Shown one piece after another: positions 1 through 64,000 of a stretch of DNA of 64,000 bases (the stretch's first letter is position 1; each line of letters opens with the position of its first letter). Position numbers and translations under genes: made by a program. The stretch spans positions 122 through 64,121 of the forward strand of contig DATBWH010000051.1 of NCBI GenBank assembly GCA_036514895.1. Reading direction: 5' to 3'. The notes beneath the pieces are model-generated. The model saw only the letters and a list, made by a program, of their open reading frames with translations. It had not been told where the DNA came from and ran no database searches. The stretch comes from Candidatus Humimicrobiaceae bacterium. Its GTDB lineage: Bacteria; Actinomycetota; Humimicrobiia; Humimicrobiales; Humimicrobiaceae.

Positions 1-345
1 ACCATTATATGCAAATGTAAGAACCTCTTTCTTTGACTTTTCAAATATACCTGGTGAAAGTGTATACTCTATCATTGAAGTTATGTAATCAATAATATAA
101 TACCATTTCCATATTAGAAACTAATGACGCCTTGCAGTTTGAAAGGTATAAGTCTCTGGATAGGTTTGACTTATAAAGATAGAATTGTAATTCTTATCTT
201 TTAGTTTAAAATAAAAATAATAGTTTTATAATATTTGAATATATTATAAAAATATTCATTATTAAAAACTTTTTAAAAACATGAGTTTAATATGAGTAAT
301 ACGAAATTCTTAAATATATAAACATATTTATAAAAATATTATTTC

Positions 346-1155
346 ATGAATAGGAAAGTACAGAAGTATTATAATAGAAAAGCTTCTAAAGAATGGGAAA
401 GATTAGAGACTGCGTGGTCGAGGCTTGAGTTTGAAGCTACTAAGATGCTGATCAATAAATATTTTCCTAAGAAAGGTTCGATTTGTGATATTGGTAGTGG
501 TCCTGGCAGATATGCTATAGAGCTTATACGATCTGGATATAAAGTGACACTCATAGATATTTCAAAAAAATCTCTTGAACTTGCAAAAAATAAGATTAAT
601 AAACTCGGATTAAAAGCTGAGGAGTACTTATGTTTAAATGCCATAAATTTAGATATTCTAAAAAGTAATTACTATGACGCAGTCTTGCTTCTTGGTCCTC
701 TATATCACATAACAGAAAGAGCAGACAGGATAAAGGTTCTAAGAGATACTAAAAGAATATTAAAGAAAAATGGAGTAGCCATAATAGCTTATATAAATAG
801 CTGGGGAGTTTTAAAAGCCAGTCTCTCAGAATTTCCAGAAAGACTGAGTAGAAATAAATATCTTGAGCAGTTCTTAGAAGTAACCTCATTTGAAAAAGGA
901 ATTGAAGGTTTTACAGTAGCACATTTTTCCCTGCCGGAAGAGGCAATTTCAGAAGTAGAAAGTGTTGGGTTTAAAGTTATAAGTTATGCAGGTTGTGAAA
1001 GCTTTGCTGGAGGAATGAGTAAAACAATAAATGAAATAAAAGAGAAATTCCCAATATCATATAGCAATATACTGAAGCTTGCTATGGATACTTGTGAATG
1101 CAAGCAATTCAGAGATACTACTGAGCATATGCATATTATAGTTAAAAATAAATAA
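346..1155 (+). CDS. Class I SAM-dependent methyltransferase
   Basis: Glycine-rich SAM-binding motif DIGSGPGRYAIEL in a 269-aa ORF. The C-terminus has a CxC pair. Confidence 0.75.
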   Translation: MNRKVQKYYNRKASKEWERLETAWSRLEFEATKMLINKYFPKKGSICDIGSGPGRYAIELIRSGYKVTLIDISKKSLELAKNKINKLGLKAEEYLCLNAINLDILKSNYYDAVLLLGPLYHITERADRIKVLRDTKRILKKNGVAIIAYINSWGVLKASLSEFPERLSRNKYLEQFLEVTSFEKGIEGFTVAHFSLPEEAISEVESVGFKVISYAGCESFAGGMSKTINEIKEKFPISYSNILKLAMDTCECKQFRDTTEHMHIIVKNK

Positions 1156-1396
1156 GTTCTCTGCTAAAAATAATCATCATTGAATAAAATAACTTGAGAG
1201 ACAATTCTTTCTATTGATTAAACAAATTACTGACTATCTCATATATCTCGACCCTCAATAAAGTAACTTAAAAATTAATAATCTTAATAAATATGCAAGA
1301 AATAATTAATATAATTAATTTAATACTTGACATTGTTAATATATTCCCTTATATTTATTAAGATTTTTAATTTTTTATATTATTAAAGGTGATGTT

Positions 1397-1765
1397 ATGA
1401 CTAGAGACTGGAAAGATTTAACGGAAATAACACGGGGAGAATCGGTTGAGATTGAACGGGTAAGAATGAAACGAAGTGGAATTTCGATTGAAGGCAATTT
1501 CGAACTTCCTCCACTTGCTCAGCTTACTCTGGAAGATCAGATCTTTGTGACCGCTTTTGTAAGATGCTTTGGGTCCATCAAAGAAATGGAGGAACTTTTC
1601 GGAATCAGTTACCCCACAGTAAAAAACAGACTCAGCAGGATCGCTGAGAGACTTGAATTTGTAGAGATAAATCCTCCTGCTTCGGGTAGTGAGGTTCTTA
1701 ACCAGCTTGAAAAGGGAGAGATATCCGTAGATGAAGCTGTAAAAAAATTGGGAGGTGAGAAATGA
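1397..1765 (+). CDS. DUF2089-family protein (HTH-containing, putative regulator)
   Basis: The segment FELPPLAQLTLEDQIFVTAFVRCFGSIKEMEELFGISYPTVKNRLSRIAERL matches the conserved DUF2089 core. The stop codon overlaps the next ORF start (ATGA). Confidence 0.7.
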   Translation: MTRDWKDLTEITRGESVEIERVRMKRSGISIEGNFELPPLAQLTLEDQIFVTAFVRCFGSIKEMEELFGISYPTVKNRLSRIAERLEFVEINPPASGSEVLNQLEKGEISVDEAVKKLGGEK

Positions 1766-2037
1766 TTCCATTACTGCTGAGAATCCGTGTCAGGAAGGAA
1801 GACCGTAGAGGTGTCAACCTGTGGCTGCCGCTTTTTCTGCTCTGGTTGATCGTCCTGCCGCTTCTGGTTGCACTTCTACCTCTGGTACTGCTGGCAGCGC
1901 TTATACTCTGGCCATCCGGAAAAGGTAAACTTATCCTGTATGGTTACGTTATGATCTTCAGACTGATCGGATACATGTCCGGGTTAAAAATAGATATAAA
2001 GTCCAGGGACAATAATATTTACGTTAATTTAATATAA
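1762..2037 (+). CDS. Small hydrophobic membrane protein (2 TM predicted by eye)
   Basis: The start overlaps the upstream stop by 4 nt. The protein is Leu-rich and hydrophobic (LWLPLFLLWLIVLPLLVALLPLVLLAALILW). The stretch is locally more GC-rich than its surroundings. Confidence 0.45.
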   Translation: MIPLLLRIRVRKEDRRGVNLWLPLFLLWLIVLPLLVALLPLVLLAALILWPSGKGKLILYGYVMIFRLIGYMSGLKIDIKSRDNNIYVNLI

Positions 2038-2052
2038 TAAAAGGAGAGAAAA

Positions 2053-2469
2053 ATGAACGAAGAGAGAAAAAGAATTCTTGAGATGCTCGCAGAAGGAAAA
2101 ATAAACACTGATGAGGCTGAAAGACTTTTATCAGCATTATCGAACGAAACCGAAAAAGGTTCGGATATTACTGAAAAAGTATCAGGTCATAAATACCTCA
2201 GAGTGGTTGTCGAGCCGGGACCGGAAAGTAACAGTCCTGAAAGGGTAAATATCAGGGTACCGTTAAAATTGATAAGGGCAGGCTTGAAATTAGCATCCTT
2301 TATCCCTAAAGATGCCCAGGTTAAAGTCAATGAAGCCTTACATGAAAAAGGAATCGATACGGATTTTTCTAAAATCAAACCCGAGGACCTCGAAGACCTA
2401 ATTGGGCAACTTGACAATCTCACAGTTGATGTTGAAGGCAAAGAGAAAATCAGAGTATTCTGCGAATAA
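2053..2469 (+). CDS. YvlB/LiaG-N-terminal-like protein (SHOCT-like helix, ILEMLAEGKINTDEAERLL)
   Basis: The N-terminal motif resembles the conserved start of Bacillus YvlB/DUF4097 proteins. The C-terminal part is short, with no beta-helix-sized domain. A good RBS (aaaggagag) sits upstream. Confidence 0.55.
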   Translation: MNEERKRILEMLAEGKINTDEAERLLSALSNETEKGSDITEKVSGHKYLRVVVEPGPESNSPERVNIRVPLKLIRAGLKLASFIPKDAQVKVNEALHEKGIDTDFSKIKPEDLEDLIGQLDNLTVDVEGKEKIRVFCE

Positions 2470-2565
2470 ACGGAGGTATTGAAAGACACACTGTAATATC
2501 GCTTAAGGGCTACTTATTTATATATTTCTTATATAAACCTGAGTAGCCCTTTAATATTACCGGTA

Positions 2566-3498
2566 TTACATGTTCATTAATGCCAGTTTAACAGCTCCCT
2601 CTACAGGTTTTTTAATGAGGGGTAAAAAGTTAATTTTGGGGAAATTCTCTTTTAATTTTTTGATTAGAATATTCTTGAAATATTTTTCACATTTAAACAG
2701 GCTGCCGACAAAGACGAGATCGAATTTTTTGTCCGTTAAATCGAGTTTCTTTACTACTACTTTTATTGAATCCATTACTTCCTTTACTTCTTCTTCCAGT
2801 ATTCTTATGCTGACAGCATCCGATTTTTCAGCAGTGTCGCAAACTACTTTGGCAAGTGCTGCGACTTTGTCTTTTCTGGTTCCTGCATCGTATGCCCATT
2901 CTATAAATTCCGGTATATCTTTAAGTTCCAGCTCATTCAGTATCGCTTTGGTCAGGAGGGTGGCATCACCTCTCCCGTCATATGCTTTCATTATCGCTCT
3001 AAGCGCTTTTCTTCCGATCTCGTATCCGCTTCCCTCATCGCTCAGTATATAGTCCCATCCATTAGCTTTAGCTTCTTTGCCGTGTTCATTTACACCGAAA
3101 CAATTTGAACCGGCACCACAGATTATTATTATCCCGTTTTTATTGTCGCTGCCTGCTGCGAGCCCTATCCTGGTATCATTATATATAAAAGTTTTCGAAG
3201 GATTGAAATAACATTTGATCTCATTATTTAAGATTATATTCTTAAAATTATTCTTATCTTTAGTTGTATTATTTCCGGCCATTCCAAAGCAGGCGCTCTT
3301 GAAAGTTACATCTGAATTATTCAATTTATCTATAGCTTCGAGAATTGCTTTGTTGATATTGTCTTTTGCCAGTTCGGGTCCAATGCTTTTGTAATTACTT
3401 GATCCTGCTTTGGTTTCTATTATTGCTTTTCCTGACAGATCGGCAATTCTTACAAGCGTCTTAAACGCTCCTCCGTCAACTCCCAGGATATAATCCAT
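2566..3498 (-). CDS. BadF/BadG/BcrA/BcrD-type ATPase (N-acetylglucosamine kinase-like)
   Basis: The N-terminal ILGVDGGAFKT phosphate-1 motif, followed by GAGSNCFG and DEGSGYEIG motifs, is typical of this ASKHA-fold kinase family. Confidence 0.75.
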   Translation of the reverse strand: MDYILGVDGGAFKTLVRIADLSGKAIIETKAGSSNYKSIGPELAKDNINKAILEAIDKLNNSDVTFKSACFGMAGNNTTKDKNNFKNIILNNEIKCYFNPSKTFIYNDTRIGLAAGSDNKNGIIIICGAGSNCFGVNEHGKEAKANGWDYILSDEGSGYEIGRKALRAIMKAYDGRGDATLLTKAILNELELKDIPEFIEWAYDAGTRKDKVAALAKVVCDTAEKSDAVSIRILEEEVKEVMDSIKVVVKKLDLTDKKFDLVFVGSLFKCEKYFKNILIKKLKENFPKINFLPLIKKPVEGAVKLALMNM

Positions 3499-3620
3499 TT
3501 GTTTTCCCTTCCTTATCTGTTTTAAATGACATTGATTTTTTTCGATTCGTTGATTTTTAAACTTTTGATTATTTTATCATAAATAGCAGGTTCATTTAAT
3601 AAATAATGATTATTCGTAGA

Positions 3621-4712
3621 TTATTTTTTATTAATATAACCTGCTACCATATCTCCTACTTCCGTGGTACTGTAGCCCATTTTTCCTGCACTAAGACTTT
3701 TTAATTGGGTACAGGCATATGCTACGGCTTCCTCTATGGATTTTGCCGCTTCCTTTTCTCCCAGATGATTGAGCATCATTCTTCCGGCTTCTATAGCAGC
3801 CAGTGGATTTATTACATTCATGCCCGTATATTTTGGAGCGGAACCTCCTATGGGTTCGAACATGGAAGTCCCGTATGGATTTATATTTCCCCCTGCTGCG
3901 ATTCCCATACCTCCCTGGACCATTGCTCCCAGATCGGTGATTATGTCCCCAAACATATTGGTTGTGACCATGACATCATACCATTCCGGATTTTTTACGG
4001 TCCACATACAGGCAGCATCGATATGATTATAATCGGTCCGGATATCCGGATAATCTCTGGCCATTTCCATAAACGCTCTATACCAGAGATCACCGACATA
4101 AACAAGCACGTTTGTTTTATTGACCAGGGTGAGTTTTCCCGGTTTTCCCTCTTCTTTTCTTGCCCTGGCAAGATCAAAGGCATACTTAAGGCATCTGTCG
4201 ACCATCTGTCTGTCATAAACCATCACCTGGGTCGCAACTTCGTAAGGTGTTCCTTTTCTAGTTACCCCGCCCTGACCGGCATACATATCACCGGTATTTT
4301 CCCTTACGACTATAAAATCTATATCTTCCGGTTTTTTATCCTTTAATGGACAATCGACTCCAGGGTATAGTTTTACCGGTCTCAGATTTATATACTGGTC
4401 CAGCACAAATCTTAATTTAAGTAAAATGCCCACCTCTAAAACTCCCGGCGGCACATCAGGATGTCCTATAGCACCGAGATATATAGATTTGAATCTTTTC
4501 AGCTCTTCTGCAGCAGAATCCGGAAGTGTCTCCCCCGTTTTTAAGTACCTATCTCCTCCGAAATCATAATCGTGAAATTCAAAACTTATACCATGCTTTT
4601 TACCTGCAGCTTCAAGAACCTTTTTACCCTCCGCTATAACTTCCGGACCTGTACCGTCACCAGGTATAACTGCAATTTCATAATGGTTTGATTTAGCCAT
4701 ATTATTCCTCAT
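3621..4712 (-). CDS. Tartrate dehydrogenase/decarboxylase / D-malate dehydrogenase family (isocitrate/isopropylmalate DH superfamily)
   Basis: Motifs [38 protein letters not shown] and [12 protein letters not shown] agree closely with the TtuC/YeaU family. Confidence 0.85.
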
Positions 4713-4890
4713 CTAACTAATACTTAATCAATTATTGCTATATTATATATAAAAAATCATATATTTCACCATAAATCTTAAATTATTGGACCAAAAACCG
4801 CATTCTTGCCTGCATTCTTGCCTGTAAAGTCATGATTGTCTTTTTTGTATCCGCAGATAGAGTATTATCTTGAAGAATTCCCGTTGATGT

Positions 4891-5301
4891 TTAAAATAGT
4901 GCCAGGAAATGGGGTATAAATATTATCAGTCCGCCAATAAACGCAATCAAGGATGAGATCAATACTGCTCCTGCTGTAATATCTTTTATATGTTTTACAT
5001 GTATCCTGTATTCTTCGATCATCAGATCTATTATTGATTCCAAAGCTGTATTTATCATTTCCATGGAAAGTACCATACCGCTTATCAGAATAATAAATAA
5101 CCACTCGGTATTGGATATATGGAATATAAAACCTGCTATCACAGTCAAAACAAGTATCAAAAGTTGTATCCTGAAACTTCTCTGGGTAAGGGCCACTCTT
5201 GCAAAACCTCTTGCCGAATATTCGAATGATTTAAACAGGGAGTGCTTTCCATGAATCATTTGTTTTTCTAAGAAATGTTTGTTTTCCTTTCTAGACTCCA
5301 T
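4891..5301 (-). CDS. dgkA: Prokaryotic diacylglycerol kinase (DgkA family)
   Basis: A 136-aa three-TM protein with a conserved SMEMINTALESIID-like segment, 7 nt downstream of the preceding membrane-protein gene. Confidence 0.7.
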   Translation of the reverse strand: MESRKENKHFLEKQMIHGKHSLFKSFEYSARGFARVALTQRSFRIQLLILVLTVIAGFIFHISNTEWLFIILISGMVLSMEMINTALESIIDLMIEEYRIHVKHIKDITAGAVLISSLIAFIGGLIIFIPHFLALF

Positions 5302-5307
5302 AAATTA

Positions 5308-6561
5308 TTAATGCCCCTCGGTAAGTGCCTTTATAAATATTGCCATATAGCAGAATGCAATAGGCGGAAAACTGACAATAGTAAATATCAGACCTCTTGA
5401 CATACGTTTATTTTCCCTTGATTCTATGATATTAAAGACCAGACTTAAAAGGAACAAAATACCTGATGCTATCATTAGTAGTCCGAAAAATCCCATAGCA
5501 ATATAGCTTTCCCAGCCCAAACCTATCTCGACACTCAGGAGAATCGTGAGCAGCCAGAATACAAGAGTCAGATAACCGCCTATCAAGACGGCCAGCCCTA
5601 AATTTTTGTTTCTTTTGGATAAGTCTATATTACCTTCCCTGGAAACCAGGTCCGGACCTTTTTTATTGAAATATAAAGTACTTGCTGAAAACAGCAGCAA
5701 AACCAGAAATATATAAAAAGGAAACCAGATTTCGTTGAAAAAATTAAGAGAACTTACAAAATATTGAGCAATAAAGATCAGTGCCATTATAATTACAGAC
5801 GCTACAAGAGTAACAAGACTTGCCCTTGTTATATCCTGGTACTGCTTTTCATCATACCATTCGGTTATCCTTTCGTTTAGTTTGATTACCAGCCAGTATA
5901 AAACTATCAGGACATACGGAATTACAGCTACGAGACTTATTACGACAACACCTGCATCTATAGCCCATGACGGTAATGGATATACCGTCAAGGATAAGAC
6001 AGAAAAAATTGTAATCAGAATCAAACCTGAAATTCCACTCAATATTCCTATATATTGTGCATTGATAAATATAGAATCGTCTTTCAAGACAACCTCTTCG
6101 CTCTTTTTCAAAATCGACTTTCTGGTTAATATAAGGAGGACAATCATGAGAATATAAAAAACAAAATGAAGCGCCTGACTGACAAAAAGAATGTTAAACT
6201 CACCCGGTAATCCAAATATATATTCTTTCGAGATGTCGCTCGCAAGCGCGAAGTCTCCAAGCAGCATCAGCAGAGAAACGGTACCGGTAAAAAATAGAAA
6301 GGCACGAAGGAAATTTTCTCTTTTAAAAAAGTTTAACTGCAGTATCAGAGTAAACATGGCAGACAAATGAAATAAAACGAAAATACAGTATACTAAGGCA
6401 ACCGGAATCGAAAACTTATTCATAAAACTTTCGACGTTTCCCATATTGACTATTTTATCCCTGAGCATTAAAAAGAAAGTGTTTGTGAATATAAGGCCTG
6501 CAATCGAAATCAAACATAAAATCAATGTGGTGGTATTGCTTATTTTTAATAGTCGTTTCAT
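5308..6561 (-). CDS. Polytopic integral membrane protein of unknown function
   Basis: A 417-aa ORF with about 10-12 hydrophobic segments. It lies immediately downstream of an XRE HTH regulator. Confidence 0.6.
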   Translation of the reverse strand: MKRLLKISNTTTLILCLISIAGLIFTNTFFLMLRDKIVNMGNVESFMNKFSIPVALVYCIFVLFHLSAMFTLILQLNFFKRENFLRAFLFFTGTVSLLMLLGDFALASDISKEYIFGLPGEFNILFVSQALHFVFYILMIVLLILTRKSILKKSEEVVLKDDSIFINAQYIGILSGISGLILITIFSVLSLTVYPLPSWAIDAGVVVISLVAVIPYVLIVLYWLVIKLNERITEWYDEKQYQDITRASLVTLVASVIIMALIFIAQYFVSSLNFFNEIWFPFYIFLVLLLFSASTLYFNKKGPDLVSREGNIDLSKRNKNLGLAVLIGGYLTLVFWLLTILLSVEIGLGWESYIAMGFFGLLMIASGILFLLSLVFNIIESRENKRMSRGLIFTIVSFPPIAFCYMAIFIKALTEGH

Positions 6562-6579
6562 TTTTTTTACACTCCTTTA

Positions 6580-6801
6580 TTACTCCTCTTCAAGGTAAAA
6601 TATTTCATCAACAGGTTTTTTAAAAAATCTGGCTATTTTCAATGCCAGTAGAACAGATGGATTGAATTTTCCCTTTTCAATTGAGTGAATGGTAAGGCGG
6701 GTAACACCAACAGCGTTTGCCAGTTCCTGCTGGGAAATCTCATGATGCTCAAACCGGCATCTCCTCAAATCGTTTTTAAGTTTTAGATTTTTTCTTTCCA
6801 C
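6580..6801 (-). CDS. XRE/Cro-C1 family helix-turn-helix transcriptional regulator
   Basis: A 73-aa protein with the canonical HTH QQELANAVGVTRLTIHSIEKG. Confidence 0.8.
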   Translation of the reverse strand: MERKNLKLKNDLRRCRFEHHEISQQELANAVGVTRLTIHSIEKGKFNPSVLLALKIARFFKKPVDEIFYLEEE

Positions 6802-7055
6802 TTTATTATATAAATAATAATTAACTAAATGAATAGTTTTATGAACTAAATATATATAATAATATACATGTTGTCAATAGTTTTTTATATTTTGTTTAAT
6901 TCATGATAGCTTTAAACCATCAGGCTGATTTATGACATTGAGAATCGACCATTTTTTACTTAAAATATTTTTAGAATATCTTAGAAAAAATTTAAACTAC
7001 TTGAATCCTTAATTTATGGATAAGTAATAAAATCAATTTTATTGAAAGGAAAATC

Positions 7056-7622
7056 ATGAAAAAATCACTTGGGCCGAAGACCATTCTTTACCCTACCCCT
7101 GTTCTTATAATAGGAACCTACGATGATCATGAAAAACCAAATCTGGCAGCTGTTGCATGGGGAGGGATCTGCTGTTCCGTTCCTCCCTGTGTTGCTATTT
7201 CAATGCGAAAGGCCACTTATACGCATGGCAACATAATGCAGAGGAAAGCTTTTACTATAAACATACTTTCCGAGAATATGGTAAAGAAAGCCGATTATTA
7301 TGGCATCGTGTCCGGAAGAAATAAAGATAAATTTACACAAACAAGTATTACCCCGCAAAAAAGCGATTTGGTAGATGCTCCTTATGGCATGGAATTCCCC
7401 CTGGTTCTCGAATGTAACTTATTAAAGGTAATTGAGATAGGACTTCATACACAGTTTATCGGAGAGATTATGGATATAAAAGCGGAAGAATCAATACTCG
7501 ATTCATCCGGTTTTCCGGATATCGATAAATTAAGACCATTCTTTTTTGATCCGGCCAAAAGAGAATACCTTGGAACTGGTAAAAAACTGGGAAAAGGATT
7601 TTCAATTGGTAAAGATATCTAA
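7056..7622 (+). CDS. Flavin reductase-like (FMN-binding split-barrel) domain protein
   Basis: ILYPTPVLIIGTYDDHEKPNLAAVAWGGICCSVPP is typical of the flavin reductase-like domain. Confidence 0.75.
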   Translation: MKKSLGPKTILYPTPVLIIGTYDDHEKPNLAAVAWGGICCSVPPCVAISMRKATYTHGNIMQRKAFTINILSENMVKKADYYGIVSGRNKDKFTQTSITPQKSDLVDAPYGMEFPLVLECNLLKVIEIGLHTQFIGEIMDIKAEESILDSSGFPDIDKLRPFFFDPAKREYLGTGKKLGKGFSIGKDI

Positions 7623-7738
7623 TCGAAGTCTATTCTAAGTATTTTGCAACTTTAATTCAAAAATACCGTTTATAATATCAAAGCAATTACTTACCAAAAG
7701 CACCTGCTAGAAAACCTGTTTGCTTTACATTAATTATG

Positions 7739-7753
7739 CATTCTGTCAGAATG
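7739..7753. promoter_or_regulatory. 7-1-7 inverted repeat CATTCTG-T-CAGAATG upstream of the B12-radical SAM gene
   Basis: A perfect 7-bp inverted repeat seen directly in the sequence, about 60 bp upstream of the ORF start. Confidence 0.3.
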
Positions 7754-7809
7754 ACTGAAACCTAAAGTGGGAACATACTGAAAATTAGAAAGAAAAGAGA
7801 AAACTTATA

Positions 7810-9282
7810 ATGAAAATTTTACTTGTTTATCCGGATTATGAAGAAACATTCTGGAGCTTTAAGAAAGTTTTAAAAATATTAGGTAAAAAAGCTGCTTACC
7901 CTCCTCTGGGTTTATTAACTGTTGGTGCCATGCTTCCCGATAGCTGGGAGAAAAAACTGGTTGATATGAATACGGATATTTTAAAAGATGAATATATCAA
8001 ATGGGCGGACTACATTTTTATAAGCGCGATGATCGTACAAAAAGAATCGACCAGGAGAGTAATAAATAAGATTAAGAAATTCAAAAAACCTATCGTTGGC
8101 GGCGGACCCCTCTTTACTACCGGTTGGGAAGAATTTACTGATGTGGATCATATCTTTTTAGGGGAAATAGAAAATACCTTTTCGGAATTTGTCGGGGATT
8201 TAGAAAAAGGTACTCTTAAGAAAATTTACTCCGGTAACGAATTCCCCGATATTAAAAAAATTGCTATTCCGGACTGGAATTCTATTAAGACTAAAAATTA
8301 TAATTCATTGTGTATTCAACTCTCCCGGGGCTGTCCTTTTAACTGCGAATTCTGTGACGTGGTGCAATTGAATGGAAGAATTCCCCGGTTTAAAAGCAAG
8401 GAACAATTGACCGATGAACTGGAAGCTCTTTATAAAAGAGGATGGCGTGCCGGTGTATTCTTTGTAGATGATAATTTTATTGGAAACAAAGCTATGCTTA
8501 AAAAAGAATATCTGCCTCTGATTATAGAATGGCAGAAAAATAAAAAATATCCTTTCAGTTTCAACACTCAGGTTTCGATTAACCTCGCTGATGATAATGA
8601 TCTCATGGAATTAATGGTACAGGCGGGCTTTACAGCCGTATTTATAGGAATCGAGACACCCGACGCAGGCGGTCTGGAAGAATGCGGCAAGCTTCAAAAT
8701 AAAAATAGAAACCTGATAGAATCGGTAAAATTAATTCAAAATGCCGGTATGGAAGTTCAGGGCGGATTTATAGTAGGTTTCGATAGTGACAAAATATCGA
8801 TTTTCCAGCGTCAGATCGAATTCATCCAGAAAAGCGGAATAGTAACCGCTATGGTCGGTCTGCTTACCGCGCTGCCAAAAACCAGATTATATCAGAGGTT
8901 AAAAGAGACAAAACGATTGGTTAAAAGAACATCAGGCAATAATACTAGAATCGCAGGTTTGAATTTCACTCCCAGAATGGATAAAAATGTTCTTATAAAC
9001 GGCCATAAGAAAGTATTATCTACTATTTATACTCCAAAGGCTTATTATGAGAGAGTCAAGACTTTTCTCAAAGAATACAGGCCGGCCAAAAGAAAGACAA
9101 AAAAAATTCGCATCTATCACATAAGGGCACTTATTGGCTCGATCTGGTGGCTTGGCATTAAACAAAAAGGAAGACCCTACTACTGGAAATTGATTTTATG
9201 GAGTCTTTTCAGGCGGCCTTCTCTTTTCCCTTATGCAATTGGTTTCTCCCTGACCGGAATCCATTTCAGGGCAATATCGTAG
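7810..9282 (+). CDS. B12-binding domain radical SAM protein (class B rSAM, DUF4070-type C-terminus)
   Basis: The N-terminal region is cobalamin-binding-like (MKILLVYPDY...PPLGLLTVGAML). The CxxxCxxC radical SAM motif is present as SRGCPFNCEFCDV. Confidence 0.85.
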   Translation: MKILLVYPDYEETFWSFKKVLKILGKKAAYPPLGLLTVGAMLPDSWEKKLVDMNTDILKDEYIKWADYIFISAMIVQKESTRRVINKIKKFKKPIVGGGPLFTTGWEEFTDVDHIFLGEIENTFSEFVGDLEKGTLKKIYSGNEFPDIKKIAIPDWNSIKTKNYNSLCIQLSRGCPFNCEFCDVVQLNGRIPRFKSKEQLTDELEALYKRGWRAGVFFVDDNFIGNKAMLKKEYLPLIIEWQKNKKYPFSFNTQVSINLADDNDLMELMVQAGFTAVFIGIETPDAGGLEECGKLQNKNRNLIESVKLIQNAGMEVQGGFIVGFDSDKISIFQRQIEFIQKSGIVTAMVGLLTALPKTRLYQRLKETKRLVKRTSGNNTRIAGLNFTPRMDKNVLINGHKKVLSTIYTPKAYYERVKTFLKEYRPAKRKTKKIRIYHIRALIGSIWWLGIKQKGRPYYWKLILWSLFRRPSLFPYAIGFSLTGIHFRAIS

Positions 9283-9860
9283 ATTGATTTAGTAATCCAT
9301 TATTTACCAGAATATTGTTCAGAAGATAGAAAACCGACTTCTAAAAAATAAATATTTATTTAAATTATAAAATTTATTAGAATATTAATACTGATATGTT
9401 ATAATTAGCATATAAAATAGTAATTTAATACTATAACAGCATAATTAGTAGACGATACCGCAGATATTATAGTACAAAATGTAATAATTTCGTAACCTTT
9501 AATTAACCAGAATTAGTATGTATAACAGGAACAAAAAAAAACTTAAAGGTTAAAATGAGAAAAAGATTTTTTAATGCCAGTATATTCAAAAAAATATTCA
9601 GAACACTTTTAATGTTTAGCAGACGTATAGGTTTCAATTCTACTATCAGGTGGTAAAAAGTCATAGCTGCATAAAGAATTCCTTCTATAAGACCCCCAGC
9701 ACCTGTATCATATAACAATAATGTCTTGTTTCCGATTATTGTATGATCTAAAATCTTTCACATATATACTTTATATTAATCCCATATCCTATTGTTCATA
9801 TATATTTTATTTTATGGTATTTTATTACGGTATTAATATAACGATTTTTTTCTTTAAAAA

Positions 9861-10223
9861 ATGGAAAGAGATAGATTCGAAGAAATAATAACAAATACTT
9901 TGCAGAGTATCCCCGATAAATTCAAGGATAAAATAGAAAATTTAAGTATTGTAATCGAGGATGGAGATATGGACCCAGCTCTAAAAAATAAAAAAGATAC
10001 ACGAAACAGGTACACGCTCGGTCTTTACCAGGGAGTCCCTGCTACATTAAAATCAGGGAGATCAAATATTTTACCCGATAAAATAACCATTTACAAAAAA
10101 ACACTGGAAGATGTAAGCCGCAATGATGAAGAGCTGGAAAAAAATATCAGAAGAGTAATCCTACATGAATTGGGCCACTACTTCGGTCTCGATGAAAATA
10201 AACTAAAGAAATTAGGTTATTAA
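9861..10223 (+). CDS. Zincin-like small metallopeptidase family protein (HExxH)
   Basis: A 120-aa protein ending in the HELGHYFGLDE zinc-binding motif, typical of the small 'Zincin_1' family. Confidence 0.65.
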   Translation: MERDRFEEIITNTLQSIPDKFKDKIENLSIVIEDGDMDPALKNKKDTRNRYTLGLYQGVPATLKSGRSNILPDKITIYKKTLEDVSRNDEELEKNIRRVILHELGHYFGLDENKLKKLGY

Positions 10224-10314
10224 TGCTTTAGGTCTTATAAAGCATAATTTCATTTGTGTTATCCAACTATTCAATCTTTTATCTTTACTCGCTATCTAAT
10301 CTGTATATAAAAAC

Positions 10315-10343
10315 TTGACTTTGCCAGAAAATAGGTGTATAAA
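10315..10343 (+). promoter_or_regulatory. Sigma-70-like promoter (TTGACT-17 nt-TATAAA)
   Basis: A -35 TTGACT at 10315-10320, a 17-nt spacer, and a -10 TATAAA at 10338-10343. It lies upstream of lon. Confidence 0.4.
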
Positions 10344-10353
10344 ATATAAAATA

Positions 10354-10374
10354 AATTTCACTTAAAGTGAAATT
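10354..10374. promoter_or_regulatory. Perfect 9-3-9 inverted repeat AATTTCACT-TAA-AGTGAAATT (candidate operator)
   Basis: The repeat lies just downstream of the putative -10 element, in the lon 5' region. Confidence 0.35.
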
Positions 10375-10555
10375 AGAATTTACTAAATAACGAAAATAAT
10401 TTTAGTATTTTCAGAAAATTTTTGTTATAATTAAAAGACTAAATAATATAGACTACATTCGGATTGGCTAAAAGGATTAAAAGATATGTTATAAAGAAAC
10501 TTTTTTATTGGTGTAGAATATATATTGAAGATATAGAGAAATTAAAAAATAGGAG

Positions 10556-13021
10556 TTGAAAAAAATGATTGCCGAAGAAAAAAAACTTAATAAGGATATC
10601 GATAGAATAAATATACCGAAGGAGTTACCTCTCCTTTCATTAAAGAATAGTGTTGTATTTCCATTTCTGGCAACACCTCTGGTAGTAGGCAGAAAAAATT
10701 CTCTGGAAGCCGTTAAAAGTGCGTCCAGGGAACACAAGATCATAGTTGTAGTGGCACAAAAAGAAGAAAACAAAGAACTGGTGGGAAAAGAAGATTTATA
10801 TGAAGTCGGAACTGCCTGCGCCATAAAACAGGTTGCAAATATATCTGAGAACGAAATCAAATGTGTTGTCGAAGGAATTTCCAGGGTAAAAATAAAATAT
10901 TTTACTCAGACGGAACCTTATTTCAGAGCAGTTACCGAAGTTCTTAAGGAAATACCTTTGATCGAAGACAATGAAACAGAGAATCTCAATACGACTGTCA
11001 GAATGCAGGTTGAAAAATTTATTCAGCTGGGTATTCCACTGCCTACTGCTTTTGTAGTAGCAGCAACCAATATTTCCAAACCAGAAATCCAGACTGATTT
11101 ATTTGCTTCATATCTGCTTTCGAGCACAAAACAAAAGCAAAAGATACTGGAAGAAAGCGATCTTAAAGTAAGGTTAAGGAAATTAACAGAATATCTGGGT
11201 GAAGAATTAAAAAAATTCGAGGTTCAGTCTCAGATAAGAGATAAAGTCCAAAAAGAAGTCGGAAAAACCCAGAGAGAATATTATCTACGTCAGCAGCTTA
11301 AAGCAATAAAAAACGAACTTGGTGAATCTGATGAATCTATTGCATTGACCAAAGAGATCGATAAAAAATTGCAAAAGAAAAAGCTGCCAAAAGAAGCCAA
11401 AGATAAAGTATTAAAGGAAATAGAAAGGCTGGAAAATATCCCCAGCATGTCTCCTGAATATTCTTATGTGAGAACTTATGTAGAAACAATGCTGGATGTT
11501 CCCTGGTCCGAAAAAACCAAAGATATTCTGGATTTGAAAAAATCAAAGAAAATACTGGACGGGGATCATTACGATCTGGAAAAAGTAAAAACTCATATTC
11601 TTGATTACCTTGCAGTAAGAAAACTAAAGGGTAAAACTACGAAGGGCCCCATACTCTGCTTCGTTGGTCCTCCGGGTGTTGGTAAAACTTCTCTTGGGCA
11701 ATCCATAGCCAAGTCTCTTGGAAGAAAATTCATCAGAATGTCCATTGGAGGTATAAGAGATGAGGCCGAGATCAGGGGACACCGAAGAACATATGTAGGA
11801 GCACTTCCCGGAAGAATAATCCAGGGACTTACTCAGGTTGGAACAAATAACCCGGTCTTCATGCTGGATGAAGTCGATAAGGTGGGAGCTGATTATAGAG
11901 GCGACCCATCATCAGCATTGCTTGAAGTACTTGATCCCGAACAAAATAATTCATTCAGAGATCATTACCTTGAAGTACCATTCGATCTATCAAATGTGAT
12001 GTTCATAACAACAGCTAATATACTGGATACTATACATCCTGCATTGAGAGACAGAATGGAAATCATCGAGATACCCGGTTATAGTTCAGAGGAAAAGATA
12101 CACATAGCTGAAAAATTCCTGATTCCAAAGCAGTTAAAGGAGCAGGGCATTGAAAAATATAATGTGAAATTTGACAGTGAAGCTATATGCTTGATAATCG
12201 AGGAATATACCAGGGAAGCCGGTGTAAGAAACCTGGAGCGAGAAATAGCAAATATCTGTAAAAAAATCGCCAGAGAAATAGTTGAAGGAAAAGAGTATTC
12301 CAAAAATATAAGTGCCGAAAGGGTAAGAAATTATCTTGGTATTTCGAGAGTCCTGCCCAGTGAAATCGAAGACAAGAATAGAGTCGGAGTAGCAACTGGT
12401 CTGGCTTATACTCCGGTAGGCGGAGACATACTGCTTATTGAATCCACTCACTATAAGGGAAGCGGTGAATTGATACTTACCGGTAAACTTGGCGATGTGA
12501 TGCAGGAATCTGCAAAAGCAGCAATAAGCTATATACATTCAAGGGCAAAAGCTTTTGGAATAGACGATGATTTATTCAGTAAATCCGATATACATATTCA
12601 CGTCCCTGCAGGAGCAATACCAAAAGATGGTCCATCTGCTGGTGTAGCAATCACTTCGTCTCTGGTATCGACATTCACCGGAATACCAGTATTGAGAGAC
12701 GTGGGTATGACCGGAGAAATAACCCTGAGAGGAAGAGTTCTTCCAATCGGTGGGCTTAAAGAAAAATTACTGGCTGCAAAAAGAGCAGGATTGAGAAAAG
12801 TAGTATTACCTGAAAAAAATAAGAAGGACCTTGATGAGATACCCAAGAGTATATTAGATGGGTTAAAACTGGAATTTGTGGAAAATATCGATGATGTAAT
12901 CAAGCATACCCTGGAACGGTATCCTTCAAAACCGGATATCAAAGATAGTAAAGGTACGAAGATTTCAGGTGATGAATTAAAAATAGGAGAGCCCCAGGGA
13001 TTAGGGCCCACAATACAATAA
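10556..13021 (+). CDS. lon: ATP-dependent Lon protease
   Basis: Lon N-terminal domain, AAA+ Walker A (GPPGVGKTS), and a protease domain with the catalytic Ser in PKDGPSAG. Length 821 aa. Confidence 0.95.
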   Translation: MKKMIAEEKKLNKDIDRINIPKELPLLSLKNSVVFPFLATPLVVGRKNSLEAVKSASREHKIIVVVAQKEENKELVGKEDLYEVGTACAIKQVANISENEIKCVVEGISRVKIKYFTQTEPYFRAVTEVLKEIPLIEDNETENLNTTVRMQVEKFIQLGIPLPTAFVVAATNISKPEIQTDLFASYLLSSTKQKQKILEESDLKVRLRKLTEYLGEELKKFEVQSQIRDKVQKEVGKTQREYYLRQQLKAIKNELGESDESIALTKEIDKKLQKKKLPKEAKDKVLKEIERLENIPSMSPEYSYVRTYVETMLDVPWSEKTKDILDLKKSKKILDGDHYDLEKVKTHILDYLAVRKLKGKTTKGPILCFVGPPGVGKTSLGQSIAKSLGRKFIRMSIGGIRDEAEIRGHRRTYVGALPGRIIQGLTQVGTNNPVFMLDEVDKVGADYRGDPSSALLEVLDPEQNNSFRDHYLEVPFDLSNVMFITTANILDTIHPALRDRMEIIEIPGYSSEEKIHIAEKFLIPKQLKEQGIEKYNVKFDSEAICLIIEEYTREAGVRNLEREIANICKKIAREIVEGKEYSKNISAERVRNYLGISRVLPSEIEDKNRVGVATGLAYTPVGGDILLIESTHYKGSGELILTGKLGDVMQESAKAAISYIHSRAKAFGIDDDLFSKSDIHIHVPAGAIPKDGPSAGVAITSSLVSTFTGIPVLRDVGMTGEITLRGRVLPIGGLKEKLLAAKRAGLRKVVLPEKNKKDLDEIPKSILDGLKLEFVENIDDVIKHTLERYPSKPDIKDSKGTKISGDELKIGEPQGLGPTIQ

Positions 13022-13032
13022 GTCGTTCAATA

Positions 13033-13075
13033 AAAATCCCCTTTGTAAATAAAATACAAAGGGGATTTTTTATTT
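13033..13075. terminator. Bidirectional rho-independent terminator (AAAATCCCCTTTG...CAAAGGGGATTTT)
   Basis: A 13-bp GC-containing stem flanked by A/T runs, between the convergent lon and purH genes. Confidence 0.8.
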
Positions 13076-13095
13076 TATCTTCATATAATATGAAC

Positions 13096-14772
13096 TCAGT
13101 GCCTAAAATGTCTTTTCCCGGTAAATATCATTGGGATTTTATTTTTATTACAGCTTTCAATGACTTCCTTGTCCCTTATGGAACCACCTGGTTGGATTAT
13201 TGCCTTAATTCCATTTTTAGCCGCAAGCTCTGCTACATCTTCAAATGGGAAAAATGCATCTGAAGCCATGACCGAACCATTGCATCTTCCGCCTGATTTC
13301 TTTACGGCTATTTCTGCAGCATCTATCCTGCTCATCTGCCCGGCGCCAATACCTACGGTACTGCCGCCAGTAGCCAGAACTATTGCATTGGATTTGACGC
13401 TCTTTGCTATCTGCCATCCAAATAGAAGATCGTCCCACTGGTCAGGTTCCGGCTCAACAGTCGTGACTACTTTCATATTCTTTCTGCTGTCGATCCCTTC
13501 ATCCAGATCCTGCAGCAGTATCCCGCCGTCTACGCTTTTTAGGTCCACTTTTTCCAGCTTGAAACCATCCGATTTCAAATTGTTTATATAGGCGTCCAGT
13601 TTAAAATCCATCTTAAGGATTCTTAAGTTCTGCTTTTCAGCCAGTATTTTAAGAGCTTCTTCATCGAAGTCCGGAGCGATAAGCACTTCTATATATTTAT
13701 CCAGCATAAATCGGGCCGCATCTACCGTCCATTTTGTATTGCAGGCAATAACCCCACCGAAAGCCGAAACCGGATCACACTCATGTGCTTTCCTATACGC
13801 TTCTATGACGGATTGAGCAACAGCCGCGCCGCATGGGTTATTATGTTTTATTACCGCAACGCAGGGGATGGCAAATTCCCTGACAACCCCAAATGCGGCA
13901 TTCCCGTCCAGAATATTATTATAGGATAATTCCTTACCCTGAAGCTGTCTTGCACCTGCAAAATTATCCGTACCCTTACCTTCGTATTTATAATAAGAAG
14001 CTTTTTGATGCGGATTTTCGCCATACCTGAGGTTCTGAATTTTTTTCAGGTTCAAACCAAGTTTATCCTTGAAATTGCCTTCGCCATCCCTGAAATCATC
14101 CCCTGTTACCTGACCGGAACCGCTGCAATCCACATTAAGGTAATCTCTTATAGAAATATCCGATTCTCCTGTGCTTTCGGTTTTATTTTTTAGATAATTA
14201 AATATCACACTGTCATATTCACAGGTATGCTGAAAAGCTTTGACACTCAATCTGAATAGAGTCCCCGCGTTTATATATCCTCCGCTTTCTTTTAATTCAA
14301 CCTGTATTTTTTTATAATCCTGAGGATCGACCACTACTGCTACACCTTTATAATTTTTGGCTGCGCTTCTGATCATAGTAGGGCCGCCTATATCGATATT
14401 TTCAATAGCTTCTTCCATAGTGACATCCGGCTTCAATATAGTTTCTTTAAAGGGATAGAGGTTCACCACTACCATGTCTATTAACTTTATCCCCGAACCG
14501 GAGACTTCCTTCATATGATTTTCATTGCTCCGATCAGCCAATATACCTCCGTGCACATATGGATGAAGGGTTTTTACTCTTCCATTCAACATCTCAGGAA
14601 AACCGGTAAACTCTTCTACTTTCTTTACCTTTATTCCTGCCTCTTTCAGGGTTCTGTATGTCCCACCTGTCGAAATGATCTCGGCTCCCGCTTCCTCTAG
14701 AGTTTTGGCAAAATCTACGATACCCTCTTTTTTGGAAACACTGATCAACACTCTTTTTATCTTTACTTTCAT
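13096..14772 (-). CDS. purH: Bifunctional AICAR transformylase / IMP cyclohydrolase
   Basis: The N-terminus MKVKIKRVLISVSKKEGIVDFAKTLEEAGAEIISTGGT matches PurH (MGS-like domain). Full length 558 aa. Confidence 0.95.
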   Translation of the reverse strand: MKVKIKRVLISVSKKEGIVDFAKTLEEAGAEIISTGGTYRTLKEAGIKVKKVEEFTGFPEMLNGRVKTLHPYVHGGILADRSNENHMKEVSGSGIKLIDMVVVNLYPFKETILKPDVTMEEAIENIDIGGPTMIRSAAKNYKGVAVVVDPQDYKKIQVELKESGGYINAGTLFRLSVKAFQHTCEYDSVIFNYLKNKTESTGESDISIRDYLNVDCSGSGQVTGDDFRDGEGNFKDKLGLNLKKIQNLRYGENPHQKASYYKYEGKGTDNFAGARQLQGKELSYNNILDGNAAFGVVREFAIPCVAVIKHNNPCGAAVAQSVIEAYRKAHECDPVSAFGGVIACNTKWTVDAARFMLDKYIEVLIAPDFDEEALKILAEKQNLRILKMDFKLDAYINNLKSDGFKLEKVDLKSVDGGILLQDLDEGIDSRKNMKVVTTVEPEPDQWDDLLFGWQIAKSVKSNAIVLATGGSTVGIGAGQMSRIDAAEIAVKKSGGRCNGSVMASDAFFPFEDVAELAAKNGIKAIIQPGGSIRDKEVIESCNKNKIPMIFTGKRHFRH

Positions 14773-14785
14773 TTTTCCTCTCTAC

Positions 14786-15406
14786 TTAAATATCATTTTT
14801 ATTTAAAATTTTTACTTTTCTTCCTTCTATTTTTAATCTATCCTCGCAAAAGTATTTTACAGCAAGAGGATAGATTTCATGTTCCACTCGGTGTATTTTT
14901 TCCTCCAGCTCCTCCATACTTTCGTCCTGGCTTATATCCACTGCCCTCTGAATTATTATTGGTCCGCTGTCCAGGCCTTCATCTACAAAATGAACCGTGA
15001 CTCCGGTTACTTTTACTCCATATCCGTAAGCATCTTTTATACCATGGGTGCCTTTGAATGAAGGCAGAAGTGCAGGATGAATATTCAGAATCCTATTTTT
15101 GAAGTTACGAACAAGTATCGGGCTTACCAGAAACATATAACCGGCAAGGACCACCAGGTCTATTTTTTCTTCTTCAAGAAGTTCGATTATTTTCTTATCA
15201 AATTCTTCCCTTGTAACATAATCTGAAGGATCCAAAAAAACTGACTTGATTTTGCTTTCCTTTGCCCTTTCAAGTGCAAAGGCATCTTTATTATTGGAAA
15301 AAACCAGAGCTATCTCTCCGTTTAATCCATGATCCTTATTGTAATCTATAATAGCCTGGAGATTCGATCCAAAACCGGATGCAAACACAGCAATTCTTTT
15401 AACCAT
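14786..15406 (-). CDS. purN: Phosphoribosylglycinamide formyltransferase
   Basis: RIAVFASGFGSNLQAI and the HPALLPSFKG motif (formyl transferase). It is in pur-operon context. Confidence 0.9.
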   Translation of the reverse strand: MVKRIAVFASGFGSNLQAIIDYNKDHGLNGEIALVFSNNKDAFALERAKESKIKSVFLDPSDYVTREEFDKKIIELLEEEKIDLVVLAGYMFLVSPILVRNFKNRILNIHPALLPSFKGTHGIKDAYGYGVKVTGVTVHFVDEGLDSGPIIIQRAVDISQDESMEELEEKIHRVEHEIYPLAVKYFCEDRLKIEGRKVKILNKNDI

Positions 15407-16481
15407 CTAAATCCTGACTCTTCTTTATTATTACCTTACCGCTTCCTTTTGTTACAATACCTATATTATATAGATCCTCTCCCATTTTGGTGGTAATGCT
15501 TTTAGCTCTGTCAAACTCTTCCGGAGAAATGATCAAAACCATTCCGATACCCATATTGAAGACCCGAAACATCTCATCTCTATCGATATTACCCAGTTCC
15601 TGTAGAAACTTAAAAACAGCCGGAATTTCCCAGCTTCCTTCCTTTATCGAAGCATCCATATTCCCGGGAATTATTCTATTTATGTTTTCATAAAATCCTC
15701 CACCGGTGATATGGGCAATCCCATGAATTTTAACCTTATTTTTAATCATTTTATTTATTACCCTTGAATATAACCTGGTAGGAGTAAGAAATAATTTTCC
15801 AAGCGATTTGTCTTTAGTCCAATCATATTTTTTATTAAGGTCCAATTGTTTATCTTCTATCAGTTTCCGTACAAGCGAGAATCCATTGCTGTGAATCCCG
15901 GAAGAAGCTATGCCGGCTATTAAATCTTCCCTTTTGACAAGACCCGGATTGATTATGGCTGATTTTTCAATGATTCCCACTGCAAAACCGGCAACATCCA
16001 AATCATCTTCCTCACTCATACCGGGATGTTCCGCAGTTTCTCCGCCGATAAGGACAGTATCACAATAACTGCAGCTTTCGGCGATGGACTTGATGATGGT
16101 TTTTATCTTTCTCTCGTCAACTTTACCGCAGGCTATGTAATCCAAAAAAAATAAAGGCTTTGCCCCGCAGCATATTATATCGTTTATACACATCGCAACT
16201 GCGTCCTGCCCAATAAACTCGTAATAATCCAATTTTTTAGCCAGAAGTATTTTTGTCCCCACTCCATCTGTTGATGAAGTAAGAACAGGATTTTTATATC
16301 CCTTCAAATCAAGTTGAAAAAGACCTGAAAAGGATGAGAGGTCACTTAATACTTTATCTGAAAAGGTAGAGGTTATTGTCTTTTTAAGCTGATTAAGTAC
16401 ATCTGAAGCTTTGTATACATCCACGCCGGATGATCTATATGAATACTTTTTATTATCTTTCTCTTTACCTTTTTCAGGCAT
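15399..16481 (-). CDS. purM: Phosphoribosylformylglycinamidine cyclo-ligase (AIR synthetase)
   Basis: PurM-family motifs (DGVGTK, GGETAEHPG) are present. It overlaps purN by 8 nt. Confidence 0.9.
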   Translation of the reverse strand: MPEKGKEKDNKKYSYRSSGVDVYKASDVLNQLKKTITSTFSDKVLSDLSSFSGLFQLDLKGYKNPVLTSSTDGVGTKILLAKKLDYYEFIGQDAVAMCINDIICCGAKPLFFLDYIACGKVDERKIKTIIKSIAESCSYCDTVLIGGETAEHPGMSEEDDLDVAGFAVGIIEKSAIINPGLVKREDLIAGIASSGIHSNGFSLVRKLIEDKQLDLNKKYDWTKDKSLGKLFLTPTRLYSRVINKMIKNKVKIHGIAHITGGGFYENINRIIPGNMDASIKEGSWEIPAVFKFLQELGNIDRDEMFRVFNMGIGMVLIISPEEFDRAKSITTKMGEDLYNIGIVTKGSGKVIIKKSQDLDG

Positions 16482-17913
16482 TGGAAGATACTTTCTCCTC
16501 TTTGTCTATTGAATACTTGTCGGGTTCGGTATTTTCGGGAATATTTACCGGATACTCACCATTGAAGCAGGCAAAACAAAATTTTTCTTTTGATTCGCCC
16601 ACAGCCTTCACTAAACCACCCATAGTCAAATACTTCAAGCTATCAACTTTTAGAAATTCCCTTATATTCTCCAATGTCTTGTGATTGGCAATAAATTCAT
16701 TCCTTTTAGCCATATCAACACCATAATAACAGGGGTAAAGCAGCGGAGGGCAGGTAATCCTTAAATGCACTTCTTTGGCGCCAGCATTATATAACATTTT
16801 AACTATTTTTTTTGATGTTGTTCCCCTGACTATGGAATCATCGACAACTACCAGCTTTTTATCCCGTATGATGTCCCTTAAAGGATTTAATTTAAGCTTG
16901 ACACTTAGCTCCCTGGTTTCCTGCTCTGGCTGAATAAAAGTCCTTCCCACATATCTGTTTTTAATAAAACCCTCGGCATATGGTATTTTGGATTCCGCAG
17001 AATACCCGATAGCGGCAGGTGTGCCGGAATCAGGCACAGAAATAACTATATCGGCATCGGCAGGAGATTCTTTTGCCAGTTCCTGCCCCAATCTATGCCT
17101 CACTTCAAACATATTTTTATTATGTAAATAACTATCGGGCCTTGCAAAATAGATAAGCTCGAATACACACATGGAAATCCTATCGACAGGCAGCATCATC
17201 TGTGACCTGATACCATCTTTGTCCAATACTATAATCTCGCCGGGATCAATTTCTCTTATGAACTTTGCGTCAATTATATCCAGTGCGCAGGTCTCCGAAG
17301 CCATTATATAATTTCCTTCAAGTTTACCCAGCACCAGCGGCCTGAATCCATGCGGATCCCTGATTCCGTAAACTTTATCTCTGGTTAATATAAGAAGTGA
17401 ATATGAACCTTTCACCTTGCTTATTGCTTCCTTGATTGCATCCTCAATATTTTCTTTCTCCGAGCTCTCTACAAGCGATGCTATGACTTCGGTATCTGTG
17501 GTGGTTTCGAATCCAACGCCTTTTTTTATCTGTTCATTCCTGATTTCTCTAAAATTAGTCAGGTTCCCATTATGTACTATGGCAAAACTTTCGTTTTTGA
17601 ACATCCGGTAAAGCGGCTGCGAATTCTTCCAAACATTCATTCCACTGGTGGAATAACGGGTGTGGCCTATTCCGATATCCCCCTGTAGAGGAGCAATGTT
17701 TTGCTCGTTAAATACCTGAGATACCAGGCCCAGATCCTTGAAAATCAAAATATTATCTCCATCGGATACTGCTATTCCCGCACTTTCCTGTCCTCTGTGC
17801 TGAAGTGCCTGAAGTCCGTAAAATATTATTTCTGCTACTTTCTTGCCGGGTGCAAATATCCCAAACACCCCGCATTTTTCATTAATTTTTCTATCTGATA
17901 TTTCTTTTATCAT
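16474..17913 (-). CDS. purF: Amidophosphoribosyltransferase
   Basis: The N-terminal CGVFGI nucleophile motif is followed by a PRTase domain. It overlaps purM by 8 nt. Confidence 0.95.
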   Translation of the reverse strand: MIKEISDRKINEKCGVFGIFAPGKKVAEIIFYGLQALQHRGQESAGIAVSDGDNILIFKDLGLVSQVFNEQNIAPLQGDIGIGHTRYSTSGMNVWKNSQPLYRMFKNESFAIVHNGNLTNFREIRNEQIKKGVGFETTTDTEVIASLVESSEKENIEDAIKEAISKVKGSYSLLILTRDKVYGIRDPHGFRPLVLGKLEGNYIMASETCALDIIDAKFIREIDPGEIIVLDKDGIRSQMMLPVDRISMCVFELIYFARPDSYLHNKNMFEVRHRLGQELAKESPADADIVISVPDSGTPAAIGYSAESKIPYAEGFIKNRYVGRTFIQPEQETRELSVKLKLNPLRDIIRDKKLVVVDDSIVRGTTSKKIVKMLYNAGAKEVHLRITCPPLLYPCYYGVDMAKRNEFIANHKTLENIREFLKVDSLKYLTMGGLVKAVGESKEKFCFACFNGEYPVNIPENTEPDKYSIDKEEKVSSNA

Positions 17914-18075
17914 TTAATTGGTTAATGCATAAAATTTATTTCTTTTCTCCGGTTCCGGTCAGAATTATTTTATTTTATACCTCCCATTCTATGAGCGCCG
18001 GATTTATACCACTAAACAAAACAAAGTTATTATAACAAATAAAACGTCAAAATAAATAAAGGACTTAGGGAAGAT

Positions 18076-21000
18076 TTAACTGTTTTCCTCACACCACTTC
18101 CTGGCATTTTGGAACATCTTTAACCATGGAGAAACTTTTAAGCTGGATTGCCAGTTTTCCGGCATCCACGGCCATTGCCACAGTAAGAACGTCCTTTCAG
18201 GGTGAGGCATCATTACCAGATGTCTTCCATCCGGCGAACACAATGATGTAAATCCATGTGGTGAACTATTTGGATTAAAAGGATACTTCTCCGTGGGCAT
18301 TCCTTTGTCATCTACGAAATGTATGGGAGCAAGACCTTTTTTTGATACCTCTGCCAGGATTTTGGAGTCCGGACAAAATAGGTAACCTTCTCTATGCGCA
18401 ACCCATATTCCCAGAATTGAATCTTCCATACCTTTAAGCATAATAGAAGGACTTTTTGATATTTTTACAGTTACCCAGCGGGATTCGAATCGTCCTGAAG
18501 GATTGCGGATAAATCTGATTTGTTTGGATTCGTTAATTCCCCTCCAGGGTACCCAGCCAAGAAGGGCCATAAGCTGTGCACCATTGCAAACACCTAATGA
18601 AAAAGTGTCTTCCCGTTTATAGAAGTTATCAAACATCTTTTGCAGTTTCGGATTGAACTTGATAATGCCCGCCCAGCCCTTTGCACTGTCAAGCACATCA
18701 GCATGAGCAAATCCTCCTACGAAGACCACTCCTCTGAATTTATCAAGGGTGACATCACCATCAAGTAGATCGGTCATAGTGACATCCCAGGGTTCGAATC
18801 CTGCTGAGAAAAAAGCAGAGGTCATTTCCCTGTCACCATTGCTGCCCTCCTCGCGGATAATCGCAACAGCCGGTTTTTTTACTCTCCTTAATAACTTCTC
18901 GGGAGTACCTTCCGGACGGAAGGATAAATGATAAGAAGGACCGGGTCGATCATGAGATTTTGCCTGTTCCTTTGCCATCTCTATATTCATCTGATGCTGT
19001 TCAAACTGATCGCTGGTAGATTCCCACCAGGAAAGAAGAGTCGGGGTGTCGATATCAAATCTTTTTTCACCGCCCTGATATATTACTACCCGTCTTTTTT
19101 TACTTGTTTTTCCAAGAATCACAAAAGGAATTGTTGATTTATCTAAAATGTCGGTGATGGATGCCTCGTTCTGCGGCAGATATTCCAGAACCAGGCCAAG
19201 TTCCTCCGAAAATAGCCTTGAAATCATTTCTTCTTTTTTAGATGACTTGACTTCAATTCCGCAATTTCCTGCCATTGACATCTCGACCAGAGTTGTCATG
19301 AGCCCACCATCGCTTCTATCATGTCCTGCCAGTATTAAATTTTCTTTAATGATTTTCTGAACTGCTCTGAAAGCATTTATCAGAAGGACAGGATTCTCAA
19401 CATCCGGAGAGTCATCGCCTATCTGTCCCAGTACCTGAGCCAGCGCCGAACCTCCAAGACGGTTTTTACCCGGAGCAAGATCGATAAGCATCAATTTGCT
19501 CTTACCAGGACTTTTGATATCAGGAGTAAGTATTCTCGTTATATCCGTCATCGAGCAGTAAGCAGAGACAACCACCTGTCCAGGTGCCTTAACAATTTCT
19601 TGTTCTACCTGTGCGGCCATCGACAGACTATCTTTTCCACCATCTACAGCAATGCCAATTTCTTTCATTAATCTACTGATAGAAACCGCCGCTCTATAAA
19701 GAGCGGCGCCACCGCCGGGAAGTTTTGCGGCCCACATCCAGTTCACTGAGCACTTTATATGCTCGAGATCGCTTATAAGAGCCCATACCATATTGGTAAG
19801 TGCCTCTCCCAGCGCCATTCTTGCTCCCGCCTCAGGATTGACTAAAATCTTTATCGGCTGCTCCCCTATAGAGAATGCGGCACCGCTTAACCCGAAGTGA
19901 CTTTGCGCCACTGCCGATACATCTGCTACCGGAAGCTGCAGTGGTCCGCAGCATTGCTGCCGTGCGATAAGCCCGGTCACGCTTCGATCGACTTTTCTTA
20001 CCAGGAATCCTTTGGACCCAACCGAAGGTAACTTGAATATAAGTTTAAGTACCTTTTCAACTGAAAGATCTTCAGGCAATTGGAGCGGTTTTAATTCCGC
20101 GGATATACTTTCCAGATTGAAAATTTTTTTTGGAATATTGCTTAAAATCTCTTCAAGGTTGAGATCGACAGGGGTAGTATTATCCCGGCTGTCATGGACC
20201 ACAATCTGTCCGTCACCGGTTATTTCTCCCAGGATCTCACAGTTGACTTTTTCTCTTTCACATATATCCTGAAATATTTTTAAGCATTCTGTTTTAATTA
20301 AAAAAGCATTTCGCTCCTGGTATTCGGCACCCCATATTTCCAGTACCGACATAGTCTTGTCTCCAACCTGGATATTTCTTATTTCGATTCTACCGCCTGC
20401 CGGTTCTACCAGTTCGGTCAGTACATTGCAGGGTCCACCGGCGCCCTGATCGTGTATGCTTAAAATAGGATTACCATCCCCCATCTCAATACATGCCCTG
20501 ATTACCCTGTTCATCTTCTGTTCCATTTGAGCGTTACCACGCTGGACAGCATTGAAATCAAGTTCTTCCCTGTTTTCTCCCTGAACCATGCTCGAGGCGG
20601 CACCGCCTCCCATACCGATACGATAAGCAGGACCACCAACCTGTACTATTTTCATCCCTTTTTCCGGTTTCTCTTTCTTTATGTGGCGGCTATCGATCTG
20701 CCCGATACCTCCGGTAAACATAATTGGTTTTACCCACTCACGCCTCTGTCCGTCCGGCAGTCTTAAACCAAATGTCCTGGTAAATCCCTGTATTACCGGT
20801 TCTCCAAATTTATTTCCATAATCGGATGCACCATCGCTTTCCCGGATCATAATCTTCAGGGGAGAAGCAAGATTCGACGGATAGAGAAATTTATTATTTT
20901 CTCCCGGAATCATATATCCCGGGATGTTTAAATTTCCTGTGCAATATCCCGCCGTGCCGGCAATTACAAGTCCTCCTCTTCCGGTTGCCTGGACATCTCT

Positions 21001-21894
21001 TATCCTTCCCCCGGTCCCGGTTTCAGCTCCCGGAAATGGTGCTACCCCGCTTGGGAAGTTATGGGTCTCGGCAGTAAATATGAGATGATATGTAAACTTC
21101 TTATTGTAAAATTTGGAACAGATTCCGGGATGTTCCGGTATGATTGTCCAAACGCTGTAACCTTTAATACCACTTGAGTTATCCTTGAATGCTATTATGC
21201 TATTGGAAGGATTACTTATCAGAGGAGATTTTATTATCTCCATCAGGGTCTCGGGAATTTCCTTCCCATCGATTATTAGTTTACCCTTAAAAAACCAGTG
21301 ACGTGAGTGTTCACTATTAGCCTGACCAAGCTGGAAACATTCCACACTTGTGGGGTTTCTTCCTATGGTGTTCACAAATAAATCATAGTAAAACCTGATA
21401 TCCCATTCATCCATTCCCAGGCCTATTTTCCGATTAAACCTCTTAAGTTCTTCTGCGCCATTTTCTATTAAAGATATCGGATACACTTTTTCCGGCACAA
21501 TACCGGTCTCGAATGTTTGCAGTGGACCCGGATATACACATTCTGTCATCCGGTCGTGGTGTGCATCTATAAATTGCGGCAGGTTGGTTTCGGGTAAAAG
21601 AGCGTATCGTTTTGAGAGTTCAAGACGGGTGACCTTTTCCAATCCACAGGTATGACATATAGCTACCGCATTTGTCGAAAATGCAGTTTCGAAATTCAAC
21701 CTTGGGCCGATTTCGATTATATTTCTTTTTTTACCGGCAAGAAATGTTTTCTCTCCGAAATTCTCCGCTTCGAATGTTTCCGCAAGCAGCCATTTGAGTA
21801 CATCTAATTCAGATTTGGTAAAGGATTTTAAGGTTTCTATGTAGTAGCAATATTCTAAATTTCTATCTGCAAGCCGGTAAAACCGCTGTATCAT
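18076..21894 (-). CDS. purL: Phosphoribosylformylglycinamidine synthase, single-chain large form (PurL with fused glutaminase domain)
   Basis: A 1272-aa ORF. FGAM synthetase domains are followed by a C-terminal class I glutamine amidotransferase region (GVCNGAQ). Confidence 0.95.
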   Translation of the reverse strand: MIQRFYRLADRNLEYCYYIETLKSFTKSELDVLKWLLAETFEAENFGEKTFLAGKKRNIIEIGPRLNFETAFSTNAVAICHTCGLEKVTRLELSKRYALLPETNLPQFIDAHHDRMTECVYPGPLQTFETGIVPEKVYPISLIENGAEELKRFNRKIGLGMDEWDIRFYYDLFVNTIGRNPTSVECFQLGQANSEHSRHWFFKGKLIIDGKEIPETLMEIIKSPLISNPSNSIIAFKDNSSGIKGYSVWTIIPEHPGICSKFYNKKFTYHLIFTAETHNFPSGVAPFPGAETGTGGRIRDVQATGRGGLVIAGTAGYCTGNLNIPGYMIPGENNKFLYPSNLASPLKIMIRESDGASDYGNKFGEPVIQGFTRTFGLRLPDGQRREWVKPIMFTGGIGQIDSRHIKKEKPEKGMKIVQVGGPAYRIGMGGGAASSMVQGENREELDFNAVQRGNAQMEQKMNRVIRACIEMGDGNPILSIHDQGAGGPCNVLTELVEPAGGRIEIRNIQVGDKTMSVLEIWGAEYQERNAFLIKTECLKIFQDICEREKVNCEILGEITGDGQIVVHDSRDNTTPVDLNLEEILSNIPKKIFNLESISAELKPLQLPEDLSVEKVLKLIFKLPSVGSKGFLVRKVDRSVTGLIARQQCCGPLQLPVADVSAVAQSHFGLSGAAFSIGEQPIKILVNPEAGARMALGEALTNMVWALISDLEHIKCSVNWMWAAKLPGGGAALYRAAVSISRLMKEIGIAVDGGKDSLSMAAQVEQEIVKAPGQVVVSAYCSMTDITRILTPDIKSPGKSKLMLIDLAPGKNRLGGSALAQVLGQIGDDSPDVENPVLLINAFRAVQKIIKENLILAGHDRSDGGLMTTLVEMSMAGNCGIEVKSSKKEEMISRLFSEELGLVLEYLPQNEASITDILDKSTIPFVILGKTSKKRRVVIYQGGEKRFDIDTPTLLSWWESTSDQFEQHQMNIEMAKEQAKSHDRPGPSYHLSFRPEGTPEKLLRRVKKPAVAIIREEGSNGDREMTSAFFSAGFEPWDVTMTDLLDGDVTLDKFRGVVFVGGFAHADVLDSAKGWAGIIKFNPKLQKMFDNFYKREDTFSLGVCNGAQLMALLGWVPWRGINESKQIRFIRNPSGRFESRWVTVKISKSPSIMLKGMEDSILGIWVAHREGYLFCPDSKILAEVSKKGLAPIHFVDDKGMPTEKYPFNPNSSPHGFTSLCSPDGRHLVMMPHPERTFLLWQWPWMPENWQSSLKVSPWLKMFQNARKWCEENS

Positions 21895-21960
21895 TCTTTT
21901 ATTTTCCTATCTTTACTGCAGGTAATAAACTTGTTTTATCGAATGGAACAAATCCTGTAA

Positions 21961-23262
21961 TCAAATATTTTCCAATCTTCCAATTATTTTATCTATATAT
22001 CTTAAATGATACTTAACATCAAATAATTCTTCTAACTCATCTCTCGTCAATAATGATAGTATCTTTTTCTCTTTGAGCAGGTTTTCTTTAAAATCACCTT
22101 CATCGTTCCAGGCCTTAAGGGCTGCTTTTTGAACCAGCGCGTAAGCATCTTCTCTCTTCATGCCTTTTTTTATAAGTTCCAGCAGCACCCGCTGTGAAAA
22201 AATAATGCCTCCGTATTTCATCAGATTTCTTTTCATATTTGATTCGATTACATTAAGACCCTTGATAACAAATATTGATTTTTCGAGCATATAATCAAGC
22301 AATATAAAACTGTCGGGAATTATTATTCTCTCCGCTGAAGAATGTGATATGTCTCTTTCATGCCATAATGGAATATTTTCCAGAGCTGCTATGCTGTTCG
22401 ATCTTAGAACCCGGGCTAATCCGCAGATCCTTTCGCAAATGATAGGATTTTTCTTATGGGGCATAGCGGAAGACCCTTTTTGTCCTTCGCTAAATGGTTC
22501 TTCTACTTCTTTGACATCTGTTCTCTGCAGATTTCTTATCTCCAGTGCTATTTTTTCAAGAGTCGCACCGCAAATTGCCAGAGCCGAGATCAACTGTGCA
22601 TGCCTGTCTCTCTGAAGGATCTGAGTAGAAGCAGGAGATGGTTTCAATCCCAGAATATCGCAGACTTTCACCTCGACTTCCGGTGAAGTGTTTGCATAAG
22701 TACCAACAGCACCGGATATTTTTCCATATCCTATATTTTCCCTGGCTTGCTTTAATCTTTCCAGATTTCTTGCCATCTCAAAAGCATATATACAGAATTT
22801 AAGTCCAAGAGTTATTGGTTCTGCATGGATACCGTGAGTTCTGCCTACCATGACCGTATGACTGTGTTTTTTGGATTGAGATTTTAAGATATCAAGCAGC
22901 TTTTTGATCTTTTTTTCAATTATCTCCATTGCTTCAAGCATCTGAAGCGAAAGAGAGCTATCCCCGATATCCGATGAGGTCAAGCCGTAATGAAGATATC
23001 TGGACGACTGCCCGATATAAGAAGATACGTTGGTAAGAAAGGCAATGACGTCATGATTTGTCTTCTCCTCGATCTCATTTATTTTTGAGACTTCAAACTT
23101 TGCATTCTTCGTTATGTCATCTGCAGCTTTTCTGGGAATAATACCCAGATCCGCCTGTGCCATTGCTACTGCTTTTTCGATTTCAAGCCATTTCCTGAAT
23201 TTATTCTCTTCACTCCATACAGCACCCATCTCTTTTGTTGTGTATCTGGGAATCATAACCAC
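21961..23262 (-). CDS. purB: Adenylosuccinate lyase
   Basis: The fumarate-lyase signature region GSSAMPHKKNP is present. Length 433 aa. Confidence 0.9.
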   Translation of the reverse strand: MVMIPRYTTKEMGAVWSEENKFRKWLEIEKAVAMAQADLGIIPRKAADDITKNAKFEVSKINEIEEKTNHDVIAFLTNVSSYIGQSSRYLHYGLTSSDIGDSSLSLQMLEAMEIIEKKIKKLLDILKSQSKKHSHTVMVGRTHGIHAEPITLGLKFCIYAFEMARNLERLKQARENIGYGKISGAVGTYANTSPEVEVKVCDILGLKPSPASTQILQRDRHAQLISALAICGATLEKIALEIRNLQRTDVKEVEEPFSEGQKGSSAMPHKKNPIICERICGLARVLRSNSIAALENIPLWHERDISHSSAERIIIPDSFILLDYMLEKSIFVIKGLNVIESNMKRNLMKYGGIIFSQRVLLELIKKGMKREDAYALVQKAALKAWNDEGDFKENLLKEKKILSLLTRDELEELFDVKYHLRYIDKIIGRLENI

Positions 23263-23337
23263 TCCTAATAGTAAAAAATATTAATGGATCTTGCCCATTT
23301 ATTTCTATCTATATAATCGGTAAATAACCAATATGGG

Positions 23338-23670
23338 CTATATTAATTCTTCTAATATTTTTTCTCTGAAAGTCTGATAATTTTTTGAATCATTAAGGTC
23401 CAGCAGTTCTTCACCGCAATCATAAAAGACCTGATCGTAATCAGCCAGACAAATATCCGAGATTTGTAAAAGCCATTTATTGTTAAGTTTCCAGCTTTTC
23501 AAATCATTTAACCAGTTTTTTTCACCGGCTGGTACATTATCTTTTATAAAATGATCAAGTTTTATTGATTTTTTTGAAACCTGCAGCAGAAAATCGACCT
23601 TATCGGTAAGAGACGAAATATTTGCTATGCTTAAATCCATGTCTCCGGCCACTAACATCTCCTCTGACAA
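23338..23670 (-). CDS. Hypothetical protein
   Basis: A 110-aa ORF between purB and the LCP gene with no recognisable motif. Confidence 0.35.
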   Translation of the reverse strand: MSEEMLVAGDMDLSIANISSLTDKVDFLLQVSKKSIKLDHFIKDNVPAGEKNWLNDLKSWKLNNKWLLQISDICLADYDQVFYDCGEELLDLNDSKNYQTFREKILEELI

Positions 23671-23764
23671 TTTTGTATTTTATTCCCTTTAATAATAAAG
23701 GATACGGTGTCTTTTCAAATATATTTTTTAAGATCAATAATACAACTTTTATTTCTTTATATTT

Positions 23765-24589
23765 TTATTTCAGATAATCATTTAAAAAACTTATAACTTC
23801 TTCTTTGTCTGCAATTAAATAGCTTATGCCATCTATATTAGCTGGTTCAGTAGGTATCGTAACCTGGTTCATATCCTTACTGGAAAATAATAACACAAAT
23901 CCTATAGAACCAAAATCCCATATCGTAAAATCAGATCTGGTTTCTGCATTCAAGACCCTAATGATCTGAGGAGCTTTCGTGACTATTGAAAAATTAAGCT
24001 TCTGTCTTATTATTTCGCTGAGTAAATACTTCTGTCTGTTCACTCTATCAAAATCGGATCCTGATGTTGATGATCTGTCCCTGACAAATGCCAGTGACTG
24101 CTCCCCGTTCATCGTATAAGTCCCGGGATTAAAATCGGTACCGGATAAGGGATCATGAAGAGGTTCCGCTACTGTTATCTCGATTCCCCCCAGTATATCT
24201 ATGATTTCCTTGAAACCATTGAAATTTACAACCATTACACTGTCGATTTCGATATCGGTTAGTTCATATATCTCCTGTTTTATCATTTCATCTCCGCCAT
24301 ATTTATAAGCTGCATTGATCTTGTTCCATCCATGACCTTCCAGATCTACCCGGGTATCCCTGGGAATAGAAATTAGGCTATCTTTCTCTCCCCAGCTGCT
24401 GATGTGGTAGATTATGATAGTGTCGGTCAAACTATTGAACTCATTGCTTTCCTCTCTTTCGTCCATACCAAGAAGCAGTATATCTTTTCCGCCAGGATTT
24501 AGATTTATAAGAGAGATAATCACAAATAGCAGAATGATCACTACTAAAATAACCAGTATACTAATAAAACAACCCTTAGTCTTACTCAT
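23765..24589 (-). CDS. LytR-CpsA-Psr (LCP) family cell-wall polymer transferase
   Basis: An N-terminal TM helix is followed by the LCP core (ILLLGMDER...SIPRDTRVDLEGHGWNKINAAYKYGG). Confidence 0.85.
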   Translation of the reverse strand: MSKTKGCFISILVILVVIILLFVIISLINLNPGGKDILLLGMDEREESNEFNSLTDTIIIYHISSWGEKDSLISIPRDTRVDLEGHGWNKINAAYKYGGDEMIKQEIYELTDIEIDSVMVVNFNGFKEIIDILGGIEITVAEPLHDPLSGTDFNPGTYTMNGEQSLAFVRDRSSTSGSDFDRVNRQKYLLSEIIRQKLNFSIVTKAPQIIRVLNAETRSDFTIWDFGSIGFVLLFSSKDMNQVTIPTEPANIDGISYLIADKEEVISFLNDYLK

Positions 24590-24618
24590 ATCTAATTTAT
24601 TTTCCGTATCCTTGAAGA

Positions 24619-25263
24619 TTACTTGTATTCTGCATATCCGGTGTGAGATAAATAATACAGAGTGTGGAGTAATTTTTCAATAGGATCAGTTGTCTCGATT
24701 CTTACACTTGATGCAGCTTTAATAGGGACCGATGTATAATTTATTATTACTTTAACGTCGGCTTCGACCAGAATATCCGTTACTTTTTGTGCAGAGTCCG
24801 GAGGGACCGCCAGTATCGATATTTCTATGTTCTTTTTTTTGAATATATCCCTGACCTGATTTATATCCAATACTTCAGATCCGGATATTACTCTTCCTAT
24901 CACCTCCGGATTATTATCGAAAACATTTTCAATCTTAAATCCAAATCTTTCCAGCATCTTGTATTTTAAAATCGCCTTGCCCAGATTACCTGCACCAATC
25001 AAAGCGATACGGACGGATCTATCATAACCCAAAATCTTGTTGAATGATTTAATAAGGTCATCTATATTGAATCCAACGCCTCTTTTGCCCTTTATCCCGA
25101 AATATATCAAGTCTCTTCTTACTTCTGCACTATTTATCCCTGTATTTTTGCTGATGTCTCTGGAAGTTGTAGTCCTCTTGCCTAGCTCTTTCAGCTGTAC
25201 TATATATTTTAAATATTGAGATAATCTTGAAATAACACCTTCGGAATATATTTTCTCGACCAT
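24619..25263 (-). CDS. rex: Redox-sensing transcriptional repressor Rex
   Basis: A winged-helix N-terminus (SRLSQYLKYI...SRDISKNTGINSAEVRRDL) is followed by a Rossmann motif (IALIGAGNLGKAI). Confidence 0.9.
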   Translation of the reverse strand: MVEKIYSEGVISRLSQYLKYIVQLKELGKRTTTSRDISKNTGINSAEVRRDLIYFGIKGKRGVGFNIDDLIKSFNKILGYDRSVRIALIGAGNLGKAILKYKMLERFGFKIENVFDNNPEVIGRVISGSEVLDINQVRDIFKKKNIEISILAVPPDSAQKVTDILVEADVKVIINYTSVPIKAASSVRIETTDPIEKLLHTLYYLSHTGYAEYK

Positions 25264-25380
25264 TTAAAATCCATCCTTTGTAAATTTCTTATAGAATAGC
25301 TACGAATTAAACTTTGTAGCATAATTGTAACAGGATAAGCTGTCTTTTACAAGAAATCCGGATCAATATAAGAGAGGAAT

Positions 25381-26316
25381 TCAATCTTTTATCTTAAAAT
25401 CATAGATCCCGTCTTCTCTTAGAAAGATCCTGCCGCAATTTTTACATTTAACCTTCTTCTCAACCAAAATAAGAGAATCTTTGCCGCAGTAAGTGCAAAT
25501 CAAAATATCTTCGAGACTGGTCATTTTATTTCTGCTTGTATCTTCGGGCCCTGTTTTATTTAAGACACTCTTTAAGAAAATACTGGGACCGACAAGTACC
25601 CAGGAGAAAAATCTCTGATAAATTTTTTCAAAAAATAAAAGAGTTTTCGTGCCAGGAAATTTTTTTAGGAGATTCAGCCTGAAATTTGAAACACTAATTG
25701 ATTTCTTTATGGTAAAACTTCTTTTTTTAAGAAGATCCGATATGTAGTCAGGGTGAAAATTCAATATGGTCTCACCTACCTGTGAAGGTTTCAGGTTGAA
25801 AGGAGAAGCATCCATCCTTCTTATAAAAAATCTCAATATGTTTTTAAGATTCCTTTTATTGGCAAATTCTAAAAAAAACAATCCTTTACGCTTAAGTATT
25901 CTCGCAATCTCATCAAAACATTTTTCAGGATTATCCAGATGATGTATTACCCTGACCGTCAATATTGTATCTGCACAATTGGACTTAACCGGAAGAGAGG
26001 TTGCATCCGCTGCAATGAAATATACAGATGATAATTTCTCCGGGGTGTTTTTTAGAAATCTTTCTATCCTGTCTCTGGCATTTTTTAAATTATTAAGTGA
26101 ATAATCAACCAGAATTATGGTCTCAAAATCCTTATATTCATAAAACAAACGGCCGTAGCCGCAGCCGATATCAAAAAATATCTGATCTTTTCTTTCTACT
26201 CCGGCAATCAACCTCCTGAGAGCCATCCTTTCAGCTTTATCCTCATATGATCTTCTGTCATCTTCCCAGAACTTGCTGTAGTCATAACTCTCGTAGTCGG
26301 ATTTCCTGAAATTCAC
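25381..26316 (-). CDS. Class I SAM-dependent methyltransferase with C-terminal Trm112-like zinc ribbon
   Basis: The SAM motif FFDIGCGYGRL is present. The C-terminal CTYCG...CKNCG pair forms a Cys4 ribbon. Confidence 0.75.
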   Translation of the reverse strand: MNFRKSDYESYDYSKFWEDDRRSYEDKAERMALRRLIAGVERKDQIFFDIGCGYGRLFYEYKDFETIILVDYSLNNLKNARDRIERFLKNTPEKLSSVYFIAADATSLPVKSNCADTILTVRVIHHLDNPEKCFDEIARILKRKGLFFLEFANKRNLKNILRFFIRRMDASPFNLKPSQVGETILNFHPDYISDLLKKRSFTIKKSISVSNFRLNLLKKFPGTKTLLFFEKIYQRFFSWVLVGPSIFLKSVLNKTGPEDTSRNKMTSLEDILICTYCGKDSLILVEKKVKCKNCGRIFLREDGIYDFKIKD

Positions 26317-26436
26317 TTTCCGGTTCCTTTCTAATCCTTGAATGCAATTTGGAAAATTATCTTATTACAATCTTTTCCTTAATTTAAAAATATATATTAA
26401 TTATTGCAAATAATAAATGCAAATCTTTATCGGGAC

Positions 26437-26850
26437 TTAAGTTATTTCAATTTTTTCTTTTTTCAGATTTTCCTTTTTGCTTTTCTCGAGATTATTTTTT
26501 TCCGGAATACTTACATGGTCGAACTCCAGACTTGCCGCTACTATATCAGCCGTGATATTAGTGATATTGTATTTCTTACCTTCTTTGTTTTCCCAGCTTC
26601 TAAGGTTCAAATGACCGCTTATAAGAACTCTGTCTCCTTTTTTCAATGCAGCTGCACAATTTTCTGCAAGACCGCTCCAGGTAGTGACATTAAAAAAATC
26701 AACCATTTCGGACTCTTTTCCATTTTTATCGGTCCATTTTTTATTTACAGCAAGACCCATCTCGGTAATAGCTATTCCTTCATTTGTATATTTGATTTCC
26801 GGATTGCGGGTAAGATTCCCCAGCAAATATATATTATTTACATAATTCAT
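26437..26850 (-). CDS. ssb: Single-stranded DNA-binding protein paralog lacking the acidic C-terminal tail (SsbB-like)
   Basis: A clear OB-fold SSB, judged by eye against E. coli SSB (VNNIYLLGNLTRNPEIKY; WSGLAENCAAALKKGDRVLISGHLNLRSWENKEG). Length 137 aa. There is no Gly/Pro linker and no DDDIPF-type tip. Confidence 0.85.
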   Translation of the reverse strand: MNYVNNIYLLGNLTRNPEIKYTNEGIAITEMGLAVNKKWTDKNGKESEMVDFFNVTTWSGLAENCAAALKKGDRVLISGHLNLRSWENKEGKKYNITNITADIVAASLEFDHVSIPEKNNLEKSKKENLKKEKIEIT

Positions 26851-26906
26851 AAATAAATCCTCCTGTCTTATAAGTTATTATCTAAATATGATCTTAATAA
26901 AGATTT

Positions 26907-27335
26907 TCAATACTCAAATTTATAGGTCTTGCAATAACCGAATCGATCATCCCATGGGTATATGACATTAGTTTTAGAAGTCGATCTGATGCTGCTGCTT
27001 TTTGTAATAAACTTGTCTATTAATACAAAATCGAGTGTCTTTTCTACAGTAACAATTACATCGTCATAGTCATAACTACATTCAACAAGAATACAATTGT
27101 TCTTTCGAGCCAATTCTTCGGCAATCATATTGCAATAAGAATCCTCAAAAAATAACAGGTTTTGTGCAACAGCAAGCGAAACGGCATCGGAAGCATTTTT
27201 TGTTTCCTCCCGTGCTATGAAAATCTGGCATAAGTCGAAAATAAGAAGAAACAAAATTGAAAATATGATTACCGCAGCCAGCGCGAAAAAAGATATATTA
27301 CCCCTATTTTGTGTATTTAAATCTTTTAGTAGCAT
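26907..27335 (-). CDS. TadE/TadG-like pseudopilin (Tad-locus minor pilin-like protein)
   Basis: The N-terminal hydrophobic segment and the TKNASDAVSLAVAQNL motif resemble the Tad/TadG N-terminal domain. It overlaps the upstream tadE. Confidence 0.5.
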   Translation of the reverse strand: MLLKDLNTQNRGNISFFALAAVIIFSILFLLIFDLCQIFIAREETKNASDAVSLAVAQNLLFFEDSYCNMIAEELARKNNCILVECSYDYDDVIVTVEKTLDFVLIDKFITKSSSIRSTSKTNVIYPWDDRFGYCKTYKFEY

Positions 27336-27784
27336 TCCATCCTCATATTACTCTTAGCTTTTATAATACTATCCTTTCCCGAAAATATTCCCTGCAAACC
27401 AGTAATATCTGCATTTTTGTATATGACAGTCACCTCAATCATATCCCCGACTTTTCTGGAAGCCCTGCTTTCCGGAGAGACTTTTATTTCAAGCATATTC
27501 TGATCCAGACCAGAACAGACTTCTTTTATGCATGCATATGCTTCCTGATCGGAATTGGTAGTAGCAATCACTCTTGCTCCTTCACGAGCTGCCTGCTCCA
27601 ATATATTTTTCTGATAGATCAGTAATCCAAAATGGGAAACAGCTAAAATTATTAAAATCAATAGAGGAATAATCAAAATAAACTCCAGTGAAGCCTGACC
27701 ATCCGGATCATGTCCTGATATCTTTGATTTATTCTTTCTTTTATTTATATCCATAATGATTTTTAACATAAAACTGTTTCCCAT
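27326..27784 (-). CDS. tadE: TadE-like pilus assembly protein
   Basis: The N-terminal G-QASLEFILIIPLLILIIL motif is characteristic of TadE/TadF. Confidence 0.7.
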   Translation of the reverse strand: MGNSFMLKIIMDINKRKNKSKISGHDPDGQASLEFILIIPLLILIILAVSHFGLLIYQKNILEQAAREGARVIATTNSDQEAYACIKEVCSGLDQNMLEIKVSPESRASRKVGDMIEVTVIYKNADITGLQGIFSGKDSIIKAKSNMRMECY

Positions 27785-27824
27785 TCTTTTTATTTGCAGA
27801 GAATAATTTACTCTTCATTGGGTT

Positions 27825-28016
27825 TTAAACCATCGAAGCTATTTTCCCAAATACCTTTGAAATGACATCGATTATCAGTGGTTTGCCTACTGCTATGAGG
27901 ATTGCGCTTATTATTCCTGCAATTACCGTAACCAGTGCATACTCGAGAGTAGATTGTCCTTTCTGGCACCAGAATTTTATTCTAATGCCACTCTTTTTTA
28001 TTTTTATTTTACTCAC
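27825..28016 (-). CDS. flp: Flp-family type IVb pilin precursor
   Basis: A 63-aa protein with a basic leader, then G/QSTLEYALVTVIAGIISAILIAV (Flp G-xxxxEY processing motif plus a hydrophobic helix). The RBS GGAGG lies upstream. Confidence 0.7.
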   Translation of the reverse strand: MSKIKIKKSGIRIKFWCQKGQSTLEYALVTVIAGIISAILIAVGKPLIIDVISKVFGKIASMV

Positions 28017-28261
28017 CCCCCTCCATAAATATAAAAGTTAAGTTTTGAATCTTACACCTCCTTTTATTAATAAGTAATACCTTTGTGCATTTGTGCATAT
28101 ATCCATAACGATAATTTACCATATTTATTCAATTGTGTAAATACATAATTGATAATTTATTAAAATTTTCATAAAGATTTATTATGAAACCCTATATTTT
28201 TTACTTTTGTATTAATTAATGTATTAATAATTATATATTATTATTATTTAAGAGAATTCTC

Positions 28262-28472
28262 TTGACATTAATAATATAATGTATTAACATTCCTATGTAA
28301 TCTGCAATTTTTAGTTTTATTGAAAATTTAAATTTTATTAGTAATAGAGGCTAAGACTTACATTTCGTTATTGGGCACTTTGAAATGTAACGAGCCAGTG
28401 GTGCAACCGGCTATTGCTTTTTTATTGGAAAAAAGTTTGCCATCTAGCCTCTATGTTAGATGGCTTTTTTTT
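28262..28472 (+). promoter_or_regulatory. Candidate cis-regulatory leader with terminator/antiterminator alternative pairing upstream of the CAP-domain gene
   Basis: A possible -35 TTGACA at 28262. A terminator hairpin GCCATCTA-GCCTCTATGT-TAGATGGC plus T8 lies at 28439-28472. The upstream segment TAGAGGCTA (28345-28353) is exactly complementary to TAGCCTCTA in the 5' arm and loop of the terminator. An additional 9-bp hairpin is TTACATTTC/GAAATGTAA. Confidence 0.45.
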
Positions 28473-28483
28473 GGGATAAAACA

Positions 28484-29221
28484 ATGAAAAACGGGATTAA
28501 AAAAATATTAATAATATCACTGATTACAGCATTATTAGCATCAGTTATCTTTTTCTTTGCTTTTACCTATCAAACTGCAAACATAAGCACCAGCTTTACA
28601 GAAACCAGTAACTACAAAGCAGAAGATTTAGGGAAAACCGGCATAGTCCAGGAAAATGTATCCGTAAAAGATAATATTGCAGATACAGCAACAATACTGG
28701 CAAAGATATCAGACAACCTTGACAAGGAGATTGACAATATACGCTCGGATTATAATGCTGAAGTTCTTGGAAGTGCCGCAGCAAGCCAGACTGCCGAGGC
28801 TGCTGCTCCGGTAGCCTCTATTGCCAACTTAAGTGATTATGAAGCAGCAGTTCTTAACCTTATCAATAATATAAGAGTATCAAATGGACTTGGTGCACTG
28901 CAGTCAAATCAAATACTGACAGATATAGCCAGATATAGATGCAGTGACATGATAAATAATTCTTACTTTTCACATTATATGGCTGACGGCAGGAACATCT
29001 TCAATATACTTGGCGAAAATGGTGTCTCTTATGTAAATGCCGGAGAAAACCTGGGACAATCCACACCTGCTTCTAATGGGACTCCCGAAGCATTCGCAAA
29101 TGCATGGATGCAAAGTTCTACCCATAAGGCAAATATCTTGAGGTCCGTATATTCCAAGATTGGAATCGGAGTAGTCGATGGTGGAGATAGAAGAGTAGTA
29201 GCAACTGTATTTATGAATTAA
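28484..29221 (+). CDS. Secreted CAP/SCP/YkwD-domain protein
   Basis: A signal-peptide-like N-terminus (MKNGIKKILIISLITALLAS) and a C-terminal CAP domain (ARYRCSDMINNSYFSHY...HKANIL...YSKIGIGV). The ORF track starts at an ATG at 28460 inside the terminator hairpin. The ATG at 28484 is the more plausible start. Confidence 0.8.
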   Translation: MKNGIKKILIISLITALLASVIFFFAFTYQTANISTSFTETSNYKAEDLGKTGIVQENVSVKDNIADTATILAKISDNLDKEIDNIRSDYNAEVLGSAAASQTAEAAAPVASIANLSDYEAAVLNLINNIRVSNGLGALQSNQILTDIARYRCSDMINNSYFSHYMADGRNIFNILGENGVSYVNAGENLGQSTPASNGTPEAFANAWMQSSTHKANILRSVYSKIGIGVVDGGDRRVVATVFMN

Positions 29222-29256
29222 CTGTTTAAATCATATAAGTTTACGGACGCCTAGAC

Positions 29257-29295
29257 AAACACCCCGGATATTATTTATCCGGGGTGTTTAATTTT
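29257..29295 (+). terminator. Rho-independent terminator (AAACACCCCGGA...TCCGGGGTGTTT + T-run)
   Basis: A 12-bp perfect stem followed by AATTTTTAT, between the convergent CAP and tadC genes. Confidence 0.75.
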
Positions 29296-29309
29296 TATAG
29301 TCAAAAAAT

Positions 29310-30197
29310 CTAAAACTGCAAAAAATTTCCTCCCAGCGAAAATAAAAGCGGTCCGCCTACCAGGATCATAAAAGATGGCAAGATCAGAAAAACCAGCGGG
29401 AACAATGTCAATACTGTTATTCTTCTGATTTTTCTTTCAAGATTCTGATAAGCCTGGAACTTTATATGCCTGGATTTCTGTTTCAATATTTCGTTTATAG
29501 AAGAACCATACTTCTCTGCCTGGATAAGGAGAAAAATAAAACTTTTAAAATCTTCCGAAATACTCCTGTCCATAAGGTTTTTATACGCTTGAAGTTTACC
29601 GATGCCAATATCGATGTCTTTTATAAAATTAGATAGTTCAATACAAATTCTTCCCTTATACTTTTCGGCTATGATTTTCATTGCATTATAAATATTCTGC
29701 CCCGACAATGTCGCTACTGCCAGCAGATCTACTACATACGGTAAATCCCTCTCTATTTCATTTTTTCTTACTTTCTTGAAATTGCCAAGCAGCAGATTCG
29801 GAACAAAATAACCTGTCACCCCTGTGATAATACCCAATAGACCGGGACCTATCAGACTACTGCCGGATAGACTTCCCGCAGTGAAAAATAAAACAAATAA
29901 GATCACTTTATAGCCCATAAAAGTATCCAGAGTAAGGGATATTTTATTTTCATGTTCCAATAATCTTAAGAGTTCCTTATTTTCTTTTTTGACCTCGAAC
30001 CAGTGCCTGTTAATCAGAGATCTTCCAATTCTAAAAGCAATCGAATTCATTTTGTTTATAATTGCTGTAAAAAACTTTTTCTTCCCGGAATAATCTTTAT
30101 TTTTCGCGGTCCTGCGGTAACTTCTGGATTTAATAATATGAAATATAACCGAACATAGAAATATATAATACGATAATATGATTAAATATATAAACAT
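29310..30197 (-). CDS. tadC: Type II secretion system F-domain protein TadC
   Basis: A 295-aa polytopic protein with a T2SS-F-like domain. It is adjacent to tadB. Confidence 0.75.
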   Translation of the reverse strand: MFIYLIILSYYIFLCSVIFHIIKSRSYRRTAKNKDYSGKKKFFTAIINKMNSIAFRIGRSLINRHWFEVKKENKELLRLLEHENKISLTLDTFMGYKVILFVLFFTAGSLSGSSLIGPGLLGIITGVTGYFVPNLLLGNFKKVRKNEIERDLPYVVDLLAVATLSGQNIYNAMKIIAEKYKGRICIELSNFIKDIDIGIGKLQAYKNLMDRSISEDFKSFIFLLIQAEKYGSSINEILKQKSRHIKFQAYQNLERKIRRITVLTLFPLVFLILPSFMILVGGPLLFSLGGNFLQF

Positions 30198-30209
30198 ATC
30201 TAATTCCTG

Positions 30210-31091
30210 TTATTTTGGTGTACCTATTATTTTTTTCATTATAACTATTCCAGCGATTTCCATAACCCCTCCTACAAAAAGCAGAATTATCCCTATGCCG
30301 GTTGAAAAAAAATCAAGTATGGCTTTATTCATGAAGACACATAATATGATCAGCACGATAACAGGAAATAAAGAAATAATATTCCCGGAATATCTGCTCT
30401 GTAGACTCATTGTATCGGTCTGTGATTTTAATTTCAGGTTATGACGTACAGTATCGGCTATGCTGGCCAACATAGATATCAGATCTCCCCCTATTTTATT
30501 ATTTATCTTCAATGAACAAACAAGAAGGTCGACTTCCCTGCTCCCGCACTTTTGTGAAAACCTATTCAAGACTTCGTCCAGCGTAGAATTGAGTTCCAGA
30601 TCATTTACCACTTCCACAAGATAAGTATTAAGCGGGTCCTTAAACCACCCGATAGAATCTTTGAATATACTTCTTACCGTTTTTCCTGCTTTTAGCATCA
30701 TTGTCATATTGCTTATGAATTCAAGAAGCTGACCATGGAGCAAGTCTTTTCTTTTTTCTTCAAGTCCCTTTAATAAGTCCAGAATATAGATTTCCAGACA
30801 TACTCCAATAAATAAACTAAAGATAAAATTTCCGCACAATAAGTAAACAGTCAGTGTAAGGATAATAAAAATGATTATCGTAAGTATCTTTCTTCTGGTC
30901 TTATATATTTTCGTAAGAAATTTGATTACTCCGGATCTCCCGTAACTCCTGTTCTCCCTTAAGGTTCTGGCCTTCGGAACAAATATTGGAGCAATTCTTT
31001 TCAATCCTTGAAACATACATAGAATTGCCAGGATAAAGGTAAAAGAAATAATTATTTCATCCCAAATTTTCATACTCAAATTTATAATCAA
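30210..31091 (-). CDS. tadB: Type II secretion system F-domain protein TadB
   Basis: A 293-aa polytopic protein with a T2SS-F-like domain. It overlaps the cpaF stop. Confidence 0.75.
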   Translation of the reverse strand: MIINLSMKIWDEIIISFTFILAILCMFQGLKRIAPIFVPKARTLRENRSYGRSGVIKFLTKIYKTRRKILTIIIFIILTLTVYLLCGNFIFSLFIGVCLEIYILDLLKGLEEKRKDLLHGQLLEFISNMTMMLKAGKTVRSIFKDSIGWFKDPLNTYLVEVVNDLELNSTLDEVLNRFSQKCGSREVDLLVCSLKINNKIGGDLISMLASIADTVRHNLKLKSQTDTMSLQSRYSGNIISLFPVIVLIILCVFMNKAILDFFSTGIGIILLFVGGVMEIAGIVIMKKIIGTPK

Positions 31092-32349
31092 GCCCCCCGC
31101 TTTTTATTCTATTGATAAATGCCGGTACATAGCCTGTATAAACGAACTCCGTACTGCCGCCGGTGTTACTTCTTGCTTCATTATTTCCATCCTGGTATCT
31201 GAAAATATCTTTGACTTCCAGGATGGTATTACTGCCAATTGATTCATTTTTATTTATAAGCTCGCTTATTTTCAATAGCATCCTTTTGCCATTCTTTAAT
31301 TTTCCCAGATGGATTATCAAATCAATGGATGATGCTATCATCCTCCTGGCAGTTGAAGGAGTCAGATTCAGCTTTGACATCAGTATCATCGTCTCCAATC
31401 TGCTGACCAGATCTTTGGGTGAATTGGAATGAACCGTGGTCATCGAACCACTGTGACCCGTGTTCATCGCCTGAAGAACATCTACAGCTTCTGCTCCCCT
31501 GATTTCTCCCACTATGATCCTATCCGGTCTCATTCTCAAAGAGTTCCTAACCAGATCCCTGATAGTTATTTCTCCTTTTCCTTCAAGATTCGGATGCCTG
31601 CTCTCTAGCTTGATTATATGGGGTAAATTCAAATTTAATTCCAGTGTTTCCTCTATAGTGACGATTCTCTCATCGGGCGGGATGAAATTTGAGATAACAT
31701 TCAAAAATGTTGTTTTTCCTGTAGATGTAGCGCCACTGACTATTATATTCAACCTGCTCTTTACACAGATCTCAATAAAATCAGCTATTTTTTTGTTTAT
31801 ACTTCCGGATTTTTCCAGACTATCAATGTCTATTATATTTTTTTTGAATTTCCTTATGGTAACTACTATGTCGTTTACTGTTACCGGACTTAAAACTACA
31901 TTGATCCTTGACCCGTTTTTAAGCCTTGCATCCACCATAGGGGAACTCTCATCCAATCTGAGGCCGAGAGGGCTTAATATTTTATCGACCAGGTTTCTGA
32001 TATGATTATTGTCCCTGAAAATAATATTTGTTTTCCTTATTGCATCATTTTCTTCGATATAGACCTGGTCAAAATTGTTTATCATAATTTCAGTTATTTT
32101 TTTATCATTTATGAGGAAGCTGACGGGCCCGAAACCAAAGCTGTCTTCATTGATTTCTCCTGCCAGCCTGTAAATTTCTTTCTGGCTGATTATGATCTTT
32201 TTTTCGTCTGCTATTTCTTTTAAATATTTTTCGATTCTCCTGAGCCTCTCTTCAGGCAAGAATTTGTTCAAATCTTCCGCTTTGATCTTTTTTGATATCT
32301 TCTTACTTAAATAATTTAAAATATCCTTATCATTAAAGATCGAACTCAT
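31057..32349 (-). CDS. cpaF: Tad pilus secretion ATPase CpaF/TadA
   Basis: Walker A VSGATSTGKTT and a T2SS/T4SS ATPase core (IVGEIRGAEA). Length 430 aa. Confidence 0.9.
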   Translation of the reverse strand: MSSIFNDKDILNYLSKKISKKIKAEDLNKFLPEERLRRIEKYLKEIADEKKIIISQKEIYRLAGEINEDSFGFGPVSFLINDKKITEIMINNFDQVYIEENDAIRKTNIIFRDNNHIRNLVDKILSPLGLRLDESSPMVDARLKNGSRINVVLSPVTVNDIVVTIRKFKKNIIDIDSLEKSGSINKKIADFIEICVKSRLNIIVSGATSTGKTTFLNVISNFIPPDERIVTIEETLELNLNLPHIIKLESRHPNLEGKGEITIRDLVRNSLRMRPDRIIVGEIRGAEAVDVLQAMNTGHSGSMTTVHSNSPKDLVSRLETMILMSKLNLTPSTARRMIASSIDLIIHLGKLKNGKRMLLKISELINKNESIGSNTILEVKDIFRYQDGNNEARSNTGGSTEFVYTGYVPAFINRIKSGGLDYKFEYENLG

Positions 32350-33110
32350 TTATTCAAATCCTCATATATTTTTTTTGAAAAAGCAGAAATGTTACTCACA
32401 ATTCTAAGATTGTAACTAAAAATGGAATCAGGCCCTTTATTCAGCATTAAAAATTCTATATCCCTGTCATATGGAATAAAAGCATTAACCGGGTAGCTTA
32501 AAATTGTGTTTATACCTGTGAGCGAAACAGCAGGCCTTATATTGAATTTATTTATCGTTATATCAAAATCATAAGAGAATTCATCAATAATTATACTTTT
32601 GACCAGCACATTTAGATTATTTACTGAAATAAAGTCCGGCAGGGAAATAAAAATGTATTTATCGACTCTGTCTTTTAGTCTGAATTTATCCTGAGTAAAT
32701 AAATAATAAGGAAAATCCACACAGATTATATCAAAATGCTCCTTGAGAATATCCAAAAGCTTCTCAAAATATTCTTTACAAAAAATCTTATTTTTCTCGA
32801 TTTTTATGGGTGGTAATATCAGATTCAGACTGTTCTTTAAATTGATCACAAGTCTTTTTAGAATAGAGTCATCCATCTCATTCATGACTTCTTCAATATC
32901 TCCCAGGTCCCTATAACTATCATCAGTAAGATTGAAAATCAGCCTGCTGTCTCTTTTTCCTATATTTAGATCAAGCAGTAATATATTCTTTGTAGTCTCT
33001 CTGGCAAAATAAGTCGAGACGCAATAAGTCATAAAACTACAGCCGCAGCCTCCTTTGCTTCCGGTAAATAGTATGATCTTTGACTCTTCTCCATTCAGTT
33101 TATTCATCAT
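32346..33110 (-). CDS. CpaE/TadZ-like ParA/MinD-fold protein with degenerate P-loop
   Basis: The motif ILFTGSKGGCGCS sits where a deviant Walker A (KGGxGKT) is expected. Its position between cpaB and cpaF matches tadZ/cpaE. Confidence 0.6.
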   Translation of the reverse strand: MMNKLNGEESKIILFTGSKGGCGCSFMTYCVSTYFARETTKNILLLDLNIGKRDSRLIFNLTDDSYRDLGDIEEVMNEMDDSILKRLVINLKNSLNLILPPIKIEKNKIFCKEYFEKLLDILKEHFDIICVDFPYYLFTQDKFRLKDRVDKYIFISLPDFISVNNLNVLVKSIIIDEFSYDFDITINKFNIRPAVSLTGINTILSYPVNAFIPYDRDIEFLMLNKGPDSIFSYNLRIVSNISAFSKKIYEDLNK

Positions 33111-33169
33111 TTATTTCCTTTCATAATTTTGAATTAATATAATACCGATCGAAAACAAAAGTCTTTACA

Positions 33170-33916
33170 TCAAAGATTATCCCCGGGACAAACCGATATA
33201 TTTATGACTCCTCTCTCCAGCGCTAAGAACACCTCTTCAGCTTCTGTCTTGCTGAGATAAAAAGTTATTATAAGAAGGCTTTCATAATCAGAGTCGAGCC
33301 GGCTATCGGTGACCAGGGGATCTACAAGAAAGTTTCCCGTACCATTTTCATTTTTTGAATAATTATCTTCAGGACTACTGCCAATCAGTATTATTTCTTT
33401 TTCCGATATGACCGTTTTCGAAAAAAGACTGCCGCTTTCCTCCTCATAATAAGTGGATATCAAATCGATACAGTCTCCCTCCTCCAGCAGTGACTTGTCC
33501 CCATAAAAGCTAACGGGGATACTGACTGCCCTTAAGTCATTAGGAATGTATGATGAGAAATCAAGATCAAAACCGCCTTCGGAATCCATGCCTTCCAATA
33601 TATCTTCTGTAATGATCTCTCCTTTTGAAATGTCGTTTATTACTTCTTTTCCTATAATTCTATCCTTATCCATAATGAATTTTTCACTGAATACATTCCC
33701 CGTTATTTTTTGTTCTTCAATTGATTCACCTGTGATCTCGTCTCCTTTTTTAAGATCGACCCTTGCCACAAATATAGGATTATAATCAATGTTTTCCGGG
33801 ATCTTTTCTTTTAAGCCGCTTATATACCAGAAAATGATTATTCCTCCGAGAATAGCAATGATCAGAAAAATAATGCTGATTATTTTTTGTTTTACGATCA
33901 AAGATATTCTATTCAT
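33170..33916 (-). CDS. cpaB: Flp pilus assembly protein CpaB/RcpC (SAF domain)
   Basis: An N-terminal TM helix is followed by a SAF-like segment (VARVDLKKGDEITGESI). It is the first gene of the tad cluster. Confidence 0.7.
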   Translation of the reverse strand: MNRISLIVKQKIISIIFLIIAILGGIIIFWYISGLKEKIPENIDYNPIFVARVDLKKGDEITGESIEEQKITGNVFSEKFIMDKDRIIGKEVINDISKGEIITEDILEGMDSEGGFDLDFSSYIPNDLRAVSIPVSFYGDKSLLEEGDCIDLISTYYEEESGSLFSKTVISEKEIILIGSSPEDNYSKNENGTGNFLVDPLVTDSRLDSDYESLLIITFYLSKTEAEEVFLALERGVINISVCPGDNL

Positions 33917-34129
33917 TCTATCTGTACTTCTTTTTACTTTTTTATAATCCTGCCAAACAAGAAGTTTTTGATAAGTCTTATCAATTTACATAATAACACT
34001 ATTATGTATTTATGTAAATATATAATTAATTAAAAATTCAAATATCGCCTCTTAGCAAGGCTTGGTCAACAGTGTTATAATTACTGAGAACTATCATTAA
34101 ATTGCTCTAATACGCAAAAATATTGATTT

Positions 34130-34489
34130 ATGAACAGCACTTATTATTTATTTAAAAGGGGTAAAAAGTTATCCGAAAGCGGTAAATTTCTAGAAGCAAT
34201 AATGCTTCTAGAAAAAGCTAAAAAACTTGAACCTGAAAAAGGTTCTATACGGGAAACACTCGCCAGTGCATATTATAATTGCGGTCTGTATATCTCTGCC
34301 AAAAAAAACTTTATAAAAGCCCTGAAAATAGATGCGGCCAATGACTTTGCACATTACGGTCTGGGTTTATGTCTGATAAAAGAAAATAAGATAACCGAAG
34401 CACTGGGACATTTTAAAATCGCATTTTTCATGAAACCTGATCATAAAAAATATAAAGAAGTATTGGATAAATTTTCCGAATCAAAATAA
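34130..34489 (+). CDS. Tetratricopeptide repeat protein
   Basis: Three TPR-like repeats (AIMLLEKAKKL..., AYYNCGLY..., HYGLGLCL...). Confidence 0.7.
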   Translation: MNSTYYLFKRGKKLSESGKFLEAIMLLEKAKKLEPEKGSIRETLASAYYNCGLYISAKKNFIKALKIDAANDFAHYGLGLCLIKENKITEALGHFKIAFFMKPDHKKYKEVLDKFSESK

Positions 34490-34502
34490 TCGGTTTCTTC
34501 CA

Positions 34503-34862
34503 TCAGGATTCAAAACTAATCAAATCACCTGGCATTAAAGAGGTTTTTTCTATTGTCCCTGAATTAAATTCCAATACGAAAAAGGCATTTTTAATAAATG
34601 GAGTTGCTCTAAATGGCTTGATGCCATAATAAATGGCTAAAACTTGATTCTTTTTATCTAAAAACACGACATCTATACTGTATCTCATCCAGAAAGTATG
34701 GATACCGTTACAATTTTCAATAAGAAATCCTTCTCTGTCCCTGAGTCTTCTCCTCGTAATTAATCCAAACAATTTATCAAAAAAGGTATTTGCTTCTATT
34801 ACTTCAGCAGCAATTAACTCTTTGCTGGTTTTTTCAATCAAATTGATTTTAACTGCCTTCAA
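34503..34862 (-). CDS. DUF192 domain protein
   Basis: The pattern FFDKLFGLITRR...GIHTFWMRYSIDVVFLDKKNQV matches the DUF192 (COG1430) signature. Confidence 0.6.
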   Translation of the reverse strand: MKAVKINLIEKTSKELIAAEVIEANTFFDKLFGLITRRRLRDREGFLIENCNGIHTFWMRYSIDVVFLDKKNQVLAIYYGIKPFRATPFIKNAFFVLEFNSGTIEKTSLMPGDLISFES

Positions 34863-34868
34863 CCTGTA

Positions 34869-35162
34869 TTATTTACCAAGCTCCTTTTTTACTTCTTCTT
34901 CTCCTGCCTTAAGTTCTTCTACTTGCTGCTTATCTTCTCCCAACAGTAGGGTTTGAAATTCTCCAACATGAGTTTTTTCTTCCTTGGCCACATCCATCAG
35001 GATCACTTTTATATCATTATTTTCAGTAATGGCAGCCAGCTGCTCATATAAATTTATGGCATCAAGTTCTGCAATTATCGCAACTCTAAGAATTTCCTTA
35101 TTGATATTTGCTTTATCTACTTTTGTCAGATCAATCGGAATATCGGACATCATTGCTATCAC
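34869..35162 (-). CDS. Small ferritin-like (rubrerythrin-type half-domain) protein
   Basis: A 97-aa, two-helix protein with a glutamate-rich helix (ELDAINLYEQ) and an ExxH motif (EEKTH), suggesting a diiron half-site. Confidence 0.45.
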   Translation of the reverse strand: MIAMMSDIPIDLTKVDKANINKEILRVAIIAELDAINLYEQLAAITENNDIKVILMDVAKEEKTHVGEFQTLLLGEDKQQVEELKAGEEEVKKELGK

Positions 35163-35260
35163 CCCTTTAAAATTTGATAATTTTAAACCAACCTAATCTT
35201 TGATTTTTGGCTTATCCAACAAGATTAGCCTTTGTCTTAATTTCGGTAAATAACTATTTA

Positions 35261-35887
35261 TCAATCCAGGATTTTAAAAGTCTCGATAGCAGCATCAAAA
35301 TCCTGTAAATTTTCATCAAATTGTTCTAAATCGGTGGAAAAGGTCAGTATCCAGAAATCAGATCCATTCTTTATAATATATTGAGCCACTTTTGTCTCAT
35401 TAGACTCGACAGTTTGCTCGAATATGGTCCTTCCAACCTCTTCGTTATCACCGAGTGCGACGATTTCTTGTTCAACAATATTGAATGTATACTTTGCTTT
35501 TTCATATTGCTCCGCCACACTTTCATATGAGATATCCATGTATTCTTGAAGTGATAAAACTACCTTGGATTCACCGGTAATAGTAAAAATATTTACATTA
35601 CCATTTTCCTCAATCACTTCCGCATCATATCCAAAAAATACCAGATAATCTCTATTGGCGTCCACTACATCGGCCAGTTTTGATAGACCTGCTTTATTAA
35701 GATTCTCTATTACAGAATCAAGTTCTTCTTTCTTGGCGCCTTCCCAATTTTCCGGTAGGGTTATCTCAAAATCTCCTCCGTTAAATTCGGGCACAGTAGG
35801 CTGTGCTGCAGTTTTACAGCCAGCTCCGATCAGAACCATTGATACCGATATGATAATCGTCATTGATATCAAAAAAAATTTCTTCAT
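35261..35887 (-). CDS. Putative lipoprotein
   Basis: A signal peptide with the lipobox LIGAGC. Confidence 0.55.
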   Translation of the reverse strand: MKKFFLISMTIIISVSMVLIGAGCKTAAQPTVPEFNGGDFEITLPENWEGAKKEELDSVIENLNKAGLSKLADVVDANRDYLVFFGYDAEVIEENGNVNIFTITGESKVVLSLQEYMDISYESVAEQYEKAKYTFNIVEQEIVALGDNEEVGRTIFEQTVESNETKVAQYIIKNGSDFWILTFSTDLEQFDENLQDFDAAIETFKILD

Positions 35888-36299
35888 AATTTCCCCTTAA
35901 TTCTCTTTTTCATATTAAATTAATATTTTGGGTAAAACATATTATATCAGTTTTAGTCATACTTGTTAGTCTAATTTATGATTAGTTAAATACCTGTTCT
36001 CTAGCGATTCGATTTAGATTGTTCCAGAAACCATTCGTATAGTTCTGGGTTATTATAGGTCTCCGTCCAGCAATCATTCCCCAATTCCGGATAAAGAGTA
36101 AACTTTACGTTCCCACCGCAATTTTTTAATGCTCCAACCATTATCGCTGATTTCTCGGGCAGTACGGTTGTATCTTTTGCCCCGTAGAGGAATAATAACC
36201 GCAGCCCATAGTCGGAATAACCAGAAAAAAAGTTAAAAAAGAAAGTAAAATAAGTTTATATTTTCTAATCATCTTAAATAAATTCTTTTTCTCTTTATT

Positions 36300-36899
36300 T
36301 TATGTGAAATATTTTTCTACAGTTTTTCTGACATCTTCAAGCCAGCTTTTTCTTTTTTCCGGGGTACTTGTCACTATTACTCCATACATTTTTCTATAAA
36401 AATTTTTTACACCGCATAGACCGAATATGCAATTATTCCATAGATTCTCAAGTGGATCCTCAAACACTTTCTTTTCTCTTCCTGCCGGTGTGTTGGAAGT
36501 ATTAAAAACCAGGGCGGTCCCTGCTTTTAAAAGACCATGCGGTTTACCCTCTCCACCGTCACCTTCAAGAAATTTATATGCAACTCCGGGACGTAGTACC
36601 CGATCAACCCAGCCTTTTAAAATGGCAGGCGGTTGACCCCACCAGTTGGGATGTACAATTATTATTCCATCAGATTCAGAAATCTCTTCACAGTATTTCT
36701 GGATTACCGGATCAAATATTCGATCTTCCAGTATTTCTTCTTCAGGAAGTACAGGATTAAATTTTTCAGTATACAAATCATGGAAAAACACTTCATGTCC
36801 TAAATGTCCAAGGGTTGTTGTAATAACTCCGGCAATAGCATGATTAAAACTACCCTTTCTTGGATGTGCAAGAATGACCGATATTTTCATTTTTATCAA
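36300..36899 (-). CDS. Flavodoxin-like fold NAD(P)H dehydrogenase (quinone) family protein
   Basis: MKISVILAHPRKGSFNHAI... is typical of the Flavodoxin_2/NQO-like family. Confidence 0.8.
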   Translation of the reverse strand: MIKMKISVILAHPRKGSFNHAIAGVITTTLGHLGHEVFFHDLYTEKFNPVLPEEEILEDRIFDPVIQKYCEEISESDGIIIVHPNWWGQPPAILKGWVDRVLRPGVAYKFLEGDGGEGKPHGLLKAGTALVFNTSNTPAGREKKVFEDPLENLWNNCIFGLCGVKNFYRKMYGVIVTSTPEKRKSWLEDVRKTVEKYFT

Positions 36900-36901
36900 A
36901 A

Positions 36902-37246
36902 TTATTTTAGTAACTTATCTAATGCGGTTCGTGCATCGGGTGCCGTCTTGAAAAAATCTTCAAGTTTATCACAGGTATACATAACACAACCTGCACAATT
37001 TTCCAGCTCTTTCTCTGTGCAGCATTTACGTATTTCACAGATATTGCAGTAGGAAAACTTCTGCTCTTCCGATCGGCAGCCATTGCAGTTGATATCCTCC
37101 GGTTTGATATCCGTTTTATACATTTCCGACCACTGTTTGGCCACTTCCATACGTTTGCTGTCATCATTTTTTTGTGTGGCGATATATGCCCCACATTCAG
37201 AACAATTCAATCCACAGCAGGCAAAAATATCTTTACTTTCTCTCAT
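36902..37246 (-). CDS. DUF3795 cysteine-rich domain protein
   Basis: The CCGLNCSECGAYIATQKNDD...W pattern and further Cys pairs match DUF3795. Confidence 0.6.
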   Translation of the reverse strand: MRESKDIFACCGLNCSECGAYIATQKNDDSKRMEVAKQWSEMYKTDIKPEDINCNGCRSEEQKFSYCNICEIRKCCTEKELENCAGCVMYTCDKLEDFFKTAPDARTALDKLLK

Positions 37247-38141
37247 TTACTACATCTACCTTCTTTCTGTAAGAAAACATTTTATCATAATTATCCAATT
37301 TATATTTTTTAATAAGACCATTCGAATATTTCCTTATTTTTTTTGCATATTCCTTATCACAATAATCTGTTTTATAAAGTTTTTCATAATCCGAAACCAG
37401 TTCTGGATACTTTTCCTTGATAAAGGTCATGACCCTTTTCTTTGCTTCCTCCCTGAAATTAAGCATATCGATTATCAAATAATCGGCACCATTTTTAGCT
37501 ACCTCAGCAATAAGATTTTCGAGATTGTTTTCATTATCCGAAATATATGGAAATAAAGGTATAGAAGTTACTCCAACTATTATTCCTGCATCGTGAAATT
37601 GTTTTACAACCTCAAGACGTCTTTTTATTCCGGGTGATTTCGGTTCTATCTTCTTTTTAAAATCTTCATCCAGCACCGGTATTGTGATAACAACATTAAG
37701 AAATCCTGTCCGGGAAATTTCCTTTAGTATGTCTATATCCCTTAAAATCAAATCTGATTTGGTAGTGACCATAAGTGCATTATGATGTTTAAGAAATACT
37801 TTTAAAATCTCACGCGTAATCCTGAATTCTTTTTCTGCAGGTTGATATGGATCGGTGACAGTTGCCATATTGACGGTCCATTTCTTGTTCCATTTTTCTT
37901 TCGAGAATTCCCTGTCAAGTGCTTCGGCTGCGTTGTCTTTAACTATGATTTTGTAGGCAAACTTTCCAGTTGGAAGGCCGAGATATTCATGAGTATATCG
38001 TGCGTTGCAATACAGGCAATTATGTTCACATCCACGGTATGGGTTGATTCCCCATCTGAAAGGCAGAAACCAGACATTTAGCCGATGAAGCATTTTTTCA
38101 ACCGAGGTATGCTCATAAATGATTTCTTTTGATTCTTCCAT
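37233..38141 (-). CDS. Radical SAM protein, SplB/DNA-repair-photolyase-like (COG1533 type)
   Basis: The CxxxCxxC motif is present as GCEHNCLYCNARY. The ORF is 302 aa and overlaps the ORFs on both sides. Confidence 0.8.
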   Translation of the reverse strand: MEESKEIIYEHTSVEKMLHRLNVWFLPFRWGINPYRGCEHNCLYCNARYTHEYLGLPTGKFAYKIIVKDNAAEALDREFSKEKWNKKWTVNMATVTDPYQPAEKEFRITREILKVFLKHHNALMVTTKSDLILRDIDILKEISRTGFLNVVITIPVLDEDFKKKIEPKSPGIKRRLEVVKQFHDAGIIVGVTSIPLFPYISDNENNLENLIAEVAKNGADYLIIDMLNFREEAKKRVMTFIKEKYPELVSDYEKLYKTDYCDKEYAKKIRKYSNGLIKKYKLDNYDKMFSYRKKVDVVNERK

Positions 38142-38664
38142 AGTTCAGTTTTAAAAAAGGTATCATCATGGGTACTTTATCCTTATATTCGATAAATTTG
38201 CTGCCAAAATCTTTAAGCAGTCTCTTCTCTTCGATAAACCTGAGATAGATGATTCCCCAAAAAAATAAAAAAACCAATACTGCAATACAAACCAAAGAAT
38301 CCAGATAAATCGCCAATCCGAAATATACTAAAAACATACCAAAGACCATCGGATTACGTGAATATCTGTAGGGTCCCTTTATTACCAATTTTTTTGTCCG
38401 TGGACTGATCTCAACACCAAATCCGTCTGCAGGACCACCTTTTCCTATTACAAATAATACTATATTGGACCATATTGCAAATATCATTCCGATTAGAAAA
38501 AACGGAGTAGATATGATTATTTGTAAATTAATATTATCAATCATTTTTACTCCTACCCATGTGTTTGTATCACTACCCAACCTGTAGAGCAGAAATGGGA
38601 TCAGAATTATGAAAATAAAAAAACCGATCATATATCCGAAAATGTATCTATAAAGTTTTTTCAT
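38113..38664 (-). CDS. Isoprenylcysteine carboxyl methyltransferase (ICMT)/phospholipid methyltransferase-family membrane protein
   Basis: A multi-TM protein with the conserved C-terminal segment KKLVIKGPYRYSRNPMVFGMFLVYFGLAI. Confidence 0.7.
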   Translation of the reverse strand: MKKLYRYIFGYMIGFFIFIILIPFLLYRLGSDTNTWVGVKMIDNINLQIIISTPFFLIGMIFAIWSNIVLFVIGKGGPADGFGVEISPRTKKLVIKGPYRYSRNPMVFGMFLVYFGLAIYLDSLVCIAVLVFLFFWGIIYLRFIEEKRLLKDFGSKFIEYKDKVPMMIPFLKLNYGRIKRNHL

Positions 38665-39728
38665 TTGATAATTTTAAAACAACGCTGTTTTTTATTTTTC
38701 ATGCACTCTTTTGATTCGCATTTGTAGCAAATCTCGTTCTTAAGATATCCTGCACTGAAAAATTCTTTTAAGTTGTCGAGTGTGGTCTCTGCAATATTAT
38801 GCAGGGCTTCTTTTGTAAAGAATCCCTGATGTGAGGTGATGAGGACATTCGGAAAAGTTATTAGACGGGCTAAAATATCATCGGATATCATCTCCGTAGA
38901 ATAATCTTCAAAGAAATACTCACTTTCTTCCTCGTAAACATCCAGACCGGCCGAGCCTACCTTACCGGCTTTAAGCATTTTTATAAGTGCACTGGTATGT
39001 ATCAGTTTTCCTCTTCCGGTATTTATAATCATGACTCCATCCTTCATTATCTTGATGGTCCTTTCATTAATCATGTGTTCGGTTTCACGTGTAAGCGGAC
39101 AATGAAGTGAAATAATATCCGATTTTTTAAAAAGCTCATCCAAGCTTACGTATTTGAATTTCATTTCTTTCACATAGATCTCATCAGGATAAGGATCGTA
39201 TGCCAGGATTTTCATACCGAATCCCTTTAATATCGAAATAAGAACTTTTCCTATCTTACCTGTTCCTATTATTCCTGCTGTCTTTCCATACATATCAAAT
39301 CCAAGCAATCCGTTAATGGAAAAATTACCGTCACGTATGCGGTTATACGCCTTATGGATCTTCCGATTAAGCGAGAGTATTAGCGCGGCAGCATGTTCTG
39401 CTACCGCATAGGGAGAATAAGCGGGCACCCGAACCACATGGATTTTACCAAAAGCTGCCTTAAAATCGACATTATTATATCCTGCACTTCGAAGGGCTAT
39501 TATTTCAATATTATGCTCAAATAAATGCTTTATGACTTCTTTATTGATTGTGTCGTTTACAAAAGCGCATACTGCATCAAATCCATATGTTAGTTCCACT
39601 GTCTGAGGATTAAGATGTGCATCAAAATAGTTAATATTAAATCCAAAACTTTCATTGACTCTATCAAATGATTCCCGGTCATATGGTTTCGCATCAAAGA
39701 AAGCTATTTTTTTATTTAAATTTTTCAT
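38661..39728 (-). CDS. ldhA: Fermentative D-lactate dehydrogenase (D-2-hydroxyacid dehydrogenase family) with Cys-rich C-terminal tail
   Basis: Close resemblance by eye along the whole length to E. coli LdhA (VNESFGF..., VVRVPAYSPYAVAEHA, MYGKTAGIIGTGKIG, SLHCPLT). The extra C-terminal tail is CYKCESKEC...C. Confidence 0.9.
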   Translation of the reverse strand: MKNLNKKIAFFDAKPYDRESFDRVNESFGFNINYFDAHLNPQTVELTYGFDAVCAFVNDTINKEVIKHLFEHNIEIIALRSAGYNNVDFKAAFGKIHVVRVPAYSPYAVAEHAAALILSLNRKIHKAYNRIRDGNFSINGLLGFDMYGKTAGIIGTGKIGKVLISILKGFGMKILAYDPYPDEIYVKEMKFKYVSLDELFKKSDIISLHCPLTRETEHMINERTIKIMKDGVMIINTGRGKLIHTSALIKMLKAGKVGSAGLDVYEEESEYFFEDYSTEMISDDILARLITFPNVLITSHQGFFTKEALHNIAETTLDNLKEFFSAGYLKNEICYKCESKECMKNKKQRCFKIIK

Positions 39729-39736
39729 TCAAGTTC

Positions 39737-40123
39737 CTATTTCTTTTTAAGCCATTGGATATATTCAAGAATATTATTATCCGGATCGGAGAAATATACC
39801 CATGCCGCATCATCCTTTGTCTCAAGTGGGCCGTGTACTATAGGAATATTACTCTTCCTGAGTAGATCAACTGAGGATCCCATATTTTCAACTTCCAGAC
39901 AAAAATGGGGACAGTATGGCTTTTTTATTTCAGATTTTTTGTACTCTCCTTTTAGATCCAGGATTAACTCAAGTCGTGCATCTTCATGTTCCAGGAACGC
40001 ATATTCTTCCTTCTCTTCTTCATTTGTGACTCTGGATTTGAGTTTAAATCCCATTTTTTTGGTGTAAAAACTAATAGAAGAATCCATATCTGAAACCTGA
40101 AAGGCAAAATGATCAAAGCTCAT
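39737..40123 (-). CDS. VOC/glyoxalase-bleomycin resistance family protein
   Basis: FDHFAFQVSDMDSSISFY and a C-terminal HFCLEVEN are typical of VOC-fold proteins. Length 128 aa. Confidence 0.7.
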   Translation of the reverse strand: MSFDHFAFQVSDMDSSISFYTKKMGFKLKSRVTNEEEKEEYAFLEHEDARLELILDLKGEYKKSEIKKPYCPHFCLEVENMGSSVDLLRKSNIPIVHGPLETKDDAAWVYFSDPDNNILEYIQWLKKK

Positions 40124-40200
40124 TACGTTCTCCTTTAAATATATTAATATAAAAGTATGATCCTGTATCCTTTTATTTCGAAACTTGTTAATATTTAACT

Positions 40201-40362
40201 TGGTCGGGATGGGGGGATTTGTTCTTTCGTCTCGCTTCGCTCGCTGCAGAGACGCAGACTCCCTCGCTGACGCTCAGTCCGTCTTTTCAAATCCCGTAAA
40301 TATGCCACTGGTATGTTTACCTGCAATAATTTTAAAATTTCTCATGCTTTTTAACCTAAATC
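40201..40362 (-). repeat. Degenerate tRNA-like remnant sharing the 3'-terminal 21 nt (and the 5' CGGGAT) of the adjacent tRNA-Pro
   Basis: TGGTCGGGATGGGGGGATTTG at 40201-40221 is identical to 40364-40384. The intervening 142 bp is GC-rich with internal hairpins and has no T-stem partner. Confidence 0.6.
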
Positions 40363-40441
40363 TGGTCGGGATGGGGGGATTTGAACCCCCGGCCTCAGCG
40401 TCCCGAACGCTGCGCGCTAAACCAAGCTGCGCTACATCCCG
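40363..40441 (-). tRNA. tRNA-Pro (anticodon CGG)
   Basis: The minus-strand sequence CGGGATG TA GCGC...CAGCG TTCGGGA CGCTG...GGGGG TTCAAAT CCCCC CATCCCG A CCA folds as a cloverleaf. The anticodon loop is UUCGGGA, with G37 and an encoded CCA. Confidence 0.85.
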
Positions 40442-40619
40442 ATCAAACAATCCCTACTTGAGCATAATATATTCTATCAACTCCGGATAGGATTTAAAAG
40501 AAAATAAAGGTGTTAAAATTATAGGCAAAATCATCTTTTAAAAAACCTCACAAAGTAGTATAAATCTAAGAATATATTTAAGTATATATTTTTGACGTTA
40601 ATTTTAATTTATTTGTAAT

Positions 40620-41957
40620 ATGGATGTTAGAAAATTTATTTTGAGTTTTAAAAATAACTTTAAAATAATCTCGCAGTCTTTAAAATCCAGAAACTATAGA
40701 TTATTCTTTATCGGCCAGAGCGTATCGCTTATTGGAACGTGGATGCAGGTAATAGCCTTAAGCTGGCTCGTGTATGACCTTACAAATTCTGCATTGCTGC
40801 TTGGACTGGTTGGTTTTTTCAGCCAGGTACCGTCATTTTTCATTACACCCTTTTCGGGAGTACTAGTAGACAGATGGAACCGGCATAGAATACTCATCGC
40901 TACACAGGTTTTATCTATGATTCAGGCATTTATTCTGGCTTTTCTAACTCTTTCAGGGAAAATAACAATCTTACAGGTTATCCTTCTTAGCCTGGGCCTG
41001 GGATTAATTAATGCTTTCGATATGCCGGCAAGACAGGCTTTTGTAATCGAGATGGTCGAAAAAAGAAGTGACCTTGCAAATGCAATCGCGCTGAATTCTT
41101 CGATGGTAAACAGTGCGAGATTAATCGGTCCCGCAATTGCCGGAATACTTGTGGCTGCCGTCGGTGAAGGCTTTTGTTTTCTGATAAATGGCATAACCTT
41201 CATGTCTGTTATCTTCTCTCTCCTTGCTATGAGACTTAAGAAAAAACCGAAACATAGATATTCCAATAATATTTTACAGGATATAAAAGAAGGTTTCAGA
41301 TATTCCTTCGGTTTTATTCCGATAAGATCGATTTTACTTTTCCTGGGACTCGTAAGTTTTATCGGCATGCCTTATACGGTATTTATGCCTATTTTTGCAA
41401 AGGATATTTTGCACGGCGGTCCTAATCTTCTGGGTTACCTGATGTCTCTGGGGGGTATAGGAGCGTTACTGGGAGGAATTTATCTTGCTTCAAGAAAAAC
41501 CATTGTGGGTCTGGGGCGAATCCTGGCTGCAGCAACCGGCATATTTGGAATAAGTTTGATATTGTTTTCGACATCCCGAATTTTATGGCTTTCACTTCTT
41601 ATGATGCTGGTAAGCGGATTTGGCATGATAATACATATAGCTGCCTCCAATACTATTCTGCAAACAATAACCGAGGATGATAAACGCGGGCGTGTCATGA
41701 GTTTTTTCACAATGTCTTTTATGGGAATGACACCGTTTGGTACTTTATTGGAAGGTGCTCTTGCCAATTGGATTGGCGCAGCCAATATAGTATTGATAAG
41801 CGGCGGGATATGCATACTGGGTACTATCATTTTTTCGATCAAACTTCCAGCGATAAGAAAAATTGTGAGACCTATATATATAAAAAGGGGAATCATAAGT
41901 GAAATTGCAAAAGGTGTTCAGGTAGCAAGCGATGCAAAGATCCCGCCTAAGCCATGA
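40620..41957 (+). CDS. Major facilitator superfamily transporter
   Basis: A 445-aa protein with 12 predicted TM segments and an MFS motif region (GVLVDRWNRHRIL). Confidence 0.85.
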   Translation: MDVRKFILSFKNNFKIISQSLKSRNYRLFFIGQSVSLIGTWMQVIALSWLVYDLTNSALLLGLVGFFSQVPSFFITPFSGVLVDRWNRHRILIATQVLSMIQAFILAFLTLSGKITILQVILLSLGLGLINAFDMPARQAFVIEMVEKRSDLANAIALNSSMVNSARLIGPAIAGILVAAVGEGFCFLINGITFMSVIFSLLAMRLKKKPKHRYSNNILQDIKEGFRYSFGFIPIRSILLFLGLVSFIGMPYTVFMPIFAKDILHGGPNLLGYLMSLGGIGALLGGIYLASRKTIVGLGRILAAATGIFGISLILFSTSRILWLSLLMMLVSGFGMIIHIAASNTILQTITEDDKRGRVMSFFTMSFMGMTPFGTLLEGALANWIGAANIVLISGGICILGTIIFSIKLPAIRKIVRPIYIKRGIISEIAKGVQVASDAKIPPKP

Positions 41958-42011
41958 GCAATATCTTTATTATTTGACAATAGATCAGGATAAAGAAACA
42001 ATTAAGATATT

Positions 42012-43139
42012 TTAAATATTATCTATAAGTTCTATGGCGTTTTTGAAGCTATCGATTTTAAAAAATCCATCTCTTATTCTCGATATACCCTTTTCGCCCT
42101 TAAAAATCCATGATAGGCGCTTTCTGAATTCCCTAACTGCTCTATCTTCTCCCTTGAAATAGATCATGAATTTTAAATATAGCTCTGATAATTCTTTTTT
42201 CCATTCAAGGTCGGGTTCAGATACGGAATCGAATATCTTATTAGTTGATTCTTTGTAATCGGCCAGAAGAAATACCAATATATTTGTAAGTAGCCACAGC
42301 CGGCCTTTTACTGCTCTGCCAATCATTATCCCATCACAGCCAGTATAATCCATTATCTCTACAGCTTTTCCGGGTGAATCGATATCCCCGCTGACTATTA
42401 CAGGAATTTTGATCTTTTCTTTTACTTTTTTTATAAGTTTATAATCTGCCACTCCCGAAAAACCCTGCTTTACTGTCCTCCCGTGAATAGAAATAGCTTT
42501 TGCTCCGGAATGTTCAGCAATTTTTGCAATATCCAAAATATTGATACTTTCAGCATCCCAGCCGATTCTTGTCTTTATGGTCAACGGTTTTTTTAATACC
42601 GAAGAAAGCCTTTTTATTATTTTTTTGACTTTTTCTTTATCCTGAATGAGATATCCGCCGCTTTTGGCTTTTAGCACCTTCGGAACCGGACATCCCATAT
42701 TGATATCTATAATGTCAGCCTTATCCTCGATCCGCAGCGCAGCTTCCGCAATTATTTCCGGGTCCGGTCCAAATATCTGCAAGGCACAAGGTCTTTCGTA
42801 ATTGGTGATTTCCGACAGGGTCAGACTCTTTTTTTGACCGTAAACTATACCATAGCTGCTTATCATTTCGGTACAATTAAGGGCAGAGCCAAAAAATCTC
42901 GCGAAAATCCTGAAAGTATTATCGCTTATACCTGCAAGCGGAGCAGAAATGAGAGGATTTTTTATTTCTACATTTCCGATTTCAAACGAGTGCTCCGGAA
43001 TATCAAAATCAAACTTATACTTATTGGTGTCGGATACCGGCAGCCTTCCTGACAGGCTGACTGGTATATGTTCAATAAAATATTTTAAAACTAATTTTCC
43101 GAGTTCATCTATAAGATCGGGTAGTTTAAATGATTTCAA
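42012..43139 (-). CDS. dus: tRNA-dihydrouridine synthase (Dus family) with N- and C-terminal extensions
   Basis: A TIM-barrel Dus core (APLAGISDNTFR, LQIFGPDP, DINMGCPVPKV, the catalytic Cys region). Confidence 0.85.
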   Translation of the reverse strand: MKSFKLPDLIDELGKLVLKYFIEHIPVSLSGRLPVSDTNKYKFDFDIPEHSFEIGNVEIKNPLISAPLAGISDNTFRIFARFFGSALNCTEMISSYGIVYGQKKSLTLSEITNYERPCALQIFGPDPEIIAEAALRIEDKADIIDINMGCPVPKVLKAKSGGYLIQDKEKVKKIIKRLSSVLKKPLTIKTRIGWDAESINILDIAKIAEHSGAKAISIHGRTVKQGFSGVADYKLIKKVKEKIKIPVIVSGDIDSPGKAVEIMDYTGCDGIMIGRAVKGRLWLLTNILVFLLADYKESTNKIFDSVSEPDLEWKKELSELYLKFMIYFKGEDRAVREFRKRLSWIFKGEKGISRIRDGFFKIDSFKNAIELIDNI

Positions 43140-43193
43140 ATTATTAAAGCATTACATTCTTTTTTCTAAAACGGCTATATTACAATAAAATCG

Positions 43194-43973
43194 TTATTTA
43201 TTTTTATCAAAGAGTATCCTTAAACCTTTCAGGGTTAAATCGGGGTCAAAAGTCTTGATCCATTTACTTTTACCTACCATAAGAAATGCCAGACCGCCAG
43301 TGGCAATTACTTCAGGTTTAAAACCATTATAATTTTTATTAAGCTCTTCTATTATCTTCTCGATAATAAAATCAGCCTGTCCCAGAAATCCGTATAATAT
43401 ACCGGCACGGACTCCATCATTTGTATTTTTTCCCACCACCGATTCCGGCCAGTTCAAATCGACCTTGGATAATCTGGCAGCATTGCTAAAAAGCGCTTCG
43501 GATGAAATTTCTATACCGGGAGCAATCACTCCGCCTATATATTCTCCTCCGGGTGTTAATATATCAAAAGTGGTAGCTGTCCCAAAATCCACTACGATTG
43601 CCGGATAACCATATATTTCTTTTGCCGCTACGGAATTTGCAATCCTGTCCGCTCCTATTTCCGCAGGGTAATCGTATTTTATGATAAGATTGGATTTTAC
43701 ATTGTCTGTCACTATAAACGGTGTCTGGTTGAAATATCTGCGACTCATTTTAGTGATTTCGTCAAGTATGCTGGGAACAACACAGGAAATTGCAATATTT
43801 TCAATATACCTGGGATCAAATTTAGAATTCCTTAAAAAATTGAAAACTGCAGACGCAATCTCGTCAGATGTCTCATATTTAGGCGTGACCATCCTCCATG
43901 AAGCAAGGATTTTATCTTCCTTAAAAAGTCCTATAACAGTTTGCGTGTTTCCTATATCTATTGCCAGCAGCAT
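43194..43973 (-). CDS. coaX: Type III pantothenate kinase
   Basis: MLLAIDIGNTQTVIGLF and GGDR/GTATT motifs of the CoaX/Bvg accessory factor family. Confidence 0.9.
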   Translation of the reverse strand: MLLAIDIGNTQTVIGLFKEDKILASWRMVTPKYETSDEIASAVFNFLRNSKFDPRYIENIAISCVVPSILDEITKMSRRYFNQTPFIVTDNVKSNLIIKYDYPAEIGADRIANSVAAKEIYGYPAIVVDFGTATTFDILTPGGEYIGGVIAPGIEISSEALFSNAARLSKVDLNWPESVVGKNTNDGVRAGILYGFLGQADFIIEKIIEELNKNYNGFKPEVIATGGLAFLMVGKSKWIKTFDPDLTLKGLRILFDKNK

Positions 43974-43987
43974 AATAAACCTTTCTT

Positions 43988-44869
43988 TTATGATTTTTTC
44001 CAGCTCTTTACCAAATCTACTTTTTCGATGAAATTGCTTTTTTTAATAAGCTTTTCTATATTTTCCCCTTTCAATTTAAATCCCGGAGATATCTCGCTTA
44101 AGGGGACCAAAACAAATTTTCTTTCATCTATCCGGGAGTGGGGAATAGTTAAAAAATCGGATTCTATGGACACCTCTCCATAATACAATAAATCCAGATC
44201 TATAATTCTGGGGCCATATTTTTTCTCTGACCTTTTCCTTCCCATATCATATTCGATACCTTTTAAAAATCCCATCAGTTCAAACGGACTGACTTTTATA
44301 TCGACTCGGGCCTGCAATACTATATTATAAAAAGAATTTTGTTCTTTGAGATACATTGGTTCCGTTTCATATATAGATGACACTTTGATTATTTCAATAT
44401 CAGGATTTGAGTTGATTAAATCGACAGCTTTTCTTAAATTGTCTTCCCTGTTTCCAATATTTGACCCGAGGGATAGGTAAATATCGACTCCATCACTTTT
44501 TTTGTCCCACCTATATTCAATCCCAACAGACTCGAGATTCTCTTTCATGGGTGGAGATGTTTTTTCTATTCTGACAGATACTTTTTCTACCAGTGGCGAT
44601 ATTTCAAAAATCCTATCGGCTATGGTTTGAGTCAGGGTTTCAAGGAGATTAAATCTACAATTGTCATTTATATCCTTTACAAGTCTTATTACTTCAGAGT
44701 AGTTCAGGGTATTTTCTAGACTATCCTCATTTTTATTTTCACCTAAAAAGTTATCTTTGTTCAATAAAACTTCAATATTGTAACGGAAATTCTGGCCATT
44801 CTTCTTTTCTATCTCTTTGACTCCATGATATCCGAATAAATTAAGATTTTTTATTATTATTTTAAACAT
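43988..44869 (-). CDS. folBK: Fused dihydroneopterin aldolase / 6-hydroxymethyl-7,8-dihydropterin pyrophosphokinase (FolB-FolK)
   Basis: The N-terminal FolB part (IIKNLNLFGYHGV) is followed by an HPPK part (IYLSLGSNIGNREDNL...IYETEPM). Confidence 0.85.
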   Translation of the reverse strand: MFKIIIKNLNLFGYHGVKEIEKKNGQNFRYNIEVLLNKDNFLGENKNEDSLENTLNYSEVIRLVKDINDNCRFNLLETLTQTIADRIFEISPLVEKVSVRIEKTSPPMKENLESVGIEYRWDKKSDGVDIYLSLGSNIGNREDNLRKAVDLINSNPDIEIIKVSSIYETEPMYLKEQNSFYNIVLQARVDIKVSPFELMGFLKGIEYDMGRKRSEKKYGPRIIDLDLLYYGEVSIESDFLTIPHSRIDERKFVLVPLSEISPGFKLKGENIEKLIKKSNFIEKVDLVKSWKKS

Positions 44870-44887
44870 TCCGATTCCTATAAATGA

Positions 44888-46117
44888 CTAAAACCCATTA
44901 ATAATACACTTTGCGACCTTAACCGCCCTTATAGTTTCCTTAACGTCGTGCACCCTTAAAATATTAACACCATTTACAACGGAATAAACCGCTGCAGCAA
45001 TGCTGCCCTCGAGCCTCTCTTCTACTGGCAAATCCAGGATACCTCCGACAAAAGATTTTCTCGAAGCTCCGATTAGTACGGGAAATCCCAGCACTGTCAA
45101 CTCTTTGACTTTGTTAAGTATTTCCAGGTTATGTTCGAGAGTTTTTCCGAATCCAATACCGGGATCTATTATTATTTTTTCGGGTTTTATCCCAGAACCG
45201 GTTGCCATATCGGTTTTTTCTTCGAGATAATCATAAATCTCATCCATTACATTTTCGTATTCCGGATTCTTCTGCATGTTTTCAGGTGTTCCCTTGATGT
45301 GCATGATAACCACAGAAACATCTCTTTCTGGAATCACTTTTACCATTTGAGGGTCCATGGAAAGACCGCTTATATCATTTATTATATGCGCTCCTGCGTC
45401 TATAGCCTTCCTTGCTACTTCGGACCTGTAAGTATCGGCAGATATTAAAATATCGTAATTCTTCTTTATATATTCGATCGCCGGAATAATCCTTTTAGTT
45501 TCCTCATCAGGGTTTACCGGAATAGAACCGGGTCTGGTTGACATTCCTCCCACATCGATTATATCCGCTCCTTCTTTTACCATGACCTCGATTCTTCTTA
45601 ATGCTTTATCTTTCTCAAAATAAAATCCGCCATCATAGAAAGAATCCGGTGTAATATTCAAGATCCCCATTATCAGTATGTCTTCGTCCAGGTTAAATTT
45701 TTTCTTATCGATCACGAGTTCTTTTCTTTTTCCAATTTTATCCAATCTGTCCAAATATTCTTTTAATTCACCGGATAATTCTTTCAGACCAAAAGGCTGT
45801 TCCTTAATCTTATCGATCAAACTTTCAATGGTTTTTATCGTACCCTGGACGATAACATCGGATTTCCCTTTTATCTCTGTCCTGCTGCCTGCCTCTAAAA
45901 GCGTATTTCTTGACGTAACAACATCCCCGCCCCTGGCAAGCATTTCCTGTTTTAAAATATTTGCACCCAATGGATTTATTCCTTTGATCTTTAAAGAAAT
46001 TGGAAATATTTTTTCTATCATTATTCGGGAACCGGCAGGTGTAGCTCCTATCTTTTTGTTCTCCTTCAGGCCTTCCGGCCTGGTTTTAATGTCAAGTACC
46101 CTTATTTTAAATTTCAT
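44888..46117 (-). CDS. folP: Dihydropteroate synthase with ~135-aa N-terminal extension
   Basis: The DHPS pterin-binding core starts near residue 138 (ILIMGILNITPDSFYDGG...). The N-terminal domain is unassigned. Confidence 0.9.
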   Translation of the reverse strand: MKFKIRVLDIKTRPEGLKENKKIGATPAGSRIMIEKIFPISLKIKGINPLGANILKQEMLARGGDVVTSRNTLLEAGSRTEIKGKSDVIVQGTIKTIESLIDKIKEQPFGLKELSGELKEYLDRLDKIGKRKELVIDKKKFNLDEDILIMGILNITPDSFYDGGFYFEKDKALRRIEVMVKEGADIIDVGGMSTRPGSIPVNPDEETKRIIPAIEYIKKNYDILISADTYRSEVARKAIDAGAHIINDISGLSMDPQMVKVIPERDVSVVIMHIKGTPENMQKNPEYENVMDEIYDYLEEKTDMATGSGIKPEKIIIDPGIGFGKTLEHNLEILNKVKELTVLGFPVLIGASRKSFVGGILDLPVEERLEGSIAAAVYSVVNGVNILRVHDVKETIRAVKVAKCIINGF

Positions 46118-46129
46118 ATACTTAAAACA

Positions 46130-46696
46130 TTATTTATCTTTTTTTATAAGCGCCACTGCTTCGGCTCTTGAAGCAGGATTTTCTTTAAATAAACCCCGTA
46201 CGGCAGAAGTCACCGTTAAAGTATCGGGTTTCTTTACTCCCCTCATACTCATACACAAATGTTCGGCTTCGACAATAACCAGGACCCCTCTGGGTTTTAG
46301 CTTTCTCATAAGGGTATCCGCTACTATAGAGGTCAATCTTTCCTGGACCTGCAATCTTTTGGATGCAATATCAAGTACTCTGGTAAGTTTACTAAGACCT
46401 ATGATCTTTCCGGTTTTATTGGGAATATAAGCTATATGAGCTTTCCCTACAAAAGGGACCAGATGATGTTCGCATACCGAATAAAAGGGGATATTCTTGA
46501 TCAATATTATCTCGTCATGGCTTTCGTCAAACATAGGTTCCAGTTCACTGGCCGGATCTTTCCCGATCCCGCTGAATATTTCCTCGTACATCTCAGCAAC
46601 TCTTCCCGGAGTTCCCTTAAGACCCTCTCTATTTAAATCCTCTCCAATACCTTTTAATATTAGCTTTACTCCCTCTTCTATCATTTTTTTATCCAC
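46130..46696 (-). CDS. folE: GTP cyclohydrolase I
   Basis: The CEHH zinc motif is present ([21 protein letters not shown]). Confidence 0.9.
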
Positions 46697-46845
46697 TGGT
46701 TAACTCCTGTCCAAAATTAATGAAATATTTTTCATCATAAATGATAAGCATTTTTAATAAATAAAGAAATAGGTATATCAGAAGCTGGTTATAAAGTGCT
46801 TGGTTTTGGAAATTGAAATAACTTACTTAAATAAAAATTTAATTA

Positions 46846-48780
46846 TTATTTGCTGCTTTTTCCGGCTGCCTTTACGGCTTTCTTTTTTACGGTTTTTATT
46901 ACATTATTATTATCTATAATTTCACTTTTTTCCTCTAGCTTTTCAACTCTCTTGCTTTTCTGGCTTTCTACTTTTGATAATACCTTTAGTATATCATCTC
47001 TGCTGAGAGTTTCTTTCTTCATCAACTCATTGGCCAAATCAGTTAAATTCTTTTTATTTTTTAAAAGTACCTTTCTTGCCATCTCATAGCAGTCCATAAT
47101 TATATTATGAACTTCATCATCGATAGCAGAAGCTATTCCATCACTATAGTGAGGTCTCCCAATTTCTTTTCCCAGGAATACCTCTTCTTCTTCCCCCTTA
47201 AAAGTGATTGGACCCAGCCTTTTACTCATGCCATATTCTGTAATCATTTTTCTTGTAATTTTAGTAGCTCTGTCCAGGTCATTTTGAGCACCCGAGGTTA
47301 TATCATTGAAGTTCATTTCTTCGCTGACCCTGCCCCCCAGAAGCTGGGTAATATTGTCTATAAGCTCTCTTTTAGATTTCAAGAATCTATCTTCCTCGGG
47401 CAGGGTAATTACATAACCCAGTGCCCGTCCCCTTGAAATAATGGATATTTTATGAATGGGGTCGGTATGGGGAAGAACATATGAAAGTATTGCATGACCC
47501 GATTCATGATAAGCTATTATTCTCTTTTCTTCTTCCGATATGATTCTTGATTTTTTCTCGGGTCCGGCTATAACTCTTTCCACTGCTTCTTCTATCTCAA
47601 ACATAGTCAATTTTTTCTTATTATGTCTTGCTGCCAGAAGAGAAGCTTCGTTGAAAAGATTGGCCAGGTCGGCACCGGTAAATCCGGGTGTCTGTTTGGC
47701 TATATTCTTTAAATTAATGCCTTTATCCAGAGGTTTTCCTCTGGCATGTATCTTCAGTATCTCCTCCCTGCCCAGTAAATCGGGTCTGTCGACAACTATC
47801 TGTCTGTCAAACCTTCCCGGTCTTAGCAGCGCAGGATCCAGAATGTCAGGTCTGTTTGTAGCCGCAATCAATATCACTGTGCTGTCGATATCAAAACCAT
47901 CCATCTCTACCAGCAGTTGATTCAAAGTCTGTTCTCTTTCATCATGACCTCCGCCCAGACCGGCTCCCCTGTGCCTGCCAACCGCATCGATTTCATCCAT
48001 AAATATTATTGCAGGTTGACTTGCCTTGGCCTGAGTAAATAAATCCCTGACCCTCGATGCTCCAACACCGACAAACATCTCCACAAATTCGGAACCGCTA
48101 ATGCTGTAGAATGGCACACCGGCTTCACCTGCAACTGCCCTTGCCAGAAGCGTTTTACCGGTTCCGGGGGGCCCGTATAATAAGACACCCTTTGGAATCT
48201 TTGCTCCCATTGCCTTGAATTTACTCGGGTTTTCCAGAAATTCTTCAATTTCTCTTAATTCTTCTACAGCTTCGTCAACACCCGCCACATCTTTAAAGGT
48301 GACTCTTTTTTTACTCTTATCAACCAGTCTCGCCTTACTTTTTCCAAATTGGAGGACTTTGGAACCTCCTCCTTGAAGTTGATTCATCATAAAGAAAATC
48401 AAGCCAAACATTATGACAAAAGGTATCGCGCTTATTAAAATCTGAAGCCATATGGATTGTTTCTGATTATCGATCTTGAATGATAAATTATTATCCAGCA
48501 GCAACTGTGTAACATCATAATCCCCTAAAAATGAAACCTCGAACCTGGTTCCGTCTTTTAATTCGCCCTCGACTATCCTATCCTCTCCTTTGATCACCAT
48601 TGGAGACGAAGTGCTTATTTTATCCTGCTCCACAGCTTCGACGAACTCATCCAAATTGAATTCTGTGACTGGCTGTGAAAGAAAAAGTGGATTTCTTAAA
48701 ATCAAGAACATAACCACTATAAGTAATATTAATAATGCAATATTTTTAAATCCTCTGCTATTAAAACCTCTATTTTTCAA
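46846..48780 (-). CDS. ftsH: ATP-dependent zinc metalloprotease FtsH
   Basis: N-terminal TM segments, AAA Walker A GPPGTGKT, and the HEAGH-type zinc site HESGHA. Confidence 0.95.
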   Translation of the reverse strand: MKNRGFNSRGFKNIALLILLIVVMFLILRNPLFLSQPVTEFNLDEFVEAVEQDKISTSSPMVIKGEDRIVEGELKDGTRFEVSFLGDYDVTQLLLDNNLSFKIDNQKQSIWLQILISAIPFVIMFGLIFFMMNQLQGGGSKVLQFGKSKARLVDKSKKRVTFKDVAGVDEAVEELREIEEFLENPSKFKAMGAKIPKGVLLYGPPGTGKTLLARAVAGEAGVPFYSISGSEFVEMFVGVGASRVRDLFTQAKASQPAIIFMDEIDAVGRHRGAGLGGGHDEREQTLNQLLVEMDGFDIDSTVILIAATNRPDILDPALLRPGRFDRQIVVDRPDLLGREEILKIHARGKPLDKGINLKNIAKQTPGFTGADLANLFNEASLLAARHNKKKLTMFEIEEAVERVIAGPEKKSRIISEEEKRIIAYHESGHAILSYVLPHTDPIHKISIISRGRALGYVITLPEEDRFLKSKRELIDNITQLLGGRVSEEMNFNDITSGAQNDLDRATKITRKMITEYGMSKRLGPITFKGEEEEVFLGKEIGRPHYSDGIASAIDDEVHNIIMDCYEMARKVLLKNKKNLTDLANELMKKETLSRDDILKVLSKVESQKSKRVEKLEEKSEIIDNNNVIKTVKKKAVKAAGKSSK

Positions 48781-48838
48781 CTTAAAACAACTCCTTATTT
48801 AAATATTCTTTCCTTACGCTTTTTAGATGATAATATAA

Positions 48839-49429
48839 TTACTCTTCATTTTCAATATACCCTATAAAAGGGAAATTTCTATATTTCTCTGCAAAATCAA
48901 GACCATATCCTACCACAAACTTATTGGGGATATCAAATCCCTTATATTTGACCTTGTTTACTGTTTTTCTGGGAACATCTTTATCCAGAAGAGCGCAGAC
49001 TTCTATGCTTTTAGGATTTCTGGCCTGCAGGTTTTTTACCAGATAATTCAAAGTCCTCCCTGAATCGACGATATCCTCTATGATTAACACTTCTTTATTC
49101 TCTATGCTGAATTCGAGGTCTTTTGTTATTCTTACAATACCCGAACTTACCTTGGAATTCCCATAACTGGAAACCGCCATAAAATCAAAAGTGACAGGAA
49201 TCCTGATCTCACGGCATATATCGGCAAGAAAGATGAAAGAACCTCTCAGAATCGACACCAGAACCGGATTCTTATCATTATAATCCTTTGTTATTTCTTT
49301 TCCTAATTCCTTGATCCTGCTGCAGAGCTCTTCTTCACCGATAAGTATCCTTACTTTAGTTTCGCCGCATATTAAGACTTTTTCACCGTTAACCACTTTG
49401 AATTTAAATAATCCCATTGGCCACTCCAA
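48839..49429 (-). CDS. hpt: Hypoxanthine-guanine phosphoribosyltransferase
   Basis: A PRTase motif (LIIEDIVDSGRTL) in the conserved tilS-hpt-ftsH arrangement. Confidence 0.9.
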   Translation of the reverse strand: MEWPMGLFKFKVVNGEKVLICGETKVRILIGEEELCSRIKELGKEITKDYNDKNPVLVSILRGSFIFLADICREIRIPVTFDFMAVSSYGNSKVSSGIVRITKDLEFSIENKEVLIIEDIVDSGRTLNYLVKNLQARNPKSIEVCALLDKDVPRKTVNKVKYKGFDIPNKFVVGYGLDFAEKYRNFPFIGYIENEE

Positions 49430-49462
49430 ATAAAAATATAATTTTATTAAATCATATATAAA

Positions 49463-50965
49463 TCATTTTTCATATAGCTTCAGATGAAGCACTTCTCTTG
49501 TTTCTCCGGTTATTTTTACCCGTTCATCGATCCTGTATTTACCGACCCATATTATTTTTTCACTATCCGCAAATACAGGAATTGATTTTCTTAAATGTAT
49601 TGGAATTTTATTATCGATAAAAAAATCCTGAAGCTTTTTCTCGCCTTTCATACCCTGAGGATAGAATTTATCCCCATCTTTCCAATTTCTTACTTTTATC
49701 GGAGTCTTTATTCTGGCATAATCAAGAAAAGCTTCTGTCTTTTTGGCTTTATTGAAATCTATTTTATCCTTATTTAGTTCCAATACTTCCGATGACAACT
49801 CGAGATTAAAATCTTTTATCTTCATTCTGGTACCGACTTTTATTTCTTTTCCCTTCTTCCTTTTATCTATCTTTTTTTCATCTGCTTTAAGAAATTGTTT
49901 GAATTCATCCGATAAGAGTCCTGTGTGGGAAGTATTAGCAAAATAAATATAATCTCCTATTTTAAAAACTCTTATCTTTTCTCCTATCTGTATAATTTTA
50001 CTTTCTCCTCCCGAAATGCATATTCCCAGAGTATCATCTACGTTATCAAAACTTATATCTTCAAGACTACCGTTTACTATCTCTATTGCCGATAAAATAA
50101 TTCTTCTCCGGATAGCTATAGCTTCTTTTTGGATCTCTGATACCGGAATTTTTACTGGTCCGATATATTTCCCGGATCTGTTTCTATTAAGCGAAGCCAT
50201 TCCGGTCATCCTGGCTGCCGAGTAATCCTTTAAAAAATCATCTTCATCCTTCAATATGCTCAGGGATCTCAATATATTGGATTTGAAGGAAATCCGGAAG
50301 TGCTTACTCATAAACGGTATAAGAAGATTTCTTATTCTGTTTCTGAAGTAAATATTCTCAAGATTGGTTTTATCCAGACAATAAGATATTTTCTTATCCT
50401 CCAGGTAAGAAATAATATCTTTTCTGAAAATATCGATAAGGGGTCTTATAAATTTTCCGTTTACCGGTCTAATACCGGTAAGCCCTCTTGTTCCCGTACC
50501 TCTCAGGAGGTTCATAAAAAAAGTTTCTATATTATCATCTGCGTTATGACCCGTGGCAATCTTTCCGATATTTTTTTTGTCAGAGATTTCGAGCAGTTTT
50601 TCAATTCTGAGATTCCTTGCTCCTTCCTGGAAAGAGAGTTTATGATATTTGCACCACCGTGCTGCATCCATTTTTTGTTTAAACAGTTCTATATTCAATT
50701 TTTTATATAATCTTTCTACAAATAAAGCATCACTCGCCGATTCACCATTCCTTGTCATATGATCCAGAGTGTAGCCAAAAAGGTTTAAATCTAAAAACGG
50801 ACGCATAAGATATAACAAATGAGTCAAAAATACAGAATCGGGTCCACCGGAGACAGAAATCAATATACTATCGCCTTTTTTTATCATGTCATAAGTTTCG
50901 ATAGTTTTTAGTGTTCTGGAAATAGCCCTGTCTCTGGCAAATTGGGAGTTATATAATTCTTTCAT
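49463..50965 (-). CDS. tilS: tRNA(Ile)-lysidine synthetase
   Basis: The PP-loop SVSGGPDS near the N-terminus. Length 500 aa. Confidence 0.85.
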   Translation of the reverse strand: MKELYNSQFARDRAISRTLKTIETYDMIKKGDSILISVSGGPDSVFLTHLLYLMRPFLDLNLFGYTLDHMTRNGESASDALFVERLYKKLNIELFKQKMDAARWCKYHKLSFQEGARNLRIEKLLEISDKKNIGKIATGHNADDNIETFFMNLLRGTGTRGLTGIRPVNGKFIRPLIDIFRKDIISYLEDKKISYCLDKTNLENIYFRNRIRNLLIPFMSKHFRISFKSNILRSLSILKDEDDFLKDYSAARMTGMASLNRNRSGKYIGPVKIPVSEIQKEAIAIRRRIILSAIEIVNGSLEDISFDNVDDTLGICISGGESKIIQIGEKIRVFKIGDYIYFANTSHTGLLSDEFKQFLKADEKKIDKRKKGKEIKVGTRMKIKDFNLELSSEVLELNKDKIDFNKAKKTEAFLDYARIKTPIKVRNWKDGDKFYPQGMKGEKKLQDFFIDNKIPIHLRKSIPVFADSEKIIWVGKYRIDERVKITGETREVLHLKLYEK

Positions 50966-50989
50966 TTGAGTACCGAAACGCTTCTAAAA

Positions 50990-51778
50990 TTAATCTTGAT
51001 GACTCACAAAATTTAACCTGGTTATACTTCTTGCGTTGCCATTTCTTTCGTCTATATCGATAATAACCGCATTGATCAGATAATCGTCTTCAGCCACTGT
51101 AAATTTCTGCGGCATGAGCTTCAAGAATCTTTCAATTATATTTTCTTTCTTCACCCCAATAACCGAATCTCTCGGCCCGACCATTCCGACATCTGTGATA
51201 TATGCGGTGCCTCCTGGGAGGATTCTTTCATCGGCTGTCTGGACATGCGTGTGAGTACCAACCAGCGCACTTACTCTGCCGTCGAGATACCATCCCATTG
51301 CGACTTTCTCGGAAGTAACCTCGGCATGAATATCCACTACAATTATCGGGGTCTCTTTTTTTATGTGTTCCAGAATTTTATCCATGCATCTGAACGGGCA
51401 ATCCAGATATTCTACGAATACCCTGCCGCAAATATTTACCACAGCTATTTTGTTGTTTCTTTTATCGGACATAATATAATATCCGTTTCCGGGGGTCCCC
51501 GGCGGGTAATTTGCCGGTTTTAAAAGCCGCGGCTGCTCTTCGAGATAATCATATATCTCTTTTTTCTTATATATATGATTTCCCGATGTCAGGACATCTA
51601 TCCCCATGTTCAGCAACGTCTTACAGATCTCCGGAGTGATCCCTATTCCTCCAGCCGCATTTTCTCCATTGGCGACAACGATATCGATACTATTTTCCTT
51701 TACTATTACCGGCAGCTCTTTTTTCAATGCATCCCTTCCCGGTTTCCCAAAAATATCTCCTAAAAATAATACTTTCAA
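50990..51778 (-). CDS. YmdB-like metallophosphoesterase (2',3'-cyclic nucleotide phosphodiesterase family)
   Basis: MKVLFLGDIFGKPGR...VVANGENAAGG...GNH is the characteristic calcineurin-like YmdB signature. Confidence 0.85.
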   Translation of the reverse strand: MKVLFLGDIFGKPGRDALKKELPVIVKENSIDIVVANGENAAGGIGITPEICKTLLNMGIDVLTSGNHIYKKKEIYDYLEEQPRLLKPANYPPGTPGNGYYIMSDKRNNKIAVVNICGRVFVEYLDCPFRCMDKILEHIKKETPIIVVDIHAEVTSEKVAMGWYLDGRVSALVGTHTHVQTADERILPGGTAYITDVGMVGPRDSVIGVKKENIIERFLKLMPQKFTVAEDDYLINAVIIDIDERNGNARSITRLNFVSHQD

Positions 51779-51807
51779 CTTATACCTTTCTTATTTTGAT
51801 TTTTAAA

Positions 51808-52329
51808 TTATATCTTAATATTTGACTCCAAATCATAGTCTTTCTGGTTCCAAAATACTATTTTCCAGCTTTCCTCTTCTTCTCTTAAAAGAGATACCTC
51901 TACATCTTTAAATACTTTTTCTTCCCCATCATAAGAATCGGTTATATCCATCCCCACTACAGCAAGATTGCTTTTGATATCGACCCATTTTATATCTATG
52001 GAAACAATATCAGTCACATCTTTAAACTCATCGGAAAAATCTTCAGGACCACCCATGGATCTATCTTTGCTGCTTAAATATTCATATGCCTTTTCATACT
52101 CTTTGTCTATCAGTAAATCAAAAAATGTATTCACGATTTCAGTTACTTCCTCAATTTCTTCGTCAGCTGAAAACTTATCAATAAAAAAGCTTTTTACGTT
52201 TGAAAAAAAGGTACATCCTGAGAAATTAAAGAATAAAAAAATAGCCAGAATAATTACTAAAATTCTTACGGTCAGTATTTTATTTTTATATATCTTGAGA
52301 AAATTAATTTGCATTATAAAGACCTTCAA
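51808..52329 (-). CDS. Putative lipoprotein
   Basis: A signal peptide with the lipobox FSGC and an acidic mature part. Confidence 0.45.
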   Translation of the reverse strand: MKVFIMQINFLKIYKNKILTVRILVIILAIFLFFNFSGCTFFSNVKSFFIDKFSADEEIEEVTEIVNTFFDLLIDKEYEKAYEYLSSKDRSMGGPEDFSDEFKDVTDIVSIDIKWVDIKSNLAVVGMDITDSYDGEEKVFKDVEVSLLREEEESWKIVFWNQKDYDLESNIKI

Positions 52330-52523
52330 AAATCCATTTTTATTTATAATCCTTAAAATATCTGGAATTTAGCAATATTTACCAAATTTTTTCAAAACAC
52401 ATTTAAATTATAATTTAAAATCAACATTAATAAAAATATGCCCATATATAAAATAGTTGCTTTGTTATTATTTGTAGATTGTTAAGGATAAAATAAAAAT
52501 TGTAGCTTGCGGTTCTTAAATTT

Positions 52524-52600
<77 letters not shown>

Positions 52601-52713
52601 TCCGAGCGATATTATAAAATCACTGAGTGACTTTCTTAACCGCAAAGACCTATTATAATGATTTTTATTTTTTTTACAAACAGCATGCAGTGGATTTGTT
52701 TAATTGATTTGAT

Positions 52714-54018
52714 TTAGAAAAACCCGGTAATATATTTGATATAGATCCCAATATTGGTAATGATAAGAGAAATCATAGTAGCCGGTACCGCAAGTTTCAG
52801 CCACTTCTTCCATCCTATCGATTGACCTCTTTTTTCCATTGTGGTATATGCCACGACATTTGCCGAAGCTCCAATCGGTGTAAAATTACCACCTATATCA
52901 AGGCCCAGCGAGGTTGCCCAGACCATAATCGATAATGCGGGCACACCTACAAATTTGATTATACCCTGCAGTATATACGCCATTGAAAGAGCAAACGGTA
53001 CATTATCGATGACCCCGCTGGCAAAACCAGAACCCCAGACAAGCGTACTTAGAAGACCAATATTGTTTCCCTTGAAAAGATTGGTAATATAACCTGCAGC
53101 TATTTCTATCACTCCTGTATATTCCAATGCGCCTACTACCATGAATAATCCCATAAAAAATAATAATACTTCATAATCTACCTTCAACAGGATTTTCTCT
53201 GCTCTCTTTCCCAGAACAGCCAGCATAAAAAAAGCAGGTATCATAGCAGCAAGGGGGACCTTAAGCGGAATGTGAAGATATTCCTCAATATAAGGATGGG
53301 TAATCAAAAAGAAAATCGCCGTTCCAAAAGCAGTCAGGGCTATCTTAAGCTGCTTTTTGTCTTCAATCGCTCCGGCCGGATCCATCTCTTTTAATTCTTC
53401 CCTGCGTATTTCCCCGGAAGAAACAATCGATTTGCGGCTCACAAGATAACAGTACAGAAGAGCACCTGCCCCCGCAACTATGGAAATAGGTGCGTTATGA
53501 ATCAAAAAATCATTAAAATAAAAACCAAGTTTAAGACCCAGGATTACGTTAGGAGGATCACCGACCATAGTCGCTGCCCCTCCGATATTAGCCATGATCA
53601 CTTCAGTGATTATTATAGGAGTTGCATCTATCTTCAAAATTTTACAAATCTCATAGGTCAGAGTAGCAAAAAAAAGCATTACGGTAACGCTATCCATAAA
53701 GGCAGAAAGCAGGGCTGTTATAATCGGGAAAAAGATAAATATCTTCCTGGGAGAATAATTTAACCATCTGGCAAGTATAAGGGCTAAGAATGTAAAAAAA
53801 CCCGCATCCGATAAGGCCGCTACTATGATGAACATACCAAACAGCAGCCCTATGGTTTCCCAGTTGATGAAGCCTACAGCATCATTTATACCGAAAACAC
53901 CAAATACAATTAAAAGTAAAGCCCCTACAAATGCGACTACGGTTCTATTTACTTTTTCTGTCGCAATAACTACATAAGTCAGTATAAAAATTATCACGGA
54001 AACAATAGTCGGGTTCAT
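52714..54018 (-). CDS. ArsB/NhaD-superfamily permease (anion/citrate-transporter-like)
   Basis: A 434-aa protein with about 11-12 TM segments and a duplicated architecture typical of the ArsB_NhaD permease fold. Confidence 0.7.
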   Translation of the reverse strand: MNPTIVSVIIFILTYVVIATEKVNRTVVAFVGALLLIVFGVFGINDAVGFINWETIGLLFGMFIIVAALSDAGFFTFLALILARWLNYSPRKIFIFFPIITALLSAFMDSVTVMLFFATLTYEICKILKIDATPIIITEVIMANIGGAATMVGDPPNVILGLKLGFYFNDFLIHNAPISIVAGAGALLYCYLVSRKSIVSSGEIRREELKEMDPAGAIEDKKQLKIALTAFGTAIFFLITHPYIEEYLHIPLKVPLAAMIPAFFMLAVLGKRAEKILLKVDYEVLLFFMGLFMVVGALEYTGVIEIAAGYITNLFKGNNIGLLSTLVWGSGFASGVIDNVPFALSMAYILQGIIKFVGVPALSIMVWATSLGLDIGGNFTPIGASANVVAYTTMEKRGQSIGWKKWLKLAVPATMISLIITNIGIYIKYITGFF

Positions 54019-54175
54019 TCTTTTCCCTTACATTACCATTTTTAATTAACTAAAAATCAGTAAAATCCTACCACCTTAATTTTAAAAAAACAAACTCCGT
54101 TAAAAAGTATTTAAGACTATAGGTTCTTTGATAAAGCATGCCATTAAAGTGGAGGGATTTTTATCGTTTTTATAT

Positions 54176-55096
54176 CTATATCTCTATTATTAGAATACGG
54201 TCCTTTTGGTTATGATCCTTGTCTATCACAATTGTCTTTGGATCTACGATATCTTCTGACATTTTTTTCAGTGAGACACTTTTTTCCGGATCGGTTTCAA
54301 ATAAAATAAAACAACCTTCAGGAGACAAGTAGGGCTTTATTTCGGAAAGGATCTTTTCATATACCTCGAGACCGGTCTCCCCTGCCAGGAGAGCGGATTT
54401 TGGTTCATATTCTTTTATTTCCCGTGGAAGGTTTTTATAATCCTCTTCGGAAATATAGGGAGGGTTGGAAAGTACAAGATTTATTTTTTTTTCATATCGT
54501 TTAAAAAAATCAGTATCTGCCCCCGGCACAAGGTCGCATTCTAAAAATTCCATATTTTTGAATTTGGAGCTATCAAGAATATTTTTTGCATTTTCTCCTG
54601 CTATCTCCAGTATCTCAGGACTGTTATCGGTCGCCATAACCTGCCATGATGTATCCGGTATATTCAGTTCAGCAGAAATTTCATAAGCAATGCTTATGGA
54701 AATGGCACCGCTTCCTGTTCCTATCTCTAAAATATTGATTTTTTCCATAAGTGGATTATTTTTTAAAAGCTGAAATGCTTTCTCTACGATAAGTTCTGTT
54801 TCTGGTCTGGGTATCAACACTCTTGAATCCACATACAATCTTATTTTCCTGAAATATGCTTCTTTTAAGATGTATTGAATAGGAACATGCTGCAGTCTCT
54901 TAAGAATATATTTTTTGTATAAGGCAAGTTCCTGTTTATTGAGAACACGGCTGTAATTTAAATATAAGTTTATTCTGCTAAGTTTAAGAACTGAACTGAG
55001 AAGCAGTTCTGCAGATAACCTTGGGTGAGGAATTTCTTTGCTTTTGAAATAATTTATAGCCCAGTCTAAAATACTTTTTACATTCCATATTTGCAA
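54176..55096 (-). CDS. prmC: Release factor glutamine N5-methyltransferase
   Basis: The SAM motif ILEIGTGSGAI and the catalytic NPPY (LVLSNPPYI). It lies directly downstream of prfA. Confidence 0.9.
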   Translation of the reverse strand: MQIWNVKSILDWAINYFKSKEIPHPRLSAELLLSSVLKLSRINLYLNYSRVLNKQELALYKKYILKRLQHVPIQYILKEAYFRKIRLYVDSRVLIPRPETELIVEKAFQLLKNNPLMEKINILEIGTGSGAISISIAYEISAELNIPDTSWQVMATDNSPEILEIAGENAKNILDSSKFKNMEFLECDLVPGADTDFFKRYEKKINLVLSNPPYISEEDYKNLPREIKEYEPKSALLAGETGLEVYEKILSEIKPYLSPEGCFILFETDPEKSVSLKKMSEDIVDPKTIVIDKDHNQKDRILIIEI

Positions 55097-55100
55097 GAAC

Positions 55101-56180
55101 CTAGGCCCCTATCTTTTCCATTTTCTTTTCGTTATCGGTACTTTTTAAAGGATCTGTTAGTTGATCCAGATCGCCTTCCAGTATTTCATCAAGCTTATAC
55201 AGCGTAAGATTTATCCGGTGGTCTGTTACTCTGCCCTGAGGATAATTATATGTTCTTATCCTCTCGCTTCTATCCCCGGTCCCTATCTGAAGCCTTCTTT
55301 TTTCCGTTTGCTCGCTCATCTGCTTTTCTTCTTCGGCTTCTTTAAGTCTTGCCCTCAGGATCTTTAGAGCTTTTTCTTTGTTTTGCAGCTGCGATTTTTC
55401 ATCCTGACAAGTCACTACCATACCGGTAGAAATGTGAGTAATCCTTACCGCCGAGTCCGTAGTGTTTACCGATTGTCCTCCGGGGCCGCTTGAACGAAAT
55501 ACATCTATTCTTAAGTCAGATGACTCTATTTTAATATCCACTTCCTCGGCCTGCGGGAGCACGGCCACGGTAGCCGTTGATGTGTGTATTCTTCCCTGGG
55601 ATTCGGTAGCCGGAACCCTCTGGACCCTGTGAACTCCGGATTCATACTTCATGGTCCCGTAAGCTCCTTCTCCCTCTATCTCGAATATGATTTCTTTAAA
55701 ACCTCCGATACCAAGCCCACTGGAACTCAGGACAGAATACTTCCATTTTCGACTCTCTGCATATCTCGTATATAACCTATAGAGGACTTCCGCAAATAAC
55801 GCTGCTTCATCTCCTCCCGCACCTGCTCTTATTTCGACTATGACATTTTTTTTATCATTGGGATCTTTAGGGGTCAGAAGCGATTTGATTTTTTTCTCAA
55901 GTTTTTGCTTTTTATCACTGTTTTCCTTAAGTTCATCCCGAAGAAAACTCTTCATCTCCTCTTCTTTCTCTGCCTCAAACATTTCTTCTGCCTCTTTGAT
56001 AGAAGAAAGGACTTCCCTGTATTTACCTGCAATATTTACGAGTTCTTCAATTTCTGATATCTTCTTTCCATATTCTCTCAGTTTTTCAGGATTATTGGAG
56101 ATTTCGGGATTTGAAAGCTTTTCGGTAAGTTTTTTATAGTTGTCCTCGTATAATTTTAATTTATCCAGTATTGTTGACAT
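55101..56180 (-). CDS. prfA: Peptide chain release factor 1
   Basis: The GGQ motif ([19 protein letters not shown]) and the RF1 PxT region. Confidence 0.95.
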
Positions 56181-56182
56181 GT

Positions 56183-57103
56183 TTAACCTTTTTCTAATGC
56201 TTTTTCGGCTTCCATGACTTTTTTAAATGAGCTTATTGCCACTTCTATTTGAGCGATATCAGGTTCTCTTGTAGTGATTTTTTGGAGTAAGAGTCCGGGA
56301 TAAAAAAGTATATTGATTATTCTATTCTTGCTGAATTTACCAGCAAGCTTTATAAGTTCATATGAAATACCTGCGATTGCCGGTATTAAAAGTATCCTTG
56401 AAATTATCCGCCATATTATTGGTTGTTTACCCAAAAAAGCAAATACAATTATGGCTACTATCATAACAATAAATAAAAAGCTCGTTCCGCATCTTATATG
56501 TATTGTGCTGTACTTTTTGACTTTTTCAGGTTTCAATTCTTCATTATTTTCATAAGCCTGGATGGTCTTATGTTCCGCACCATGATATTGGAAGATCCTT
56601 TTTATGTCCCTTAGCTGTGATACTGCAAGGATATATATCAAAAAAATTCCAATCCTGATGAGGCCTTCTATAACATTATAGGCTATTATATTTGAAAAAA
56701 ACCCGGAAAATGTTCTGCCTATTATCGTCGGAAGCACAAAAAAAACACCTACTGAAAATACCACTGCAATTATTATTGATATGGTCATTTCTTTTCTGGA
56801 GAACTTTATCTCTGACCCCGTGGCTTCATTAACCGAATAACTTATAGCTTTGAAACCCAGGGCCATACTTTCAATAAGGACCATTATTCCCCGAATAAAA
56901 ACAAATCCGAATACTTTATGTTTACGGGTCAGGGAATTATCTTTAAAAAGCATCGTTGATATGGTCTTATCAGGTCTTCTTACTGCAACAGCCCAGAAGT
57001 GTCGGCTGCGCATCATGACACCTTCGAATACTGCCTGTCCGCCTACCTGATACTTCTCATTGGTCTCAGGCATCAAAATCACTCGCTTTGGGAGGATCCT
57101 CAC
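56183..57103 (-). CDS. DUF1385 family membrane-associated protein
   Basis: The conserved N-terminus [13 protein letters not shown] and the HGAEHK motif of DUF1385, commonly found next to prfA in Firmicutes. Confidence 0.7.
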
Positions 57104-57749
57104 ACTTGAACTTGCCTTCCTGGCAGGATCCTCTCAGACAATTCGGACCGGCTTTTTCAAAAACCAATGGAGCAACTTTCTTAACCAGCTTCAGCATTTT
57201 CGTTGCCAGTTCCCTGATCTCCCATTGTGCCCTGTTACAGCATCTAACAGTAAAGAGGTGCAGAAGTTCCCTGCCATCCATTGTCACGATTATTTTTGTC
57301 TCCGATGCATTGGGTAGTATATACCTTGCATCTTCGGCTTCTATCCCGCTGGCCAGTAACTCTTTATAGAGGCTGTGTATATCTGAAATCAAGTCTTCGA
57401 ACTTCTTTCTGGAATCTTTATCCTTTTCTATGGAAGGCGGGAGAATATATTCAAAGTTGTCCTTAAATTTTACATATCTCTGAGATTGCTGATTATATGA
57501 AGCGATCCTATGTCTGACAAGCTGGTGAGTCAAAGCTCTTGAGACACCTTCAATGGCAAAAGTAAAATTTATATGTTCTGTCGTACTGAGATGACCACTT
57601 TTTATTACGAATTTTACTAATTTCTCGACGCTTTCGTCGCTAAGTTCATTCATGAGATCATCGACACCAACAGGTGAATAACACAATCTGGCAGCAACCG
57701 CTACCGTTTTTTCGGGCTCCTGGGTGTATTTGATTAAATTCACCTTCAT
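57066..57749 (-). CDS. thyX: FAD-dependent thymidylate synthase ThyX with Cys-rich C-terminal tail
   Basis: The ThyX signature RHRIASYNQQSQRY (RHRxxSxxxxSxR). The tail is [13 protein letters not shown]. The 3' end overlaps the DUF1385 gene by 38 nt. Confidence 0.85.
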   Translation of the reverse strand: MKVNLIKYTQEPEKTVAVAARLCYSPVGVDDLMNELSDESVEKLVKFVIKSGHLSTTEHINFTFAIEGVSRALTHQLVRHRIASYNQQSQRYVKFKDNFEYILPPSIEKDKDSRKKFEDLISDIHSLYKELLASGIEAEDARYILPNASETKIIVTMDGRELLHLFTVRCCNRAQWEIRELATKMLKLVKKVAPLVFEKAGPNCLRGSCQEGKFKCEDPPKASDFDA

Positions 57750-57763
57750 AGCAGCACCCTTCT

Positions 57764-57970
57764 TTATTTTTTGGATTTTACGAGTCTCTTCTTGAATCTC
57801 TCAACTCTTCCGCCGGAATCAACCAGCTTTTGCTTTCCGGTATAAAAGGGGTGGCAATTAGAGCATATTTCAACTCTTATCTCTTTTTTTGTTGACCTGG
57901 TTTTAAAGGTGTTCCCACAGGAACAGGTAACCGTACAATCAAAATATTCCGGATGTATACCTTTTTTCAT
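57764..57970 (-). CDS. rpmE: 50S ribosomal protein L31
   Basis: MKKGIHPEY... with CxxC...CxxC zinc-ribbon cysteines. Length 68 aa. Confidence 0.9.
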
Positions 57971-58151
57971 ATTTAGTCAAATCCTTACTATTATTGTTTG
58001 ATATCCTTTATCTTAATTATTTCAAATCCTAAATACTAACATAAATATCACAACCCGTAAACACAGTTTCTTAAGATTATGATGCTAAAACTCTTAAAAA
58101 TCCATACAAAGATGTAGTGGCGGAATTTCTATTGGTCAGGCATGTCATGGG

Positions 58152-59606
58152 CTATAATTTTTTTTCCTTATCGAAACTGGCGTTTATAGCCTTAAGAAAA
58201 TCATTATTTGATTTCGTATTTTTTATATAGTCTATCAACTGCTCGAGTGCCACTTCGGGTTCTTTTTCATATATCAATCTTCGAAGTTTCCAGACCGTCC
58301 TGGCTTCTTCTTTATCCATTAATAATTCTTCTTTTCTGGTTCCTGACCTGGTTATATCGATTGCAGGAAAAATTCTTTTATCGGCCAGTTTCCGGTCCAG
58401 ATTGATTTCCATATTACCGGTACCTTTGAATTCCTCGAATATAACATCGTCCATTCTGCTTCCTGTTTCGATCAATGCAGTCGCAAGTATGGTGAGGCTT
58501 CCTCCGTTTTCGATATTTCTGGCTGCTCCGAAGAACCTTTTTGGCGGGAACAATGCAGAGGAATCCACTCCGCCGGACAGAACCCTGCCGCTTGCCGGGA
58601 TCGACAAATTATATGCCCTTGCGAGCCGGGTTATACTGTCAAGGAGTATCAATACATCTTTGCCATGTTCGACCAACCTCTTTGCCCGCTGAAGAACAAG
58701 TTCGGCAACCTGAATATGGTTGTCTGACGGTTGATCGAATGTTGAACTAATTACTTCTCCTTTTACCGATCTTTCCATATCGGTTACTTCTTCAGGCCTC
58801 TCATCGATCAGCAGGACTATAATATTTACTTCGGGATTATTGGTAGAAATGCTGTTGGCAAGATCCTTTAGTATGGTTGTCTTACCCGCCTTGGGAGGAG
58901 ACACGATAAGACCCCTCTGGCCTTTCCCTATAGGTGCAATCAAATCTATTATTCTCGGAGTTATGTTATCCGATTCACTGGTCTCCATCCTTAATCTGTC
59001 CATGGGATATATTGGAGTCAACTTTTCAAATGGTATTCTGCTTCTTATGAATTCCGGATCTTCTCCGTTTACTTTTTCTATTCTGAGTAATGCATTGTAT
59101 TTTTCACTTTCTTTTGGCGGCCGGACCTGACCATATACTTCATCTCCCTGTCTCAAACGGAATCTTCTAATCTGAGACTGGGAAACATATATATCATGCG
59201 ATCCGGCAAGATATCCGGTCGTCCTCAGGAAACCATAACCATCCGCCAGTATATCGAGTATACCTTTCATTCTTTCCTTATATAAGTCAAATTCCGGTTT
59301 TTTCTCGATGTCTCTCTTTCTTTTTTCACCCTTCTCTTCTTCAATCATCTCTTCTTCTATTATTTCTTCTTCGACGGGTTCTTCCTTTTTCTCTTCCAAA
59401 ACCGCAACCTCTTCCCCTGTCATGGGTTCATTCTTAAACGAAGGTTCCATACCATTATTGGGTATTTCCTCCAGTATTTTATCCACAAGTTCGTCTCTCT
59501 TTAATTTAGAAATTCCCTGAATATTTAATTGCCTGGCTATGACTCTTAAGTCAGATAAAACCTTCTTATCAAGAAATTCCCTGTTTAATTCTTCTAATTC
59601 AGCCAT
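58152..59606 (-). CDS. rho: Transcription termination factor Rho (with N-terminal insertion)
   Basis: An acidic N-terminal insertion, then an OB/RNA-binding region, Walker A ([17 protein letters not shown]) and the C-terminal ATPase domain. Confidence 0.95.
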
Positions 59607-60094
59607 TAATAAATGCTCCTTTCATGCTTAGGGCCTCTTCTTTATTCAAATATTTGTAACTCCTCTTAATTGTTTATTTTTATCATTCAAAAGATTTTGA
59701 TGATTTAGTATCATAATAGATTATTCCTGAACCGTTATTTTAAGGTCCTGAAATTTATTAATGATATCTTCAAACTTTCAAATATATTTTAAAAAGGATT
59801 TTTGATTTACGTTAGGACAATAGACTGCTTTTATAAATATATGCTTATAAACTAATATCTTTTGAAATTTGAGACATGATTATTTTGGAGAAACCCCTAT
59901 ACCAATGTCGTTATTAATACAAATGAAATTTTCCTTTATAATATATAGACTAAATAGGAAAAAATCAAGTAGAAATTTTTAGTATGTAGAAATACTCTTT
60001 GTCTCCTGGCAGATTAAAAGGTTAAACTTACATTCTTTTATAATGGTGGAAGGACTAAAATATTTTAGCCTTCCACCATTAAATTAGTTACTCC

Positions 60095-61462
60095 CTATAC
60101 TTTTGGAAGTTTTTCCAGGGATTCTTTTATCTTTTCTGTAGGATATTCGTAATCTTCAAGATTCCCATCCAGATAACTATCATATGCTCCAAGATCGAAA
60201 TGCCCGTGCCCGCTGAAATTAAAGGCTATGACTTTCTCTTCTCCGGTTTCCTTGCATTTCATGGCTTCATCTATAGCTGCCTTTATTGCATGTGCTGTTT
60301 CAGGAGCCGGGATGATTCCTTCTGTCCTGGCAAAGGTAACAGCTGCTTCAAACACAGGATTCTGGTGAAGTGCAATTGCCTCAATGACCTTCTCGTGGTA
60401 AAGCAAACTTACCTGGGGTGCCATGCCGTGGTATCTAAGTCCTCCCGCATGTATTCCGGCGGGAATAAAATCATGACCCAGAGTATACATTTTTGCTATA
60501 GGACCTGTTTTTGCAGTATCACCATAATCATAAGCAAATGGACCCTTGGTCAATGATGGGCAGGCAATGGGCTCAACGGCTATGATCCTGATTTTTTTGC
60601 CGCTCAATTTATCGGGTATAAATGGAAAAGCAAATCCGCCGAAGTTACTGCCGCCGCCAACACAACCGATTAATATATCGGGATATTCGCCCAGTTTTTC
60701 AAACTGCTTTTTAGTTTCAAGTCCTACAATCGATTGATGAAGGATTACATGATTCAGCACACTGCCGAGTGAATATTTTGCATCTCCGCCGCTTTTAACC
60801 GCATCTTCTACAGCTTCGCTTATAGCTATACCCAGACTTCCGGGAGAATTGGGATCCTGAGCCAGTATATTCTTACCGGCATCCGTCAAATTTGAAGGAG
60901 AAGGATGAACAGTTGCGCCCCACAGATTCATCATGCTTTTCCTGTATGGTTTTTGATCATAGCTTACCCTGACCATATAAACCGTACAACCTAATCCAAA
61001 AAGATTGCATGCGAATGCAAGTGCGCTTCCCCATTGTCCCGCACCAGTTTCGGTAGCAAGTCTTTTTACTCCTTCTTTTTTATTATAATAGGCCTGAGCC
61101 AAGGCGGTATTAGGTTTATGGCTCCCTGCAGGGCTGACGCTCTCATTTTTAAAATATATTCTGGCCGGTGTATCAAGATATTTTTCTAATCTTTCAGCTC
61201 TTACAAGAGGCGTCGGCCTCCACATTCTATAAATATTTACAAGCTCTTCAGGAATATCGATAAATCGATCCATGCTTACTTCCTGCATGATAAGTGACAT
61301 TGGAAACAAGATCGAAAGATCATCCGGTGTCAGAGGTTTACAGGTCTGCGGATGCAAAGGCGGGTCCAGAGGTTTTGGCAGATCAGGATTTATATTGTAC
61401 CATTGTCTCGGCATTTCCTTTTCTGTGAGTAATGTTTTTTTATCTTTTTCATTTTGATCCAT
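60095..61462 (-). CDS. trpB: Tryptophan synthase beta-chain paralog, TrpB2 type
   Basis: A 455-aa long-form TrpB with the PLP lysine region ([15 protein letters not shown]) and GGGSNFGG motifs. No trpA is adjacent. Confidence 0.9.
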
Positions 61463-61905
61463 TTATGTTCTCCTCTCTTTATTTTTATAATTTCCTGACA
61501 ACAATTTCAAAATTTCTTTATTGGTATTTTTCTTAACTTCGCCATAATAAAATTTTTATTTTCATCACCTTTCCTTTCCATAAACAAAAAACCTCTCCAT
61601 CACTACATAATATTGTAGAGACGAGAGGTTTAATTCCCGCGGTGCCACCCTACTTTGCCCTAAAATCAATATAATTATTGATTCCGGAACACACTTAAAA
61701 TATTTCAGATACTTTAAATACCCTATCCTCTGGTAACGGAGGAAGCCGGCCTGACTTACTCTCTAATAAAAGATTTGAGCCAGACACCTCACAGACCCAT
61801 TCAGACACCAGCTTAGCAACCGCATTCTCAGCTTCAGCGGCTCTCTGTATGCTGCATTCAGTGCTTACTATCTCTGGTCACAGGTTTTGTTGGAAATATT
61901 TAATT
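61463..61905 (-). promoter_or_regulatory. T-box riboswitch leader upstream of trpB2
   Basis: The minus-strand RNA contains AAAGUAGGGUGGCACCGCGGG (T-box consensus AAnnnGGGUGGnACCGCG; plus-strand 61636-61655). A terminator follows directly, with an AACCUCUC/GAGAGGUU stem plus U6 (plus-strand 61585-61630). Confidence 0.65.
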
Positions 61906-61976
61906 TTCAAATAAGCTATTTAATATCAGGTTATGAATACTAGCATAATTCTATAACTTTGTCTAATTCTCAGGAC

Positions 61977-62678
61977 CTATTTATTCTTTATGATTATTGG
62001 ACTTCTTACTTCTCTTTTTAGAGCCATTTCATCAAGTCCGGCCTGGCTTTCAGCAAAATCGATAACAAGGCTTTTTAAGTCCAGCCTTAAAAGGGGAAAA
62101 AGAGGATCGTTCTTTTTTAAATAAAACCCGTTATTTATAAGAAATTTAAACGGAATCAGCGGGCTATCCCAGTACATATCTTCATCTATATCATCATTTA
62201 GTCTTTTGCCTATTGATTCTATGGATTTTGCTTTTTCTTTTATCAATTCTTTTTCTATCTCGATGAGCAGTCTTTTACCTATCCCCATACCTCTGTACCG
62301 GGAAATGACATGGATGCAGCCTAAAAAAGTACTGTCGGGATCGGGCGGATATACATTAAAACTCCGTAGTCTTGGAAAGAGATAATAATTTCCAGCCATT
62401 ATAATCCCTATACACTGCCCTCCGATAAAAGCAGCTTTGATTTTTCCTCCATATTCATTAAAAGCAGCGATTTTTTTTCTATTATTTTTCCTGACGCTTT
62501 TCTCAAATAACTTACCTTTAAGAAATCCTGTCAGTTCACTAATGCTTCTCACTGCAAATAAATCCTTAAAAAAAATTATCCTGCCACGATCAAACCAATA
62601 ACTGCAATCCAGGCATTTTAAATCTATTTTCTCCCGTTTTTTAGGAGATAGATCTTTGATTGTCAAATTCAAATCCAT
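61977..62678 (-). CDS. GNAT-family N-acetyltransferase
   Basis: The acetyl-CoA binding motif RGMGIGKRLL in a 233-aa ORF. Confidence 0.65.
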   Translation of the reverse strand: MDLNLTIKDLSPKKREKIDLKCLDCSYWFDRGRIIFFKDLFAVRSISELTGFLKGKLFEKSVRKNNRKKIAAFNEYGGKIKAAFIGGQCIGIIMAGNYYLFPRLRSFNVYPPDPDSTFLGCIHVISRYRGMGIGKRLLIEIEKELIKEKAKSIESIGKRLNDDIDEDMYWDSPLIPFKFLINNGFYLKKNDPLFPLLRLDLKSLVIDFAESQAGLDEMALKREVRSPIIIKNK

Positions 62679-62836
62679 GTTTAAAAAAGAAAAAACATTA
62701 AATCTTATGCTTTCATAATTATAACACTATGAAGAATTGTTTGAACTTTCAAAATCTCTTTTGAACTTTTGGAGTTTTTAATATATATTACTTATTTACA
62801 AACATTAAGAGCATCAAGACACCTCCTGGACCGGTT

Positions 62837-64000
62837 ATGAGTAAAAAAATTACATTCGATTATTGGAAACATCTATATTCGAATAGAACCGAATATATGT
62901 TTTCCTCTGAAATAAGGGATCTGCTTTCACTCTCGGCAAGACCGGATATAATCTCTTTTTCGGGGGGTCTTCCCGAAGTAAGGGCTCTAAACTTTCAAAG
63001 ATTAGAGAGATATGTCAAAAGAATCCTTAAAACAAATGGGGACATAAGCCTGCAATATGGCGAGTCTGAAGGATATTATCCGCTTAAAACCAAATTAATC
63101 GAAGTAATGAAACTGGAGGGTCTGGATACAGTAGAAGAAGATATAATAACCACAACAGGTGGGCAGCAGGCACTGGACCTATTGGCTAAAATTTTCATCG
63201 ATCCCGGTGATATTATAATCACGGAATCACCGGCATATACGGGAGCATTAAACTCATTCAGGTCATATGAGGCAAAAATAATCGGCATACCCCTGGATAA
63301 AGATGGAATTGACATCTCTATCCTGGAGAAGAAGTTAAAAGAGCTGGGAGATAAAAAAGCCAGAATAAAATTCATATATCTTGTACCTAATTTTTCCAAT
63401 CCTTCCGGAGTGACTTTGAGTCTACAGCGCAGAAAAAAGGTTCTGGAACTTGCCAAAAAATACAATATTATGATTCTTGAGGACAATCCTTACGGAATGC
63501 TTCGATATAAAGACAAACCTATCCCTACAATAAAGGAACTTGATAGTAAAGGCGATGACCATAATGTGATTTACATAAGCACGCTGTCAAAACTTTTTGC
63601 TCCGGGATTCAGAATAGGATGGATCGTGGCTCCACATCCCATACTGGAAAAAATAATACTGGGAGTTCAATCCAGCATACTATGTGTGAGCACCTTTTCG
63701 CAAAGAATTGCTTACGAGTACTTTTCGGACCCATCATGGAGAGATAATATAGATGAATTCATAAAAATATACGCAAAGCGAAAAGATGCTATGATCAAAA
63801 CTCTGGAAGAAAGTTTTCCGGAAGGAACCAGTTGGTCAACACCGAAAGGAGGCTTCTTCGTCTGGTTAAAACTTCCTCATTATCTGAATACCAAAGAAAT
63901 TCTGGCTGATGCTGTCAGAAATAATGTTGCCTATGTTCCGGGAAGCGCCTTTTATGCTGACGACAGGGGAATCAATGAGGCCAGGTTAGCATTTTGCACA
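62837..64000 (+). CDS. PLP-dependent aminotransferase, class I/II fold (partial, runs off window end)
   Basis: An open frame from the ATG at 62837 to the window end. It contains the NPSG and STLSKLFAPGFRIGW (PLP-lysine) motifs. It is absent from the ORF track because no stop codon falls inside the window. Confidence 0.8.
   Translation, partial: MSKKITFDYWKHLYSNRTEYMFSSEIRDLLSLSARPDIISFSGGLPEVRALNFQRLERYVKRILKTNGDISLQYGESEGYYPLKTKLIEVMKLEGLDTVEEDIITTTGGQQALDLLAKIFIDPGDIIITESPAYTGALNSFRSYEAKIIGIPLDKDGIDISILEKKLKELGDKKARIKFIYLVPNFSNPSGVTLSLQRRKKVLELAKKYNIMILEDNPYGMLRYKDKPIPTIKELDSKGDDHNVIYISTLSKLFAPGFRIGWIVAPHPILEKIILGVQSSILCVSTFSQRIAYEYFSDPSWRDNIDEFIKIYAKRKDAMIKTLEESFPEGTSWSTPKGGFFVWLKLPHYLNTKEILADAVRNNVAYVPGSAFYADDRGINEARLAFCT

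Follow-up and report, generated by a model that had tools for sequence, protein, structure and literature searches.

A T-box leader predicted to respond to tRNA-Trp precedes a stand-alone trpB2 gene in an uncultured bacterial lineage

We identified a T-box leader ahead of a trpB2 gene in a 64-kb stretch of bacterial DNA, which is referred to in its entirety as the window. The host lineage is uncultured and has 36.8% G+C, and its closest MAGs are labelled Actinomycetota. With a probability of about 0.9, we conclude that the leader belongs to the canonical class I T-boxes, which terminate transcription, is specific for tRNA-Trp and controls a monocistronic trpB2. The membership of the leader in the T-box family, the identity of its specifier, its two competing hairpins and its linkage to trpB2 are directly visible in the window and in related loci.

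We compared the entire window with Rfam at the curated thresholds and obtained four matches, one of which is RF00230, the T-box family. The match runs from 61890 to 61614 on the minus strand and scores 106.3 bits, above the gathering score of 93 (E-value 1.9e-22). It is complete, covering model positions 1-219 of 219. The first-pass annotation had proposed a T-box leader at this site from a near-consensus T-box sequence, AGUAGGGUGGCACCGCGGG, which we located within 61655-61635, and had named scoring with the RF00230 covariance model as the check. The score lies above threshold, so the resemblance is not fortuitous, and the orientation of the leader is that of trpB2, on the minus strand. In a permissive Rfam scan of positions 59400-62900, RF00230 was the sole match at an E-value of 1 or below, and at that cut-off neither the spacer that separates the terminator from the start codon nor the region from trpB2 to rho contained a second regulatory RNA. 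Tandem T-boxes were considered and discarded, as the Rfam scan contains a single copy of RF00230. By Rfam alignment and folding, all the named T-box modules were found, and in the expected order (Table 1).

Table 1. Features of the T-box leader and of the trpB2 transcription unit, listed in the direction of transcription (positions are those of the window).
Feature	Positions	Strand	Basis
Candidate sigma-70-type promoter	61937..61965	-	Consensus scan, 9/12 matches, TG before the -10
T-box leader, RF00230	61614..61890	-	Rfam full-length match
Stem I	61787..61884	-	Rfam alignment
Specifier UGG (61799-61797) and trailing unpaired purine G (61796)	61796..61799	-	RF00230 specifier columns
Stem II, with the purine run AGAGAGUA	61750-61784	-	Rfam alignment
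Stem IIA/B, with the F-box CCGUUA	61726-61749	-	Rfam alignment
Variable insert from pseudoknot to Stem III, potential small hairpin	61693..61725	-	Insertion relative to the Rfam model
Stem III, with AAGUG (fits RRRNG) before it and AA after it	61656..61691	-	Rfam alignment and fold
Antiterminator, GUAGGG (UGGCACC bulge) GCGGGA...UCUCGU CUCUAC	61615..61653	-	Rfam alignment and fold
Intrinsic terminator, hairpin (61631-61589) and U-tract UUUUUUGUUU	61582..61631	-	Direct folding
Post-terminator spacer, with ribosome-binding site AGAGAGGAGAA (61478-61468)	61463..61581	-	Sequence reading; no Rfam match
trpB2, TrpB-like PLP enzyme, 455 aa	60095..61462	-	NF009057, TIGR01415, PDB
Strong hairpin without U-tract, 15 nt past the trpB2 stop	60042..60080	-	Fold

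The gene behind the leader had been described as a TrpB2 paralogue, and the protein models agree. Its product scores 748 bits on NF009057 (cut-off 366) and 683 bits on TIGR01415 (cut-off 519), whereas its score of 161 bits on the canonical trpB model TIGR00263 is under the cut-off of 392. The three top PDB entries (6hul, 4qys and 6hte), which we take to be TrpB2 proteins of Sulfolobus solfataricus, reach 431-480 bits, versus at most 152 bits for canonical beta chains. In the translation, the PLP-lysine motif and the GGGSNF motif are both intact. An identical protein is found in JGI 3300025314, 3300025146 and 3300037484 and in ENA ERZ27254864.

Pfam scans of 50 ORFs across the window detected purine and folate genes, ftsH, hpt, tilS, Tad pilus genes, prfA, prmC, thyX, rho and others, and no other trp genes. 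None was found either in the extra 10 kb of a related locus, L081. The description of trpB2 as standing alone is thus borne out: the window holds no second trp gene, and the gene has its own 3' hairpin, after which come a rho leader, rho, rpmE, thyX, a gene for a DUF1385 protein, prfA and prmC. The hairpin is strong (-25.0 kcal/mol, z = -6.09, with 0 of 200 shuffles equally stable) and is probably the 3' end of the trpB2 transcript, where it may act as a terminator. On the upstream side are a GNAT acetyltransferase gene (61977-62678, minus strand) and a divergent class I/II aminotransferase gene that starts at 62837 on the plus strand. The order GNAT, T-box, trpB2 and rho is kept in relatives. 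No tRNA-Trp gene was detected in the window, whose tRNAs are tRNA-Pro(CGG) and tRNA-Met only. Likewise, no tRNA-Trp gene was detected in 36 related loci (35 of the lineage and the Dehalococcoidales locus L071), which contain only tRNA-Arg(CCT) and tRNA-Met.

To describe how far the association extends, we rely on two sets of relatives. Scanning a genome collection with the TrpB2 protein yielded the best 80 TrpB2 loci, eight of which contain the T-box core motif. RF00230 scored above threshold in six of these eight; in the other two (L055 and L059), the core motif is present and the RF00230 score is below threshold. In the six loci (L001-L005 and L071), the RF00230 match is directly upstream of trpB2 and the specifier loop reads GAA-UGG-G/A in every case. 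The proteins of L001-L005 share 77-81% identity with that of the window, and their MAGs are labelled Actinomycetota or "uncultured bacterium." L071 is from a Dehalococcoidales MAG and encodes a TrpB2 that is 66% identical to that of the window, behind a leader with GAA-UGG-A. No T-box was detected at the remaining genome TrpB2 loci scanned, including those from Clostridia and Bacillota MAGs. Given that so few of the best 80 loci have a T-box, the association is a feature of particular lineages and is not general to TrpB2.

The second set came from a metagenome scan with the antiterminator sequence, which placed no constraint on Stem I or on the downstream gene and returned 36 loci. All of these match the antiterminator exactly and are close relatives, not independent samples, and they are uninformative on covariation in the antiterminator itself. 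In all 31 loci whose sequence extends 216 nt or more downstream, a TrpB2 homologue (65-93% identity) follows the leader; the other five of the 36 have at most 175 nt. The linkage of the T-box leader to trpB2 is real and conserved, and within its well-known class the leader is ordinary. Genome and metagenome loci combined provided 31 distinct Stem I sequences.

For tRNA binding, the sensing of charging, read-through and the substrate of the enzyme, we infer the course of events from the established mechanism of the family. Transcription would begin about 45 nt ahead of Stem I, a start predicted from sequence. The candidate promoter has a -35 of TAGACA (61965-61960), a 17-nt spacer and an extended -10 of TGnTAGTAT (61945-61937); four more distantly related loci (L098, L106, L114 and L120) have the same box, TATGCTA(A/G)TAT, with a TATACA -35 at the equivalent position. 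In the nascent leader, the anticodon CCA of tRNA-Trp would pair with the specifier UGG (61799-61797), and the elbow of the tRNA would dock on the platform that the AG bulge and the distal loop make up. An uncharged tRNA would then pair its free 3' end, G73-C-C-A, with UGGC at 61647-61644 and stabilise the weak antiterminator, and the polymerase would read through into trpB2. If the tRNA is charged, its amino acid would block this pairing, and the more stable terminator would form and stop transcription ahead of trpB2. As a result, TrpB2 would be made only when the charging of tRNA-Trp falls.

TrpB2 is expected to act here as a stand-alone paralogue of the tryptophan synthase beta chain that makes tryptophan from free indole. 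As cited in a later study, TrpB2 enzymes bind indole with high affinity and use O-phospho-L-serine (Hettwer and Sterner, 2002; Busch, 2014; both cited in PMC11917138). Induction upon tRNA-Trp starvation fits such a tryptophan-producing, indole-salvaging role.

It could be argued that this TrpB2 does not supply tryptophan, but is a serine or phosphoserine deaminase or acts on some other indole-like substrate, and that the T-box was linked to it incidentally or for another Trp-related purpose. That TrpB2 has a further role has been suggested and is still debated, and P. horikoshii keeps trpB2 while having lost all its other trp genes (PMC1854888). Moreover, two types of TrpB2, 67% identical to each other, alternate behind the same leader. 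However, the TrpB2 enzymes tested have poor serine deaminase activity (PMC1854888), those characterised are tryptophan synthases (PMC11917138), and the catalytic motifs of the protein in the window are intact. In addition, a gene that is switched on by uncharged tRNA-Trp is only sensible if its product raises tryptophan. We thus consider a role outside tryptophan supply very unlikely, and favor tryptophan production from indole under the control of tRNA-Trp charging.

The assignment to tRNA-Trp depends on Stem I, which was aligned to the Rfam model. Its base helix pairs CC with GG and includes a GA (K-turn-like) motif, UGUGA...UGA, followed by a helix of CAGA and UCUG. The specifier loop has AUAGUAA on its 5' side, with the S-turn AGUA, and GAA-UGG-G on its 3' side. 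Above the loop are two more helices, an AG bulge (ACAGAGAG, 61848-61841) and a distal loop (GAAGCUGAGAA, within 61837-61823). In the related leaders, AGAGAG is invariant and nearly all have a distal loop of the form G(C/G)UG(A/G)GA. By analogy with the family, the AG bulge and distal loop make up the predicted platform for docking of the tRNA elbow.

The pairing in Stem I is well supported by comparison. Counting pairs on the Rfam-derived structure across the 31 distinct sequences, we found that 96.1% of cells are paired, versus 27-45% when the partner strand is slid, and that 12 of 20 pairs have changed on both sides. None of 500 shuffles reached the observed values. Thermodynamic folding of Stem I alone was uninformative (z = -0.16), and an RNAalifold structure wrongly paired two specifier bases, so the Rfam structure was used in its place.

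In the covariance-model alignment, UGG occupies the codon columns and is followed by one unpaired purine and then directly by the UCUG of the UCUG/CAGA helix. UGG is invariant in all 31 distinct related leaders, and the following base is G or A. The first-pass annotation had noted UGG twice in this region, in CUGGU and AUGGG, and could not choose between them. The RF00230 alignment resolves this in favor of AUGGG, which contains the codon at 61799-61797. The remark that no purine follows either UGG was mistaken, as AUGGG itself has a G in that position. CUGGU (61811-61807) was rejected as the specifier: it is base-paired in a Stem I helix, as part of its 3' strand (GGUG-CU with AGCACU), and so is unavailable. 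The comparison of leaders thus supports UGG, the Trp codon, as the specifier. A different codon would have pointed to another tRNA, and none was found in the 31 leaders.

The five bases of the specifier loop, AUGG(G/A), could in principle be read in a neighbouring frame of a genuine T-box, as AUG for tRNA-Met or as GGR for tRNA-Gly. AUG is present in all the sequences, GGG and GGA are both glycine codons, this subfamily lacks the spacer nucleotide that separates GAA from the codon in the Rfam consensus, and the -1 and +1 frames are also weighed by TBDB (PMC7778990). The standard frame, however, takes the three bases that precede the final unpaired base of the loop, and this yields UGG. The closing pair of the loop covaries (A-U in 19 and G-C in 12 of the 31 distinct Stem I sequences), which makes the G or A at 61796 the last unpaired base and fixes the register of the loop and hence the reading frame. 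Reading GGR would also leave no trailing purine. The UGGC of the antiterminator bulge demands a G discriminator, but elongator tRNA-Met has A73 and tRNA-Gly has U73. Finally, the regulated gene is one expected to make tryptophan. In combination, these points make a frame other than UGG highly improbable. The proposal that the leader senses uncharged tRNA-Trp is supported by the covariance model, by the anatomy of the leader and by the comparative data.

The modules between Stem I and the antiterminator are also those of a T-box. The UCCU in the loop of Stem IIA/B can pair with a downstream AGGA to form a pseudoknot, and the fold pairs UCCUC with GAGGA. Loop and partner covary, with UCCU/AGGA replaced by UCCC/GGGA in two relatives (L005 and L096). 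The Stem IIA helix is mismatched in two others (L098 and L120). The insert that separates the pseudoknot from Stem III differs in sequence and length among relatives. An RRRNG sequence, Stem III and AA, in this order, is a described T-box motif (PMC7778990).

The antiterminator folds with -11.5 kcal/mol around a 7-nt bulge, UGGCACC, at 61647-61641. The conserved 14-nt T-box sequence is present as AGGGUGGCACCGCG, and the bulge starts with UGGN as expected. By analogy with other T-boxes, the first four bases of the bulge are the predicted pairing site for the 3' end of the tRNA, and UGGC allows Watson-Crick pairing with a G discriminator base. According to TBDB, the discriminator of tRNA-Trp is G, and Trp T-boxes carry C or U at this position of the bulge, with U in 46%, which involves a wobble pair (PMC7778990). 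The Dehalococcoidales leader L071 has UGGU.

The terminator hairpin is considerably more stable (-20.4 kcal/mol, z = -5.03, with 0 of 200 shuffles equally stable). The initial description of a terminator immediately after the T-box sequence holds for the hairpin and the U-tract but not for the stem, which is not an 8-bp GC stem but an interrupted hairpin of 17 pairs with an outer part of AAACCUCUC and GAGAGGUUU. A simple terminator scan reported nothing at the leader because its loop limit excludes an interrupted hairpin of this kind; direct folding revealed it. All relatives have a corresponding hairpin and U-tract. The 5' strand of the terminator is the 3' strand of the antiterminator (overlap 61626-61615), and this shared strand makes the two structures mutually exclusive.

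We give hardly any credence to the idea that the leader is a relic in decay or controls translation instead of transcription termination, for which it may be said that the ileS T-boxes of actinobacteria work at the level of translation (Sherwood, 2015, as cited in PMC7778990) and that the closest MAGs carry the Actinomycetota label, since the full-length Stem I with its distal platform is typical of the transcriptional class, the strong terminator with its U-tract overlaps the antiterminator, the ribosome-binding site is about 110 nt past the terminator and thus outside the switch, and the compensatory changes in the 31 leaders, together with 97% leader identity to L095 beside a diverged gene, indicate purifying selection on the leader.

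The architecture matches that of class I T-boxes such as the tyrS, glyQS and trpS leaders of B. subtilis in the set and order of modules, the UGGN bulge and the competing antiterminator and terminator. Unlike these, it joins GAA to the codon without a spacer, carries about 30 nt of extra sequence inserted after the pseudoknot and ahead of Stem III, and has a long Stem III. These deviations are within the known variability of the family. With the class II ileS T-boxes of actinobacteria it shares the family and the sensing of the acceptor end, and possibly the phylum if the MAG labels are right. In those leaders, by contrast, Stem I is truncated and the ribosome-binding site is sequestered (PMC7778990), whereas the leader in the window combines a full Stem I with an intrinsic terminator.

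The TrpB2 of the window belongs to the same protein family as those of Thermotoga maritima and Sulfolobus solfataricus. Its gene is outside any trp operon, as in the TrpB2_o group (PMC1854888). For the characterised TrpB2 of T. maritima and S. solfataricus, we found no T-box regulation, whereas trpB2 in the window is behind a T-box.

T-box control of trpB2 is already catalogued, and the new aspect is limited to the host lineage. Wels et al. (2008) reported T-boxes ahead of trpE and of "trpB-like" in two Dehalococcoides genomes (PMC2494555), and the T-box and trpB2 arrangement of Dehalococcoidales was reproduced here in L071. In the RegPrecise analysis of Sun et al. (2013), a lone trpB2 is under a Trp T-box in S. 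gordonii and S. sanguinis (PMC3766115, Additional file 2). The same study lists a lone trpB2 in the clostridia C. bartlettii, C. leptum, Clostridium sp. L2-50, C. phytofermentans and C. nexile, and a lone trpB under a Trp T-box in Chloroflexus and Roseiflexus (PMC3766115). These cases resemble the present one, on the basis of the published gene names "trpB2" and "trpB-like," in having one Trp-assigned T-box before a stand-alone trpB paralogue. They differ in that the host lineage here is uncultured with its 36.8% G+C; those reports, too, are computational. A full-text literature search returned no paper dedicated to T-boxes and trpB2, the precedents being a results paragraph and a supplementary table.

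When comparing the window with its closest syntenic relatives (L095, L100 and L088), we noted that trpB2 has a different history from its surroundings. Rho is 93-96% identical, ThyX 95-96% and the aminotransferase 93-96%, and TrpB2 only 67%. At the nucleotide level, the window and L095 share 85-97% identity in the flanks and 97% in the T-box, and 57-72% in trpB2. The breakpoints relative to L095 are sharp, one at about 61537, roughly 50 nt past the terminator, and the other at about 59985, just beyond the 3' hairpin. The drop in identity between them indicates that a block of about 1.55 kb was replaced behind an unchanged riboswitch. The replaced block takes in the trpB2 coding sequence together with its ribosome-binding site and 3' hairpin. 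The relatives whose full-length Rho is at least 83% identical (L095, L088, L100, L112, L099 and L116) all have the other trpB2 allele. This distribution suggests the lineage of the window as the recipient. The exchange is a small, clean example of a regulated gene being swapped while its RNA switch stays in place.

Taken further, TrpB2 could be the main or only route to tryptophan in these bacteria, by way of indole from the community and not as a supplement to a complete trp pathway, and the T-box and trpB2 could form a fixed regulatory "socket" in which divergent alleles, perhaps with different substrate use, are exchanged by recombination; this joint proposal is speculative and, on balance, doubtful.

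For annotation, the analysis fixes the strand, the Trp specifier and the logic of regulation for a gene whose automatic label is only "TrpB-like PLP enzyme." More generally, a trpB2 that would be switched on when tRNA-Trp is uncharged provides independent support for TrpB2 in the supply of tryptophan, an argument that could already be drawn from the earlier T-box catalogues of Dehalococcoides, clostridia and streptococci and that may now be extended to this uncultured lineage.

Comparison of the window with L095, one of its closest syntenic relatives, at the nucleotide level revealed an abrupt change in similarity behind the T-box. The T-box leader is 97% identical and the flanks are 85-97% identical, but trpB2 shares only 57-72% identity, and the breakpoints are sharp. 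The encoded TrpB2 proteins are 67% identical. The divergent block corresponds to positions 4060-5700 of L095. The ribosome binding site, the trpB2 coding sequence and the 3′ hairpin have therefore been swapped as a single block relative to the closest relatives. Across about 40 loci, the same T-box is backed by either of two alternating TrpB2 types.

Features in and around the trpB2 locus and in the Tad region
Feature	Position	Strand	Remarks
c-di-GMP-II riboswitch (RF01786)	28337-28421	+	73.5 bits vs 53.5
CAP-domain ORF	28460-29221		cysteine-rich secretory protein family
rho	58152-59606	-	484 aa
rho leader	59607-60041		AT-rich, ~430 nt, precedes rho
trpB2 block	59986-61536	-	
Hairpin 3′ of trpB2	60042-60080	-	15 nt past the trpB2 stop codon
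Promoter-to-Stem I region	61893-61965	-	contains two conserved elements, also seen in L098, L106, L114 and L120

The hairpin 3′ of trpB2 is very stable when folded (-25 kcal/mol, z -6.1), and neither strand has a U-tract next to it. Possibly it acts as a terminator that lacks a U-tail. A different hairpin occupies the corresponding place in L095. An Rfam scan of the rho leader returned no match. Relative to family profiles of 413-415 positions, the Rho protein carries an N-terminal insertion of about 70 aa that is acidic and lysine-rich.

Contigs that encode an identical TrpB2 extend past the right end of the window (L081, 4722-5281 and 6253-6329). Beyond the aminotransferase they carry a D-Ala-D-Ala ligase gene, a tRNA-Arg(CCT) and, preceded by a small ORF, a PemK-type toxin. 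Elsewhere in the window, the c-di-GMP-II riboswitch lies upstream of the CAP-domain ORF, with TadE-like genes (26907-27784) on one side and Tad/type II secretion genes (29310-33916) on the other.

Two elements are kept in the window and in the related loci L098, L106, L114 and L120, whose leaders otherwise differ: an extended -10 box, TATGCTA(A/G)TAT, and, after the promoter but ahead of Stem I, the sequence UUUGAAAAYUAAAUAU. In Stem IIA of L098 and L120, CAG...CCA replaces CGG...CCG. Two of the stem's three pairs are thereby lost, yet the remaining T-box is intact in both. CUGGU (61811-61807, minus strand), which the first-pass annotation had listed first among its two UGG candidates, was considered as a second specifier and rejected. 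Because it lies inside a helix of Stem I in which relatives carry compensatory changes, this motif is a structural part of the leader.
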